In this document: in pieces, positions 1-64,000 of the stretch
How positions within the stretch are numbered: the first letter of the stretch is position 1
How the letters are laid out: every line of letters begins with the position of its first letter
Sequence record: ON210139.1
Strand: one strand, 5' to 3'
From: Escherichia phage EC128
DNA length: 64,000 bases
Translations under genes and position numbers: made by a program
Notes under the pieces: model-generated
Database searches by the model: none
Told to the model about the DNA's origin: nothing
The model's input: the letters and a program-made list of their open reading frames with translations, nothing else

Positions 1-593
1 TGATATTCAACGGCATCGAGTATTTGAAGAACTTACAGAGAAGTCCTTATCATTTTTCTGGCGTCCCGAAGAAGTAAACTTAATGATGGATGCTGCACAG
101 TTTAATAAGCTTCCTCAGTATCAGCAGAATATTTTTACTAACAACCTGAAGTATCAATCACTTTTGGATAGCATTCAGGGTCGTGCACCGTCTGCTGTAC
201 TTATGTCATTAATTTCAGACCCAAGCCTTGATACATGGGTTGCTACATGGACTTTTAGTGAAACTATTCACTCTCGTTCGTATACTCATATTATGCGAAA
301 TCTTTATACCGATCCATCGAAGGTATTTGATGAAATTGTATTAGATGAAGCTATTATGAAACGAGCTGAATCCATTGGACGTTATTATGATGATGTCTTG
401 GTTAAAACCCGTGAATGGGAAAATGCTAAAGAATTTGTAGAACTAGCTAAAGAATCTCCTGATGCCGACTTTCGTTTAAACCGAGCTATTAAACAAGAAG
501 CCGAAGCTAAACGTGCTTTAATGAAGTCTCTTTACCTCTGTTTACACGTTATTAATGCCTTAGAAGCTATTCGTTTTTATGTATCTTTTGCGT
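1..593 (+). CDS. nrdB: ribonucleotide reductase small subunit NrdB, exon 1 (5' partial; codons in frame 2,5,8...)
   Basis: Translation matches class Ia NrdB (..LKYQSLLDSIQGRAP..AIRFYVSFA); the TAA at 593-595 is intron sequence; last exon base U593 precedes a P1-like pairing. Confidence 0.9.
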
Positions 594-703
594 AAAATGC
601 GCCTTTAAACGGTAACGTTTATCGAAAACTCCTTTAATTGCTGGAAAGTCCTTTATAGGAAAACTAGCAGCCAAGGTTTTGCTTGCACCTTTAATTAGTA
701 TAA

Positions 704-711
704 TATAAATA
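704..711 (+). promoter_or_regulatory. candidate late promoter (TATAAATA) inside intron, upstream of endonuclease ORF
   Basis: Exact TATAAATA 28 nt upstream of the ORF start; a MotA-box-like TTGCTTGCA at 676-684 and TATAAT at 699-704 lie just upstream. Confidence 0.45.
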
Positions 712-738
712 TGATTATACTTTTAAGAGGATGCACAA

Positions 739-1548
739 TTGAACTATAGAAAAATTTGGATAGATGCTAACGGACCTATACCTAAAGATTCTGATGGAAG
801 AACATACGAAATCCATCATAAAGACGGTAACCGTGAAAATAATGATTTAGATAATTTGATGTGCCTTTCTATACAGGAACATTATGATATACATTTAGCT
901 CAAAAAGATTACCAGGCTTGTCATGCTATAAAGCTTAGAATGAAATATTCTCCTAAAGAAATTTCTGAATTAGCTTCTAAAGCCGCAAAATCTAGAGAAA
1001 TCCAGATTTTTAATATCCCTGAAGTACGAGCTAAAAATATTGCCTCTATTAAATCTAAGATAGAAAATGGTACATTTCATCTTTTAGACGGTGAAATACA
1101 GCGTAAATCTAATTTAAATAGAGTTGCATTAGGTATACATAATTTTCAACAAGCTGAGCATATTGCAAAAGTTAAAGAACGCAATATTGCAGCTATAAAA
1201 GAAGGTACTCATGTATTTTGCGGTGGTAAAATGCAGTCAGAAACTCAATCAAAACGGGTAAATGACGGTTCACATCATTTCTTGTCAGAAGATCATAAGA
1301 AAAGAACATCAGCAAAAACATTAGAAATGGTTAAGAACGGGACCCATCCTGCACAAAAAGAAATCACATGTGATTTCTGCGGTCACATTGGTAAAGGTCC
1401 TGGATTTTATCTAAAACATAATGACAGATGTAAATTAAATCCAAATAGAATTCAATTGAATTGTCCATATTGTGATAAGAAAGATTTATCACCATCAACA
1501 TATAAACGATGGCACGGCGACAATTGCAAAGCAAGGTTCAACGACTAG
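739..1548 (+). CDS. intron-encoded HNH homing endonuclease with C-terminal Cys-rich zinc-finger region (I-TevIII-like, full length 269 aa)
   Basis: HNH motif EIHHKDGNRENNDLDNLMCLSIQEHYDIH; C-terminal CDFCGH..CPYCDK..HGDNCK; only start codon upstream of the motif is TTG739 with SD AAGAGG at 725-730. Confidence 0.85.
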   Translation: MNYRKIWIDANGPIPKDSDGRTYEIHHKDGNRENNDLDNLMCLSIQEHYDIHLAQKDYQACHAIKLRMKYSPKEISELASKAAKSREIQIFNIPEVRAKNIASIKSKIENGTFHLLDGEIQRKSNLNRVALGIHNFQQAEHIAKVKERNIAAIKEGTHVFCGGKMQSETQSKRVNDGSHHFLSEDHKKRTSAKTLEMVKNGTHPAQKEITCDFCGHIGKGPGFYLKHNDRCKLNPNRIQLNCPYCDKKDLSPSTYKRWHGDNCKARFND

Positions 1549-1684
1549 TCTTCGGACGTAGGGTCAAGCGACTCGAAATGGGGAGAATCCCTCTGGGATT
1601 GTGATATAGTCTGGTCTGCATAGTAATATGTAGCAGTTCATAAGAGAACGGGTTGAGAATTAGCGAGCTCAATCGAACATAACG

Positions 1685-2187
1685 GTACCTTTAACTTCCA
1701 CAAGAATATGGAAATCATGGAAGGTAATGCCAAGATTATGAAGTTCATTGCACGTGATGAGCAGCTTCACCTTAAAGGCACTCAATATATTATTCGTCAA
1801 CTTCAATCCGGTACTGATGGTGATGAATGGGTTAAAATTGCTCAAGAGTGTGAACAAGAAGCAGTTGATATTTTCATGGAAGTTAACCGCCAAGAAAAAG
1901 ATTGGGCAGTTCATTTATTTAAAGATGGCGATGTTCCTGGATTAAATACAAATAGCATGTGGAGCTTTATTGATTACTTAACTGTATCTCGTATGAAACA
2001 GTGTGGTCTTCCATGCCCAATTACCGATGCTCCGGTTAAACACCCATATCCTTGGATTCGTGAATATCTTAATTCTGATAATGTTCAATCCGCGCCACAA
2101 GAAGTAGAACTGTCATCTTACCTTGTTGCGCAGATTGATAATGATGTTGATGATAAAGTTATGATGAGTTTTAAAAAATACTTTTAA
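1685..2187 (+). CDS. nrdB: ribonucleotide reductase small subunit NrdB, exon 2
   Basis: Translation ..MEGNAKIMKFIARDEQLHLKGTQ.. matches the NrdB C-terminal half; in frame with exon 1 after removing 594-1684. Confidence 0.9.
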
Positions 2188-2192
2188 GGAGT

Positions 2193-2214
2193 GGGCCGCA
2201 AGGCCCATTTTATT
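2193..2214 (+). terminator. hairpin GGGCC-GCAA-GGCCC followed by ATTTTATT after nrdB stop
   Basis: GC stem with tetraloop then T-rich run; lies between SD-like AAGGAG (2186-2191) and denA ATG. Confidence 0.5.
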
Positions 2215-3802
<1,588 letters not shown>

Positions 3803-3805
3803 GCT

Positions 3806-3859
3806 GTTTACAAGTCCCTCGTGTTGTGTTACAGTAGTCTTACTGACATAACATGAGGA
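3806..3859 (+). promoter_or_regulatory. early promoter/stem-loop element, copy A (GTTTAC -35, TACAGT -10, through SD GAGGA)
   Basis: GTTTAC 3806-3811, 18-nt spacer, TACAGT 3830-3835; 53/54 nt identical to 17909-17962; imperfect stem GTCC(C)TCGTGTT/AACATGAGGAC encloses the -10. Confidence 0.6.
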
Positions 3860-3866
3860 CTTTATG

Positions 3867-4370
3867 ATGGATTTGCAGCTTATTACTACTGAGATGGTCG
3901 TTGAAGCATACGGTGATACTACAGATGGGATTTCTGTATTCAAAGGAAATCGTCGAGTTGGATATATCACTGATCTTAAGAAAGATTTAGCTAAGCAAGT
4001 TAAGCGGAAAACGACCGTTAAAGAATATCGAAATCGTCGTCTTGAGAAAGCCCGTGATATGCTTCCTAATGCAGTTGAGGAGATGAAAGTCTTTTTAGAA
4101 AATCAACTCGTTAAGTATGATTGTGAAGTGTTCATTAATCAGACTCAACCTAATGTTCATATTAACAACTGTAAATGCTATATCATCGTTAATCCTTTGA
4201 CAGGAAAACATCGTCTTGGAATTAGTAATCCAAATCGTAGCGCATCAGATATGGCAGAAGATGTTGAGGCATGCTTTAAAATTTCTAAATCTCCGGCTGA
4301 ACATCATATTTTAATTAACGGTCTTTCTCAAGACGATATTATAGAGGTTATTAAAACTTTATGCAATTAA
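3867..4370 (+). CDS. alc: Alc, inhibitor of host transcription, 167 aa
   Basis: MDLQLITTEMVVEAYGDTTDG..; position after rnlA as in T4; SD GAGGA 7 nt upstream. Confidence 0.85.
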   Translation: MDLQLITTEMVVEAYGDTTDGISVFKGNRRVGYITDLKKDLAKQVKRKTTVKEYRNRRLEKARDMLPNAVEEMKVFLENQLVKYDCEVFINQTQPNVHINNCKCYIIVNPLTGKHRLGISNPNRSASDMAEDVEACFKISKSPAEHHILINGLSQDDIIEVIKTLCN

Positions 4371-4714
4371 GTAATACGACAGCAGGCTTGCTATTAATTG
4401 TAATTGCATTGGGCGGAACTTCTTTAATTTTAAAAAATAAAATTGAAAGATTAGAAACGTCTGTTGTAGAAATTACAAAAACGGCCAATGAAAACGCTTT
4501 AGCATTAAATAATTTGCGAATTCAGTATAATTATATTGATGCGATGAATAATAAAAATCGTGAGGCAATTGCTGCTATTGAGCGTGAAAATGAAAAGCTG
4601 CGCAAAGACGCAAAGAAGGCGGATGTGGTGGCTCATAAGCCAGGATTGGTTGAAAAACAAATCAACAACTCCTTCAACAAGTTCGCAGAAGACATTCAGG
4701 ACCTTTCTAAATGA
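4361..4714 (+). CDS. pseT.3: i-spanin (inner-membrane spanin; N-terminal TM helix plus coiled-coil)
   Basis: N-terminal hydrophobic helix AGLLLIVIALGGTSLIL then charged helical region; directly precedes a lipoprotein ORF with 4-nt overlap. Confidence 0.75.
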   Translation: MQLSNTTAGLLLIVIALGGTSLILKNKIERLETSVVEITKTANENALALNNLRIQYNYIDAMNNKNREAIAAIERENEKLRKDAKKADVVAHKPGLVEKQINNSFNKFAEDIQDLSK

Positions 4715-5010
4715 TTAAACTATCAGCAGTAATATTATCTATTGGTCTTCTAGTTGGTTGTTCTACAAAGCCTCTAGAAGTAAAGAAAGAAACAGTTCAT
4801 CCTAATTGGCCTGTACAAATAAAGTCATATGATGAAGCTAAACTATCTTGGCAAGTTAAAGTTATCGATGGTAAAGCTTGGGTCGGTATGCCATTTGAAG
4901 ATTCCCAGGAATTTCGTATTTGGCTTAATGATGTAAAACGATATGTACATGATCAGAAAACTATGATATGTTATTATCGCCAAGAGTTAAAAGAGGATAA
5001 ATGTAAATGA
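4711..5010 (+). CDS. pseT.2: o-spanin (outer-membrane lipoprotein spanin)
   Basis: Signal peptide with lipobox LLVGC-S (MIKLSAVILSIGLLVGCSTK); paired with the upstream i-spanin-like ORF. Confidence 0.75.
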   Translation: MIKLSAVILSIGLLVGCSTKPLEVKKETVHPNWPVQIKSYDEAKLSWQVKVIDGKAWVGMPFEDSQEFRIWLNDVKRYVHDQKTMICYYRQELKEDKCK

Positions 5011-5231
5011 TTTCATGGCATCAATTTGAACATCTCAAAGGATTGATTTATGAATCCGAGATGGCTGCAATGATTTATGGACGCCAGATTCAACGATTAG
5101 AATCTTTACCTCCAACTAATGATGTTTTATTAGCTCAATCACGTGCTAATCTTAAAAATGAATACCAAAATAAGTGGGGTAAAGCATCTAAAGACCTGCA
5201 TGATTATATTCAATCATTGGTTGAGAAATAA
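5007..5231 (+). CDS. hypothetical protein, 74 aa
   Basis: ATG overlapping upstream stop (ATGA); SD AAGAGGA upstream; no recognisable motif. Confidence 0.6.
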   Translation: MISWHQFEHLKGLIYESEMAAMIYGRQIQRLESLPPTNDVLLAQSRANLKNEYQNKWGKASKDLHDYIQSLVEK

Positions 5232-5234
5232 TAA

Positions 5235-6441
<1,207 letters not shown>

Positions 6442-6442
<1 letters not shown>

Positions 6443-6639
6443 TGGCTTGGCACCATGAAACTTGGGCTATTGTTATTGTAAATAGCGGTTTAGTTGTTAC
6501 TAGTAATGGGCAATTTTGTGTATTTACTAGTGAAAATAGAGCATGGGAGGAATGTCTTAAATTAAGAGAAAAGAATCCCGATGTTGAACTAGTAGTAAAG
6601 AAAACTAAACTGCCTTTACCATGGAAAACTTATGAATAA
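6442..6639 (+). CDS. hypothetical protein, 65 aa
   Basis: ATG overlaps pseT stop (TAATG); track ORF extends upstream without an ATG. Confidence 0.55.
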
Positions 6640-6832
6640 CCTAGAAAAGATTTATCGTCTTTGTGATAAAATTGAAAAAGAAAAGAAATATCTATTTTGT
6701 CTATGGCCTATTGTTGACGGAAGAGTAGGCCTAGATGTTCTTGATTATGAAACAGAAGACAAAGTAGATGGCGCAACTTTTGATAACGCTTTGGATGTTA
6801 TTGATTGGCTCGAAGAAAATTATGTGAGGTAA
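6632..6832 (+). CDS. hypothetical protein, 66 aa
   Basis: ATG start overlapping upstream ORF end; acidic C-terminus. Confidence 0.55.
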   Translation: MNNLEKIYRLCDKIEKEKKYLFCLWPIVDGRVGLDVLDYETEDKVDGATFDNALDVIDWLEENYVR

Positions 6833-6834
6833 AT

Positions 6835-7110
6835 ATGTTTCCGACTTACTCTAAAATCGTAGAAGTAGTGTTTAGCCAAATTATCGCTAATAACATGTTT
6901 GAAAAGCTTGATAATGCAGCTGAACTTCGAATCCACGCTCAAGTGACTCATGTATTGAATACTTTGCTTCCAGACCAGGTGGATTCTGTTGCCATCACGT
7001 TGTATCCAGGTTCCGCGCATATCATTGTTGTATTCGGTCTTGATGCTGAGCTAGTCATCAAAGGCGATATTCGCTTTGAATCACAGACATCAGAATTCAA
7101 AGCAATTTAA
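6835..7110 (+). CDS. hypothetical protein, 91 aa
   Basis: ATG6835 with SD GTGAGGT; track ORF starts at TTG6805. Confidence 0.55.
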   Translation: MFPTYSKIVEVVFSQIIANNMFEKLDNAAELRIHAQVTHVLNTLLPDQVDSVAITLYPGSAHIIVVFGLDAELVIKGDIRFESQTSEFKAI

Positions 7111-7112
7111 TA

Positions 7113-7151
7113 GTTTACTTTACGGTAGAGTTGTGATATTATAGCTCTACC
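7113..7151 (+). promoter_or_regulatory. early promoter with stem-loop enclosing the -10 (PeSL-like)
   Basis: GTTTAC 7113-7118, 18-nt spacer, TATTAT 7137-7142; stem GGTAGAG (7124-7130) / CTCTACC (7145-7151). Confidence 0.5.
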
Positions 7152-7172
7152 AAAACAAATGAGGAAATTGAA

Positions 7173-7700
7173 ATGAGCGAATGGTTTGAAGAAGATAAGG
7201 TTTATCGCTTTAAAGCTGGATATAAAGATATTTTTAATGAAACTTGCGGGGCTAATAAACGAATTGCCCAGTTTATTGGGGAAAATTCATTTAAAGTAAA
7301 AATAGATCCTGCGAAAAATGTTATTAGCATTAAACGCGAAATTGATGATTGTTGGTATAAAGCTGTTGATGTAATGGGCGAATCTTATAAAGTTAGCCCG
7401 TTATTTTCAATTGCTTATATGTTAGAATATTCTTTTTTCGAAGAAGTTCAAAAAGATGATTCTGTCAGTAAATTTGAAATTAAAACTGATAAAGAAATTA
7501 AGTGGAAAGTAGTAGGTATTACTGGTTGTATGTTTTATATCTATGCTCAAACTGATACGAAGGAAGAAGCTAAAAAGAAAGCTCTAGAATATCTTGAAGA
7601 GTATGAAGAAGGTCCGGTAATGATTACTCAAGATGCTGAATTAGTTTCTGTCAAATTAGTTAAAAATGTTGAAAGTAAGGAGCTGGGATCAACATGCTAA
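7173..7700 (+). CDS. hypothetical protein, 175 aa
   Basis: ATG with SD GAGGA; follows PeSL-like promoter; no recognisable motif. Confidence 0.65.
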   Translation: MSEWFEEDKVYRFKAGYKDIFNETCGANKRIAQFIGENSFKVKIDPAKNVISIKREIDDCWYKAVDVMGESYKVSPLFSIAYMLEYSFFEEVQKDDSVSKFEIKTDKEIKWKVVGITGCMFYIYAQTDTKEEAKKKALEYLEEYEEGPVMITQDAELVSVKLVKNVESKELGSTC

Positions 7701-7930
7701 GTGAAAAACCAATTACTGTTAAAGAATTCCAAGAAAAAGTTAAACTATTTGCTCAGGAATTGGTAAATAAGGTTTCTGAACGATTTCCAGAAACATCGGT
7801 TCGTGTTATTACCGAAACTCCTCGTTCAGTATTAGTAATTGTGAATCCAGGTGATGGCGATCAAATATCGCATCTTAAACTGGATTTTGATGGATTAGTT
7901 GAAGCACAAAGGGTGTATGGCGTACTATGA
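7694..7930 (+). CDS. hypothetical protein, 78 aa
   Basis: ATG start, SD AAGGAG upstream, overlaps neighbours by a few nt. Confidence 0.55.
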   Translation: MLSEKPITVKEFQEKVKLFAQELVNKVSERFPETSVRVITETPRSVLVIVNPGDGDQISHLKLDFDGLVEAQRVYGVL

Positions 7931-8265
7931 TGAATTTAACTGATATAATTGATAATTGTCTTGAAAATGATACTGGCGATCATAGAGCGCTTGACTCTGA
8001 AACAGCAAAGTTCATTAGAATAACTTTAATGAATGATACTCTGGTGAATAGTATTCATCCTTCTGTGTATGATGCTATTATTGTGACGAAGTATCCAGTT
8101 GAGCTTCACAAAAAGATGACTGGTGCAGTTTTTATTGATAAGAAAAACCGCTTTAAAGATGGGCAGAATATAATTAGTTCTGTTATTAAAAGTATAACTA
8201 AACTTCGTCACGAAATTTATCGTGTTGAAACTGCTAAATCTGCTTATCTGGTGATTATGAAATGA
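7927..8265 (+). CDS. hypothetical protein, 112 aa
   Basis: ATG start overlapping upstream stop; ends overlapping cd start. Confidence 0.6.
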   Translation: MMNLTDIIDNCLENDTGDHRALDSETAKFIRITLMNDTLVNSIHPSVYDAIIVTKYPVELHKKMTGAVFIDKKNRFKDGQNIISSVIKSITKLRHEIYRVETAKSAYLVIMK

Positions 8266-8843
8266 AAGCGAGTACAGTACTTCAAATTGCATATTTAGTA
8301 TCGCAGGAATCAAAATGTTGCTCCTGGAAGGTAGGAGCAGTAATTGAAAAGAATGGACGTATTATTTCTACTGGGTATAATGGTTCACCCGCAGGAGGTG
8401 TGAACTGTTGTGATTATGCTGCTGAGCAAGGTTGGTTATTGAATAAGCCTAAACATACTATCATTCAAGGTCATAAGCCTGAATGTGTATCATTTGGTTC
8501 AACTGATCGTTTTGTCTTGGCGAAAGAACACCGCAGCGCTCACTCGGAATGGTCATCTAAAAATGAAATTCATGCTGAACTAAATGCAATTTTGTTTGCT
8601 GCACGAAATGGTTCTTCTATTGAAGGTGCTACTATGTATGTAACACTTTCTCCATGTCCGGATTGCGCAAAAGCGATAGCTCAATCTGGAATTAAAAAAC
8701 TAGTTTATTGCGAAACATACGACAAAAATAAACCTGGTTGGGATGATATTTTGCGAAATGCAGGTATTGAAGTGTTTAATGTTCCTAAGAAAAACTTGAA
8801 TAAGTTAAACTGGGAAAATATCAACGAATTCTGTGGTGAATGA
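8262..8843 (+). CDS. cd: dCMP deaminase, 193 aa
   Basis: Cytidine/dCMP deaminase zinc motifs HAELNAI and SPCPDCAK; length and position as T4 cd. Confidence 0.95.
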   Translation: MKASTVLQIAYLVSQESKCCSWKVGAVIEKNGRIISTGYNGSPAGGVNCCDYAAEQGWLLNKPKHTIIQGHKPECVSFGSTDRFVLAKEHRSAHSEWSSKNEIHAELNAILFAARNGSSIEGATMYVTLSPCPDCAKAIAQSGIKKLVYCETYDKNKPGWDDILRNAGIEVFNVPKKNLNKLNWENINEFCGE

Positions 8844-9079
8844 TGAAATTTCGTTTGGTAAAGCTCACAGCAATTAGTTCTTATTCTAATGAGAACATCT
8901 CATTTGCTGTAGAGTATAAGAAATATTTTTTCTCTAAATGGAAACAGTATTATAAAACTGATTGGACTAGTATTGATAGACCATATAGTTGGAAATCTGA
9001 TTTAGAAAAATGCCAAAAATTACTTTCCACCCTTAAAGAACGTGGAACAACTCATATTAAAACTGTGATAGGTAAATAA
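8840..9079 (+). CDS. hypothetical protein, 79 aa
   Basis: ATG overlapping cd stop; no recognisable motif. Confidence 0.55.
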   Translation: MMKFRLVKLTAISSYSNENISFAVEYKKYFFSKWKQYYKTDWTSIDRPYSWKSDLEKCQKLLSTLKERGTTHIKTVIGK

Positions 9080-9388
9080 ATGAAACTGACAACTGAGCAG
9101 AAAGTAGCAATTCGTGAAATTTTGAAAACTAAATTGTCCATGGGTGTTTCAAACGTAGTTTTTGAAAAGTCTGATGGTACTATTCGTACTATGAAAGGTA
9201 CTCGTGACGCAGACTTTATGCCAACCATGCAAACTGGTAAATTAACTGAATCTACTCGGAAAGAATCTACTGATATGATTCCAGTATTTGATGTTGAGCT
9301 TGGTGCATGGCGAGGTTTTTCTATTGACAAATTGATTTCCGTTAATGGTATGAAAGTTGAGCATTTGCTTCAATTTATTGGTAAATAA
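9080..9388 (+). CDS. hypothetical protein, 102 aa
   Basis: ATG immediately after upstream stop; no recognisable motif. Confidence 0.6.
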   Translation: MKLTTEQKVAIREILKTKLSMGVSNVVFEKSDGTIRTMKGTRDADFMPTMQTGKLTESTRKESTDMIPVFDVELGAWRGFSIDKLISVNGMKVEHLLQFIGK

Positions 9389-9444
9389 ATGCTTTAAGAA
9401 TTATTTGTTATTATTAATTCATCTGTTAACAAAAAGGAAAAACA

Positions 9445-9780
9445 ATGTCTGAAGTACAACAGCTACCAATTCGTGCTGTCGGTGAATATGTTATTTTAGT
9501 TTCTGAACCCGCACAGGCGGGTGATGAAGAAGTTACAGAATCAGGACTTATTATCGGTAAACGTGTCCAAGGTGAAGTTCCTGAACTGTGTGTAGTTCAC
9601 TCTGTCGGTCCTGATGTTCCTGAAGGTTTCTGCGAAGTTGGTGATTTGACTTCTCTTCCAGTTGGTCAAATTCGAAATGTTCCGCATCCTTTTGTAGCTC
9701 TGGGTCTTAAGCAGCCAAAAGAAATTAAACAAAAATTCGTTACCTGTCACTATAAAGCTATTCCGTGTCTTTATAAGTGA
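9445..9780 (+). CDS. 31: co-chaperonin gp31 (GroES analogue), 111 aa
   Basis: [39 protein letters not shown].. matches T4 gp31; SD AAGGAAA upstream. Confidence 0.95.
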
Positions 9781-9788
9781 TATAAATA
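9781..9788 (+). promoter_or_regulatory. candidate late promoter TATAAATA in rIII leader
   Basis: Exact TATAAATA immediately after gene 31 stop, 140 nt upstream of rIII. Confidence 0.4.
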
Positions 9789-9927
9789 ATAATATGAATT
9801 GGATGTCGGAATAATAAGTTAACCGAACAATTCTATGTGGTAGTCTACAACTGAGAGATCTGTCGAAAGAAGATGAAATTCAGAAGAACGTGACTACCGA
9901 GTTTTAATCTCTAACGAGAATTTTTAA

Positions 9928-10176
9928 ATGATTAAACAATTACAACACGCTCTTGAACTGCAACGAAACGCATGGAATAATGGTCACGAAAACTATGGCG
10001 CATCTATTGATGTTGAAGCCGAAGCTCTTGAAATCCTGCGTTATTTCAAACATCTGAATCCTGCTCAAACTGCATTAGCTGCTGAGCTTCAGGAAAAAGA
10101 TGAACTTAAGTATGCTAAGCCTCTGGCTTCTGCTGCACGAAAAGCAGTTCGTCACTTTGTGGTAACATTGAAGTAA
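9928..10176 (+). CDS. rIII: rIII lysis-inhibition accessory protein, 82 aa
   Basis: MIKQLQHALELQRNAWNNGHENYG..; length and position after gene 31 as in T4. Confidence 0.9.
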   Translation: MIKQLQHALELQRNAWNNGHENYGASIDVEAEALEILRYFKHLNPAQTALAAELQEKDELKYAKPLASAARKAVRHFVVTLK

Positions 10177-10244
10177 TTTATTGGAGATTCACTGCCTTAG
10201 TGTGAGCTAAAATCGAGGAGCCATCGAACTGTCTGATTAATGAT

Positions 10245-10433
10245 TTGCGAATCATTATAGTTTTAAGACCCCGGCAGTTTTATGGTGTACCTCTTGAATG
10301 TTACTATCATGCGTCAGAAAAGTGTTATCTGTGTAAGTCTTGGTGGTATGATGACGAGGTTTATGGTTATCCTGTCGGTAAATATTCAAAACCTAAGTAC
10401 CCCTTTGAGGGCTTGCGCAGGCAATGCCAATAA
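10245..10433 (+). CDS. possible Cys/Trp/Tyr-rich small protein (62 aa) with TTG start; coding status uncertain
   Basis: Track ORF starts at TTG with no SD and no in-frame ATG; composition looks protein-like; an overlapping 56-codon ATG ORF at 10282-10452 is an alternative. Confidence 0.3.
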   Translation: MRIIIVLRPRQFYGVPLECYYHASEKCYLCKSWWYDDEVYGYPVGKYSKPKYPFEGLRRQCQ

Positions 10434-10466
10434 GTCCTGCATTTTCATTTAAAAGAGAATTTATAA

Positions 10467-10642
10467 TGGCAAAACAAGTTAAAGCAAAGAAAGCAGTTGA
10501 AAAGAAAGTTGGTGATTCTAAACGCGCTGGTTACAAGCGTGGGTCGAACTCTCGTATCAATCAAACTGTTGAGAAGATCATGCGCCGAGCACGTGCGGTT
10601 CTTCGAGATGATGCTTCTCGTTTTGGTAAGCAGAAAGCATAA
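10467..10642 (+). CDS. small highly basic protein (58 aa; alternative start ATG10424 gives 72 aa)
   Basis: MAKQVKAKKAVEKKVGDSKRAGYKRG..; SD-like AAAGAGA before ATG10467; followed by a strong terminator. Confidence 0.55.
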
Positions 10643-10647
10643 GTTGA

Positions 10648-10676
10648 GGACTCCTTCGGGAGTCCTTTTTTATTTT
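10648..10676 (+). terminator. rho-independent terminator
   Basis: Stem GGACTCC-TTCG-GGAGTCC followed by TTTTTTATTTT. Confidence 0.8.
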
Positions 10677-10695
10677 CCAAAGATTGCATAAAGTT

Positions 10696-10744
10696 GTTTA
10701 CAGTATAGTTCCTTTGTGATAGTATTATCTTACACAAACAAAGG
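10696..10744 (+). promoter_or_regulatory. early promoter (GTTTAC -35, TAGTAT/TATTAT -10) with possible stem enclosing the -10
   Basis: GTTTAC 10696-10701; -10 at about 10720-10729; CCTTTGT (10711-10717) can pair with ACAAAGG (10738-10744). Confidence 0.5.
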
Positions 10745-10752
10745 AGAATAAA

Positions 10753-11085
10753 ATGAAAACGATTAATCTGAACGCTGCAGTTAAAACTAAATGCTTCAAT
10801 GGTAAATATAATGAAACTATGTGGTTCTTAATGGCAGTTGAAGGTGATATTATTGAAGTAGAAACAACAGAAGGTATGGGAACAGATTTCACCTTTACAA
10901 TTCAAGTTCATAATTTCTTTACTGGTTGGATTTATGAATTGAATACAGTAATCGTTGGAAAAATTGAACAAAATGAATTAGGCGAATGGCATTATGTTAC
11001 AGCTCGCCAACGTGCAGAACGCTTAATTGAGAAGATGAAAAAAGTTGGTAAACTTGACATGCAGCATTGGAAAGTAGTAAAATAA
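10753..11085 (+). CDS. hypothetical protein, 110 aa
   Basis: ATG with SD AAGGAG; downstream of early promoter. Confidence 0.65.
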   Translation: MKTINLNAAVKTKCFNGKYNETMWFLMAVEGDIIEVETTEGMGTDFTFTIQVHNFFTGWIYELNTVIVGKIEQNELGEWHYVTARQRAERLIEKMKKVGKLDMQHWKVVK

Positions 11086-11087
11086 TT

Positions 11088-11128
11088 GTTTACTTTGGTA
11101 CAGGACATGATATTATATACCTGTACCG
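11088..11128 (+). promoter_or_regulatory. early promoter with stem-loop enclosing the -10 (PeSL-like)
   Basis: GTTTAC 11088-11093, 17-nt spacer, TATTAT 11111-11116; stem GGTACAGG (11097-11104) / CCTGTACC (11121-11128). Confidence 0.55.
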
Positions 11129-11152
11129 CAATTAAACATCTTGGAGAATAAA

Positions 11153-11518
11153 ATGAACTACATTAACTTTGAACGTAAATATGTTTCTAATGGTATTGCA
11201 GGTTCTATTGATACCATCTGCCTTTGGAAACATCAAAATGGATCAGTATGCGAAATCGAACAGTATATGACTCCTAACTACGTTTATATGCGATTTGAAA
11301 ACGGTATCACGGTTTCAATCACGATGGAAGGTTCCAACTTTAAAATCGCTCTGGATGATGATTTCCGTCAACGTGATTTAGGGACTCATCCTTGCTGGAA
11401 TGGTGCTAATCGTAAACTCTTAGTTAAAACTTGGATTCGTCATATTCTGAGTAACAAAGCTAAACCTGAGCACTTGGAAGCAATCTTTGATGTAGTTCTT
11501 AACGAATTTGATATTTAA
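11153..11518 (+). CDS. hypothetical protein, 121 aa
   Basis: ATG11153 with SD GGAGAA; track ORF begins at TTG11141. Confidence 0.65.
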   Translation: MNYINFERKYVSNGIAGSIDTICLWKHQNGSVCEIEQYMTPNYVYMRFENGITVSITMEGSNFKIALDDDFRQRDLGTHPCWNGANRKLLVKTWIRHILSNKAKPEHLEAIFDVVLNEFDI

Positions 11519-11557
11519 AATAAATGAGGGGCTTCGGCCCCTATTGAGGAAAATATT

Positions 11558-11845
11558 ATGTTTATGACTACTTATTTTGATACCCGCAAAAATTTCTGTG
11601 AAGTTGTTTTCTCAAAGGCACCTAAAGACCTTCCTGCACATTTGCAACCTACTAGCGAATCGATTAAAAACTACGTTGATGTGGTTTGTCCTTTAGAGTT
11701 CCGTACTGTAAATGGGCGTGATACTTTAGCTATCACTAAACTCAATCGCGAAATTGACATTGACCCTTCAATTGCGCGCGAAATTAATATCTCTGATATT
11801 GGCGGCGGTAATGTTAAATCGCACGGTTTTCAGATGAGGTTCTAA
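11558..11845 (+). CDS. hypothetical protein, 95 aa
   Basis: ATG with SD GAGGA; preceded by hairpin GGGGC-TTCG-GCCCC at 11528-11541. Confidence 0.6.
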   Translation: MFMTTYFDTRKNFCEVVFSKAPKDLPAHLQPTSESIKNYVDVVCPLEFRTVNGRDTLAITKLNREIDIDPSIAREINISDIGGGNVKSHGFQMRF

Positions 11846-12042
11846 TGAAATTCTTTTTAGGTCAAACTGTTGAATTAAAGGGAGTTGGTATACCTGGATT
11901 AATTTCTAAGGTTCTACCTCCATTTAAATGGAGTGGTATTCAAATAAAAGAGGCTTATATTGTTTCCTGGGTAGATGGAAATGAAGACCTTCGTATGGGT
12001 GATGAATTATCTCCTATCTACGGATTAAAGGAATTAGTATGA
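11845..12042 (+). CDS. hypothetical protein, 65 aa
   Basis: TAATG overlap with upstream ORF; SD GAGGT. Confidence 0.55.
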   Translation: MKFFLGQTVELKGVGIPGLISKVLPPFKWSGIQIKEAYIVSWVDGNEDLRMGDELSPIYGLKELV

Positions 12043-12245
12043 ATATAATTAATAAGATTTTTGGAATTCAGTACATTAAGGTCACATATAAAGTAACAGA
12101 TAAAAATCCATATACTGATGAACGTGAAGAACCACGAGTTGAGTCTATTATATTAGAAAAGGACCCTAACTGGCCAGTTGAATTTCGTCTTCCTTGCTAT
12201 GGTCATTGGGCTGATGTTGAAATTATAAGCATTGAAAATGTCTGA
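12039..12245 (+). CDS. hypothetical protein, 68 aa
   Basis: ATG with SD AAGGAA; overlaps next ORF by 8 nt. Confidence 0.55.
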   Translation: MNIINKIFGIQYIKVTYKVTDKNPYTDEREEPRVESIILEKDPNWPVEFRLPCYGHWADVEIISIENV

Positions 12246-12696
12246 GTTAGAGATTAGAAGCAATTTTAGGTGGCCATCATGTGCATTAAGTAATTTCGCC
12301 CAATGGCCTTTCGTTATGGATGGTATTCAATTTGGAGGTCTTGAAGGATTCCTCCAAGGATGCAAGGTGAAAAACGTTGAACAACAACGTCGTATATTTG
12401 GGTTATCCGGGCTTGCCGCCCAACAAGCTGGAAGGTCTTATGCAAGAGCTCAGGACCGTGGAACCCTCTTCTGGCTTGGAGTTCCATTTTCAAGATACTC
12501 CCCGGCGTGGAAAGAATTATACACAAATGCATATTTTGAAGCAGCGATCCAAAACAAGGGCTTTCGTGATGCATTACAAGCCTCGAAAGGAAAAGTTTTG
12601 AAGCACAGCATGGCTAGTGGTCTAACAAAAGATGATACAATACTAACCGAAGCTGAATTTATTGATGTGTTAAACCTATTAAGAGACTCTCTATGA
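12238..12696 (+). CDS. NADAR-like (YbiA/DUF1768-like) protein, 152 aa
   Basis: Motif ..LSNFAQWPFVMDGIQFGGLEGFLQGCK.. resembles the NADAR signature as I remember it from E. coli YbiA; first ATG is 12238 (track starts at TTG12232). Confidence 0.5.
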   Translation: MSELEIRSNFRWPSCALSNFAQWPFVMDGIQFGGLEGFLQGCKVKNVEQQRRIFGLSGLAAQQAGRSYARAQDRGTLFWLGVPFSRYSPAWKELYTNAYFEAAIQNKGFRDALQASKGKVLKHSMASGLTKDDTILTEAEFIDVLNLLRDSL

Positions 12697-13532
12697 AGCC
12701 TACTATTTTAACTGATATTGATGGAGTGTGTTTAAGCTGGCAATCAGGCCTTCCTTATTTTGCTCAGAAATATAATCTTCCGTTGGAACATATTTTAAAA
12801 ATGATCCAAGATGAAAAATTTATTTCTCCTGGTAAACTTTTTAATTGTGATGAAGAACTTGGTGTCAAGTTAATTGAAAAATACAATCGTTCAGATTTTA
12901 TTCGTTACTTGTCTCCATATAAAGATGCTCTGTGTGTAATTAACAAATTAAAAGAAGATTATAATTTTGTAGCTGTTACAGCGCTGGGTGATTCTATTGA
13001 CGCTCTGCTGAATCGTCAATTTAATTTGAATGCTCTTTTTCCTGGTGCCTTCTCAGAAGTACTGATGTGTGGTCATGATTCTTCAAAAGAAGAGTTGTTC
13101 AAAAAGGCAAAAGAGAAATATAACGTAATTTGTTATATTGACGATCTCGCTCACCACTGCGATCACGCGAGTGAAATATTAAGTGTTCCTGTTTATTGGA
13201 TGGCTCGAGGGGAACGTGACAGTATTCCAAAAACTGCTCAGCGAGTTTATACATGGAACGATGTAGAGAATAAGCTTTTTTCACCAAAGGAAAATAAAGA
13301 AAGTTTTGATAGTGAAAAAGCTATAAAAGATGTAATTGAAAAGATGATTAAAAACGATTCTTTTCGTTGGAACACTACCTGGAGAACTCCTGGATTTAAT
13401 CCTTATAATCATCTATATCATCCATATCAGACACATCCGTTTCAGACATGGAACTATATTAAACCCGGCGGTATAGAGTATTTGTATAATAGACCTACTT
13501 GTGGTGATAATATTTTCCAAGGAGCATTCTAA
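12693..13532 (+). CDS. HAD-superfamily phosphatase/nucleotidase-like protein, 279 aa
   Basis: HAD motif I ILTDIDGV near N-terminus and a DD motif (ICYIDDLAHH); ATGA overlap with upstream ORF. Confidence 0.65.
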   Translation: MKPTILTDIDGVCLSWQSGLPYFAQKYNLPLEHILKMIQDEKFISPGKLFNCDEELGVKLIEKYNRSDFIRYLSPYKDALCVINKLKEDYNFVAVTALGDSIDALLNRQFNLNALFPGAFSEVLMCGHDSSKEELFKKAKEKYNVICYIDDLAHHCDHASEILSVPVYWMARGERDSIPKTAQRVYTWNDVENKLFSPKENKESFDSEKAIKDVIEKMIKNDSFRWNTTWRTPGFNPYNHLYHPYQTHPFQTWNYIKPGGIEYLYNRPTCGDNIFQGAF

Positions 13533-13801
13533 TGTTTGTTGTTCACACTATTTATGAAAATGAAGGTAATACTACACGTGATTACGGTCACGTAAATCAA
13601 TTTTTTAGATGCAATCCAGAATTCCGAGCTCAAAAAGACGAACGAATTTTTAAAAAATGCGTAGAGCAAGGTTTCATTTATATCAAGCACTGGATGCAAG
13701 GAAATAAAGTTAGAACCACATATCATAAGTCTTTGACTGAGCTTAATGATGAATTGATTTATAATAGAGCTGTAAACCAAACTCTGAAGGATGAACAATG
13801 A
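13532..13801 (+). CDS. hypothetical protein, 89 aa
   Basis: TAATG overlap with upstream ORF; SD AAGGAG. Confidence 0.6.
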   Translation: MFVVHTIYENEGNTTRDYGHVNQFFRCNPEFRAQKDERIFKKCVEQGFIYIKHWMQGNKVRTTYHKSLTELNDELIYNRAVNQTLKDEQ

Positions 13802-15261
13802 TTCTTAAAATTCTGAACGAAATAGCATCTATTGGTTCAACTAAGCAGAAGCAAGCAATTCTTGAAAAGAATAAAGATAATGAATTGCTTAAACGAGTAT
13901 ATCGTCTGACTTATTCTCGTGGGCTGCAGTATTATATCAAGAAATGGCCTAAACCTGGTATTGCTACCCAGAGTTTTGGAATGTTGACTCTTACCGATAT
14001 GCTTGACTTCATTGAATTCACATTAGCTACTCGGAAATTGACTGGAAATGCAGCAATTGAGGAATTAACTGGATATATCACCGATGGTAAAAAAGATGAT
14101 GTTGAAGTTTTGCGTCGAGTGATGATGCGAGACCTTGAATGTGGTGCTTCAGTATCTATTGCAAACAAAGTTTGGCCAGGTTTAATTCCTGAACAACCTC
14201 AAATGCTGGCAAGTTCTTATGATGAAAAAGGCATTAATAAGAATATCAAATTTCCAGCCTTTGCCCAGTTAAAAGCTGATGGGGCTCGGTGCTTTGCCGA
14301 AGTCAGAGGTGATGAATTAGATGATGTTCGTCTTTTATCACGAGCCGGTAATGAATATCTAGGATTAGATCTTCTTAAGGAAGAATTAATCAAAATGACC
14401 GCTGAAGCCCGCCAGATTCATCCAGAAGGCGTGTTAATTGATGGCGAATTGGTATACCATGAGCAAGTTAAAAAGGAGCCAGAAGGCCTAGATTTTCTTT
14501 TTGATGCTTATCCTGAAAACAGTAAAGCCAAAGAATTCGCCGAAGTAGCTGAATCACGTACTACTTCTAATGGAATCGCTAATAAATCTTTAAAGGGAAC
14601 CATTTCTGAAAAAGAAGCTCAATGCATGAAGTTTCAGGTCTGGGATTATGTTCCATTGGTAGAAATATACGGTCTTCCTGCATTTCGTTTGAAATATGAT
14701 GTACGTTTTTCTAAACTAGAACAAATGACATCAGGCTATGATAAAGTAATTTTAATTGAAAACCAGGTAGTAAATAACCTAGATGAAGCTAAGGTAATTT
14801 ATAAAAAGTATATTGACCAAGGTCTTGAAGGTATTATTCTCAAAAATATCGATGGATTATGGGAAAATGCTCGTTCAAAAAATCTCTATAAATTTAAAGA
14901 AGTAATTGATGTTGATTTAAAAATTGTAGGAATTTATCCTCACCGTAAAGACCCTACTAAAGCGGGTGGATTTATTCTTGAGTCAGAGTGTGGAAAAATT
15001 AAGGTAAATGCTGGTTCAGGCTTAAAAGATAAAGCCGGTGTAAAATCACATGAACTTGACCGTACTCGCATTATGGAAAACCAAAATTATTATATTGGAA
15101 AAATTCTAGAGTGCGAATGCAACGGTTGGTTAAAATCTGATGGCCGCACTGATTACGTTAAATTATTTCTTCCGATTGCGATTCGTTTACGTGAAGATAA
15201 AACTAAAGCTAATACATTCGAGGATGTATTTGGTGATTTTCATGAGGTAACTGGTCTATGA
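13798..15261 (+). CDS. 30: ATP-dependent DNA ligase, 487 aa
   Basis: MILKILNEIASIGSTKQKQAILEKNK.. and adenylation motif KADGAR; matches T4 DNA ligase. Confidence 0.97.
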   Translation: MILKILNEIASIGSTKQKQAILEKNKDNELLKRVYRLTYSRGLQYYIKKWPKPGIATQSFGMLTLTDMLDFIEFTLATRKLTGNAAIEELTGYITDGKKDDVEVLRRVMMRDLECGASVSIANKVWPGLIPEQPQMLASSYDEKGINKNIKFPAFAQLKADGARCFAEVRGDELDDVRLLSRAGNEYLGLDLLKEELIKMTAEARQIHPEGVLIDGELVYHEQVKKEPEGLDFLFDAYPENSKAKEFAEVAESRTTSNGIANKSLKGTISEKEAQCMKFQVWDYVPLVEIYGLPAFRLKYDVRFSKLEQMTSGYDKVILIENQVVNNLDEAKVIYKKYIDQGLEGIILKNIDGLWENARSKNLYKFKEVIDVDLKIVGIYPHRKDPTKAGGFILESECGKIKVNAGSGLKDKAGVKSHELDRTRIMENQNYYIGKILECECNGWLKSDGRTDYVKLFLPIAIRLREDKTKANTFEDVFGDFHEVTGL

Positions 15262-15446
15262 AAGCTTACTTAGAAACAATTGTCATTGCTCAAAAAGAAG
15301 GTGGAGATGTTTCTACTTCTGTATCACAAGTCATTCTCGAATTTGTAGATGCATACGCTTATAATAAATTTACAGAAACATTTGATGCCTATGAAAAAGG
15401 ACCAAAGTTTGAAATATATCGTACTCTCTTACCACTAGATTACTAA
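15258..15446 (+). CDS. hypothetical protein, 62 aa (between ligase and alt)
   Basis: ATG overlapping ligase stop; followed by terminator. Confidence 0.55.
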   Translation: MKAYLETIVIAQKEGGDVSTSVSQVILEFVDAYAYNKFTETFDAYEKGPKFEIYRTLLPLDY

Positions 15447-15470
15447 AGGCCTTCGGGCCTTTAATTTTAT
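15447..15470 (+). terminator. rho-independent terminator
   Basis: Stem AGGCC-TTCG-GGCCT followed by TTAATTTT. Confidence 0.7.
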
Positions 15471-15475
15471 AAATA
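15468..15475 (+). promoter_or_regulatory. candidate late promoter TATAAATA upstream of alt
   Basis: Exact TATAAATA about 24 nt upstream of alt ATG. Confidence 0.5.
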
Positions 15476-15498
15476 GAATAAACACTAGAGAGGATATG

Positions 15499-17547
15499 AT
15501 GGAACTAATTACAGAATTATTTGACGAAGATACTACTCTTCCGATTACAAACTTAAATCCAAAGAAGAAAATACCACAAATTTTTTCAGTTCATGTTGAT
15601 GATGCAATTGAACAACCAGGCTTTCGTTTATGTACCTATACATCTGGAGGTGATACTAATCGTGATTTAAAGATGGGCGATAAAATGATGCATATTGTTC
15701 CTTTTACATTAACCGCTAAAGGTTCAATTGCTAAATTGAAAGGTCTTGGTCCAAGCCCAATTAATTATATCAATTCGGTTTTTACTGTTGCAATGCAAAC
15801 AATGCGTCAGTATAAAATTGATGCCTGTATGCTCCGTATTCTTAAGTCTAAAACTGCTGGTCAAGCTCGACAAATTCAAGTTATTGCTGATAGACTTATC
15901 CGTAGTCGTTCAGGTGGCAGATACGTCCTTCTTAAGGAACTCTGGGATTATGATAAAAAGTATGCATATATTCTTATACATCGCAAAAATGTATCACTAG
16001 AAGACATTCAAGGGGTTCCGGAAATTAGTACCGAGCTCTTTACTAAAGTTGAATCGAAGGTCGGTGATGTTTATATCAATAAAGATACTGGAGCTCAAGT
16101 AACTAAAAATGAGGCAATTGCAGCATCTATTGCACAAGAAAATGATAAACGTTCTGATCAAGCTGTAATCGTTAAAGTTAAAATTTCCCGTAGAGCAATT
16201 GCACAAAGTCAGTCGTTGGAATCTTCTAGATTTGAAACACCGATGTTTCAAAAATTTGAGGCTTCAGCGGCAGAATTAAATAAACCAGCGGACGCTCCTT
16301 TAATTTCTGATTCTAATGAATTAACGGTAATTTCTACTTCAGGATTTGCACTAGAGAATGCTCTTAGCAGTGTTACAGCTGGGATGGCATTCAGAGAAGC
16401 TTCTATAATTCCTGAAGATAAAGAATCCATTATTAATGCAGAAATAAAAAATAAAGCTTTAGAAAAATTACGAAAAGAATCTATTACTTCAATAAAAACT
16501 TTAGAAACTATTGCTTCTATCGTCGATGATACTTTAGAAAAATATAAAGGTGCTTGGTTTGAAAGAAATATTAACAGACATTCGCATTTAAACCAAGATG
16601 CTGCAAATGAGTTAGTACAAAATTCTTGGAATGCAATAAAAACAAAGATTATTCGAAGAGAATTACGTGGATATGCTCTTACCGCTGGATGGTCATTACA
16701 TCCTATAGTCGAAAATAAAGATTCATCTAAATACACACCAGCACAAAAACGCGGAATTCGTGAATACGTAGGTTCAGGATATGTAGACATAAATAATGCT
16801 CTTTTGGGATTATATAATCCAGATGAGCGTACAAGTATTTTAACAGCACCTGAAATAGAACAAGCCATTGATAATTTAGATTCAGCCTTTAAAAATGGTG
16901 AACGATTACCAAAAGGTATTACTTTGTATCGTTCACAACGAATGTTACCTTCAATATACGAAGCAATGGTAAAAAATCGAGTTTTTTATTTTAGAAACTT
17001 TGTGTCAACATCATTATATCCAAATATTTTTGGTACTTGGATGACTGATTCATCTGTGGGTGTTTTACCAGACGAAAAGCGTCTAAGTGTTTCTATTGAT
17101 AAAACTGATGAAGGACTAGTAAATTCTAGCGATAATTTAGTTGGAATTGGATGGGTTATTACTGGGGCTGATAAGGTTAATGTTGTTTTACCCGGTGGAA
17201 GTTTAGCGCCTTCAAATGAAATGGAAGTCATTTTGCCACGTGGATTAATGGTCAAAGTTAATAAAATAACCGATGCATCTTACAACGATGGAACAGTTAG
17301 AACTAACAACAAGCTTATTCAAGCTGAAGTTATGACCACAGAAGAACTCACCGAATCGGTAATCTATGACGGAGACCATTTAATGGAAACTGGTGAATTG
17401 GTTACAATGACAGGTGATATAGAAGACAGAGTTGACTTTGCATCATTTGTTTCATCAAATGTTAAACAGAAAGTAGAATCATCTCTTGGAATTATTGCGT
17501 CTTGCATAGATATTGCAAACATGCCTTACAAGTTCGTTCAAGGATAA
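15499..17547 (+). CDS. alt: Alt, packaged ADP-ribosyltransferase, 682 aa
   Basis: MELITELFDEDTTLPITNLNPKKKIPQIF.. matches T4 Alt; SD GAGAGGA; second ATG of ATGATG chosen to give 682 aa. Confidence 0.93.
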   Translation: MELITELFDEDTTLPITNLNPKKKIPQIFSVHVDDAIEQPGFRLCTYTSGGDTNRDLKMGDKMMHIVPFTLTAKGSIAKLKGLGPSPINYINSVFTVAMQTMRQYKIDACMLRILKSKTAGQARQIQVIADRLIRSRSGGRYVLLKELWDYDKKYAYILIHRKNVSLEDIQGVPEISTELFTKVESKVGDVYINKDTGAQVTKNEAIAASIAQENDKRSDQAVIVKVKISRRAIAQSQSLESSRFETPMFQKFEASAAELNKPADAPLISDSNELTVISTSGFALENALSSVTAGMAFREASIIPEDKESIINAEIKNKALEKLRKESITSIKTLETIASIVDDTLEKYKGAWFERNINRHSHLNQDAANELVQNSWNAIKTKIIRRELRGYALTAGWSLHPIVENKDSSKYTPAQKRGIREYVGSGYVDINNALLGLYNPDERTSILTAPEIEQAIDNLDSAFKNGERLPKGITLYRSQRMLPSIYEAMVKNRVFYFRNFVSTSLYPNIFGTWMTDSSVGVLPDEKRLSVSIDKTDEGLVNSSDNLVGIGWVITGADKVNVVLPGGSLAPSNEMEVILPRGLMVKVNKITDASYNDGTVRTNNKLIQAEVMTTEELTESVIYDGDHLMETGELVTMTGDIEDRVDFASFVSSNVKQKVESSLGIIASCIDIANMPYKFVQG

Positions 17548-17551
17548 ATCA

Positions 17552-17937
17552 TGGAACTTATTACATAATTATTTGACGGCGCTTCGGCGCCGGTTGTTAA
17601 CTTAAATCCTAAGCATAAAATACCACAAATTTTTGCTATTCAAGCCGGCGAAGAAAGCGTGCTTCCTGGATTTAGATTTTGTACATACACCTCTGGCGGT
17701 GATACGAATAAAAACGTTAAGCCGGGCGATAAAATGATGCATATCGTAATGATAGGTGTTAATGAGAAATTATCACTGGTTAAGCTTAGAAACTTGGGTG
17801 GAAATCCAATTGGCGTCATTAATGCTGTTTTTGATACTGCTCTTCAAACAATGAAGCAGTATAAAATTGACGCATGCCTATTCCGCGTACTAAAAAGTTC
17901 AAAATGTAGTTTACAAGTCCCTCGTGTTGTGTTATAG
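17552..17937 (+). pseudogene. decayed duplicate of the alt 5' region (Alt N-terminal paralogue remnant)
   Basis: ATGGAACTTATTACATAA.. parallels alt start ATGGAACTAATTACAGAA; in-frame TAA at codon 6, then open through residues equivalent to Alt ~7-125; ends inside the downstream promoter repeat. Confidence 0.5.
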
Positions 17938-17962
17938 TAGTCTTACTGACATAACATGAGGA
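17909..17962 (+). promoter_or_regulatory. early promoter/stem-loop element, copy B
   Basis: 53/54 nt identical to 3806-3859 (single C/T difference in the -10); GTTTAC 17909-17914, TATAGT 17933-17938, SD GAGGA 17958-17962. Confidence 0.6.
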
Positions 17963-17969
17963 ACACAAA

Positions 17970-18260
17970 ATGAAATCTTCTTTGCGCTTTTTAGGTCAAG
18001 AACTTGTAGTTGAAGGCGTTATTCCTGCTGATAATGCTTTTAACGAAGCAGTTTATGATGAATTTATCAAAATTTTCGGAACAGATAAAAAGTTTGGAAT
18101 TTTTCCTTCTGAAAATTTTTCAAAGCCAGAACAGACTGAAAGTATTTTTCAGGGTGTAGTAACAGGTAAATTTGAGTCAGAAGCTCCTGTAAAAATTGAA
18201 GTTTATATTGAAGACGGTTTAGTTGCTTCAGTTGCTGCTTTCATTTCATTCCGTAAATAA
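17970..18260 (+). CDS. hypothetical protein, 96 aa, cargo ORF downstream of promoter repeat copy B
   Basis: ATG 8 nt after SD GAGGA; followed by strong bidirectional terminator; no recognisable motif. Confidence 0.6.
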   Translation: MKSSLRFLGQELVVEGVIPADNAFNEAVYDEFIKIFGTDKKFGIFPSENFSKPEQTESIFQGVVTGKFESEAPVKIEVYIEDGLVASVAAFISFRK

Positions 18261-18266
18261 AAATAT

Positions 18267-18284
18267 GGGGACCGAAAGGTCCCC
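18267..18284. terminator. bidirectional terminator hairpin between the 96-aa ORF and gene 54
   Basis: Stem GGGGACC-GAAA-GGTCCCC flanked by A/T-rich runs on both sides. Confidence 0.7.
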
Positions 18285-18288
18285 ATTG

Positions 18289-19254
18289 TTATATTGCTCC
18301 TAATATTTTACTTTGCGAATTGACAATTCCTGTCATGGTATTAATGTTTGAAATGCTTCCAGCAGTTCCCCCTAATCTACTGAGTCGTGAAAGCGAATTA
18401 GATAGTCCAGTAACGCCTCCGCTATTTCCGAGAACGCTTTGAATACCATTTATAGCAGCAGATTCAAGCCATTCAAGCGCAGCTTGCCTATCAACTGCTC
18501 CAGCCTGCATCACTCTATACGCAAAAGTAACGTCAAATGTAGTTATTTGGTTATCTCCATCATATGATAACTCAGGAGCGCTCACTGATATTGGAATGCA
18601 TCCGGTGAACATCACCGCAGTATGAGGCAATCCATTACGAGAATGAAGATTAACCTGAATATCCGCCTCGACATCTTGTGGCAAAGCACGTAATCCAGTT
18701 ACTGGGTCTTGAACGGAGTTAACCCAGTCTTGCATTGCACGATAGTTACAAGCTTCTGAATCCATTCTAAATGAAATAACCAAAGGGTCTAATTCTCTCC
18801 CAGTTATACGAATATTAGGAGAATTATAGTTCCAGTCAGTTTCATAGGATAATCTATTCTCTGGCATTTTTACAGAATATATCATCAATCCAGATGAGTT
18901 ATATGCCATGTTAAAGAAGTCAATTAAATATGTACCAACTGTAAATGAGCCTAATAAACTTTGAACTGTACGTTGACTCATGGCACCAATAAGATATTTA
19001 CTAACCCCTGATTTTCTTATCAGTTTTTGTGTGCCAGCAGTAATTAGCGTGGTAATTCCCTGATTAATATCACCTTGAGTCAATCCTAACCAATCTGAAT
19101 TTAGGCCCAAGTTATTATAAGAAAAGTTGCTAATTGAACTTATCAACGAAGAGCTTTTAGTTGATGGAGTTGTCGCAAAAACGCAGCTAAACATATTATT
19201 ACGTTGGAAATCTGCGTTTATTGCTTGATTATTAAATTCCTCTAAAGAATACAT
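18289..19254 (-). CDS. 54: baseplate tail-tube initiator gp54
   Basis: Length (321 aa) and gene order 54-48-29-28-27-51 as in T4; ATG confirmed. Confidence 0.85.
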   Translation of the reverse strand: MYSLEEFNNQAINADFQRNNMFSCVFATTPSTKSSSLISSISNFSYNNLGLNSDWLGLTQGDINQGITTLITAGTQKLIRKSGVSKYLIGAMSQRTVQSLLGSFTVGTYLIDFFNMAYNSSGLMIYSVKMPENRLSYETDWNYNSPNIRITGRELDPLVISFRMDSEACNYRAMQDWVNSVQDPVTGLRALPQDVEADIQVNLHSRNGLPHTAVMFTGCIPISVSAPELSYDGDNQITTFDVTFAYRVMQAGAVDRQAALEWLESAAINGIQSVLGNSGGVTGLSNSLSRLSRLGGTAGSISNINTMTGIVNSQSKILGAI

Positions 19255-20348
19255 TAAAAAGTCCCCGCATATAAAGAAGCACGGTTTAACGTGATAATTT
19301 CTCTCATAGTAATCTCAAGAGTAAATGTACTAGGGAGGTTTGGAGCAATAGCTAATCCGTTAAAGTTACCATTAGGTGTTTTATCAAATCTGATGCTTTG
19401 TATTTGGCATGGGCCAAATATTTCCGTTTTTCCATCAAACTTAGATGTTGCACCAAAGTTTTTCACCATCCAAATTGTCGGGTTTGAAACTACTAGAACG
19501 TTAGTTAAACTCGATGTCATTTTCTCAAATAGTGTTTTATTTTTAGCTGCGTCTTCCGGAGATAAAGGTTCAATTAACGTAGAACGATACCAATCATCTA
19601 AATACCCCTTTATTTCAGCAGCATATTGAGATTTACCAGTTTCACCATAAGAAAAATAGTTAAAATATTGATAGATATTAATAATAGCCATTAAATCTTC
19701 TGTTGAACGTGGAGTCAAATCCCAAGTAAACACTTTAGTTCTATTTTCAGCACCACCATACATACTTCGAGCCGTAGTGTATATTTGTTCATTATTATCA
19801 GCCATTATACCTTGTGTTATACTTTCCAGTGCTCCAAATACTGCAGTTGAAGCAATATTACTTAGCACACCAGTAGCAGTACCTCCGCCTCTGCTGATAA
19901 GACTTTCTTGAACATCATTAAATCTATGTGATGATGTATCAACATCGGATTTAGATCTTGGTAAAAGAATATTTGCAACAGGGGCTTTACTTATTGTTCC
20001 TGAATTATTATCTGATATTAATCCATTTGACAGTTTTGATACTGTATTACTGATAGTGTTTCTGGCTGTACGTAAAATACTCGAAGATGAAGAAGAGTAG
20101 TTAGATCTCATCGATCTAAGACTTCCAGAATCCCTAGATGACATATTGTATGCAGTAAATAATAATCCATTCTTATATAGATCTGTTACCTGGAAGTCCC
20201 CTGTAGTGTCATTACCACTAGCACGCCCAGTTGGAAACTGGGCAGTGTATGTTTTAGTTACTACTTCTGATTTAGTGCTCTGTCCGGCTGAAATTTTCTC
20301 ACCGGACTTTTTAATTAAATCAGTAGTTATTTCTTTAACAATTGCCAT
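19254..20348 (-). CDS. 48: baseplate tail-tube cap gp48, 364 aa
   Basis: Length and position as T4 gp48; stop overlaps gene 54 start. Confidence 0.88.
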   Translation of the reverse strand: MAIVKEITTDLIKKSGEKISAGQSTKSEVVTKTYTAQFPTGRASGNDTTGDFQVTDLYKNGLLFTAYNMSSRDSGSLRSMRSNYSSSSSSILRTARNTISNTVSKLSNGLISDNNSGTISKAPVANILLPRSKSDVDTSSHRFNDVQESLISRGGGTATGVLSNIASTAVFGALESITQGIMADNNEQIYTTARSMYGGAENRTKVFTWDLTPRSTEDLMAIINIYQYFNYFSYGETGKSQYAAEIKGYLDDWYRSTLIEPLSPEDAAKNKTLFEKMTSSLTNVLVVSNPTIWMVKNFGATSKFDGKTEIFGPCQIQSIRFDKTPNGNFNGLAIAPNLPSTFTLEITMREIITLNRASLYAGTF

Positions 20349-20356
20349 ATTATTCC

Positions 20357-22129
20357 TTAATTAACTCCAGTCGCATCAAATACACCAGGAGCAGTTGTGC
20401 TTGTGACAGGTGTCATATTATGAACGACAGTATTTTTCTTAATAACATTATTAGTATTATTGATTGAAGGAGATGCTTGTTGAACAGGAGCTTGCTGTGC
20501 TTTGTTCTTTTCTATTACCTGGACTTGTTTTGCTTCTGGCGATTTAGCAGAAGTTTCAGGTTTGGCATTAGGCTGATTTTTCTTGAGCTCTTGATAAGTA
20601 GCATCAATTTTAGAAAATCTAGCAGCAAGTTCTTTTTTAACTGCCGGTGAATTATTTAAATCCGGGTCATCCATCCGTTTTTTAAGGTCTTCATAGGCAG
20701 ATTCAACAGATTTAACCGTTGAGTCTTTACTCATATCAGCTGAATCAGCATATTTTTCAAAGCGAATCATTGCGGCACGGGCTTCATTAGCCTTCATTAA
20801 AGCATTTTTTCTTTCTTCAGGTGAAAGTTGCTTTAATTTTTCTTCTTCTGCTGCGCGTTCTTCGTCGGTAGTTAGTGCTTCTTTATTATCAACCCCACGA
20901 ATCCAATTAGATGCACGAGTTTTCCAATTAGCAATTTTATCTAATCCTTTTGCTATCGGACCAAGGTCTCCGTTCATTCGTTTATCTTGATAATTTGCAA
21001 CTTTTTCTTGGTCTTCTTTATTGAGAGATGCTCCAGTAGAATTTTGGAAATTTTCCAATGCTCTTCCTTCTACTTCATCAGCAGTATCCTTCATACCAGG
21101 AATGACTCGAAGAATTGCTGCAGATAATTTAGCCATACCTAATTGAATAAGCTCTCCTAAATTAAAAAGAACACTTCCAAGTCCTTCTATGATAGCTGTT
21201 GTCAATCCACCCCAATCTCCCGCTTCCCAAAGTTGTTTAATTTTATCAATAGAATCAAAGATGCTCTGTAATAAAGGACCCCATGTTCCGGTTTCGCTAG
21301 AGAATTTAGTAAAATCAGTACTATATAAATCCCAGGCTTTTGAAAATTTATCTGACCAGTATTTAAAATGAACCATCAACAGGTCTATTCCAACAACAAC
21401 AGCCAATATCATTGCAGTCATTTTAGCGGCTTCAATAGCAGCACTGACGGTGTACTTAAATAGCATGCTTGATATTTTATCAGTAATTGAAATAGATTTC
21501 TTAAATCCAAAATCAACTGTCTTTGTTAATTTATCTAAAGCTTGAGATAATTTTAAGTTAAATGCTTCTTTTTTCTGTTTTTCTTCTGGTGATTCTTGTT
21601 TGGGTTCAACTGGTTGAGGGGTAGGGAAAAAATCAGCGTCAGGATCATTATTAACTGCTTCGGGAGCTGGTAATAAAGGACCCACAGATTCGGCAGTATC
21701 ATCCTCAACGACTTTAACAGGAATAGCGCTTTCAACCGTGGCTAAACTAGTTCCCGTCTGTTGAATTCCAGCTGTCTGAATTTTTTGCTCTAGTAAACTT
21801 GTTAATTTATCTAATTTGCTTCCGAGTGATTCACCGATTTCTTTATTAATATTGTTGCCAATTTCGACAGTTTCAGCAATTAACTCAGAACCAGCAGTAG
21901 TATCACTCACTGCGCTTTCTACGTTATCAATTGCTCCAATTATTTCATTCGATTTTTCTTCGACAGTTTGAGCTATTAATTCAGAAGCAGCTTGAGCATC
22001 ATCCAATTTCGTAGAAATGTCATTAAGCCCAGATAAAGTATTAGAAGCGGATTTAGCCGCTTCCTGTGTTGGTTTATTATCTGAAATAACTTTTCTACGC
22101 ATCGTTTGCATTTCTTGTGGCTTTTTCAT
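20357..22129 (-). CDS. 29: baseplate hub / tail length determinator gp29, 590 aa
   Basis: Length and position as T4 gp29; coiled-coil-rich sequence. Confidence 0.9.
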   Translation of the reverse strand: MKKPQEMQTMRRKVISDNKPTQEAAKSASNTLSGLNDISTKLDDAQAASELIAQTVEEKSNEIIGAIDNVESAVSDTTAGSELIAETVEIGNNINKEIGESLGSKLDKLTSLLEQKIQTAGIQQTGTSLATVESAIPVKVVEDDTAESVGPLLPAPEAVNNDPDADFFPTPQPVEPKQESPEEKQKKEAFNLKLSQALDKLTKTVDFGFKKSISITDKISSMLFKYTVSAAIEAAKMTAMILAVVVGIDLLMVHFKYWSDKFSKAWDLYSTDFTKFSSETGTWGPLLQSIFDSIDKIKQLWEAGDWGGLTTAIIEGLGSVLFNLGELIQLGMAKLSAAILRVIPGMKDTADEVEGRALENFQNSTGASLNKEDQEKVANYQDKRMNGDLGPIAKGLDKIANWKTRASNWIRGVDNKEALTTDEERAAEEEKLKQLSPEERKNALMKANEARAAMIRFEKYADSADMSKDSTVKSVESAYEDLKKRMDDPDLNNSPAVKKELAARFSKIDATYQELKKNQPNAKPETSAKSPEAKQVQVIEKNKAQQAPVQQASPSINNTNNVIKKNTVVHNMTPVTSTTAPGVFDATGVN

Positions 22130-22659
22130 TCAAATAATCCAATAATATTGCCAATTCCAGTTATTGGACCATTAGGGCCAGGAATTGCTAAAGTTGTAAA
22201 AATATCATTTGCCCATTTTAAAACGAATGCTGGCATCTCAAGAAAATTAATTTCTTTAACTTCATCATTGACCTTAAGCAAGCATTTAGATAACATATCG
22301 CTCACCGTTAAAAATTGTTCAAATTTTCCAGGAGGTCTAAAATAAAATGTATTTCCTTGGTATTGAAACTCTAATCTTTGGCATACATAAACATCATTTA
22401 TGTCATAAGTATAGCCATCTATTTCTTTACGAGATTTAATCTTTCCATTAAATTCCAATAAATGAATAGAAACGAAATCAACTTCTGCCGGTGATAAATT
22501 CGGACAAATAGAATCAATAAGAAGTTTTAAATTTTCATCAGGACCTTTAACATCTTTTAAAATATTATAATGTTTAAGACCCATTTTAGGAATAGAAACT
22601 TCTTTATTGCTTATTGGAAGAACTACTTTCTTCAGTGGTAGTATCAGATTTAAATTCAT
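22126..22659 (-). CDS. 28: baseplate hub distal subunit gp28, 177 aa
   Basis: Length and position as T4 gp28. Confidence 0.88.
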
Positions 22660-23779
22660 TTTTAACCTTAACTGGGTCTATTGTTTCCAGTTTCGTTGCA
22701 TTAGTGAACATATATAGATGAGTTACGGAATTATTATTTGATAATTCGTGGATAACTTCATCAACGTAAAATTCGGTTTTAAATTGATTTTTACTATCAT
22801 TAAAAATAATTTTAACACCAGGAGTCAAGTTAAAATTACCGACAGTAGAACATTTAGCATAGCCATCATATTGCGCCATAGTTTGAAGACGAATAGCTTC
22901 TTCATATCCATTCCTATAAGTCATTTCAGAATAAGCACCTGACCTTGACACTACAATAGAGTTTTCTCCCTTTCCTGTAGTAATCATTGGCAATGAAGAA
23001 TCTAAAAATGAATGAGCATAGATAGTAGCGTTTTTCATTGGGTCGCGTTTATGAGGATTCGATTTAGTCAACCAAACGAAATCATATGCTAATGGATATT
23101 TTAATTCTTGGATGAATTGACCTATTAAAGATGGCTCACCGACAATCATTGGATACGGTTCTTGATTTATCATCATATCATAGTCCATCATGTTAACTCC
23201 CATGATGTCTTGCCACACAAATACAAATTTGTCACTTCCTACAGCTAGAGCAACTTCTCTAACATACGACAAATAGTTTTCAAATGTGCTAGTCCATGGA
23301 ATATCAGGAACATAAGCATTTATAGCATTTATTGCTGGAGTTAATAATGTGCGGTCCTGATAAATGACACCAAGCATTTCTTTTATAGATTCGCCTGCAT
23401 CAGGGAAAAATGGTCTACCAAATTTAAGATTTTCTATAGAATGAATAGTTCCCAATTCAATAGCAATGATGTTATCACCTTTTGAATCTACTGACACGGA
23501 AAAATGCTTACATCCATAAATTCGTGTTTTAACATTATTAATATCGTTTGCATTAGCTACAGAAATCTGAATTATTTCATTTCCATCCATTTTTGTATGG
23601 ATATTTTTAGAATCATAAAACTGCAGCATTCCTTCATTTCGGCCATAAAGAGAATCCCGCATAGTTAATGTGGTAATAGTAGCAGCTAATTCAACAAATC
23701 TATTATTACTCCAAGCGTCGTAGCTATCAAATAATTTAACGCTGAGATTTGGATATCCGGGGCGTTGCAACATACTCAT
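22604..23779 (-). CDS. 27: baseplate hub subunit gp27, 391 aa
   Basis: Length and position as T4 gp27. Confidence 0.9.
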
Positions 23780-24528
23780 TATTGTTTATCCTTCTCAATC
23801 AGTTTTAATACGAATCCGCGCTCAGCAGGAATCATTTTCATTATTGAATTTAAGCTATAATTACTTTTTACGAGCGTGTGATTGATTTGATAAAAAGTAA
23901 ATATTTCATCTGGGTTAACTAATAGCTTAAACACATCTACTATATCAGTGTATTTTTTTACATACTTATTACAGCATGACATATGCAATGTTAAATTAAT
24001 AGGATTCATTGCATCGAGAATTTTTTCTAATGTTTCTATCTCGATGGCATCAACAAGTTCTATTTGACTTGATTCGCTAATTTCATTCCAATCATACCAC
24101 ATTTCATCTACTTGAACAGAATGAATATTTTCAGTAATCATCTTTGCTTTATTTTCATAAAACTCAGAAGGAAACTTTAATTTAATTTTAACATTAGCTA
24201 CATCAAAAACAGGTTCCTTTAATTCTTTTTGGTATATTTCAAATGGAACTGTCTTTTCTTTTTTACATTTTGGACATACAAATGTGACCGGTACTTTAGT
24301 TTTACCTATCGACCCTACAAATACCTGCAAAAATATAAATGGTTGCCAAGTCTTCGGATAGTCTCCAAAATAATCAGCAATTAAATCAGCAATTATTTCT
24401 TTTTGTTCTTGTGGTGACCGATGTTCTATATCGTTTCGAACTAACAAAAAATCTCGATAATCTTCTACCGTAAATGGTTTAAAACGATGAACACCATCTG
24501 GTAATTTACAACGAATAATGTTTGCCAT
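23779..24528 (-). CDS. 51: baseplate hub assembly protein gp51, 249 aa
   Basis: Length and position as T4 gp51; SD AAGGAG upstream of ATG. Confidence 0.88.
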
Positions 24529-24545
24529 AGATGCTCCTTTTATTC

Positions 24546-24557
24546 TATTTATAAATA
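24546..24557. promoter_or_regulatory. divergent late promoters for gene 51 (minus) and gene 26 (plus)
   Basis: TATAAATA on plus strand at 24550-24557 and on minus strand at 24546-24553, in the 51/26 intergenic region. Confidence 0.6.
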
Positions 24558-24578
24558 TGATAAATAAAGGAGCTAAAT

Positions 24579-25205
24579 ATGTATGAATACAAATTTGATG
24601 TGAGAGTTGGTTCTAAAATAATCAATTGTCGCGCATTCACGCTTAAAGAATATCTAGAACTTATTACTGCCAAAAATAATGGTTCTGTAGAAGTAATTGT
24701 TAAAAAGCTAATCAAAGACTGCACAAATGCAAAAGATTTAAATCGCCAAGAATCAGAACTATTGTTGATTCATTTATGGGCGCATTCTCTTGGAGAAGTT
24801 AATCACGAAAACTCCTGGAAGTGCACCTGCGGAACTGAAATACCAACCCATATAAATCTATTACATACACAAATAGATGCACCAGAAGACCTCTGGTATA
24901 CACTGGGTGACATTAAAATTAAATTCCGATACCCTAAAATTTTTGATGATAAAAATATAGCCCATATGATAGTATCATGCATAGAAACGATTCATGCTAA
25001 CGGGGAAAGCATTCCAGTTGAAGACTTAAATGAAAAGGAACTAGAAGATTTATATTCTATCATCACAGAGTCAGATATTGTAGCTATAAAAGATATGCTT
25101 TTAAAACCTACCGTTTATTTGGCTGTTCCAATTAAGTGTCCAGAGTGTGGAAAAACCCATGCTCACGTAATAAGAGGCCTCAAAGAGTTCTTTGAGTTAC
25201 TATAA
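24579..25205 (+). CDS. 26: baseplate hub subunit gp26, 208 aa
   Basis: Length and position as T4 gp26. Confidence 0.88.
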
Positions 25206-25603
25206 TGGCAAATATTAATAAGCTTTATTCTGATATTGACCCGGAAATGAAAATGGATTGGAACAAAGATGTTTCCAGATCACTTGGATTAAGGTCAATT
25301 AAAAACAGTCTTTTGGGAATTATTACAACAAGAAAAGGTTCAAGACCGTTTGACCCTGAATTTGGATGTGATTTATCAGACCAGCTTTTTGAAAATATGA
25401 CTCCTCTTACTGCTGACACAGTTGAGCGCAATATTGAAAGCGCAGTAAGAAACTATGAGTCACGTATTGATAAATTATCAGTTAATGTGATACCAGTTTA
25501 TGATGATTATACTCTGATAGTAGAAATACGCTTTTCGGTCATCGATAACCCTGATGATATTGAGCAGATAAAACTGCAACTGGCTTCGAGTAATAGGGTA
25601 TAA
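25205..25603 (+). CDS. 25: baseplate wedge subunit gp25, 132 aa
   Basis: Length and position as T4 gp25. Confidence 0.9.
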   Translation: MANINKLYSDIDPEMKMDWNKDVSRSLGLRSIKNSLLGIITTRKGSRPFDPEFGCDLSDQLFENMTPLTADTVERNIESAVRNYESRIDKLSVNVIPVYDDYTLIVEIRFSVIDNPDDIEQIKLQLASSNRV

Positions 25604-25629
25604 TGCTTCACGTTAAAACGTGGTATAAT
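25602..25629 (+). promoter_or_regulatory. middle (MotA-dependent) promoter upstream of uvsY
   Basis: MotA box AATGCTTCA 25602-25610, 13-nt gap, TATAAT 25624-25629. Confidence 0.6.
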
Positions 25630-25669
25630 GAATCTAAGTCCATCCAATAACAATTGAATAGAGAACAAT

Positions 25670-26083
25670 ATGAGATTAGAAGATCTTCAAGAAGAATTGA
25701 AGAAAGATGTGTTTATAGATTCGACTAAATTACAGTATGAAGCAGCTAATAATGTGATGTTATATAGTAAATGGCTCAATAAGCATTCAAGTATTAAAAA
25801 GGAAATGCTTAGAATTGATGCACAGAAAAAAGTTGCTCTTAAAGCTAAATTAGACTATTACTCGGGACGAGGAGATGGTGATGAATTTAGTATGGATCGT
25901 TACGAGAAATCAGAAATGAAAACAGTTCTATCAGCTGATAAGGATGTTTTAAAGGTTGATACTTCATTGCAATATTGGGGAATTTTATTGGATTTCTGTA
26001 GCGGAGCTCTTGATGCTATTAAATCACGCGGATTTGCTATTAAGCATATTCAAGACATGCGAGCATTTGAGGCTGGAAAATAA
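25670..26083 (+). CDS. uvsY: recombination mediator UvsY, 137 aa
   Basis: MRLEDLQEELKKDVFIDSTKLQYEAANNV.. matches T4 UvsY. Confidence 0.95.
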   Translation: MRLEDLQEELKKDVFIDSTKLQYEAANNVMLYSKWLNKHSSIKKEMLRIDAQKKVALKAKLDYYSGRGDGDEFSMDRYEKSEMKTVLSADKDVLKVDTSLQYWGILLDFCSGALDAIKSRGFAIKHIQDMRAFEAGK

Positions 26084-26307
26084 TGAGATATAGCATTGAT
26101 GATGCTTTTAATTATGAAGAAGAATTTGAAACGGAAATTCAATTCTTAATGAAAAAGCATAATCTTAAGCGTCAGGATATTCGTATCCTGGCCGACCACC
26201 CGTGTGGTGAAGATGTCCTTTATATTAAAGGAAAATTTGCCGGATATCTTGATGAATATTTTTATTCTAAAGATATGGGCATTGATATGCATATGAGAGT
26301 TGTATAA
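26083..26307 (+). CDS. hypothetical protein, 74 aa
   Basis: TAATG overlap with uvsY stop. Confidence 0.6.
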   Translation: MRYSIDDAFNYEEEFETEIQFLMKKHNLKRQDIRILADHPCGEDVLYIKGKFAGYLDEYFYSKDMGIDMHMRVV

Positions 26308-26310
26308 ATA
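26303..26310 (+). promoter_or_regulatory. candidate late promoter TATAAATA
   Basis: Exact TATAAATA 26 nt upstream of the small ORF at 26336. Confidence 0.45.
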
Positions 26311-26335
26311 GATATATAATTCAGAGGAGACAATC

Positions 26336-26503
26336 ATGTCAGATAAGATTTGTGTTGTCTGTAAAACTCCAATCGATTCTGCATTGGTTGTTGAAACAGA
26401 CAAAGGTCCTGTACATCCTGGGCCTTGCTATAATTACATTAAAGAACTACCAGTTTCAGAAAGTTCGGAAGAACAATTAAATGAAACACAACTTTTGCTA
26501 TAG
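26336..26503 (+). CDS. small Cys-containing protein, 55 aa (not in ORF track)
   Basis: ATG 6 nt after SD GAGGAG; translation MSDKICVVCKTPIDSALVVETDKGPVHPGPCYNY..; ends TAG 26501-26503 before a hairpin. Confidence 0.5.
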   Translation: MSDKICVVCKTPIDSALVVETDKGPVHPGPCYNYIKELPVSESSEEQLNETQLLL

Positions 26504-26527
26504 TGTGACCTTTAGTCTATAGTTTTG

Positions 26528-26556
26528 GCCCTTCCTTTTTGGTTGGGCCTTTTTTA
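26528..26556 (+). terminator. candidate terminator after the uvsY transcription unit
   Basis: Stem GGCCC/GGGCC with 13-nt loop followed by TTTTTT. Confidence 0.4.
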
Positions 26557-26558
26557 AT

Positions 26559-26789
26559 TTAAAAGCTTTCTTCTACTTCATCGTCTGAATCTTCTAATTC
26601 AGCTCTTTTTCCTGCCAAAGCATCTCTCACAGAGATGTCATCAGTATCTTTTAATTCAGTTTCTTTGACTCTTTTCTTATAATAAGCTTCAAGTTCTTCT
26701 AAACCTTCTAATGTTTGACAAGAGGCAATTTTACCCATAAATTCATCAATAGAAGCTTCATAAAGAAATTGTTTAAATCCTAGTAACAT
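26559..26789 (-). CDS. uvsW.1: UvsW.1, small protein encoded after uvsW, 76 aa
   Basis: MLLGFKQFLYEASIDEFMGKIASCQTLEGLEELEAYYKK.. with acidic C-terminus; ATG at 26789 chosen over track TTG start. Confidence 0.8.
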   Translation of the reverse strand: MLLGFKQFLYEASIDEFMGKIASCQTLEGLEELEAYYKKRVKETELKDTDDISVRDALAGKRAELEDSDDEVEESF

Positions 26790-26814
26790 CTTTTTCTCCA
26801 AAGGGCCGAAGCCC

Positions 26815-28323
26815 TTATAAATTAACTGTTTTCATTACGTAATTAAATTTTTCATCTGCGTAGCGCTGAATACGATCAATGCCGTGTTTTAAAAGATAGT
26901 TCAAATGAACATATTTCTTTTTCGTATTAGCAGATTTTGGCTTAACGCCCGCGTCATCTATAAGATCCCAGACTGTTGCTATTGTCTTAGAACCATGCTT
27001 ACGTAATACACGACCGATTGTTTGTAATACAATGATTTTTGATTTAACACCGTGCGCTAAAACAACGTGATGTAGATTTTTAACTGAAATACCAGTAGAA
27101 AATACACCATAACTAGCTACTATAATTATTCCTTTACCATTTTCAGCTAAGGTTTTCATTATATTGCGGGTTTCGGTATCAACTTCCCCTGATACGTAAT
27201 AAACTTTATCGTATTCATTTTTAATTAAATCGAAAATAGCTTTACCATGCGATACATGTTTAAACATGACAAAAGCGTTTTCATCTTTTTGTGCAAGCTT
27301 AATAGCTAATTTAGCGATCCATTTATTTCTTTTACTGAGCCCAGTAATAATTTTTATTTCTTCTTGGTAAGTTTTTCCCTTTAATTTAGTAGTGAACTCA
27401 TCGGGATAGCGAAGAAAAATACTATTAATTTTTAACTCAGTTACTTGTCCATCTTCCATTAATTTAGAGGTCGTTACTGGCTTAAATATTTCACCAAACA
27501 TTCCAACATACTGCATGATATTGGCTTTGCCATCACGTAATGAACCAGATAGACCAAATTTAAACATACAGTTATTTAAACCTGATATGATAGATGAAAT
27601 ACTTTTTCCTGTAGCAAGATGGCATTCATCATTCATCATCATTCCAAACTGTGAGAACCATTCTTTTGGTTGTTTAACTACAGTTTGCCATGTACCAACA
27701 ACGACTGGTGCATCATTTTTATATTTATCATCTTTTGATGCTCCGCCACCAATTTTCTTTATCATTGCATGGCTGAATAAACGATAGTCGACGAAGTCAT
27801 CAGCCATCTGAGTTGTCAGAGCAGTTGTTGGAACAATGATAAGAATTTTACCTTCATAATTTTCCAAATAATACCGCGCAAGCAAAGCTTGAATTAAAGA
27901 TTTACCTGCAGATGTTGGAAGATTAAGAATTCTACGACGATTAACTAATCCTTCGAACACTGCATCTTTTTGATACCAATGCGGTTCAATTCTTTTATTT
28001 CCTGAATAGATTTCTAATTTAGAAAGCCATTCATCAAAATCTTTTCTTGATAATTCTTCTTTTTCGTTAATCTGTGGGTCAATCCAGGCTTTATAGCCAA
28101 AGTTATCGCAGAACTTTTTAATTTGCCCGACTAAGCCGAATGGAAGAAGACGATTATAATCTAAAAGACGGATTCGTCCATCCCAGTTGCCATATCTGAA
28201 GCGAGGATTAAACCTATATCCATCGGCCTCAAACGAAAAGAAATCTCTTAATTCGTGGAACGTGCTCTCTTCACAATCGATGCGTACATGGCTGAAGTCG
28301 TGAAAATGTACTTTAATATCCAT
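26815..28323 (-). CDS. uvsW: UvsW DNA/RNA helicase, 502 aa
   Basis: SF2 helicase motifs LPTSAGKS (Walker A) and DECH box; matches T4 UvsW. Confidence 0.95.
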   Translation of the reverse strand: MDIKVHFHDFSHVRIDCEESTFHELRDFFSFEADGYRFNPRFRYGNWDGRIRLLDYNRLLPFGLVGQIKKFCDNFGYKAWIDPQINEKEELSRKDFDEWLSKLEIYSGNKRIEPHWYQKDAVFEGLVNRRRILNLPTSAGKSLIQALLARYYLENYEGKILIIVPTTALTTQMADDFVDYRLFSHAMIKKIGGGASKDDKYKNDAPVVVGTWQTVVKQPKEWFSQFGMMMNDECHLATGKSISSIISGLNNCMFKFGLSGSLRDGKANIMQYVGMFGEIFKPVTTSKLMEDGQVTELKINSIFLRYPDEFTTKLKGKTYQEEIKIITGLSKRNKWIAKLAIKLAQKDENAFVMFKHVSHGKAIFDLIKNEYDKVYYVSGEVDTETRNIMKTLAENGKGIIIVASYGVFSTGISVKNLHHVVLAHGVKSKIIVLQTIGRVLRKHGSKTIATVWDLIDDAGVKPKSANTKKKYVHLNYLLKHGIDRIQRYADEKFNYVMKTVNL

Positions 28324-28325
28324 AA

Positions 28326-28943
28326 TTATGCCTTACTAAATTTGCCTTTAGAATCTCTTTTCATGAGACGACCTTTAATAAATCCGTCGGGAATAATACC
28401 GTCTGGTTGTATTAATTTATTTATTGCACCGTTATTGACCCAAAAAGTTCCTGTGGTAGTCGGTTTGACTTTACATCCTTTTCTGGACTTTCTATTAGGA
28501 TGAACCATTCCTTTTACAAATCCTTCTGGAACAAGTTCTCCAGGTTTAATAAAAATATTTTTAGTTCCATTGGTGTAACAAGTTGTACCTAATACCGTGC
28601 CCGGTGAGTTTTCAAATCTCTTAGCGGAAGATTCTTTCATCTTTGCTATAACCTCTGTAGTCATAACAATTCCACCAATTCCACCAGGTTTCATATTATA
28701 ATAATTTTTGCTTTTTATTATTTCAGGAGTTATAATTTCTTCTTCATACATGTACGCTTCTTCGGAAGTTTTAAACTCTTTTAGTATTGTTCTAGAGAAA
28801 TTGTTTTCACCATATTTCTTTATAGCCTGCTGAATTGCCTTACCGGAACCAAGGTAACCATCATTCAAGTCATCAGTAGAGTGTTTTCCTATATACTTTT
28901 TACCGTTTATTAGATTTGTTGTTTCATATACAAAGTGGTACAT
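28326..28943 (-). CDS. segE: free-standing GIY-YIG homing endonuclease (SegE-like), 205 aa
   Basis: N-terminal GIY-YIG module YHFVYETTNLINGKKYIGKH; lies between uvsW and inh, where I recall T4 segE. Confidence 0.75.
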   Translation of the reverse strand: MYHFVYETTNLINGKKYIGKHSTDDLNDGYLGSGKAIQQAIKKYGENNFSRTILKEFKTSEEAYMYEEEIITPEIIKSKNYYNMKPGGIGGIVMTTEVIAKMKESSAKRFENSPGTVLGTTCYTNGTKNIFIKPGELVPEGFVKGMVHPNRKSRKGCKVKPTTTGTFWVNNGAINKLIQPDGIIPDGFIKGRLMKRDSKGKFSKA

Positions 28944-28971
28944 ACTATTTTCCGAGTAATAAATATATCTA

Positions 28972-28979
28972 TATTTATA
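28972..28979 (-). promoter_or_regulatory. candidate late promoter for the GIY-YIG endonuclease gene
   Basis: Plus-strand TATTTATA, i.e. TATAAATA on minus strand, about 29 nt upstream of the endonuclease ATG. Confidence 0.5.
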
Positions 28980-28992
28980 CTGAGGAAATATT

Positions 28993-29673
28993 ATGATAGA
29001 TAAAGATTATATTGCAGAGCTGAAGGCTCTTGATGATAACAAAGAAGCTAAAGCTAAATTAGCTGAATATGCTGAACAGTTTGGTATAAAGGTCAAAAAG
29101 AATAAATCTTTTGATAATATCGTTGTTGATATTGAAGAAGCCCTCCAGAAGCTCGCTAGTGAACCTATGCCAGAGACTGATGGGTTATCTATTAAAGACC
29201 TAATTGATGCTGCTGATGCCGCAGAGGGATTAAAATATGACGATGAAGAAGTCAATCCAGAAGCAGCACTTCTGATTGATTCTCCGGTTAAATCTGACAT
29301 TAAAATTGAAGTAGTAGAAACGGATAAAATTCCTGAAAATACCTCAGTTTTGATTGAAGATACTCCTTTTGTTGAAGAAAAATTCGAACAGGCTGTAGCT
29401 GAGATTGTTGAATCTGAAAAGCCGTCTGTATTTACTCTTCCGGAAAACTTTAGTCCGAATCTTCAGCTGATTGGAAAAAATCCAGGATTCTGTACTGTTC
29501 CTTGGTGGATTTATCAATGGATTGCTGAAACTCCGGATTGGAAATCTCACCCAACTAGTTTTGAACATGCGTCAGCACACCAAACTTTATTTAGCTTAAT
29601 TTATTACATTAACCGTGACGGATCAGTTTTAATTCGTGAAACACGCAATTCTTCTTTCGTAACATTAAAATAA
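28993..29673 (+). CDS. inh: Inh, inhibitor of prohead protease, 226 aa
   Basis: Length and position (adjacent to hoc) as in T4; SD GAGGA. Confidence 0.8.
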   Translation: MIDKDYIAELKALDDNKEAKAKLAEYAEQFGIKVKKNKSFDNIVVDIEEALQKLASEPMPETDGLSIKDLIDAADAAEGLKYDDEEVNPEAALLIDSPVKSDIKIEVVETDKIPENTSVLIEDTPFVEEKFEQAVAEIVESEKPSVFTLPENFSPNLQLIGKNPGFCTVPWWIYQWIAETPDWKSHPTSFEHASAHQTLFSLIYYINRDGSVLIRETRNSSFVTLK

Positions 29674-29682
29674 GGATAACTT

Positions 29683-31101
29683 ATGACTTTTACAGTTGAT
29701 ATAACTCCTAAAACACCTACTGGAGTTATAGATCAGACTCAGCAGTTTACTGCTACACCCAGTGGTCAAACTGGAGATGGACCTATTACATATGCTTGGA
29801 CTGTAGATGATGTTCCACAAGATGGAGCTGAAGCAACTTTTAGTTATGTATTAAAAGGACCTGCCGGTCAAAAGACTATTAAAGTAGTTGCAACAAATAC
29901 AGTTCCAGAAGCTGAAGCTGAAACAGCAGAAGCTACTACAACTATCACAGTTCAAAATAAGACACAAACGACCACCTTAGCTGTAACTCCTAATAGCCCT
30001 GACGCTGGAGTAATCGGAACAGCTATTGAATTTACTGCCGCTTTAGCTTCGCAGCCACCAGGTGCATCTGCTACGTATCAATGGCACGTTGACGGTTCTC
30101 CTGTGGGCGAAGCAACTTCTGCTACATTCAATTACACTCCTACCACAAGCGGAGTTAAAACAATTAAGTGTGTGGCTCAAGTAACCGCGACAGATTATGA
30201 TGCAAAAGAAGTTACTTCTAATGAAGTGTCACTGACTGTTAATAAAAAGACACAGACAACTACCTTGGCAGTAACTCCCGATAGTCCTTCAGCTGGAGTA
30301 ATCGGAACAGCTGTTGAATTTACCGCTACTTTAGTTTCTCAACCTGATGGAGCATCTGCTACGTATCAGTGGTATGTAGATGATTCACAAGTTGGTGGAG
30401 AAACTAACTCTACATTTAGCTATACTCCAACTACAAGTGGAGTAAAAAGAATTAAATGCGTAGCCCAAGTAACTGCAGAAAATTACAATGAAAAGGAAGT
30501 TACTTCTAATGAAGTATCATTAACGGTTAATAAGAAGACAATGAATCCACAGGTTACATTGACTCCTCCTTCTATTAACGTTCAGCAAGATGCTTCGGCT
30601 ACATTCACGGCTAATGTTACTGATGCTCCAGAAGAAGCGCAAATTGCGTATTCATGGAAGAAAGATTCTTCTCCAGTAGAAGGGTCAACTAATGTATACA
30701 CTGTTGATACATCATCTATTGGAAGTCAAACTATTGAAGTTACTGCAACTGTTACTGCTACTGATTATGATAGCAAAACTATCACAGCAGAAGGTCAAGT
30801 TCAGGTAACTGATAAAGTTGCTCCAGAACCAGAAGGTGAATTACCTTATGTTCATCCTCTTCCACATCGCACTTCAGCTTATATCTGGTGCGGTTGGTGG
30901 GTTATGGATGAAATCCAAAAAATGACTGAAGAAGGTAAAGACTGGAAAACTGACGACCCAGATAGTAAGTACTACTTGCATCGTTACACTCTTCAGAAGA
31001 TGATGAAAGACTATCCAGAAGTTGATGTTCAAGAATCGCGTAATGGATACATCATTCATAAAACTGCTTTAGAAACTGGTATTATCTATACCTATCCATA
31101 A
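29683..31101 (+). CDS. hoc: Hoc outer capsid decoration protein with four tandem Ig-like domains, 472 aa
   Basis: Repeated Ig-like modules (KTQTTTLAVTP...VSLTVNKK twice); about 96 aa longer than the 376 aa I recall for T4 Hoc. Confidence 0.88.
   Translation: MTFTVDITPKTPTGVIDQTQQFTATPSGQTGDGPITYAWTVDDVPQDGAEATFSYVLKGPAGQKTIKVVATNTVPEAEAETAEATTTITVQNKTQTTTLAVTPNSPDAGVIGTAIEFTAALASQPPGASATYQWHVDGSPVGEATSATFNYTPTTSGVKTIKCVAQVTATDYDAKEVTSNEVSLTVNKKTQTTTLAVTPDSPSAGVIGTAVEFTATLVSQPDGASATYQWYVDDSQVGGETNSTFSYTPTTSGVKRIKCVAQVTAENYNEKEVTSNEVSLTVNKKTMNPQVTLTPPSINVQQDASATFTANVTDAPEEAQIAYSWKKDSSPVEGSTNVYTVDTSSIGSQTIEVTATVTATDYDSKTITAEGQVQVTDKVAPEPEGELPYVHPLPHRTSAYIWCGWWVMDEIQKMTEEGKDWKTDDPDSKYYLHRYTLQKMMKDYPEVDVQESRNGYIIHKTALETGIIYTYP
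29959..30534 (+). repeat. tandem direct repeat, 2 x 288 bp, encoding two near-identical Ig-like domains inside hoc
   Basis: Residues 93-188 and 189-284 of Hoc align without gaps with many identical positions; nucleotide copies are diverged. Confidence 0.8.
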
Positions 31102-31106
31102 TCATA

Positions 31107-31133
31107 AGGGGCTTCGGCCCCCTTTCTTCATTT
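31107..31133 (+). terminator. rho-independent terminator after hoc
   Basis: Stem GGGGC-TTCG-GCCCC followed by CTTTCTTCATTTT. Confidence 0.8.
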
Positions 31134-31191
31134 TGAAAGCACACAAAACACACTCAGAAAATGATGTATATAATGGCACCAACTCGATAAC

Positions 31192-31407
31192 ATGAGATTG
31201 ATTATGAGAACTGAGGTTGTGGTGTTTACTCTCCATGAGTCTGGAAAGTCATTCATTGAAATTGCTCGTGAATTGAACTTACAGGCAAAAGAGGTGGCTG
31301 TATTATGGGCTCGAGCTATGACTGCTAAGAATAAATTTGAAACTCGAGAAAAAGTTGTCTATAGAAAAAGACATATCAATAAAAAGGTGAAAAATGGAAC
31401 AGTATGA
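31192..31407 (+). CDS. hypothetical small protein with helix-turn-helix-like segment, 71 aa
   Basis: Segment SFIEIARELNLQAKEVAVLWARA resembles an HTH; ATG start. Confidence 0.5.
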   Translation: MRLIMRTEVVVFTLHESGKSFIEIARELNLQAKEVAVLWARAMTAKNKFETREKVVYRKRHINKKVKNGTV

Positions 31408-31672
31408 TCTTTATGAAAATGAATCTTTTGCTAATCAATTACGCGAAAAAGCATTCAAAAGTAAACAGTTTAAGCTAGAGTGTTTTATTAAAGATTTTTC
31501 GGAACTTGCTAATAAAGCAGCTGAACAAGGTAAAACACATTTTAATTATTATTGTACTGCTCGCGATAAATTGATTACTGAAGAAATTGGTGATTGGCTG
31601 AGAAAAGAAGGATTCAGCTTTAAAGTTAATAGTGATCAGCGTGATGGTGATTGGTTAGAAATTACATTTTGA
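31394..31672 (+). CDS. hypothetical protein, 92 aa
   Basis: ATG with SD AAGGTGA. Confidence 0.6.
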   Translation: MEQYDLYENESFANQLREKAFKSKQFKLECFIKDFSELANKAAEQGKTHFNYYCTARDKLITEEIGDWLRKEGFSFKVNSDQRDGDWLEITF

Positions 31673-31681
31673 GGATTAATT

Positions 31682-32686
31682 ATGTTTAAAAAGTATAGCA
31701 GTCTTGAAAATCATTACAACTCTAAATTTATTGAAAAACTTTACAGCTTGGGATTGACTGGCGGCGAATGGGTAGCTCGTGAAAAGATTCACGGCACAAA
31801 TTTCTCGTTGATTATTGAGCGTGATAAAGTGACTTGCGCTAAACGTACTGGTCCTATTCTTCCTGCTGAAGATTTCTTTGGGTATGAAATTATTCTAAAG
31901 AATTACGCTGATTCCATTAAAGCAGTGCAAGATATTATGGAAACTTCAGCGGTTGTATCTTATCAAGTCTTTGGCGAATTCGCTGGACCTGGCATTCAGA
32001 AGAATGTCGATTATGGCGATAAAGATTTTTATGTATTTGACATTATTGTCACTACAGAAAGTGGTGATGTGACTTATGTCGACGATTATATGATGGAATC
32101 ATTCTGCAATACATTTAAATTTAAAATGGCTCCACTTTTAGGTCGCGGTAAATTTGAAGAGCTTATTAAATTGCCAAATGATTTAGATTCTGTCGTTCAA
32201 GATTATAATTTTACAGTAGACCATGCTGGATTAGTTGATGCAAATAAATGCGTTTGGAATGCTGAAGCAAAAGGCGAAGTATTTACTGCTGAAGGATATG
32301 TATTGAAACCTTGTTATCCTTCTTGGATGCCTAATGGCAATCGTGTAGCTATTAAATGCAAGAACTCTAAATTTAGTGAAAAGAAAAAGTCTGATAAGCC
32401 TATTAAAGCTAAAGTTGAGCTGTCAGAAGCTGATAATAAATTGCTGGGAATTTTAGCTTGCTACGTTACACTGAACCGAGTAAATAACGTTATTTCTAAA
32501 ATTGGCGAAATTGGTCCTAAAGATTTTGGAAAGGTGATGGGGCTAACTGTTCAAGATATTTTGGAAGAAACTTCTCGTGAAGGTATTACTCTAACTCAAG
32601 CAGATAATCCTTCTTTGATTAAAAAGGAATTAGTTAAAATGGTACAAGATGTACTTCGTCCAGCTTGGATTGAGTTGGTGAGCTAA
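31682..32686 (+). CDS. rnlB: RNA ligase 2, 334 aa
   Basis: Nucleotidyltransferase motif KIHGTN and overall match to T4 Rnl2; SD GAGGA. Confidence 0.95.
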
Positions 32687-32692
32687 ATAAAA

Positions 32693-32710
32693 AGGGACCT
32701 TTCGGTCCCT
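32693..32710. terminator. bidirectional terminator between rnlB and gene 24
   Basis: Stem AGGGACC-TTTC-GGTCCCT with T-runs on both strands. Confidence 0.75.
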
Positions 32711-32715
32711 TTGCT

Positions 32716-33999
32716 TTATTCATCAATAATAATTTTTGGTAATTTAACACCTAATAAAACAGACAAATCTGAACGACCCGCCATTTTATCCATGTCTCCA
32801 CCGTCAATTATTCTTGCTTCTTTTTCATCTTTTGCTACGGTGTAAGGATTTGCAGATAAAGCATATCTAACTAATAAACCGATAGACGGTTGTAAGCTTT
32901 CTGGATCAACCACAACTTTAAATGCACCTACATGTTCAGGGTCATCTAAGTCGAGACCTTCTGTATACGGAGCATAGAAAATTGATCCAACAATTTCTTT
33001 TTCACCGATATTTTCTACTACGCCAACGATTACATAATCTAATGGGCTGTTAGTATCGCAATAAAGCGGTAAACCATTAGCTAAGAACCCATAGGCATTT
33101 TGTGAAAGATATTTATCATCTTCTGGTTTATGTTTTAACCAACCTGATGCAGCAAGAATCGCAGCGGAACGAGCTGAAGCAACACAGAACGTTGCAGTAT
33201 AAGTTGATTCTTTTTGGATATGCGAAACCATTTCACACACCATTCGGTATAATGAACGACCAGCTTCAGGTGCAGATGCATAACTCAAATCAATGAATCC
33301 AGTATCAGTAATTCCTGTGACTTTATAGCGTTTTGATACTGTAATCAAAGACTGTAGAATATCTTTATTGATTTCATCCGCCATTTCAGTTGCAAGCAAA
33401 TCTTCCAAGAAATTAGGAGCATCGAATCCATTTGCTTCTAAATCTTGTGCTAATTCAACCGTAATGCCAGTTTTAAGTTTACGAGATTTAACAGCGGTTT
33501 GCCATTTATTAATCTGGAATCTAGCATCCGCAATTTCGCTATCAGAGCTTTCAAATTTGCTTGTTGATGCTGCATCAGAAAATAGACGAACCTTTAAAAG
33601 AACAATTGCAATCTGAAGAGCTAGTTCTAAATCGCTTTCTTCAATGGTAGCAAATGGTGTATCTTCTAATACTTTATAAACGATATTATTATATTTGAAT
33701 AAATCGCCTTTATTGAGAGTTAATTTAGACTCTTCTGTTAATTCTGTGATTTGTTCTCGGTCTACGTATCCAGCTTCGCCAGCGTAAGTAGCACCAGTTT
33801 TAAATGTAAATTCGTTGTCTGGGTTAAGGTATTTGATACCATAAAAAGCAGCAACAGGTTGATTAGTTCTTTGCGTTGCTACAATGTCAGAATATATTAA
33901 TTTAGTGGTAGCGCGAGTCAAAGCAACGAGATTTGGGCGACCGATTGAGTTGCTATTCGTTGTGGTTGATTCGCGCAGAAGTTCGTTGATTTTAGCCAT
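32716..33999 (-). CDS. 24: head vertex protein gp24, 427 aa
   Basis: Length and position as T4 gp24; shares the capsid fold region with gp23. Confidence 0.93.
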   Translation of the reverse strand: MAKINELLRESTTTNSNSIGRPNLVALTRATTKLIYSDIVATQRTNQPVAAFYGIKYLNPDNEFTFKTGATYAGEAGYVDREQITELTEESKLTLNKGDLFKYNNIVYKVLEDTPFATIEESDLELALQIAIVLLKVRLFSDAASTSKFESSDSEIADARFQINKWQTAVKSRKLKTGITVELAQDLEANGFDAPNFLEDLLATEMADEINKDILQSLITVSKRYKVTGITDTGFIDLSYASAPEAGRSLYRMVCEMVSHIQKESTYTATFCVASARSAAILAASGWLKHKPEDDKYLSQNAYGFLANGLPLYCDTNSPLDYVIVGVVENIGEKEIVGSIFYAPYTEGLDLDDPEHVGAFKVVVDPESLQPSIGLLVRYALSANPYTVAKDEKEARIIDGGDMDKMAGRSDLSVLLGVKLPKIIIDE

Positions 34000-34026
34000 T
34001 GCGCTTTCCTTTTGGTTTATATGATT

Positions 34027-34034
34027 TATTTATA
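34027..34034 (-). promoter_or_regulatory. candidate late promoter for gene 24
   Basis: TATAAATA on minus strand 28 nt upstream of gene 24 ATG. Confidence 0.5.
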
Positions 34035-34049
34035 CCATAAAAACAACTA

Positions 34050-34069
34050 AAGGGACCCGAAGGTCCCTT
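34050..34069 (-). terminator. terminator hairpin after gene 23
   Basis: Stem AGGGACC-CGAA-GGTCCCT just downstream of gene 23 stop. Confidence 0.65.
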
Positions 34070-34082
34070 AAATCGTCAAAGA

Positions 34083-35648
34083 TTAGATACCTTTAACATA
34101 TACACGGCGGAAGTAAGCGTTTTTACCAAGGCTATTCAGAATAGAAGGCATACCACTCTGAATGCGAGAAGCCGGAGCCTGAGCAGCGGATTCTGCAAAT
34201 GGGTTGATACCGATACCGTAACGAGTTTTGAATCCCATTACTGGTTGGAAGTTCTTCGGATCGGAACCACGCAGCGGAGTCAGAGCTACATATGGAGCAT
34301 AGTAAATACCAGCATCCATTTCGTTCGGACCTTTATAACCTACAGTGAAATAATCCTGTTTAGCATACTGGTCGATATATACACGGTATTTACCACCCAG
34401 AACACCAGCAAATACTGACTTGGTAGTATCAGTGTTAAAGCCAGTAGCCAGACCCTGTGCAGCATAAGAAATGCCAGTATCAACTGAAGCCAGAACGTTA
34501 ACTACGTTACGGGAAGCGATAATGAAGTTACCTTCACCACGACCGGTCTGACGAGCAATTTCAACTGCTTCTTTGTCAATCTGGAACAACAGAGCTTTAA
34601 AGGATTCACCCGCCCAGCGAGCACCACGAATATCAATCGGATCCTGGAAGTCAAATACGCCAGCTTTAGAACCCGGAGTCAGGGTCATACCAGATTTACC
34701 AACCTGAGCTGAGTAGTTAATCCAATCAACAACTTCGCGGTTGATTTCCAGCATGATTTCGGTAGCCAGAATACCAGACAGTTCAGCATCAGCATCCATA
34801 CCGTGAACAGCGCGGAGGTCTTGTGCTAATTCGATAGAGTAAGCAGCTTTCAGCTGACGAGATTTAGCTTCGATAACTTGTTTATCGATACGGAAGCCCA
34901 TTTCATTCCACGGGTTATCGGTAGAACCATTGAAACCTTCCTGGAGTTCAGCGATAGAAGTAGCCATACCTTCAGCGATTTCTACCAGTACACCAGCTTC
35001 CATTTGTTTCTTAATTTCAGCATCCAGTTTAGTTGCATCGTTAGCACTAGCATCGATTGTTACTACAGCGGAAGCTTGCAGATACACAGTACCAGTTTCC
35101 TGGAAGAAGTGAGTATAGATGTCACCTACAACAGTTTCTGTGCTAGCAGCCAGAGCTGGGAATTTCTTAGCAGCACCCTGACCAGAGAACATTGCATCTG
35201 GACCATACATTGGGTGGAATGCTTCTTTAGCACCGGAAGCGATTGGGTCTTTACCATATACTGCACGCAGTGCGAATACCTGGCCAGTCGGGCTGTTCAT
35301 CGGCTGAACACCACAAATATCGAAAGCAATCAGGTTAGGAATAGCACGACGTACCATACCCATAACAGCTGGGCCAATCTGAGTTACTGCGCCAGAAGTC
35401 TGACCAGCAGCAATGTTAGTAGCGTTGTAACCGTGATCACCACCGATTTCAGCTTCTGTTAAGAAAGAACCGAACGCCTGAGCAATTTTTTCGTCTTTGT
35501 ACTCTGGAGCTGTCTGGAAATCTTTTTCCTGGTTTTCAAAGATTTTAGCGATAATCGCTTGTTTGCTATTAGCAATTTCCGGTAAACCTTCACCTTCCAG
35601 TAATGGTTTCCATTTGTTCAAAAGTTCAGCTTTAGTTTTGATAGTCAT
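34083..35648 (-). CDS. 23: major capsid protein gp23, 521 aa
   Basis: Length and sequence match T4 gp23. Confidence 0.97.
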   Translation of the reverse strand: MTIKTKAELLNKWKPLLEGEGLPEIANSKQAIIAKIFENQEKDFQTAPEYKDEKIAQAFGSFLTEAEIGGDHGYNATNIAAGQTSGAVTQIGPAVMGMVRRAIPNLIAFDICGVQPMNSPTGQVFALRAVYGKDPIASGAKEAFHPMYGPDAMFSGQGAAKKFPALAASTETVVGDIYTHFFQETGTVYLQASAVVTIDASANDATKLDAEIKKQMEAGVLVEIAEGMATSIAELQEGFNGSTDNPWNEMGFRIDKQVIEAKSRQLKAAYSIELAQDLRAVHGMDADAELSGILATEIMLEINREVVDWINYSAQVGKSGMTLTPGSKAGVFDFQDPIDIRGARWAGESFKALLFQIDKEAVEIARQTGRGEGNFIIASRNVVNVLASVDTGISYAAQGLATGFNTDTTKSVFAGVLGGKYRVYIDQYAKQDYFTVGYKGPNEMDAGIYYAPYVALTPLRGSDPKNFQPVMGFKTRYGIGINPFAESAAQAPASRIQSGMPSILNSLGKNAYFRRVYVKGI

Positions 35649-35666
35649 TTGTGTTAACCTTTAAAA

Positions 35667-36476
35667 TTAGAAACGAGATGCGACTTTCGCATATACACTT
35701 ACAATATCTTCTGCACCAGGTGCAGCTTTATCTTCTACAGCTTCAGTGACGAAATTCAGTCCGGCTGCTTCAGTATCAGGAGTATTTATACTCTCAGTAA
35801 TAGTGCTTTCATCTTTATTAGATTTCTTCACCATTTCTACGATTGCACTCAATTTACTTGAGAATGCATCTGAATAATCCATACCTTCGACCAGAGCAGA
35901 GACTTTTTCTTTTTGAGACTCAGTCAGATCTTTAGTACTTTCGCTCAATGCCACTTCACGCTGCACATAATTGATATATGCGTCACGCTTATTGAGTTCT
36001 TCGAACAGACGAGCTGATTCTTCTTTATGTTCTTGCAGCTCTTCTTCCATTTCAGCTACAATATCAACTGATTCTTCTGGAACAACAACGTTGTGTTCAA
36101 CAAAGAGCTCTTTTAATCCACCAAGCATGGATTCAAACAGTTCGGCTTTGATGCCTTTATCAACTGCTAATTTATTTTCAGCGAGCCATTCTTTTGCAAG
36201 ATGGTCAATGAATTTAGAAGCTTGCTCAGCGATTTTCTTCTCAGCTTTTTCTTCGGCTTCTTCTTTATTTTTTTCTACTTCTTCTTCTGCTTTTTCAGCA
36301 ATTTTAGCGATATGAGATTCAGCTAATTTAACGGCGTGCTGCTTGACGGTAGCTTCGAATACAGTGCCGAAAGTTTCTTTTGCTTCCGGAGAAATATTAA
36401 CTGATTCGAAAATACTATCAAGAGCAACGGAAGCATCAATTTTCTGCGCTTCGGCAATCAGTTGTTCTTTAAGCAT
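35667..36476 (-). CDS. 22: prohead core scaffold protein gp22, 269 aa
   Basis: Highly charged helical scaffold protein; length and position as T4 gp22. Confidence 0.9.
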   Translation of the reverse strand: MLKEQLIAEAQKIDASVALDSIFESVNISPEAKETFGTVFEATVKQHAVKLAESHIAKIAEKAEEEVEKNKEEAEEKAEKKIAEQASKFIDHLAKEWLAENKLAVDKGIKAELFESMLGGLKELFVEHNVVVPEESVDIVAEMEEELQEHKEESARLFEELNKRDAYINYVQREVALSESTKDLTESQKEKVSALVEGMDYSDAFSSKLSAIVEMVKKSNKDESTITESINTPDTEAAGLNFVTEAVEDKAAPGAEDIVSVYAKVASRF

Positions 36477-36503
36477 TTTGTAGTCCTGTTGTTTAGATAA
36501 TAA

Positions 36504-36511
36504 TATTTATA
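36504..36511 (-). promoter_or_regulatory. candidate late promoter for gene 22
   Basis: TATAAATA on minus strand 28 nt upstream of gene 22 ATG. Confidence 0.5.
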
Positions 36512-37145
36512 ACGCTTTTTTCATGGCCTCTGCGAGAGCCATATAGGCGTCATCGGCACTTGTATCGGCTTCCGCCGTCTGTGATTCGGTAATTTCCTTA
36601 GGAGTTACCCATGCATCTGGAGCACTTGGACCCCATACTGCATCAACACCTACAGTTAATTTGAATCCTTCGTTTACGATACGATAACCTTTATTTGTGT
36701 CAGTCAATGAACCTAATCCACGAGAAGAAACTCCTGGAATCCATCCGGCACGAATATTAGCTGCTAATTTATCTCCAGGACCATGGTCACCTTCAATAAC
36801 ACGAGCTCGTCCGTATACGTCATTTCCTTTCCACCACATATCTTCTATAATGATAGCGGCTTGCATCGGGTCAACATTAGCGCGTGGAGGATGATTTAAT
36901 TCTCCGAGAGCTTGTTTAGTTAAAACTTGCTCATTAATATAGTCTTTTACCGCTTTTTCTAATATACGTTTTGGATAAAGACGTTTATTTCTATTGACGA
37001 CTTCCGCTTGCATGAATATTCCTTCGATGTATAAACCCGGTTTTAAACCTAAGTCTTTTCCATCATGAGATTCAAGCATTGGTACGCCATCAATAATTTC
37101 GCCAGGTTGACCCCAAGTTTCAATTAGTAATTGGGGTTCATTCAT
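36507..37145 (-). CDS. 21: prohead protease gp21, 212 aa
   Basis: Length and position as T4 gp21. Confidence 0.93.
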   Translation of the reverse strand: MNEPQLLIETWGQPGEIIDGVPMLESHDGKDLGLKPGLYIEGIFMQAEVVNRNKRLYPKRILEKAVKDYINEQVLTKQALGELNHPPRANVDPMQAAIIIEDMWWKGNDVYGRARVIEGDHGPGDKLAANIRAGWIPGVSSRGLGSLTDTNKGYRIVNEGFKLTVGVDAVWGPSAPDAWVTPKEITESQTAEADTSADDAYMALAEAMKKAL

Positions 37146-37570
37146 TAGCTTAATCCTAATGCTTTACGGCGTTTAAGAGCTTTTTTACGCTTACGCTGAG
37201 CACGAGATTGACCTGCTGGATTGGCAATCTTCGTTTTGGTAGCTTTACGAGCAATTTGTCTACGTTTTGCTTTAGACAACCCGGTAGTTTGAAATGCATT
37301 ACGTTCGCGGGTTTTGCGATCTTTAGTGCGAGTAATTTCACCACGGGCAGAAACATGTTTAACGATAAATTCATTTAACGGCATATTTTCATTAATAGAA
37401 GCTAATGCAACCGCTAAATCAGTTTCATCATCAAGCATATTCTCGACAATTGTATTTATATCGTCTTTATTTAAAGCGGAAGACAATTCGTCAAAGCGAC
37501 CCTGTGCTTCAGGAATAAGTGCTTCGACATTCTCGAGAACTAATTCATGAGTTTCAGGGATCAGAAGCAT
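37145..37570 (-). CDS. 68: prohead core protein gp68, 141 aa
   Basis: Length and position as T4 gp68; basic C-terminus. Confidence 0.85.
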
Positions 37571-37808
37571 TATTCATCATCCTCGTCTTCGTCAGAGTCT
37601 TTGTCTTTTTTGTCGTCTTTATCATCACTATCTTCGTCTTCGTCATCATCCTCGTCATCAGGTTCTTCACCTTCGATTAAGAAATTACGAGCGATAGCGA
37701 TTTTTTCTTCTTTAATTAAATCAGTCGTTCTTGCAGCCATGGCTTCAGCAAATAATTTACGAGCGGCTACGAGGTCGTTTGATTTAATAGCTTCAATTAA
37801 ACCTTCCA

Positions 37809-37809
<1 letters not shown>
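37570..37809 (-). CDS. 67: prohead core protein gp67 with poly-acidic C-terminal tail, 79 aa
   Basis: C-terminal D/E-rich tract; position between 20 and 68. Confidence 0.85.
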
Positions 37810-39434
<1,625 letters not shown>

Positions 39435-39466
39435 TTAAGCAGGATGGGGATTTCTCCCCATTCATT

Positions 39467-39958
39467 TTATTCCCAATAATCGAGAGCGAGAGTTACTTCA
39501 AAGGTTTGGATTTCATTGTTTGAATCCCAATCTAATTGAAGTTCACCCACGTTGGTAGGCCACAAGCCTTTAATTTCGACTTCTTTTGTTACAGTTTTAG
39601 CGTCACGAGCATATTGGCGAACAACAGCGCTCTTTTTATACTCTGCTGGTTTTCCACCAGTAATTTCGTTCCCTTGCCCAGCAGCAATGCTTTGCCAATC
39701 AACAAACTTCTGGCGAGCATCATGTGCCTCATCGTTCATTACTGTAACAGTCCAGTCATCGAATGTACGATCGCCTGCTACGTTAATTTTACGGTTCATA
39801 AATCCGACTGGAATTTTTTCTACAATACCAGCTGGTAAAGCAGTGGCTTTACATTGAAACGTAAAATTTTGTCCAAGATAAGAAATTTCTACTTGGAATA
39901 AGTTAGGTCGCGCAAAATCACCCGATTCAAACGCGCGTGTTACATCATCTACAAACAT
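39467..39958 (-). CDS. 19: tail tube protein gp19, 163 aa
   Basis: Length and position as T4 gp19. Confidence 0.95.
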   Translation of the reverse strand: MFVDDVTRAFESGDFARPNLFQVEISYLGQNFTFQCKATALPAGIVEKIPVGFMNRKINVAGDRTFDDWTVTVMNDEAHDARQKFVDWQSIAAGQGNEITGGKPAEYKKSAVVRQYARDAKTVTKEVEIKGLWPTNVGELQLDWDSNNEIQTFEVTLALDYWE

Positions 39959-39972
39959 ATTAGCCTCTGTAG

Positions 39973-39980
39973 TATTTATA
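39973..39980 (-). promoter_or_regulatory. candidate late promoter for gene 19 (a second TATAAATA lies at 40032-40039)
   Basis: TATAAATA on minus strand 16 nt upstream of gene 19 ATG. Confidence 0.5.
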
Positions 39981-40074
39981 TCCCTATGTTTAACCTAGGG
40001 CATATAGAATTAAAGAATTAAGGATATAGTGTATTTATATGGCCTGCCGAAACAGGCCTTTAGAATGCACCGTA

Positions 40075-42054
40075 TTAACCTGCAAGACCAGTCAACTCAT
40101 CGAAATCTGCACCAGTAGCAGTCGCAACGAAGTTAAGTTGGATATAATTTATACTGCGTGCAGGTTGGATGTAGAATGTTGCAACAAACTCATTTCTATC
40201 AATTACTGACGGAGTGTTATTTGTTGTATCGCAAACTACACGATATTCATAAATTCCACCGAGAGCTTTAATTCCCTGTAAGTACTGGGCAGTTTCTGTG
40301 CGGAATGATGAACGAGTAAACGCATTGTTTAATTCGAACAAACGATATTTTGAACTACGTCCGATATTCGTTTTCAACATATTAAACAGACGACGAACGT
40401 TAATACGATCAAATGGAGAAGGAACAGAAGTAGCTGTTTTATCACCATACAATACGTAACCATCGCCACCTGTACCAGTTACCGGGTTGATAGCTTCTTG
40501 GTATAAACGGTCGCGCTGAGCCTGGCGAGTTTCAATAGCCAGTTTAATAACGTTAAGAATCTGACCACGATTATAACCAGCTGGAGACATCCAAGTCTGA
40601 GATACGTTATCAGTTCTTGCGCATAAACCAGCAATATCAGCTGCTAATGGAACCCAACGATTCACATCATTATATTTGTCATACTGATATTTGTAGTTAC
40701 CATCGATTGCTGCATAGGTTGAACTGATATTAAAGTTGTTATCAGTGTATGAACCTGCTGCAGTTCTCCAATTGACTAAGTTATCAACAGCACGAGTTAC
40801 AGGAATTCCAACTACAGTTTCACGCGGTGGTGAGCACAGTACTAAGCAATCTTGGCGAGCATCACCAATTGAAACGACGTGTTTTTGGACAGTAGATGCT
40901 GTTTCTAAAGATTCGCCGGCGCAAGAACCAGCAATAAACAATTGAACATCTACAGATTCACGGTCAGCAAAGAAGTCCCAAGCTTCCATCAAATCTCCTG
41001 CTGTTACTTCAGCATTTGATGATAATCCACCAGACAGAGTTAAAATTCCAGAGAAGCCTTCTGGCCAGTTTTGTGCAGTTGCAAAAATATATTCTGAACC
41101 ACCTTTTGCGAAAAAGTCATCGATATAGATGTTACTATCGTAAATATCTTTTTCACCACGCTTAGTTGAAAGAACAACGCTTTGAACAATAGCATCATTA
41201 CGACGAACTATAATAGCGTACTGTGAATCAGTTTGCGGTCCATATCCAAACACTGCCTTGGCAGTAGATGCACGAGTACCACCACCTGGATAAATTGGCA
41301 GTAATGCAGAAGCTCCTTTTGCATAGTCAGCTTTAGATACGATTTCAATTTCAATTTTATCGCCTAATTCGCCTGGATAAAGAGCTACTACTCCTGGAAT
41401 TCCGTATTTTTTAAGATTTGCTTGAAAGTCAACCGCTGTCATAGCAGCTTCAGCATTTTCAATTTCAGCTAATAAAATACCAGAATCAGTAATAATTTTT
41501 CCAAGAGTTATTACTGCGGCTAAACCAGAGGAAGACGAAGAAATTTCTGCAGTCCAGTTAGAACCTAATGTTGGGTATTCACCGACTTCTTTAGCTTTAG
41601 CGATAATTTTTGCAGTAGGAATATTAATTTTCTTAATTTTTCCATCTGCGTCTACTTCAGTAATTTTACCTTCAGTTTCAATATCATCTGAAACATATTT
41701 GACCGTGATTTTATCTCCAACTGCATAGTTACTACCTGGGGTAGAAATTGTGTATTCAATATTACCAGCAATCGGAGATGAGTTTTTAGCGGTATCTCTA
41801 TCAACAGCACGAACTACTCGTAAGTCATTTCCGTACTGTAAGAAATTCATCGCAGACATAAAATAGTCAGCAGTTTCAGCGGTTGGTTGACCAAAAGTAT
41901 TAACTAAATCTACTTCATTTGTAACCTGTTTAATCTGAAAAGCAGGACCCCACTGGAATTTACCGGCCAAAGCTGCTGTACCAGTAGAGTTATTAACCAC
42001 GGTGCTTTGAACCGTAGTTTCTTTGAGCTCAATGCCCGGAGATAATAAAGTCAT
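40075..42054 (-). CDS. 18: tail sheath protein gp18, 659 aa
   Basis: Length and sequence match T4 gp18. Confidence 0.97.
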   Translation of the reverse strand: MTLLSPGIELKETTVQSTVVNNSTGTAALAGKFQWGPAFQIKQVTNEVDLVNTFGQPTAETADYFMSAMNFLQYGNDLRVVRAVDRDTAKNSSPIAGNIEYTISTPGSNYAVGDKITVKYVSDDIETEGKITEVDADGKIKKINIPTAKIIAKAKEVGEYPTLGSNWTAEISSSSSGLAAVITLGKIITDSGILLAEIENAEAAMTAVDFQANLKKYGIPGVVALYPGELGDKIEIEIVSKADYAKGASALLPIYPGGGTRASTAKAVFGYGPQTDSQYAIIVRRNDAIVQSVVLSTKRGEKDIYDSNIYIDDFFAKGGSEYIFATAQNWPEGFSGILTLSGGLSSNAEVTAGDLMEAWDFFADRESVDVQLFIAGSCAGESLETASTVQKHVVSIGDARQDCLVLCSPPRETVVGIPVTRAVDNLVNWRTAAGSYTDNNFNISSTYAAIDGNYKYQYDKYNDVNRWVPLAADIAGLCARTDNVSQTWMSPAGYNRGQILNVIKLAIETRQAQRDRLYQEAINPVTGTGGDGYVLYGDKTATSVPSPFDRINVRRLFNMLKTNIGRSSKYRLFELNNAFTRSSFRTETAQYLQGIKALGGIYEYRVVCDTTNNTPSVIDRNEFVATFYIQPARSINYIQLNFVATATGADFDELTGLAG

Positions 42055-42082
42055 TTTTAATCCTCTTTAATATGCTTTAATA

Positions 42083-45223
<3,141 letters not shown>

Positions 45224-45264
45224 GACTTCTCCTAATCTGGGCTTTAATTAGTTTATAATATTTA

Positions 45265-47775
<2,511 letters not shown>

Positions 47776-47787
47776 TTAAAAATCCTT

Positions 47788-47805
47788 TGGGGCCTTGCGG
47801 CCCCA
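47788..47805 (-). terminator. candidate terminator hairpin after wac
   Basis: Stem GGGGCC-GCAA-GGCCCC (minus strand) directly after wac stop; T-run is offset by a few nt. Confidence 0.45.
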
Positions 47806-47807
47806 TG

Positions 47808-49259
47808 TTATGCTGGTGATAAAAAGGTAGAAAGTAATACCCATTCGCCGTCTTTACGAACGTAAGCTTGACCATCCTTTGGAGCTTCAGGAATATAACC
47901 TGCTTCCTGTAAAGTCTGAACATCCCCCTGTAATGAAGATACATTACTTTTAATACTACGCATTTCTTGATTAATAGAAGAAATGTTAGTTTCATTAGCT
48001 TTTATTGAATTAGTTAATCCGCGCTCTTCTACCGTTGAACCATTTGGATTTGTGCCGCTTACTAGTTTATTTAGTGTAACAACTTGGCCTTTAATTCCAG
48101 TAGTGTTATTACCAATTTCAACTTGTAAGTTTTGAACATCATTGTTCAGTCTATTAACTGAAGTTTCAACAGTTGAAACCCTATTTAAAAGAGACCCAGG
48201 AGGAGAAGGCTGACCTCCGCTAGAATCAGTTCCAACGATTTGGTTTAACCATGAAACGTTTGCTCGTAGTCCAGATGAAGTGTTTTCACCAACAATTCCA
48301 TTTAAAAACTCAATAGATGTGGTATTATCTTTAATTTGACCTTTAATACTAGAAGGAATATCATCTGAGCCAATTGACGTTTCAATGACAGTCAATCGCT
48401 GTTTAACGCCGCCACTTTTATTTAGTTCATCATTTAAAGCTGAAATTTCTTGACTATTGACATCTGTGATTATTGAAGTATTTCCTGGATATCCAATAGA
48501 AGTTTTGATAGATTTAATTTCGGAACTAAGATTAATCTGCGATTGATCTAAATTATGCATACGTGAATATATGCTTTCACTAAATGAAGATGGTCTTTGT
48601 CCAAGTTCTTGTCTAAGATTTCCAACTTCAATTGTCAGTGAACCTACATCAGATTCAATAAATTTTTCTTCCAAATCACTTAGACGTATTCCTTGGGAAG
48701 TTATAGCATCTGTATTATTAATGATACGGTGCTTCATACCCGTGCTGCTATTTCCTACAACAGGAAGACCATTAATATCTCGTCCAGCATATTGTCCTAA
48801 TTCCCTTTTAATCCACAGCAAATCATTTCTAATCGTTCTATAAACTGAATTTGCTTGCTCATTAAATGGACCTATATCAGAAAGAATGCGGTCAACTGTA
48901 GTATTTGTACCATTTAATATATCAGTGTGTTCATTTGTGAGTGTCTTTAAATTTGATATATCATTTTTATTAACGCTGATCTGCGATAGTGCTTCTATAT
49001 CTCCTGATACATCTAAAATGCCTTGAATTGTTTTAATATCTTCCTGCGATGTTTCAACGGCAGTTTTAAGAATTCCCACATTTTCATCAAGAACTTCGAC
49101 ATTTTTAAACACGGAAACAGTTGGTCTATTCATTGATCCATCGTTTCCATACTTAGTACTAGCTCCTAGTATTTCTTCACCATTTTTAATCCATGAAATA
49201 CGTTCCTGACCTTCGCCAGGAACGCTATCAACAAAAGGTAAATCTTTTAATTCAATCAT
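47808..49259 (-). CDS. wac: fibritin (whisker) Wac, 483 aa
   Basis: Coiled-coil repeats and C-terminal foldon [27 protein letters not shown]. Confidence 0.93.
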
Positions 49260-49268
49260 TTGTAATCC

Positions 49269-50819
49269 TTAGTAATGAATTTTAATAATATAGTTTAATG
49301 ATATATTCCATGGTCTAGTTTCATAACCAATTAATCCTTCACGATTAAGTGTACCAAGGGCATCTCTCGGTCCACCTAATTCAAATCCATCATTGGTGAA
49401 GTATGAAGCGTTATCCCAGTCGGCATATTTTCTAGTTCCAAGATATCCTTGATAAACAGACGCGCCAAATGGACCTTCACTTCTGTTATATTCTCCCCAA
49501 CCACCAGCATGTTTATGGTATGACATTTGTTGTGCCTGAACGCCACCAACATGCATTCCGTCACATCCTACACCAAGTCTATCCTTCCCATAACCATCTT
49601 GTCCACGTTGATTTAAAATATGACCGCCCGTGCCAGCTCCTCTAACAAAAAGACCTCGCATATCAGGAATGCCAGGATTATTCCAATCACCACCAAATCT
49701 TGTTCCAACTGTGTTTCTATAATCAGGATATTGATCTCCTGACACGGTTCCACCATGACACATAATCCAACCAGGAGGAGCTGAATCTCCAGCAAACATC
49801 ATAATAGTTCCAACTGGAACCCTTTCGGACGCATATCTTTCAGTGGCAACAGGTTGATCGCCATTTTTCCACATTCCGCCGCGCGACCAAATTCCATTTG
49901 CTGTGAGATGATCTAAATTTAAAGAACCATTAATAGTTTGTCCACCACGAGTATTAATTACATCTGCGTTCCAGGCTAATGCCCCAGAGCTATCACCTTC
50001 AGGAGCAATACCAGCTTGCGTCGTTAATTTTACTACCCCACGCATAGAACCGGTAGCTCCTCGACCATTTAGTGTTTCACCTGTTACTGCAACATCCCCC
50101 AAATTATTATTAATTTCTGCTTGTGTTCCTAGACGTATAACACCCTTATATTCTTGTGTTGCAACAGAATTCATAAAGGTATACGGAGAAATTGCATATC
50201 CTTCGCGGAGAGTTCCTTGACGAGTTTGTGCAACAGTAGATAATTGAACTACTCCTCTCACAGATTCTGTTGCAGTGTCTTCTGAAGGAGCTATTTGTGA
50301 AATTAATTTTATTGCAAGTTTTTGGGTTTTCAGCGGAGTCATCGCCGTAGTATCATCGACACCAGCCAAAGCTGCAGGCGTAGATGATATTTTAATAACC
50401 CCGTTTGATGACTCAGACGAATATCTATTTTGGAACACATCATCAGTATAGTATTTCAGTTTTTGCGGTGTTATTGATGAATTATTATCTGAGCCTTCTA
50501 ATGTTTCTTCATTTGTTGAATAACGCGTTAAACCATATTTAGTTTCAGTAGCATTTGGATACAATAATCTTGTTGCTAATGTAGCTGGTGTAACGATTTT
50601 AGAATTATTTGTTCCATCTAAAACCTCTTGCTCTGATGCAATCATTGCTATTCCTTTAACTTCCATAGTTGCATCAGGAATACCATTTACGCCGATATTA
50701 CTTATTTTTGATAATGCAGACTGAACCGTCGTAACAGTGTCAGGAAAATTCGATCCCACTGGATCGAATTTAACATATTTTGATTCATTTGATACGTGCT
50801 GATATGTATTATTACTCAT
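49269..50819 (-). CDS. 12: short tail fibre gp12, 516 aa
   Basis: Position and overall similarity to T4 gp12 (about 527 aa in T4). Confidence 0.9.
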
Positions 50820-51475
50820 GCTATTCTCTCAAAATAATAAAATACTGTAGGTTGTGTGTGACTATCTAACGTGACAGTTTGCGCACCTAATAATTGCCAA
50901 GTTCCATATCCAGGTTTAGAAGGAGAAATTATTTCTTGTTTGAAAGTAATTCCTTTATCAGAGTATTGCTCTAAGATATGTTCTTGGTTATCTAAATACT
51001 TAACTTGTATTTTATTTCCTATGGTAGGATGGTCTTCAAATGAATCAATTGCAATAAATTTTGCAACCATTTCCTGCAGAGCTGTTCTAACGGCACTGGT
51101 AAATTCTATTGAAGTCATTCCATTAGTAGCTTTAACAGGAATGCCAAACATGTTAACAATAACTGGGTCACCTGGTTTGGCTGAAGTATCATTGACAGTT
51201 CCTTCAAATGACCAATAGTCTGTTTGCTGCACGCCAGTAGGAGATACGCCACTTATATTAACTAATACAGCTCCAACCTGTTGCTCTGCCATATTTCTAA
51301 CATCATTAATAGCAGATTCTACATTTGGGTCATAAAACCCTTTTGCTATTTGTGAAATTGTTACAGCACCTACTGGCTGATTATTCATAACCGAAATATC
51401 ATTTTTCTTAGTTCTAAAACCAAGAAAATCTGCTAAGCGGGAAATAACTCCCGCTTTATTATTAAGTAAACTCAT
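50816..51475 (-). CDS. 11: baseplate wedge protein gp11, 219 aa
   Basis: [20 protein letters not shown]..; ATG at 51475 (TAATG overlap with gene 10 stop) chosen over track TTG start. Confidence 0.9.
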
Positions 51476-53280
51476 TATGCAATCCTTATCCAACGGTATA
51501 CAGTAATAGACGGTTGAATATTACTAATATTAGCAGGAGGAGTATGTGAAGAGTTTGTTGTTGCGTAGTCTTCACGATATTTTGTATATATAGGACCAGT
51601 TTCATCTGGGTCATATTGGCAACCTCCAATAATAACTGATCCGTTTTCGTCTTCAATTAAAACTCTTTCGTCGGTTTTAGTTGCAGGAAGATTTGCATTC
51701 TCAAGTGTCACTGTTGTTGTTCCAACTGTTCCACCGGCAGTATGTGAAGGATTTCCGCTAGAATCTAAATCATTATTGTTTAATGCAAAGTTTGGATCTG
51801 TAACATCATCATTCCATCCTACTAAAACCTGCCCTTTACCAAATAATTTCCATGAACCAAATCCCATATAAGTCACTGGATTATTTGGATTTATAGCATT
51901 TTCATAAATTGAACCAACAGGATAAATGCTGTCGAAAATAGATGATATTGAATTATACGTTCTAGTATAAGAATCAACTTTTTCAACATTTGGCCAACCG
52001 ATTTTATCAAAATCTGTTAAGGCCACATCACCAGTAACTTCAGTAGATGATCCTTTACTAACATAACGGTCATCAGTCAATTCAATGATGTCATCTTTTT
52101 CTAAAAGAGTTCCTAAATCATTATTGAACCATGTTATAACGATAATGTCACCGGATTCAAATTTTCTATCAAATAAAAGACTGATAGGTTTTCCGTCTTC
52201 ATATTCTATAGAATAATCGGTGTTTGATTCTTTCCATTCGCCGCCAAGAGATATACATCCTTCTTGCGTATCTGAATTAGCACCTTCGCACAAAAACAGA
52301 GGATATCCAGCTGTTCCAGCCTGTTGCTGTAAAATTCCATTAAAACGAACCTCAAGGGAATTAGGATTAATGGGTTCACCAGGAATTAATCCAAATGCAG
52401 AAAATGGAATTGATTTCATCGCCGATAAATCAGTAACGTAAATACTTCCTTCTAATGAAGTCTTTGATGTTAGTTTTGAATCTAGTACTTTTATTTGGCG
52501 TCTTGTATATGAACTTCTCCATTGTGATACACCATCCATAAATGTTTCAATTTGAACGGTGTCACCAATATTACAAGGCTGTCTTAATCGAATATTAAAT
52601 CCATCAAGAGGAACTAATTCGCCTTCATTTTCGCCCGGAGAGCCAAAGTCACTGTTTTCGCTAAATACGTCGCCGTAATACAATTCGTTACCACGATGTT
52701 TTACTCTGATGTTATTGACATTATAACTAGTTCCATTGAAAACATCTAAAAAGTCAGTTTGTCCTTGAACTTCAACTAAAAATTCTTTGCGAGCTACATT
52801 ACTAATATCTGAACTAACAATTTTGTCAATTTGTTTGTTTTTGACATATTCCCAACGTCCTGGAGCGCAATAAACGAGCTCTAAATCACTAAATTGAATA
52901 TTAATTTCAACTGACGATGACGACCCTTTAATCGTATCTCCGGAAGCAGCTACTAGTGTAACTGGGTTGACGTTCCATGTAGCAAATACGTCTCTAGCTC
53001 TAATTACCTTGTTGTAATCATTAACAGTTCCTTTAGGAAGTTGTAGAGTTACTCTTCCAGACGAAGTATTAATGGCATATGATTTTCCCCATTCTGCCGT
53101 TAGTGTTTGTCCAGATGAAGCATCATAAGTTTTCCAGGCACCGGCTGAATATGGAACATCTCCATCACCAAGTTCATAATAAAGTTCATCAAAGTTTTCA
53201 TTTATTTTTATACCACCTTTACGCAGGTAGTCACCGGTACCATCATCAACAACATTACCGATATTAATATTTTGTTTCAT
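51475..53280 (-). CDS. 10: baseplate wedge protein gp10, 601 aa
   Basis: Length and position as T4 gp10. Confidence 0.92.
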
Positions 53281-54146
53281 TATTGAGCCACCCCGATTTT
53301 CTGCGTAGCGATAACTTTAACTGCTGCTCTCATACCGACAGTTGAAGAACTTATAGTCGCCGTTACATAATTTTCTTTAATACTAAATGCAATATTAGCG
53401 ATTTCGTCTTCTTCGGTTTCATTCCCAACCCGCATGACAGCATATTCAGAAGAAATGACCGTTGAATTAACAGTATCTACAAGAATATTTATTTCTGCTG
53501 TTTTAATTTTTCTTCCATCTACCGATTGGCATGTAACTAGTAATTTAGCCATATTGTATTCAGTGCGATGAAATAGTGGAATATCAACTGATCCAGATGT
53601 AGAAATATTCCATGTACCTTCAGCTGGTGATTCCTTTTGGCCAAACATGCTTTCAATAGAATAATTCCAAACTGACGTAGAATTATCAGATGAAATACAA
53701 CGTAAAGTAACTTTACTATATGGGCTAGTTACTACCAAATTACCTGAAACACCTTTAATTGAATCAATTGCTTGAATTGTTAAAGGATTAGTAACTGATA
53801 TCGATCCGTTAGAATTAATGAATTCAACACAGTCACCGAGTTCTCCTCTTTCAATGATAACTTTAACACCAACAGTAGAGGTATCAATATCATGTCTAGT
53901 ACCAACTTTCACCGGAGTTGCGTACTCTGTGATAGAATGCTTTTGATAATATCCAGTAGCATGGATAATTTGGCCGTCAGCACCAGTACCATTTGCTACT
54001 GCCATTTTACGCTGATCGCCAAACGCGTTATAAATTGCATTAAAATCACTATTAATTTTATTACCACCGTCGAATAAGATATCACCAGTAGAAGCGTTAC
54101 CAATTTCGCCGGTATCAATCAATTTCTTTGGTTCTTGAATGAACAT
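53280..54146 (-). CDS. 9: baseplate wedge / long tail fibre socket protein gp9, 288 aa
   Basis: Length and position as T4 gp9. Confidence 0.92.
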   Translation of the reverse strand: MFIQEPKKLIDTGEIGNASTGDILFDGGNKINSDFNAIYNAFGDQRKMAVANGTGADGQIIHATGYYQKHSITEYATPVKVGTRHDIDTSTVGVKVIIERGELGDCVEFINSNGSISVTNPLTIQAIDSIKGVSGNLVVTSPYSKVTLRCISSDNSTSVWNYSIESMFGQKESPAEGTWNISTSGSVDIPLFHRTEYNMAKLLVTCQSVDGRKIKTAEINILVDTVNSTVISSEYAVMRVGNETEEDEIANIAFSIKENYVTATISSSTVGMRAAVKVIATQKIGVAQ

Positions 54147-54170
54147 AGCGGTTTCCTTATGAGTTTATAG

Positions 54171-54178
54171 TATTTATA
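54171..54178 (-). promoter_or_regulatory. candidate late promoter for gene 9
   Basis: TATAAATA on minus strand about 25 nt upstream of gene 9 ATG. Confidence 0.5.
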
Positions 54179-54186
54179 AAGAAAAA

Positions 54187-54204
54187 GGGAGCCCATGGGC
54201 TCCC
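54187..54204 (-). terminator. terminator hairpin after gene 8
   Basis: Perfect palindrome GGGAGCCCATGGGCTCCC followed on minus strand by CTTTTTCTTT. Confidence 0.55.
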
Positions 54205-54209
54205 TTAAT

Positions 54210-55214
54210 TTAAAATGTAAACAGAATATTGATTTCTTCTGTTTGATCCATTGCCATAATAATAGGTGGCCTATTTTCCATATAAATCATTTCGCCCGAA
54301 TGCCTCATTAAATCTTCCGGATCATAGTAATCCTTTTCAGCTTTAACGTTTGGGTCATTTGGATGAGCTTTAGCTTCAAGAGGATTCGTGATTATTGATA
54401 TTTGTCTAAATCCTTTATTTCCTGGCAATGCAGCTTCAGGAAAATAAACTGAATCTAAGTATGCTTTAAAACGAATAGTATTTGCCTTAACCCGGTAAAT
54501 TAATCCAAAATCATCTTGCTGCCAAGTGAGGTTATCTTCATACCCCCATCTAGTCGGGTCTTCTTTTAATTCCTCGGGCCAAGGAACCACGATATATTCA
54601 TTCGTGCATCTGTTTATAGATACATCAGGCGGAATCTCAAAAAGATATTCCCATACATACCCGTCTCCAGGTTCGATTGTTCCTTCCGCGTCTCCTCGAC
54701 CTTCAGGAGGAGTCATTGACCTAACAGAAGGAGTCCATTTTCCACCTAACTTAAGGCATTCATCCTTATTAGTTAAAGACTCAATTGAGCACATTCCGGT
54801 ATCAGGAACATCTAAACAACGATATACTAACCAGCCTGCGCCTGATTCGGTAGCGTTGTAAGGAGCTGAGTTACACACTACAATATCGTTAATTCTAAAT
54901 GTGTATGGATCCGGATATCTAGTATCTCCCCAATCTCTGCGAGGAATAACAGCATCAAGCATTGATGGAAGAACTTTTACTGTTCCCATCATATGAGTCC
55001 ACATGTCAGTTACACCTAATACAGAATCGGTAGGATAAGGTGGGGCAAAGCCCACCTCATTTTCATTTGATGACCACGGTTCTGATCTTCCAAATGTGAT
55101 AAAGATAGTGTTTTTATCCGGACCACTTCCAATTGAATTATAAAAATTCAACATTTTTTCTGTTCTAAATTTTGAAGTAACTATCGCACGATAGATAACA
55201 CTTGAATCATTCAT
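54210..55214 (-). CDS. 8: baseplate wedge protein gp8, 334 aa
   Basis: Length and position as T4 gp8. Confidence 0.92.
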   Translation of the reverse strand: MNDSSVIYRAIVTSKFRTEKMLNFYNSIGSGPDKNTIFITFGRSEPWSSNENEVGFAPPYPTDSVLGVTDMWTHMMGTVKVLPSMLDAVIPRRDWGDTRYPDPYTFRINDIVVCNSAPYNATESGAGWLVYRCLDVPDTGMCSIESLTNKDECLKLGGKWTPSVRSMTPPEGRGDAEGTIEPGDGYVWEYLFEIPPDVSINRCTNEYIVVPWPEELKEDPTRWGYEDNLTWQQDDFGLIYRVKANTIRFKAYLDSVYFPEAALPGNKGFRQISIITNPLEAKAHPNDPNVKAEKDYYDPEDLMRHSGEMIYMENRPPIIMAMDQTEEINILFTF

Positions 55215-58200
55215 CTATTTTAACCTGTGTTGGATTTTCAGGGTCTCTTGGATTTCCTATATTATCTTTTAGACGTTTATTAACTAAATCTCTAAATTGC
55301 GCAAATGTTGTTCCAGATGCATCAAATAAAGGACTCATTAATTTACGTCGTTCAGACGGCAATTGACCTTGAAATATTGAATTATTATTTTCAGCATTAT
55401 AGTCATCAGGAAGAGGATATTCTACACCAGCCATTGGGCCAGGCTCATAAATTGCTTCGCCTGTTACCGAATCATGCTCAATTTCACCAGTTGGAGTCAA
55501 TTTAGCTACTCTATCAGCATATTCAGTAGGCAATCCAGAATCCCATTTATAGTTTTTGTATTTATTAATTATAGTCTCTGTGTGTTTAAGAGTTAAACCA
55601 ACATTAATAAACATCGTTAAAAGGGTAATTGCTATAAATCCAAATCCTACTGGATGAACAAAACGAATAACGTCAGATTTCCAACGAGAAGAAGGTAAAT
55701 TGGATTTAATTTTCATTACATAATATGATCGACTTCTATTAATATAGTCTATATTATTTTGAAGCAAATCCTTTCCTTTAACCCCACGAATAATTTCGCC
55801 TTCAAAACTAGGAAGTCTTTCTGCTTTAACTTCTTGACCAGCAATTAATCGTCCCAAAAGATTATGAATAGTTACGGTCCATTGCAATTTACCATTAGAA
55901 TAGCTTCTTTCTATATAAGTAACATTACATCTTCCTGTAGCTGTATAAATCGTTTGTCCTACTAAGTCTTCTGTCAAAGAATCAGATTGAACGATTATAT
56001 CATATTCAGTACCAGCCCCAGATTCAATTTCAATTTCAACTTCTTCATTATAAAGAACTTTAAAAAGAAATTTGTATGATGCTTCAATTCCTTTAGTAGA
56101 ATAAAAATCATAGCTACGTGATTCAAAAAATCTTGCAACAGCATCACGTTTGTCAGCATTTAAATAAATGTTTCTTTTATATATCTCTGACCACAAATAT
56201 TCCCATGCATGCTCTTCTCGTGGATATTGGTTACGAATTAAATTTCGTAAATTATTATACTGAGTTCCATATCCATCAGAAAGATACTGAATATATGCTT
56301 CGCAAAATGCCTCAAAATTAGAATCCTGTAGCAAATAAGAATCAGGCATCATTGTGCCAATCAATGGTCTTAAATCAGGATCAGCTAATCCATGCTCTTC
56401 TTCCGGGGACCAAGGAGTTTCACGCTCTTGGTTTTGTAAAAATGCTTTTAAAAATATTCCAGTTGGCTTCCAAATTATTTCAACCGTGTCTCTCACTCGA
56501 TAGTTAAAATCATAGTAAGAAATTATTTCACCAGAAGATTTATAAAAAAGCATCCCAGACGCATATTTTTTAAATCCTGTGAATTTAACATTTGGCATTA
56601 CTATCGTACAATCACCATCATCCCAGTATTCATGAACTAATCTATCTGGCGATGTTTCCGGAATATTTTCTATAACTTTGGTGTATTTTAAATCAGCATA
56701 AACTACTACAGCTCTATCAGAGTTGTTTATCCAACAACGTGTGTTAGATTTTTTAGACCAGTTAAAGAATGGTTCAGCATAATATTTCATTGGTTGCGGA
56801 GCAAAGGTTTCCCAATCAGACTTTTCATCTGCTATAAATGCCATCATATGATAATGCTTATCAGCTAACCATTCACGAGGAAATTCATATTTAACAGCAC
56901 CGATTAACTGATATTTCGCTGCAGTTTCAGGGTCATTAACAATGTTATCACTTAAAAATTTAAAATTACTCGAAGATAGAGAAACTAATTTACCGTCAGT
57001 TGACATATTCGCATATCCAGGTTGAATACGTCTTCTTTCTTCTTCAGTGTTGCCAAAAACTCTTTTCCACGTTTTTGTATCATGATTTAAAACGTATATT
57101 CCTTTATCATCAGAATCAATTATTTTTGATGTTCTAGGATTAGCATTTAATGTTTCAACTTCACCAATAATAAGAGCAAAAACTTTATCACCGATAGAAT
57201 CCATTTTATAGCATACTGCTTTAGGATTTCCGGTTATAGTCATTGTATCAGGTTCAAAAAGTCTTTCCGAATATGTTGGAGATAATGGATCAGAATCTAT
57301 AGGTGCATTACTCGTTTTTATGTATCTAACTTTGTCTCTGGCGACAACGTAAATGTAATCATCGGTGCAAGTAATAGCTTCAGCTATACGATACACATTT
57401 GCAGGTAATGTAGCATAAGTACCAAAGATTTCAACATCAAATCCCAAATGAAGTTGACCACCAAGTTTAGCGAATGTTATATCCTGCGAACTAAATCTGA
57501 CATCATCAGCTGACCATCTAACATCAGTAGATTTGCGGCCATAGAAAATCTTGTCGTATCCTAGAACGTATGTTGTGCTCGCAGATTGGTAATATACAGT
57601 CTTAGATAAAGGATATCCTACACGGTCATTGAAGAGCTTTACAGCTTTCCAGGTTTGACCTTTATCATTGGATACTTTAACTACAGGTTGATAACGCTCA
57701 AAAAGATATAGAATCCCTTCTGATTCCATCAAATAAACTCGATTAATATCCTTACATACTTGCTGAATAGAACCTTGTATTTCATGATACTCATTTTCAC
57801 CAATAATAAAATTACTTATTGATGAAACATCAGCATATGATGGGCTGAATTGGAATGATTCATTCATCAATGCAGCCATTATAGTGTCATTATTAAAATT
57901 AACATAGTCAGAATTATTAAGAGTAAATTTTTCCTGAATGAATTTATTAGCTAATTGCATTTCAATCATGTTTTGAAATGTATAAGCGTTTGTAGCAAAA
58001 GTTTCAAACTCTTCGGTATAAATCCAATCAGACTGCTCAAAATCCTGTGCAGCTGTAGCTACTCTAATAATGTACGATGTCAATGGATTAGCATTATCAA
58101 AAAAGAAGCTGTTATTTGCAGTATATCCTAAGTTAATCCATCTGTATTGATTACTCGGGAGATTTTCCCCCGAGTTTGTTTTTGTCTCAGCGATTTCTAC

Positions 58201-58305
58201 AAAATAGTAGAAATTAGCACCAACGTCATCCCAGCGTACTTGCACCTGATTTGCGGATAACTTGGAAATTCTGAGACTAGTGACTGAAGGTGCTTTTACT
58301 GTCAT
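55207..58305 (-). CDS. 7: baseplate wedge protein gp7, 1032 aa
   Basis: Length and position as T4 gp7. Confidence 0.95.
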   Translation of the reverse strand: MTVKAPSVTSLRISKLSANQVQVRWDDVGANFYYFVEIAETKTNSGENLPSNQYRWINLGYTANNSFFFDNANPLTSYIIRVATAAQDFEQSDWIYTEEFETFATNAYTFQNMIEMQLANKFIQEKFTLNNSDYVNFNNDTIMAALMNESFQFSPSYADVSSISNFIIGENEYHEIQGSIQQVCKDINRVYLMESEGILYLFERYQPVVKVSNDKGQTWKAVKLFNDRVGYPLSKTVYYQSASTTYVLGYDKIFYGRKSTDVRWSADDVRFSSQDITFAKLGGQLHLGFDVEIFGTYATLPANVYRIAEAITCTDDYIYVVARDKVRYIKTSNAPIDSDPLSPTYSERLFEPDTMTITGNPKAVCYKMDSIGDKVFALIIGEVETLNANPRTSKIIDSDDKGIYVLNHDTKTWKRVFGNTEEERRRIQPGYANMSTDGKLVSLSSSNFKFLSDNIVNDPETAAKYQLIGAVKYEFPREWLADKHYHMMAFIADEKSDWETFAPQPMKYYAEPFFNWSKKSNTRCWINNSDRAVVVYADLKYTKVIENIPETSPDRLVHEYWDDGDCTIVMPNVKFTGFKKYASGMLFYKSSGEIISYYDFNYRVRDTVEIIWKPTGIFLKAFLQNQERETPWSPEEEHGLADPDLRPLIGTMMPDSYLLQDSNFEAFCEAYIQYLSDGYGTQYNNLRNLIRNQYPREEHAWEYLWSEIYKRNIYLNADKRDAVARFFESRSYDFYSTKGIEASYKFLFKVLYNEEVEIEIESGAGTEYDIIVQSDSLTEDLVGQTIYTATGRCNVTYIERSYSNGKLQWTVTIHNLLGRLIAGQEVKAERLPSFEGEIIRGVKGKDLLQNNIDYINRSRSYYVMKIKSNLPSSRWKSDVIRFVHPVGFGFIAITLLTMFINVGLTLKHTETIINKYKNYKWDSGLPTEYADRVAKLTPTGEIEHDSVTGEAIYEPGPMAGVEYPLPDDYNAENNNSIFQGQLPSERRKLMSPLFDASGTTFAQFRDLVNKRLKDNIGNPRDPENPTQVKIDE

Positions 58306-60284
58306 TGTGATATAGGCTCCAAATCGATAGTTAAGTATTGTGGACGTAAGTCATTTTCAAATACAATCAGTGAACCATCGCGAGTAAAGATAACATCATC
58401 AGTTGGGTCAGAATATAATTCAATAGTCTGAACTTCAAATTTTTCAGATGTTAAATTAATTTTAGCGATATTCCAATAAATCATGTCAGCTGGATAATTT
58501 ATTTCACCGATAACATAGTATTTGTCGCGTCCATCAGAATTTGCTAATTTGTTAAAATCATTGCCTGTATACGGCTGAATGTTTTCATTTTCTGTAACAT
58601 CGCCAGAAGCAAATGGACCAATAATAACTTTACCGATTCCTTTAGAATCTCGGTCTGTTGATACTATACGAACGTCATATAATACATCTTCTTCTAAACC
58701 AGTATTAGGATTTACAACCTTTCGTCCAGAATTAAATGAAAACGTATTAGATTCCATAGAACGATCTTTTATTTGATTATTGTATTTAATACCCGCTTCA
58801 GGCGTTTTATAGAAGTTTTGTACTTCACGTACCATTTGAATTGTCGCGGATGAGCCAATGATAGAATGATCTGCATCATCTACATATGTCAACATCTTAG
58901 ATTTAGCGAAAGATGAGTTAAAAATTTCTACATCTTCGGTATAATAACGATCAATTTTATCAATTATTTGACCTTCTAGCCACTGTTCTGATTCTTGCAG
59001 CTTATTTAAAGCATATGTGACTTTTAAATTAGTCTTAACAAAAAGATAATTAGGAGAAATAATTGATGGTGTAATAGGAGCTAAATTATAATCTTTGAGA
59101 TAATTTTTAATATCTTCACGTTGTACAGTAGTTAAATATAGTCCTGATTTAGGTTTAGCAGCAATAAATGCATAACCAGGTTTAGTAGAATCAGTGAAAG
59201 TCTGAACCGCTTGAATAATAGAACCGAATCTTTCTGAAACGAATGTGTCATAGTCAGTTGCAGTTACGCAGCGTTGCTGGGTTTCACGTTTAATAGTACC
59301 CAATTCGCGAATACGTTCAATATCTTCTGGATCGCCGCCGCCATCTGCCCCAACAAAATCTGGGTCATCGTTTGGATTTTCATTAATATTGATGACAGTT
59401 ATATTTGTTAATGTATCTGCATATGAAAATCCGACTGCACCATTCGCATCTGCACCGTTAGTACTGATGTACTCAATAACAATCGTAGAGTTCTGGGTAG
59501 GTTTAAGACCTCCAATATAATTAGCAGTCAATGCTCCTTCTGCCGCATTAACAGAAATCTCGCCTTCACCAAAATAAAACTCAGTATTTCCATCAATAGT
59601 TTCACGCATATAGTAAATCGTTGATGTTGAACCAGCATGAACCATTGACTTTCTTGTCCAGTTAATCCATTCTGCTCCATCAACGTATAGTTTAACTTGG
59701 TTTCTATCTATATTTTTGTCATAAATGATAATAGGTGTTAATTTATCATAAATGATTTCAGTTCTTACTATACGTCCCTGGGCTAATTTTAAACGCGGAA
59801 AATATTGGTTATTTTTATCACGAATAGCAATAACGTCTTCGGTAGAAACGAAGTTATATGGATTAACAGAAGTATCTTTTGCATATGCTAAAAAGCGAGT
59901 TCCGCGAGGAATTGTAATGTAATTCCTATTCAATGCGTCGGTGCATGTTAACATAATTTCGGTCTGCGCAGCGGATTTTGAAGTAGGTAAATATCCGTTA
60001 TCTTGTGCAGCTTGAACAACTGAACTTCGTAAGTTAGCAGTACGCATAAAGCTTTCATACACAGCAGCATTACCAAACTGCTGAATGTATAATGTATTAT
60101 AAGCCAAAAGGTCGCACAGAACGTTTAATCTTGAGCCTTCAAAATCATAATCCAAAAATTCATTTTGGCCATTAAGCCATTCAATGAGGTTTTGTTTTAT
60201 TTCAGCAAACGTACCCCCGACGAATATCTCGGGAATAGCATTTGCTGTTCTTGTTAATTGATAATTTACAGGGGTATTTGCCAT
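58302..60284 (-). CDS. 6: baseplate wedge protein gp6, 660 aa
   Basis: Length and position as T4 gp6. Confidence 0.95.
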   Translation of the reverse strand: MANTPVNYQLTRTANAIPEIFVGGTFAEIKQNLIEWLNGQNEFLDYDFEGSRLNVLCDLLAYNTLYIQQFGNAAVYESFMRTANLRSSVVQAAQDNGYLPTSKSAAQTEIMLTCTDALNRNYITIPRGTRFLAYAKDTSVNPYNFVSTEDVIAIRDKNNQYFPRLKLAQGRIVRTEIIYDKLTPIIIYDKNIDRNQVKLYVDGAEWINWTRKSMVHAGSTSTIYYMRETIDGNTEFYFGEGEISVNAAEGALTANYIGGLKPTQNSTIVIEYISTNGADANGAVGFSYADTLTNITVININENPNDDPDFVGADGGGDPEDIERIRELGTIKRETQQRCVTATDYDTFVSERFGSIIQAVQTFTDSTKPGYAFIAAKPKSGLYLTTVQREDIKNYLKDYNLAPITPSIISPNYLFVKTNLKVTYALNKLQESEQWLEGQIIDKIDRYYTEDVEIFNSSFAKSKMLTYVDDADHSIIGSSATIQMVREVQNFYKTPEAGIKYNNQIKDRSMESNTFSFNSGRKVVNPNTGLEEDVLYDVRIVSTDRDSKGIGKVIIGPFASGDVTENENIQPYTGNDFNKLANSDGRDKYYVIGEINYPADMIYWNIAKINLTSEKFEVQTIELYSDPTDDVIFTRDGSLIVFENDLRPQYLTIDLEPISQ

Positions 60285-60292
60285 TTTAAATC

Positions 60293-60586
60293 CTATTTAA
60301 TGAATACTTTAGATGATGCCTGAGCCACAGTATCACCGCATGATATTGGATCAGCCATTTGAACAGCTTTCTTTCCAGTGACATATACCTTAGAAGTTCT
60401 AGGTTGTGTCACTCCGCCATGTGTTTCATATGGCTTTTTAATTTCTGTATGTTCTGTAATTGGATCACCTGCTACGAGAACAGCAATTCCTCCAGTGAAT
60501 ACTTTACTTTGTGTGGCATTCACAACTGTTGGAGGCCATGCTTCATGACCAGCAGTAACACACTTATCATAGCTTAATCCTGACAT
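60293..60586 (-). CDS. 5.4: PAAR-repeat spike-tip protein gp5.4, 97 aa
   Basis: Small PAAR-like protein between genes 5 and 6; length as T4 gp5.4. Confidence 0.88.
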
Positions 60587-61141
60587 TTATGGCCTCTCAT
60601 ATACATAGCTTCTCAATTTATTAGCCCAACGACTCCAATTTCCAACTATAGTTTTTGTATAATTTTTAACAAGAGTTTTTCTTATTGGAGCTGGAGGATT
60701 CGTCGGTTCAGTAGTATCAGAAGATGACCTAGAATTACTGCCAGAACCTCCAGATTCACCTTGTTCTTGGTAGTCATATATCAATGTTACTTCGTAAGTG
60801 AATGTCTTCTGGAGGTTCTGAGGAGCTTTCCATAGATATAACTGAGTATTAGAATCAGTTGGAAGGTCTTCCCATGAAGCAGCGGTTTTAAATTCATTAT
60901 CTAAACGATATTTCAACGCATCATTTCCAAATCCAAATACAGATTCATACGTTCCATATAAACGATTTTCTTCTACTAAAACCCCAGGAGTTTCTTCGTA
61001 ACTAGTTATATTTATAGATACTAACGTTTCACCTGTTTCTAATTGAGCGGTAAAGGTGACGTCGATAGAAGAACCTTCTATGGATTCTCCTAAATCAGCG
61101 CTCATTGGAAGTATATTAGCCAATGTCAATCCTCGATCCAT
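60587..61141 (-). CDS. hypothetical protein between gene 5 and 5.4 (5.1-like), about 184 aa
   Basis: Track start is TTG61144; ATG61141 overlaps gene 5 3' end by 26 nt; an alternative ATG at 61105 would not overlap; no clear SD. Confidence 0.55.
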
Positions 61142-62843
61142 CAATTGTGTATTGACCAGATGAAATAGAACTCATAGATGCCATTTTTTCTGTCCAATCA
61201 CCACCAACGTCCCAATCAACTGTCCCAGCAACTTTCCAAGAAAGATTTCCATTTACTGTGTTAGTTTGATTTCCTTCAACTAAAGTGGTAGCATCTCCTT
61301 TAACTGTAATGTCAGCATTACCTTCAACTACAATAGTAACATTACCTTTGACTAGGATAGTTCCATTACCTTCAACCGTCTTAGTTTCATCGCCACGCAC
61401 AAATATTGTATTGCTTCCATCTATCTGGTGAAGACGATTATCCATGTTGTAATAAATTTCTGATCCACCGACGTTAGTCTTTTTATCACCGGCTACCAAA
61501 AAATTACCGTCAGCGTTGGTTATATCATACAAATTATCAACAGTTTTTCTTGTTCTTCTTCCTGACGGTGATACTTCCTCATATGTTCCAGTAGGATGAA
61601 CTAATCTGTATCGTTCTTGTCCCGGGGTATCGTCAAATTCCTGAATATGACCGCTTTCAGTTTCCATTGTGTGAACATACGGATATTCACCTTTATATGA
61701 AGAAACAGGTTCTTTAAATAAAATTCTCGAATCATTCGGAATAGGAGGGTCAGCTGGATCAGAAGACTTTGCTACAGCAGCAGCCATTGCTGACAAAGAC
61801 CTAGCCGGTGTTTTCACTTCAACACCATATGATTCCAAATTCCCCGTAAGAATAATCATGGTAACACGGGATGCACGGCCTTTTGTTTGTTGATACCACA
61901 ATGAATCACGACCGGCTTTATATGCTTTTTCCCAATCTCCTGCTAACATAGCAGTTAACATTGTGTTAAATTTAGCTACACCGCCAACACCCATCTGAAA
62001 TGCCATATTTTCTAATGCCATTTGGCGAGAACGGTTGACAGCTTGCCAGACTGGTCCTACTTTAGAATGTGATTTAATGTCGCGTTGCATATCAGCCAAA
62101 TCACGTTCAAATAGAGTCGTCGCCTCTTCCATTGTAATAGAACCTGGGTTTCCAGTAATTTCACGACCAACTTGTTTCGATAAAACTTTATTAATTTGAG
62201 CCATATCACGAACTGGCTGCTTCATGATAAGATGACCAATACCAATTGTCGGATATCCTTCAGTATCCCAATAAACTTTTAGTCTTAATCCTTCATCACG
62301 GCGAAGCATTTCAGCCATTGACATATTTGGATTATCATCAGTTGGAATCTCTGATAGTGGTCTATCATCGGGATTTATTGCGGTGTCTAAGTTACTATCT
62401 TGAATAACATTAGAAGAGGAATCATATCCTACATCACCACCTTGGTTTAATACGTTCGTATCATTTCCTAAACGTCTAGGATATTGCCCAGTTGGGTCAG
62501 AAAATCCTTCAAGTCTATTCGGTTTTTCGCGAACTATTCCACCATACGTGCCAAGGACAATTCCGTTAGTTTTCCATTTGTCTAAAAAATGACCATAAAC
62601 TCTAGTTCCTTCTACCGGTCCAGTAACAGAACCTCCAATTCCAGACATTGCTGCAGAAGTTATAGGTTGAATAACTGACATCCATGGTAATTTTTCAGTT
62701 GGAATACCCATTACATCACCTTGCGCTCTTTGTGGTGGATGCAGACCAACCACACGAACACGAACACGACCTAATTTTAATGGGTCCATTCTATCTTCAA
62801 CAACACCAACAAACCAATTAAGGTTATTACTTATCATTTCCAT
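61116..62843 (-). CDS. 5: baseplate central spike with lysozyme domain gp5, 575 aa
   Basis: Lysozyme-like segment ..EGLRLKVYWDTEGYPTIGIGHLI.. and C-terminal beta-helix repeats (VxGxxxxx); length as T4 gp5. Confidence 0.95.
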   Translation of the reverse strand: MEMISNNLNWFVGVVEDRMDPLKLGRVRVRVVGLHPPQRAQGDVMGIPTEKLPWMSVIQPITSAAMSGIGGSVTGPVEGTRVYGHFLDKWKTNGIVLGTYGGIVREKPNRLEGFSDPTGQYPRRLGNDTNVLNQGGDVGYDSSSNVIQDSNLDTAINPDDRPLSEIPTDDNPNMSMAEMLRRDEGLRLKVYWDTEGYPTIGIGHLIMKQPVRDMAQINKVLSKQVGREITGNPGSITMEEATTLFERDLADMQRDIKSHSKVGPVWQAVNRSRQMALENMAFQMGVGGVAKFNTMLTAMLAGDWEKAYKAGRDSLWYQQTKGRASRVTMIILTGNLESYGVEVKTPARSLSAMAAAVAKSSDPADPPIPNDSRILFKEPVSSYKGEYPYVHTMETESGHIQEFDDTPGQERYRLVHPTGTYEEVSPSGRRTRKTVDNLYDITNADGNFLVAGDKKTNVGGSEIYYNMDNRLHQIDGSNTIFVRGDETKTVEGNGTILVKGNVTIVVEGNADITVKGDATTLVEGNQTNTVNGNLSWKVAGTVDWDVGGDWTEKMASMSSISSGQYTIDGSRIDIG

Positions 62844-63417
62844 AAGATTTCTCCATTATACGTATAAGGTCGTTCATAAATGAATTAATGTCTGATTTTG
62901 CTATTATTTTTATTTGACGAAGTTTTTCATTTTCAAGAACAGCAGCTTCATACGTATCGACCGCAGCAAGCGCTCCTTCATATTGAGGATATTTTTTAGC
63001 TTTATCGCCTTTATCATACCAAACATATGGATTATCATCGTATGATACTAAATTATAAAATTTTTCACCGTTTTCATTCACATGATATACTATTTGGTCT
63101 CCACCTACGTTTTTGTATTTTTGTATAGATGCTTGATAAGCAGCTTCTTGTGAAGTAATCCATCCATAATACGGGTCATAATTATCATTACACATCAATA
63201 AAACCCAATACAACTGCGGATTTCCATATATAGCATTTGCTAATTCTTCCGGGCGTGGTGAACCTTTAATATAATAAGTACGTAAGCGGTATCCCGCAAG
63301 AGCACGTTTGAAATAGTCTTTATAGTTTCTAAAAATATCTGTCATAGGAATAGTCGGCGCGTTTTTATTCACCGTTTTGGCCGCATATTCAATCGGATCA
63401 AAAAATGTAAAGAGCAT
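62827..63417 (-). CDS. 53: baseplate wedge protein gp53, 196 aa
   Basis: Length and position as T4 gp53. Confidence 0.9.
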   Translation of the reverse strand: MLFTFFDPIEYAAKTVNKNAPTIPMTDIFRNYKDYFKRALAGYRLRTYYIKGSPRPEELANAIYGNPQLYWVLLMCNDNYDPYYGWITSQEAAYQASIQKYKNVGGDQIVYHVNENGEKFYNLVSYDDNPYVWYDKGDKAKKYPQYEGALAAVDTYEAAVLENEKLRQIKIIAKSDINSFMNDLIRIMEKSYGNDK

Positions 63418-63430
63418 GGGCCCTCCTGTT

Positions 63431-63453
63431 TATAAATATATTATCTATTTATA
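63431..63453. promoter_or_regulatory. divergent late promoters for gene 4 (plus) and gene 53 (minus)
   Basis: TATAAATA on plus strand 63431-63438 and on minus strand at 63446-63453. Confidence 0.5.
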
Positions 63454-63464
63454 AGGAGAATCCA

Positions 63465-63917
63465 ATGGCATATTCTGGAAAATGGGTTCCTAAAAATATA
63501 TCAAAATATAGAGGTGACCCTAAAAAAATTACGTATAGATCAAATTGGGAAAAATTCTTTTTTGAATGGTTAGATAAAAATCCAGAAATTATTGCATGGG
63601 GTAGTGAAACAGCAGTAATTCCTTATTTTTGTAATGCAGAAGGGAAAAAACGTAGATACTTCATGGATATTTGGATGAAAGATTCTTCTGGACAAGAATT
63701 TTTTATTGAAATAAAACCTAAAAAAGAAACACAACCACCAGTTAAACCAGCACATCTAACAACTGCAGCGAAGAAAAGATTTATGAATGAAATTTATACA
63801 TATTCCGTTAATACCGACAAATGGAAAGCAGCGCAAGCTTTAGCTGAAAAGCGTGGAATAAAATTTAGAATTCTAACAGAAGATGGATTACGAGCTCTTG
63901 GCTTTAAGGGGGCATAA
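63465..63917 (+). CDS. 4: head completion protein gp4, 150 aa
   Basis: Length and position (divergent from gene 53) as T4 gp4; SD AAGGAG. Confidence 0.88.
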
Positions 63918-64000
63918 TGGCTATTTTTCAAATAATTAATGAAAGCACTCCCCAAGTTCCAAAGGTTAAGCAATCATTAAACGAAAAGAAATGGATTCAG
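63917..64000 (+). CDS. 2: N-terminal fragment of the gene after 4 (probably DNA end-protector gp2), 3' truncated by window edge
   Basis: TAATG overlap with gene 4 stop; [22 protein letters not shown].. runs to the window end; assignment by gene order only. Confidence 0.5.

Follow-up and report, generated by a model that had tools for sequence, protein, structure and literature searches.

The hoc gene of Escherichia phage EC128 encodes a head decoration protein with four Ig-like domains, two of which are adjacent, diverged units of the domain that corresponds to the second domain (D2) of T4 Hoc. We refer to the two units as A and B. This four-Ig Hoc is a known and widespread allele; it is not peculiar to EC128, and it was inherited rather than invented. 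The explanation that best joins our results, and in which we have considerable confidence, is that EC128 inherited an old A-B allele of hoc, that the number of D2 units in this gene is changed by recombination, and that the longer allele would make a longer fibre. The analysis covered a 64,000-nt stretch of the EC128 sequence (record ON210139.1), called the window below, and all positions are those of the window unless stated otherwise.

The window is part of an ordinary Tequatrovirus genome, because positions 20000 to 44000 were 97.5% identical, over the full 24 kb, to Serratia phage PhiZZ30, Escherichia phage VEc74, and RB3. As in T4 (NC_000866), the genes run in the order uvsW, segE, inh, hoc, 24.3, 24.2, rnlB, and hoc has the same placement, between inh and 24.3/24.2/rnlB, at the loci of the relatives examined. 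A phmmer search matched the window protein to T4 Hoc chains (5vf3_Z and others) with an E value of 3e-225. Pfam matches to PKD, PKD_3, Ig_3, and BiPBP_C indicated an N-terminal string of Ig-like domains. Residues 1–125 aligned to T4 residues 1–125, and residues 189–472 aligned to T4 residues 93–376 with a score of 561 bits, an alignment that includes the capsid-binding domain. The final 90 residues were almost identical to those of T4 Hoc, and other Hoc alleles have 89–92 of the 92 residues of the capsid-binding domain in common with the window. Hoc is a non-essential fibre that binds as a monomer at the centre of the gp23 hexamers on the expanded capsid of T4-like phages, and Hoc proteins in general are reported to be acidic (PMC10385173); the window Hoc has a pI of 4.46. 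From the near-identity of its binding domain to that of T4, we infer that the window Hoc would also bind at hexamer centres. The features of the gene and its flanks are as follows.

29672 to 29676, + strand: putative Shine-Dalgarno-like AAGGA, read from the sequence, 6 nt before the hoc ATG and overlapping the inh stop codon
29683 to 31101, + strand: hoc coding sequence (highly immunogenic outer capsid or head decoration protein), an open reading frame of 1419 nt encoding 472 aa plus stop
29683 to 29958, + strand: Ig-like domain 1 (D1, residues 1–92), aligning to T4 Hoc 1–92; beta strands predicted by AlphaFold2, pLDDT about 85–93
29959 to 30246, + strand: D2 unit A (residues 93–188), extra relative to T4; A-type at 17 of 17 fixed diagnostic nucleotide sites, pLDDT about 90–95
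30004 to 30024, + strand, with partner 30292 to 30312: longest run identical in both units, 21 nt, GCTGGAGTAATCGGAACAGCT; candidate crossover site
30208 to 30227, + strand, with partner 30496 to 30515: second-longest identical run, 20 nt, GAAGTTACTTCTAATGAAGT; putative crossover site in three-Ig alleles
30247 to 30534, + strand: D2 unit B (residues 189–284), counterpart of T4 domain 2; PKD/Ig Pfam matches at residues 195–267
30535 to 30822, + strand: Ig-like domain 3 (D3, residues 285–380), aligning to T4 189–284; Ig_3 and I-set matches at residues 289–373, pLDDT about 90
30823 to 31098, + strand: linker and C-terminal capsid-binding domain (residues 381–472), almost identical to T4 Hoc 285–376
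31108 to 31121, + strand: terminator-like hairpin GGGGCTTCGGCCCC, G+C-rich and followed by a T-rich run, 7 nt past the hoc stop codon, found by a consensus scan

The repeat search reported a single repeat, a 288-nt direct repeat in hoc, whose copies at 29947–30234 and 30235–30522 were 76% identical without gaps. Tandem Repeats Finder placed it at 29959–30540, with a period of 288, 2.0 copies, 78% matches, and a score of 705. When units A and B were compared without gaps, 77 of 96 amino acids and 221 of 288 nucleotides were identical, and 53 of the 96 third codon positions matched. The same comparison made on shuffled versions of the gene (n = 2000) gave 75 ± 7 identical bases and never more than 102 (z about 20). 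Adjoining Ig domains at the 288-nt offset (D1 versus A, and B versus D3) were only about 35% identical, demonstrating that the repeat is specific to units A and B. T4 Hoc contains 376 aa, and the window Hoc is exactly 96 aa longer. A preliminary description made from the sequence had proposed just such an internal 288-bp repeat, consisting of two adjacent Ig-like domains that align without gaps at residues 93–188 and 189–284, and had taken T4 Hoc to be about 96 aa shorter than the 472 aa found here; these points were all borne out. Because tandem repeats can in principle be mis-assembled, we considered an assembly or sequencing artefact that repeated a segment of hoc, and found its probability to be negligible: with 67 differences in 288 positions, the copies are neither a collapsed nor a duplicated read, the reading frame is intact with a dN/dS of 0.10, and the gene recurs across hundreds of independent genomes as well as in a separate single-gene deposit of RB30 hoc.

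The AlphaFold2 model, which was built on a shallow alignment of 42 homologues, predicted four beta-sandwich domains with pLDDT of about 90 across residues 1–380. The best PDB matches found by Foldseek were four-Ig fragments (Dscam1 and ICAM-5 D1–D4), and RB49 Hoc (3shs) was also matched. The C-terminal domain was modelled poorly (pLDDT below 60), which we attribute to the shallow alignment; its identity therefore rests on the sequence match to the T4 capsid-binding domain, which has been solved on the capsid (PDB 8t1x and 8t9r; PMC10385173). Taken together, the model and the sequence matches support a predicted architecture of four Ig-like domains plus a T4-type capsid anchor (D1-A-B-D3-capsid-binding), in agreement with the four Ig folds and C-terminal capsid-binding domain expected in the preliminary description.

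The closest nucleotide match of the window hoc was that of vB_EcoM_G2540 (MK327936.1), at 97.8% identity. The full 1419-nt gene was found at 94–97.8% identity in many phage records, with G2540 and about 200 other Tequatrovirus records having a full-length hoc that differs from that of the window by point differences only; these records annotate it as a PKD domain protein, Hoc-like head decoration, or large head outer capsid protein. Counting four-Ig records by megablast coverage of at least 80% proved to be invalid, since three-Ig records can reach 100% coverage when their single unit aligns to both copies. Because coverage was misleading, the span of the match within the record was used instead, for 60 records sampled at regular intervals down the ranking of the 680 that matched. 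A span of 1419–1425 nt (four Ig) was found in 19 of the 60 and a span of about 1131 nt (three Ig) in 31; the remaining 10 had other or partial spans that do not represent a full-length Tequatrovirus hoc. The four-Ig form is thus present in about one-third of the sampled Tequatrovirus records. At the protein level, the best 120 clusters included 77 with 376 aa and one D2 unit, 29 with 472 aa and two D2 units, and 8 with 568–570 aa and three D2 units, so that the comparison of Hoc domain counts across T4-like phages called for earlier yielded alleles with one, two, and three D2 units. In AR1 and REP3, hoc extends over 1425 nt, about two codons more. In MZ501066.1 (FriedrichMiescher) hoc is annotated in two parts at 13295–14714; the split annotation and the span of 1420 nt suggest a four-Ig allele with a frameshift.

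An allele of this kind has been on record for a long time. RB30 Hoc (AY101183.1, AAM52483.1) resembles the window Hoc in having 472 aa, 1419 nt with 91.3% nucleotide identity, and the order D1-A-B-D3-D4, and its record carries a repeat_region at 367..944 annotated as an intragenic repeat leading to an additional immunoglobulin-like domain. Every diagnostic site types its units as A and B, as in the window, and RB30 Hoc differs from the window in ordinary allelic ways only: the dS between the A units is 0.28, and the unit heads and tails have been shuffled in another way. With its 288-nt intragenic tandem repeat, 472 aa, and A before B, the window gene is an allele of the RB30 type. T4 Hoc (NP_049793.1; PDB 5vf3, 8t1x, and 8t9r) is encoded at the same locus, and its D1, D3, and capsid-binding domains are 86–95% identical in nucleotide sequence to those of the window; however, it lacks unit A and has three Ig-like domains where the window Hoc has four. 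Hoc has been described as a conserved capsid-binding domain joined to a variable string of one to ten Ig-like domains (PMC10385173), so variation in Ig number has already been published as a general property of Hoc. In the literature searched, no explicit discussion of the 472-aa Tequatrovirus allele was found; with the RB30 annotation made long ago, and with the allele present in hundreds of T4-like phages, its identification in EC128 has little weight as a discovery.

The D2 units clustered by their position in the array, not by phage. Type A is the first unit of two- and three-unit alleles and has the central motif VDGSPV.EATSATFNY, and type B, with the central motif VDDSQVGGETNSTF, is the second unit and also the single unit of T4. 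In nucleotide-level comparisons, which covered about a dozen alleles, A units were 85–98% identical to each other and B units 85–92%, versus 74–82% between A and B units. T4 D2 was 89% identical to window unit B versus 78% to unit A. Between window units A and B, dN was 0.12 and dS was 1.17 (Nei-Gojobori), versus dS values of 0.05–0.39 for orthologous units and flanking domains; in depth, the split between A and B thus exceeds the spread among the sampled alleles several times over. With a dN/dS of about 0.1, both units evolve under purifying selection. These sequence comparisons indicate that A and B are old lineages, separately conserved in many Tequatrovirus phages.

That the copies had diverged and the duplication was not very recent had been noted at the outset, and a dS of about 1.17 agrees with this. 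A recent duplication limited to the lineage of EC128, producing a novel and longer Hoc, would account for T4 having a single D2 unit and for nothing else that we found; it is very improbable given that divergence and the occurrence of the A-B arrangement, with orthologous units, in RB30, L001, P0009, G2540, and about 200 other GenBank records.

Diagnostic sites were those at which four multi-unit alleles showed a fixed difference between A and B. There were 17 such nucleotide sites, located in the centre of the unit (unit nt 95–209, 115 nt) plus its last base; the heads and tails of units were shuffled among alleles and between the two types. At these sites the single units of T4 and L002 were pure B and those of L004 and P0085 were A. 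Sites chosen as informative from the window alone had made T4 D2 look like a chimera with an A head and a B tail. We rejected this because T4 is B-type at 17 of 17 fixed sites, and the mixed pattern at the ends of its unit is explained by polymorphism common to both unit types.

Single-unit alleles of both kinds exist: A-only 376-aa alleles include L004, P0085, and about ten other clusters, and B-only alleles include T4 and L002. In neighbour-joining trees of the non-repeat parts of hoc, copy number was scattered, requiring 27 parsimony changes among 114 alleles. The possibility that the 472-aa alleles form a clade on these parts was rejected because of these 27 changes of state, which also make the polarity of gain and loss unreadable from such trees. 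The scatter points to heavy recombination, repeated gain and loss of units, or both. The gene is so mosaic that trees of the 96-aa module are weak.

The junctions in single-unit alleles were located by comparison with the window. The hoc gene of P0085 (L024:1501-2631, Logan ERR7995563) is identical to that of the window across hoc nt 186–538, comprising the end of D1 and the body of unit A, and past nt 538 it tracks window unit B through its tail and then D3 for 70 nt. The A-to-B transition falls inside the 20-nt GAAGTTACTTCTAATGAAGT run. The single units of P0097 and P0094 have the same junction as P0085, being A-type before the run and B-type after it; the junctions in P0118 and L004 lie elsewhere. 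In L002 the single unit has a head like that of window unit A followed by a B body, with the switch at or next to the 21-nt run at 30004–30024. The 376-aa alleles at L024, L026, and L027 each have a single D2 unit made of a unit A body and a unit B tail joined within the 20-nt identical run, and they look like products of an exact 288-nt deletion in a four-Ig allele resembling that of the window. P0085 is most simply read as an A-B allele like that of the window that has lost a single 288-nt unit through unequal homologous recombination. The same pattern could also come from an A-only and a B-only allele that recombined in register.

These results modify one part of the preliminary description. 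It was correct that hoc contains a tandem pair of D2 units, but the direction that it assumed, from the T4 state by duplication, is not established because each unit type also occurs singly. Since A and B are found singly, and since there are three-Ig alleles that look like deletions, the divergence of the copies does not have to reflect the age of their tandem arrangement.

The number of units probably changes, by loss as well as by gain, through unequal homologous recombination, which would take place at the 21-nt and 20-nt identical runs near the unit ends, and the central 115 nt of each unit would keep its A or B identity. A 288-nt unit is apparently losable by recombination at identical runs of 20–21 nt. 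For the origin of the array, we lean slightly toward a single old tandem duplication within the gene, followed by divergence and by repeated loss of one unit. Alternatively, the four-Ig allele might have arisen by unequal recombination between co-infecting A-only and B-only phages whose D2 domains had already diverged, in which case the divergence of the copies would predate their tandem arrangement. We regard this second origin as rather unlikely. T4-type phages recombine heavily, hoc is strongly mosaic, and both of the 376-aa parents that it calls for exist; moreover, an identical 288-nt repeat would be unstable, whereas diverged units would be stable as soon as they were joined. Nevertheless, several A-only alleles have a B-type tail identical to that of a four-Ig allele, for which loss is the simpler explanation, and the deeper variant P0044 already has an A-type unit beside older D2-like units. 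The order A then B, found in 29 of the 30 two-unit alleles scored and in all of the sampled three-unit alleles, fits one origin under either model.

Other Hoc proteins differ from that of the window in the number and kind of their Ig-like domains. The five-Ig Hoc proteins of UGKSEcP1 and UGKSEcP2 (568–570 aa) have the framework of the window Hoc, with A and B as units 1 and 2. The UGKSEcP2 gene (OV876900.1, L025:1501-3213) and P0001-P0008 have three D2 units, the third combining A-type and B-type sites in a mosaic. The variant P0044, of 567 aa and with 24 member sequences, has D1 and then an A-type unit identical to window unit A at 86 of 96 residues. After this unit come two D2-like units of much greater age (50/96 and 41/96 identical), then a D3 that has diverged and a D4 that is conserved. 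Two IMG/VR sequences (L005:1501-2916 and L006:1501-2913) encode Hoc proteins of 472 and 471 aa that are about 49% identical to that of the window. Their fourth Ig-like domain comes from a tandem duplicate of D3, with 55 and 74 of 95 identical residues, respectively, and the sequences indicate that this D3 duplication is independent of the D2 repeat. A third IMG/VR Hoc (L011, 282 aa) has no D2. These three thus have D3 doubled or D2 absent, in contrast to the doubled D2 of the window. More widely, PNJ-9 Hoc has 2 Ig-like domains (PMC11853027), RB49 Hoc has 3, and that of Serratia phage Muldoon has 10. A search for orthologues of A and B in more distant relatives was uninformative because D2 is just about 30% identical there. 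The gains of D2 and D3 and the losses of D2 across these relatives show that expansion and contraction of the Ig string recurs in the Hoc family. A further and doubtful possibility is that the D2 region is a cassette array of variable copy number and that the three-Ig Hoc of T4 is a contracted state of an older gene with several units, not the ancestral one. If this were true, A, B, and the mosaic third unit would be kept apart in their central loops by selection, for example for different glycan or immune targets, and with unit ends kept alike by gene conversion, unequal recombination would allow co-infecting phages to gain, lose, or exchange modules.

The T4 Hoc fibre is 18 nm long and has four domains (PMC10385173). 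By proportion to this length, the extra module would lengthen the fibre by approximately one Ig domain, or about 4 nm. In PNJ-9 D2, residues S183, L184, and T185 were mapped as the site that binds MUC2, through MUC2 fucose (PMC11853027), and S-L-T is found in both window units, at residues 183–185 (30229–30237) and 279–281 (30517–30525). A second D2 would therefore add another surface bearing S-L-T, a possible second glycan-binding site. However, PNJ-6 D2 does not bind MUC2 despite its conserved S-L-T residues (PMC11150434; PMC11853027), so a second D2 need not add binding. We tentatively suggest, at somewhat less than even odds, that the window allele may provide both a longer fibre and a second D2-type S-L-T surface. 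From the literature, an effect of the extra module on adhesion to mucus or cells is plausible; as to membership among the mucus-adherence (BAM) adhesins, S-L-T in both units would be a sequence-level pointer. At residue 29 in D1, the window Hoc has the Q of T4 rather than the E reported to be critical in PNJ-6. T4 Hoc serves as a display and vaccine scaffold and as a model for mucus adherence, and about one-third of its close relatives have the longer Hoc with two D2 units; generalizations from the 376-aa T4 protein should allow for longer alleles in relatives.

The sequences flanking hoc were also scanned for expression signals. The T4 late-promoter consensus TATAAATA was absent from the + strand immediately ahead of inh and of hoc; one copy is present on the − strand at 28972–28979, between segE and inh, and the whole window has 20 occurrences versus 9.4 expected. 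Downstream of hoc, the hairpin GGGGCTTCGGCCCC looks like an intrinsic terminator.
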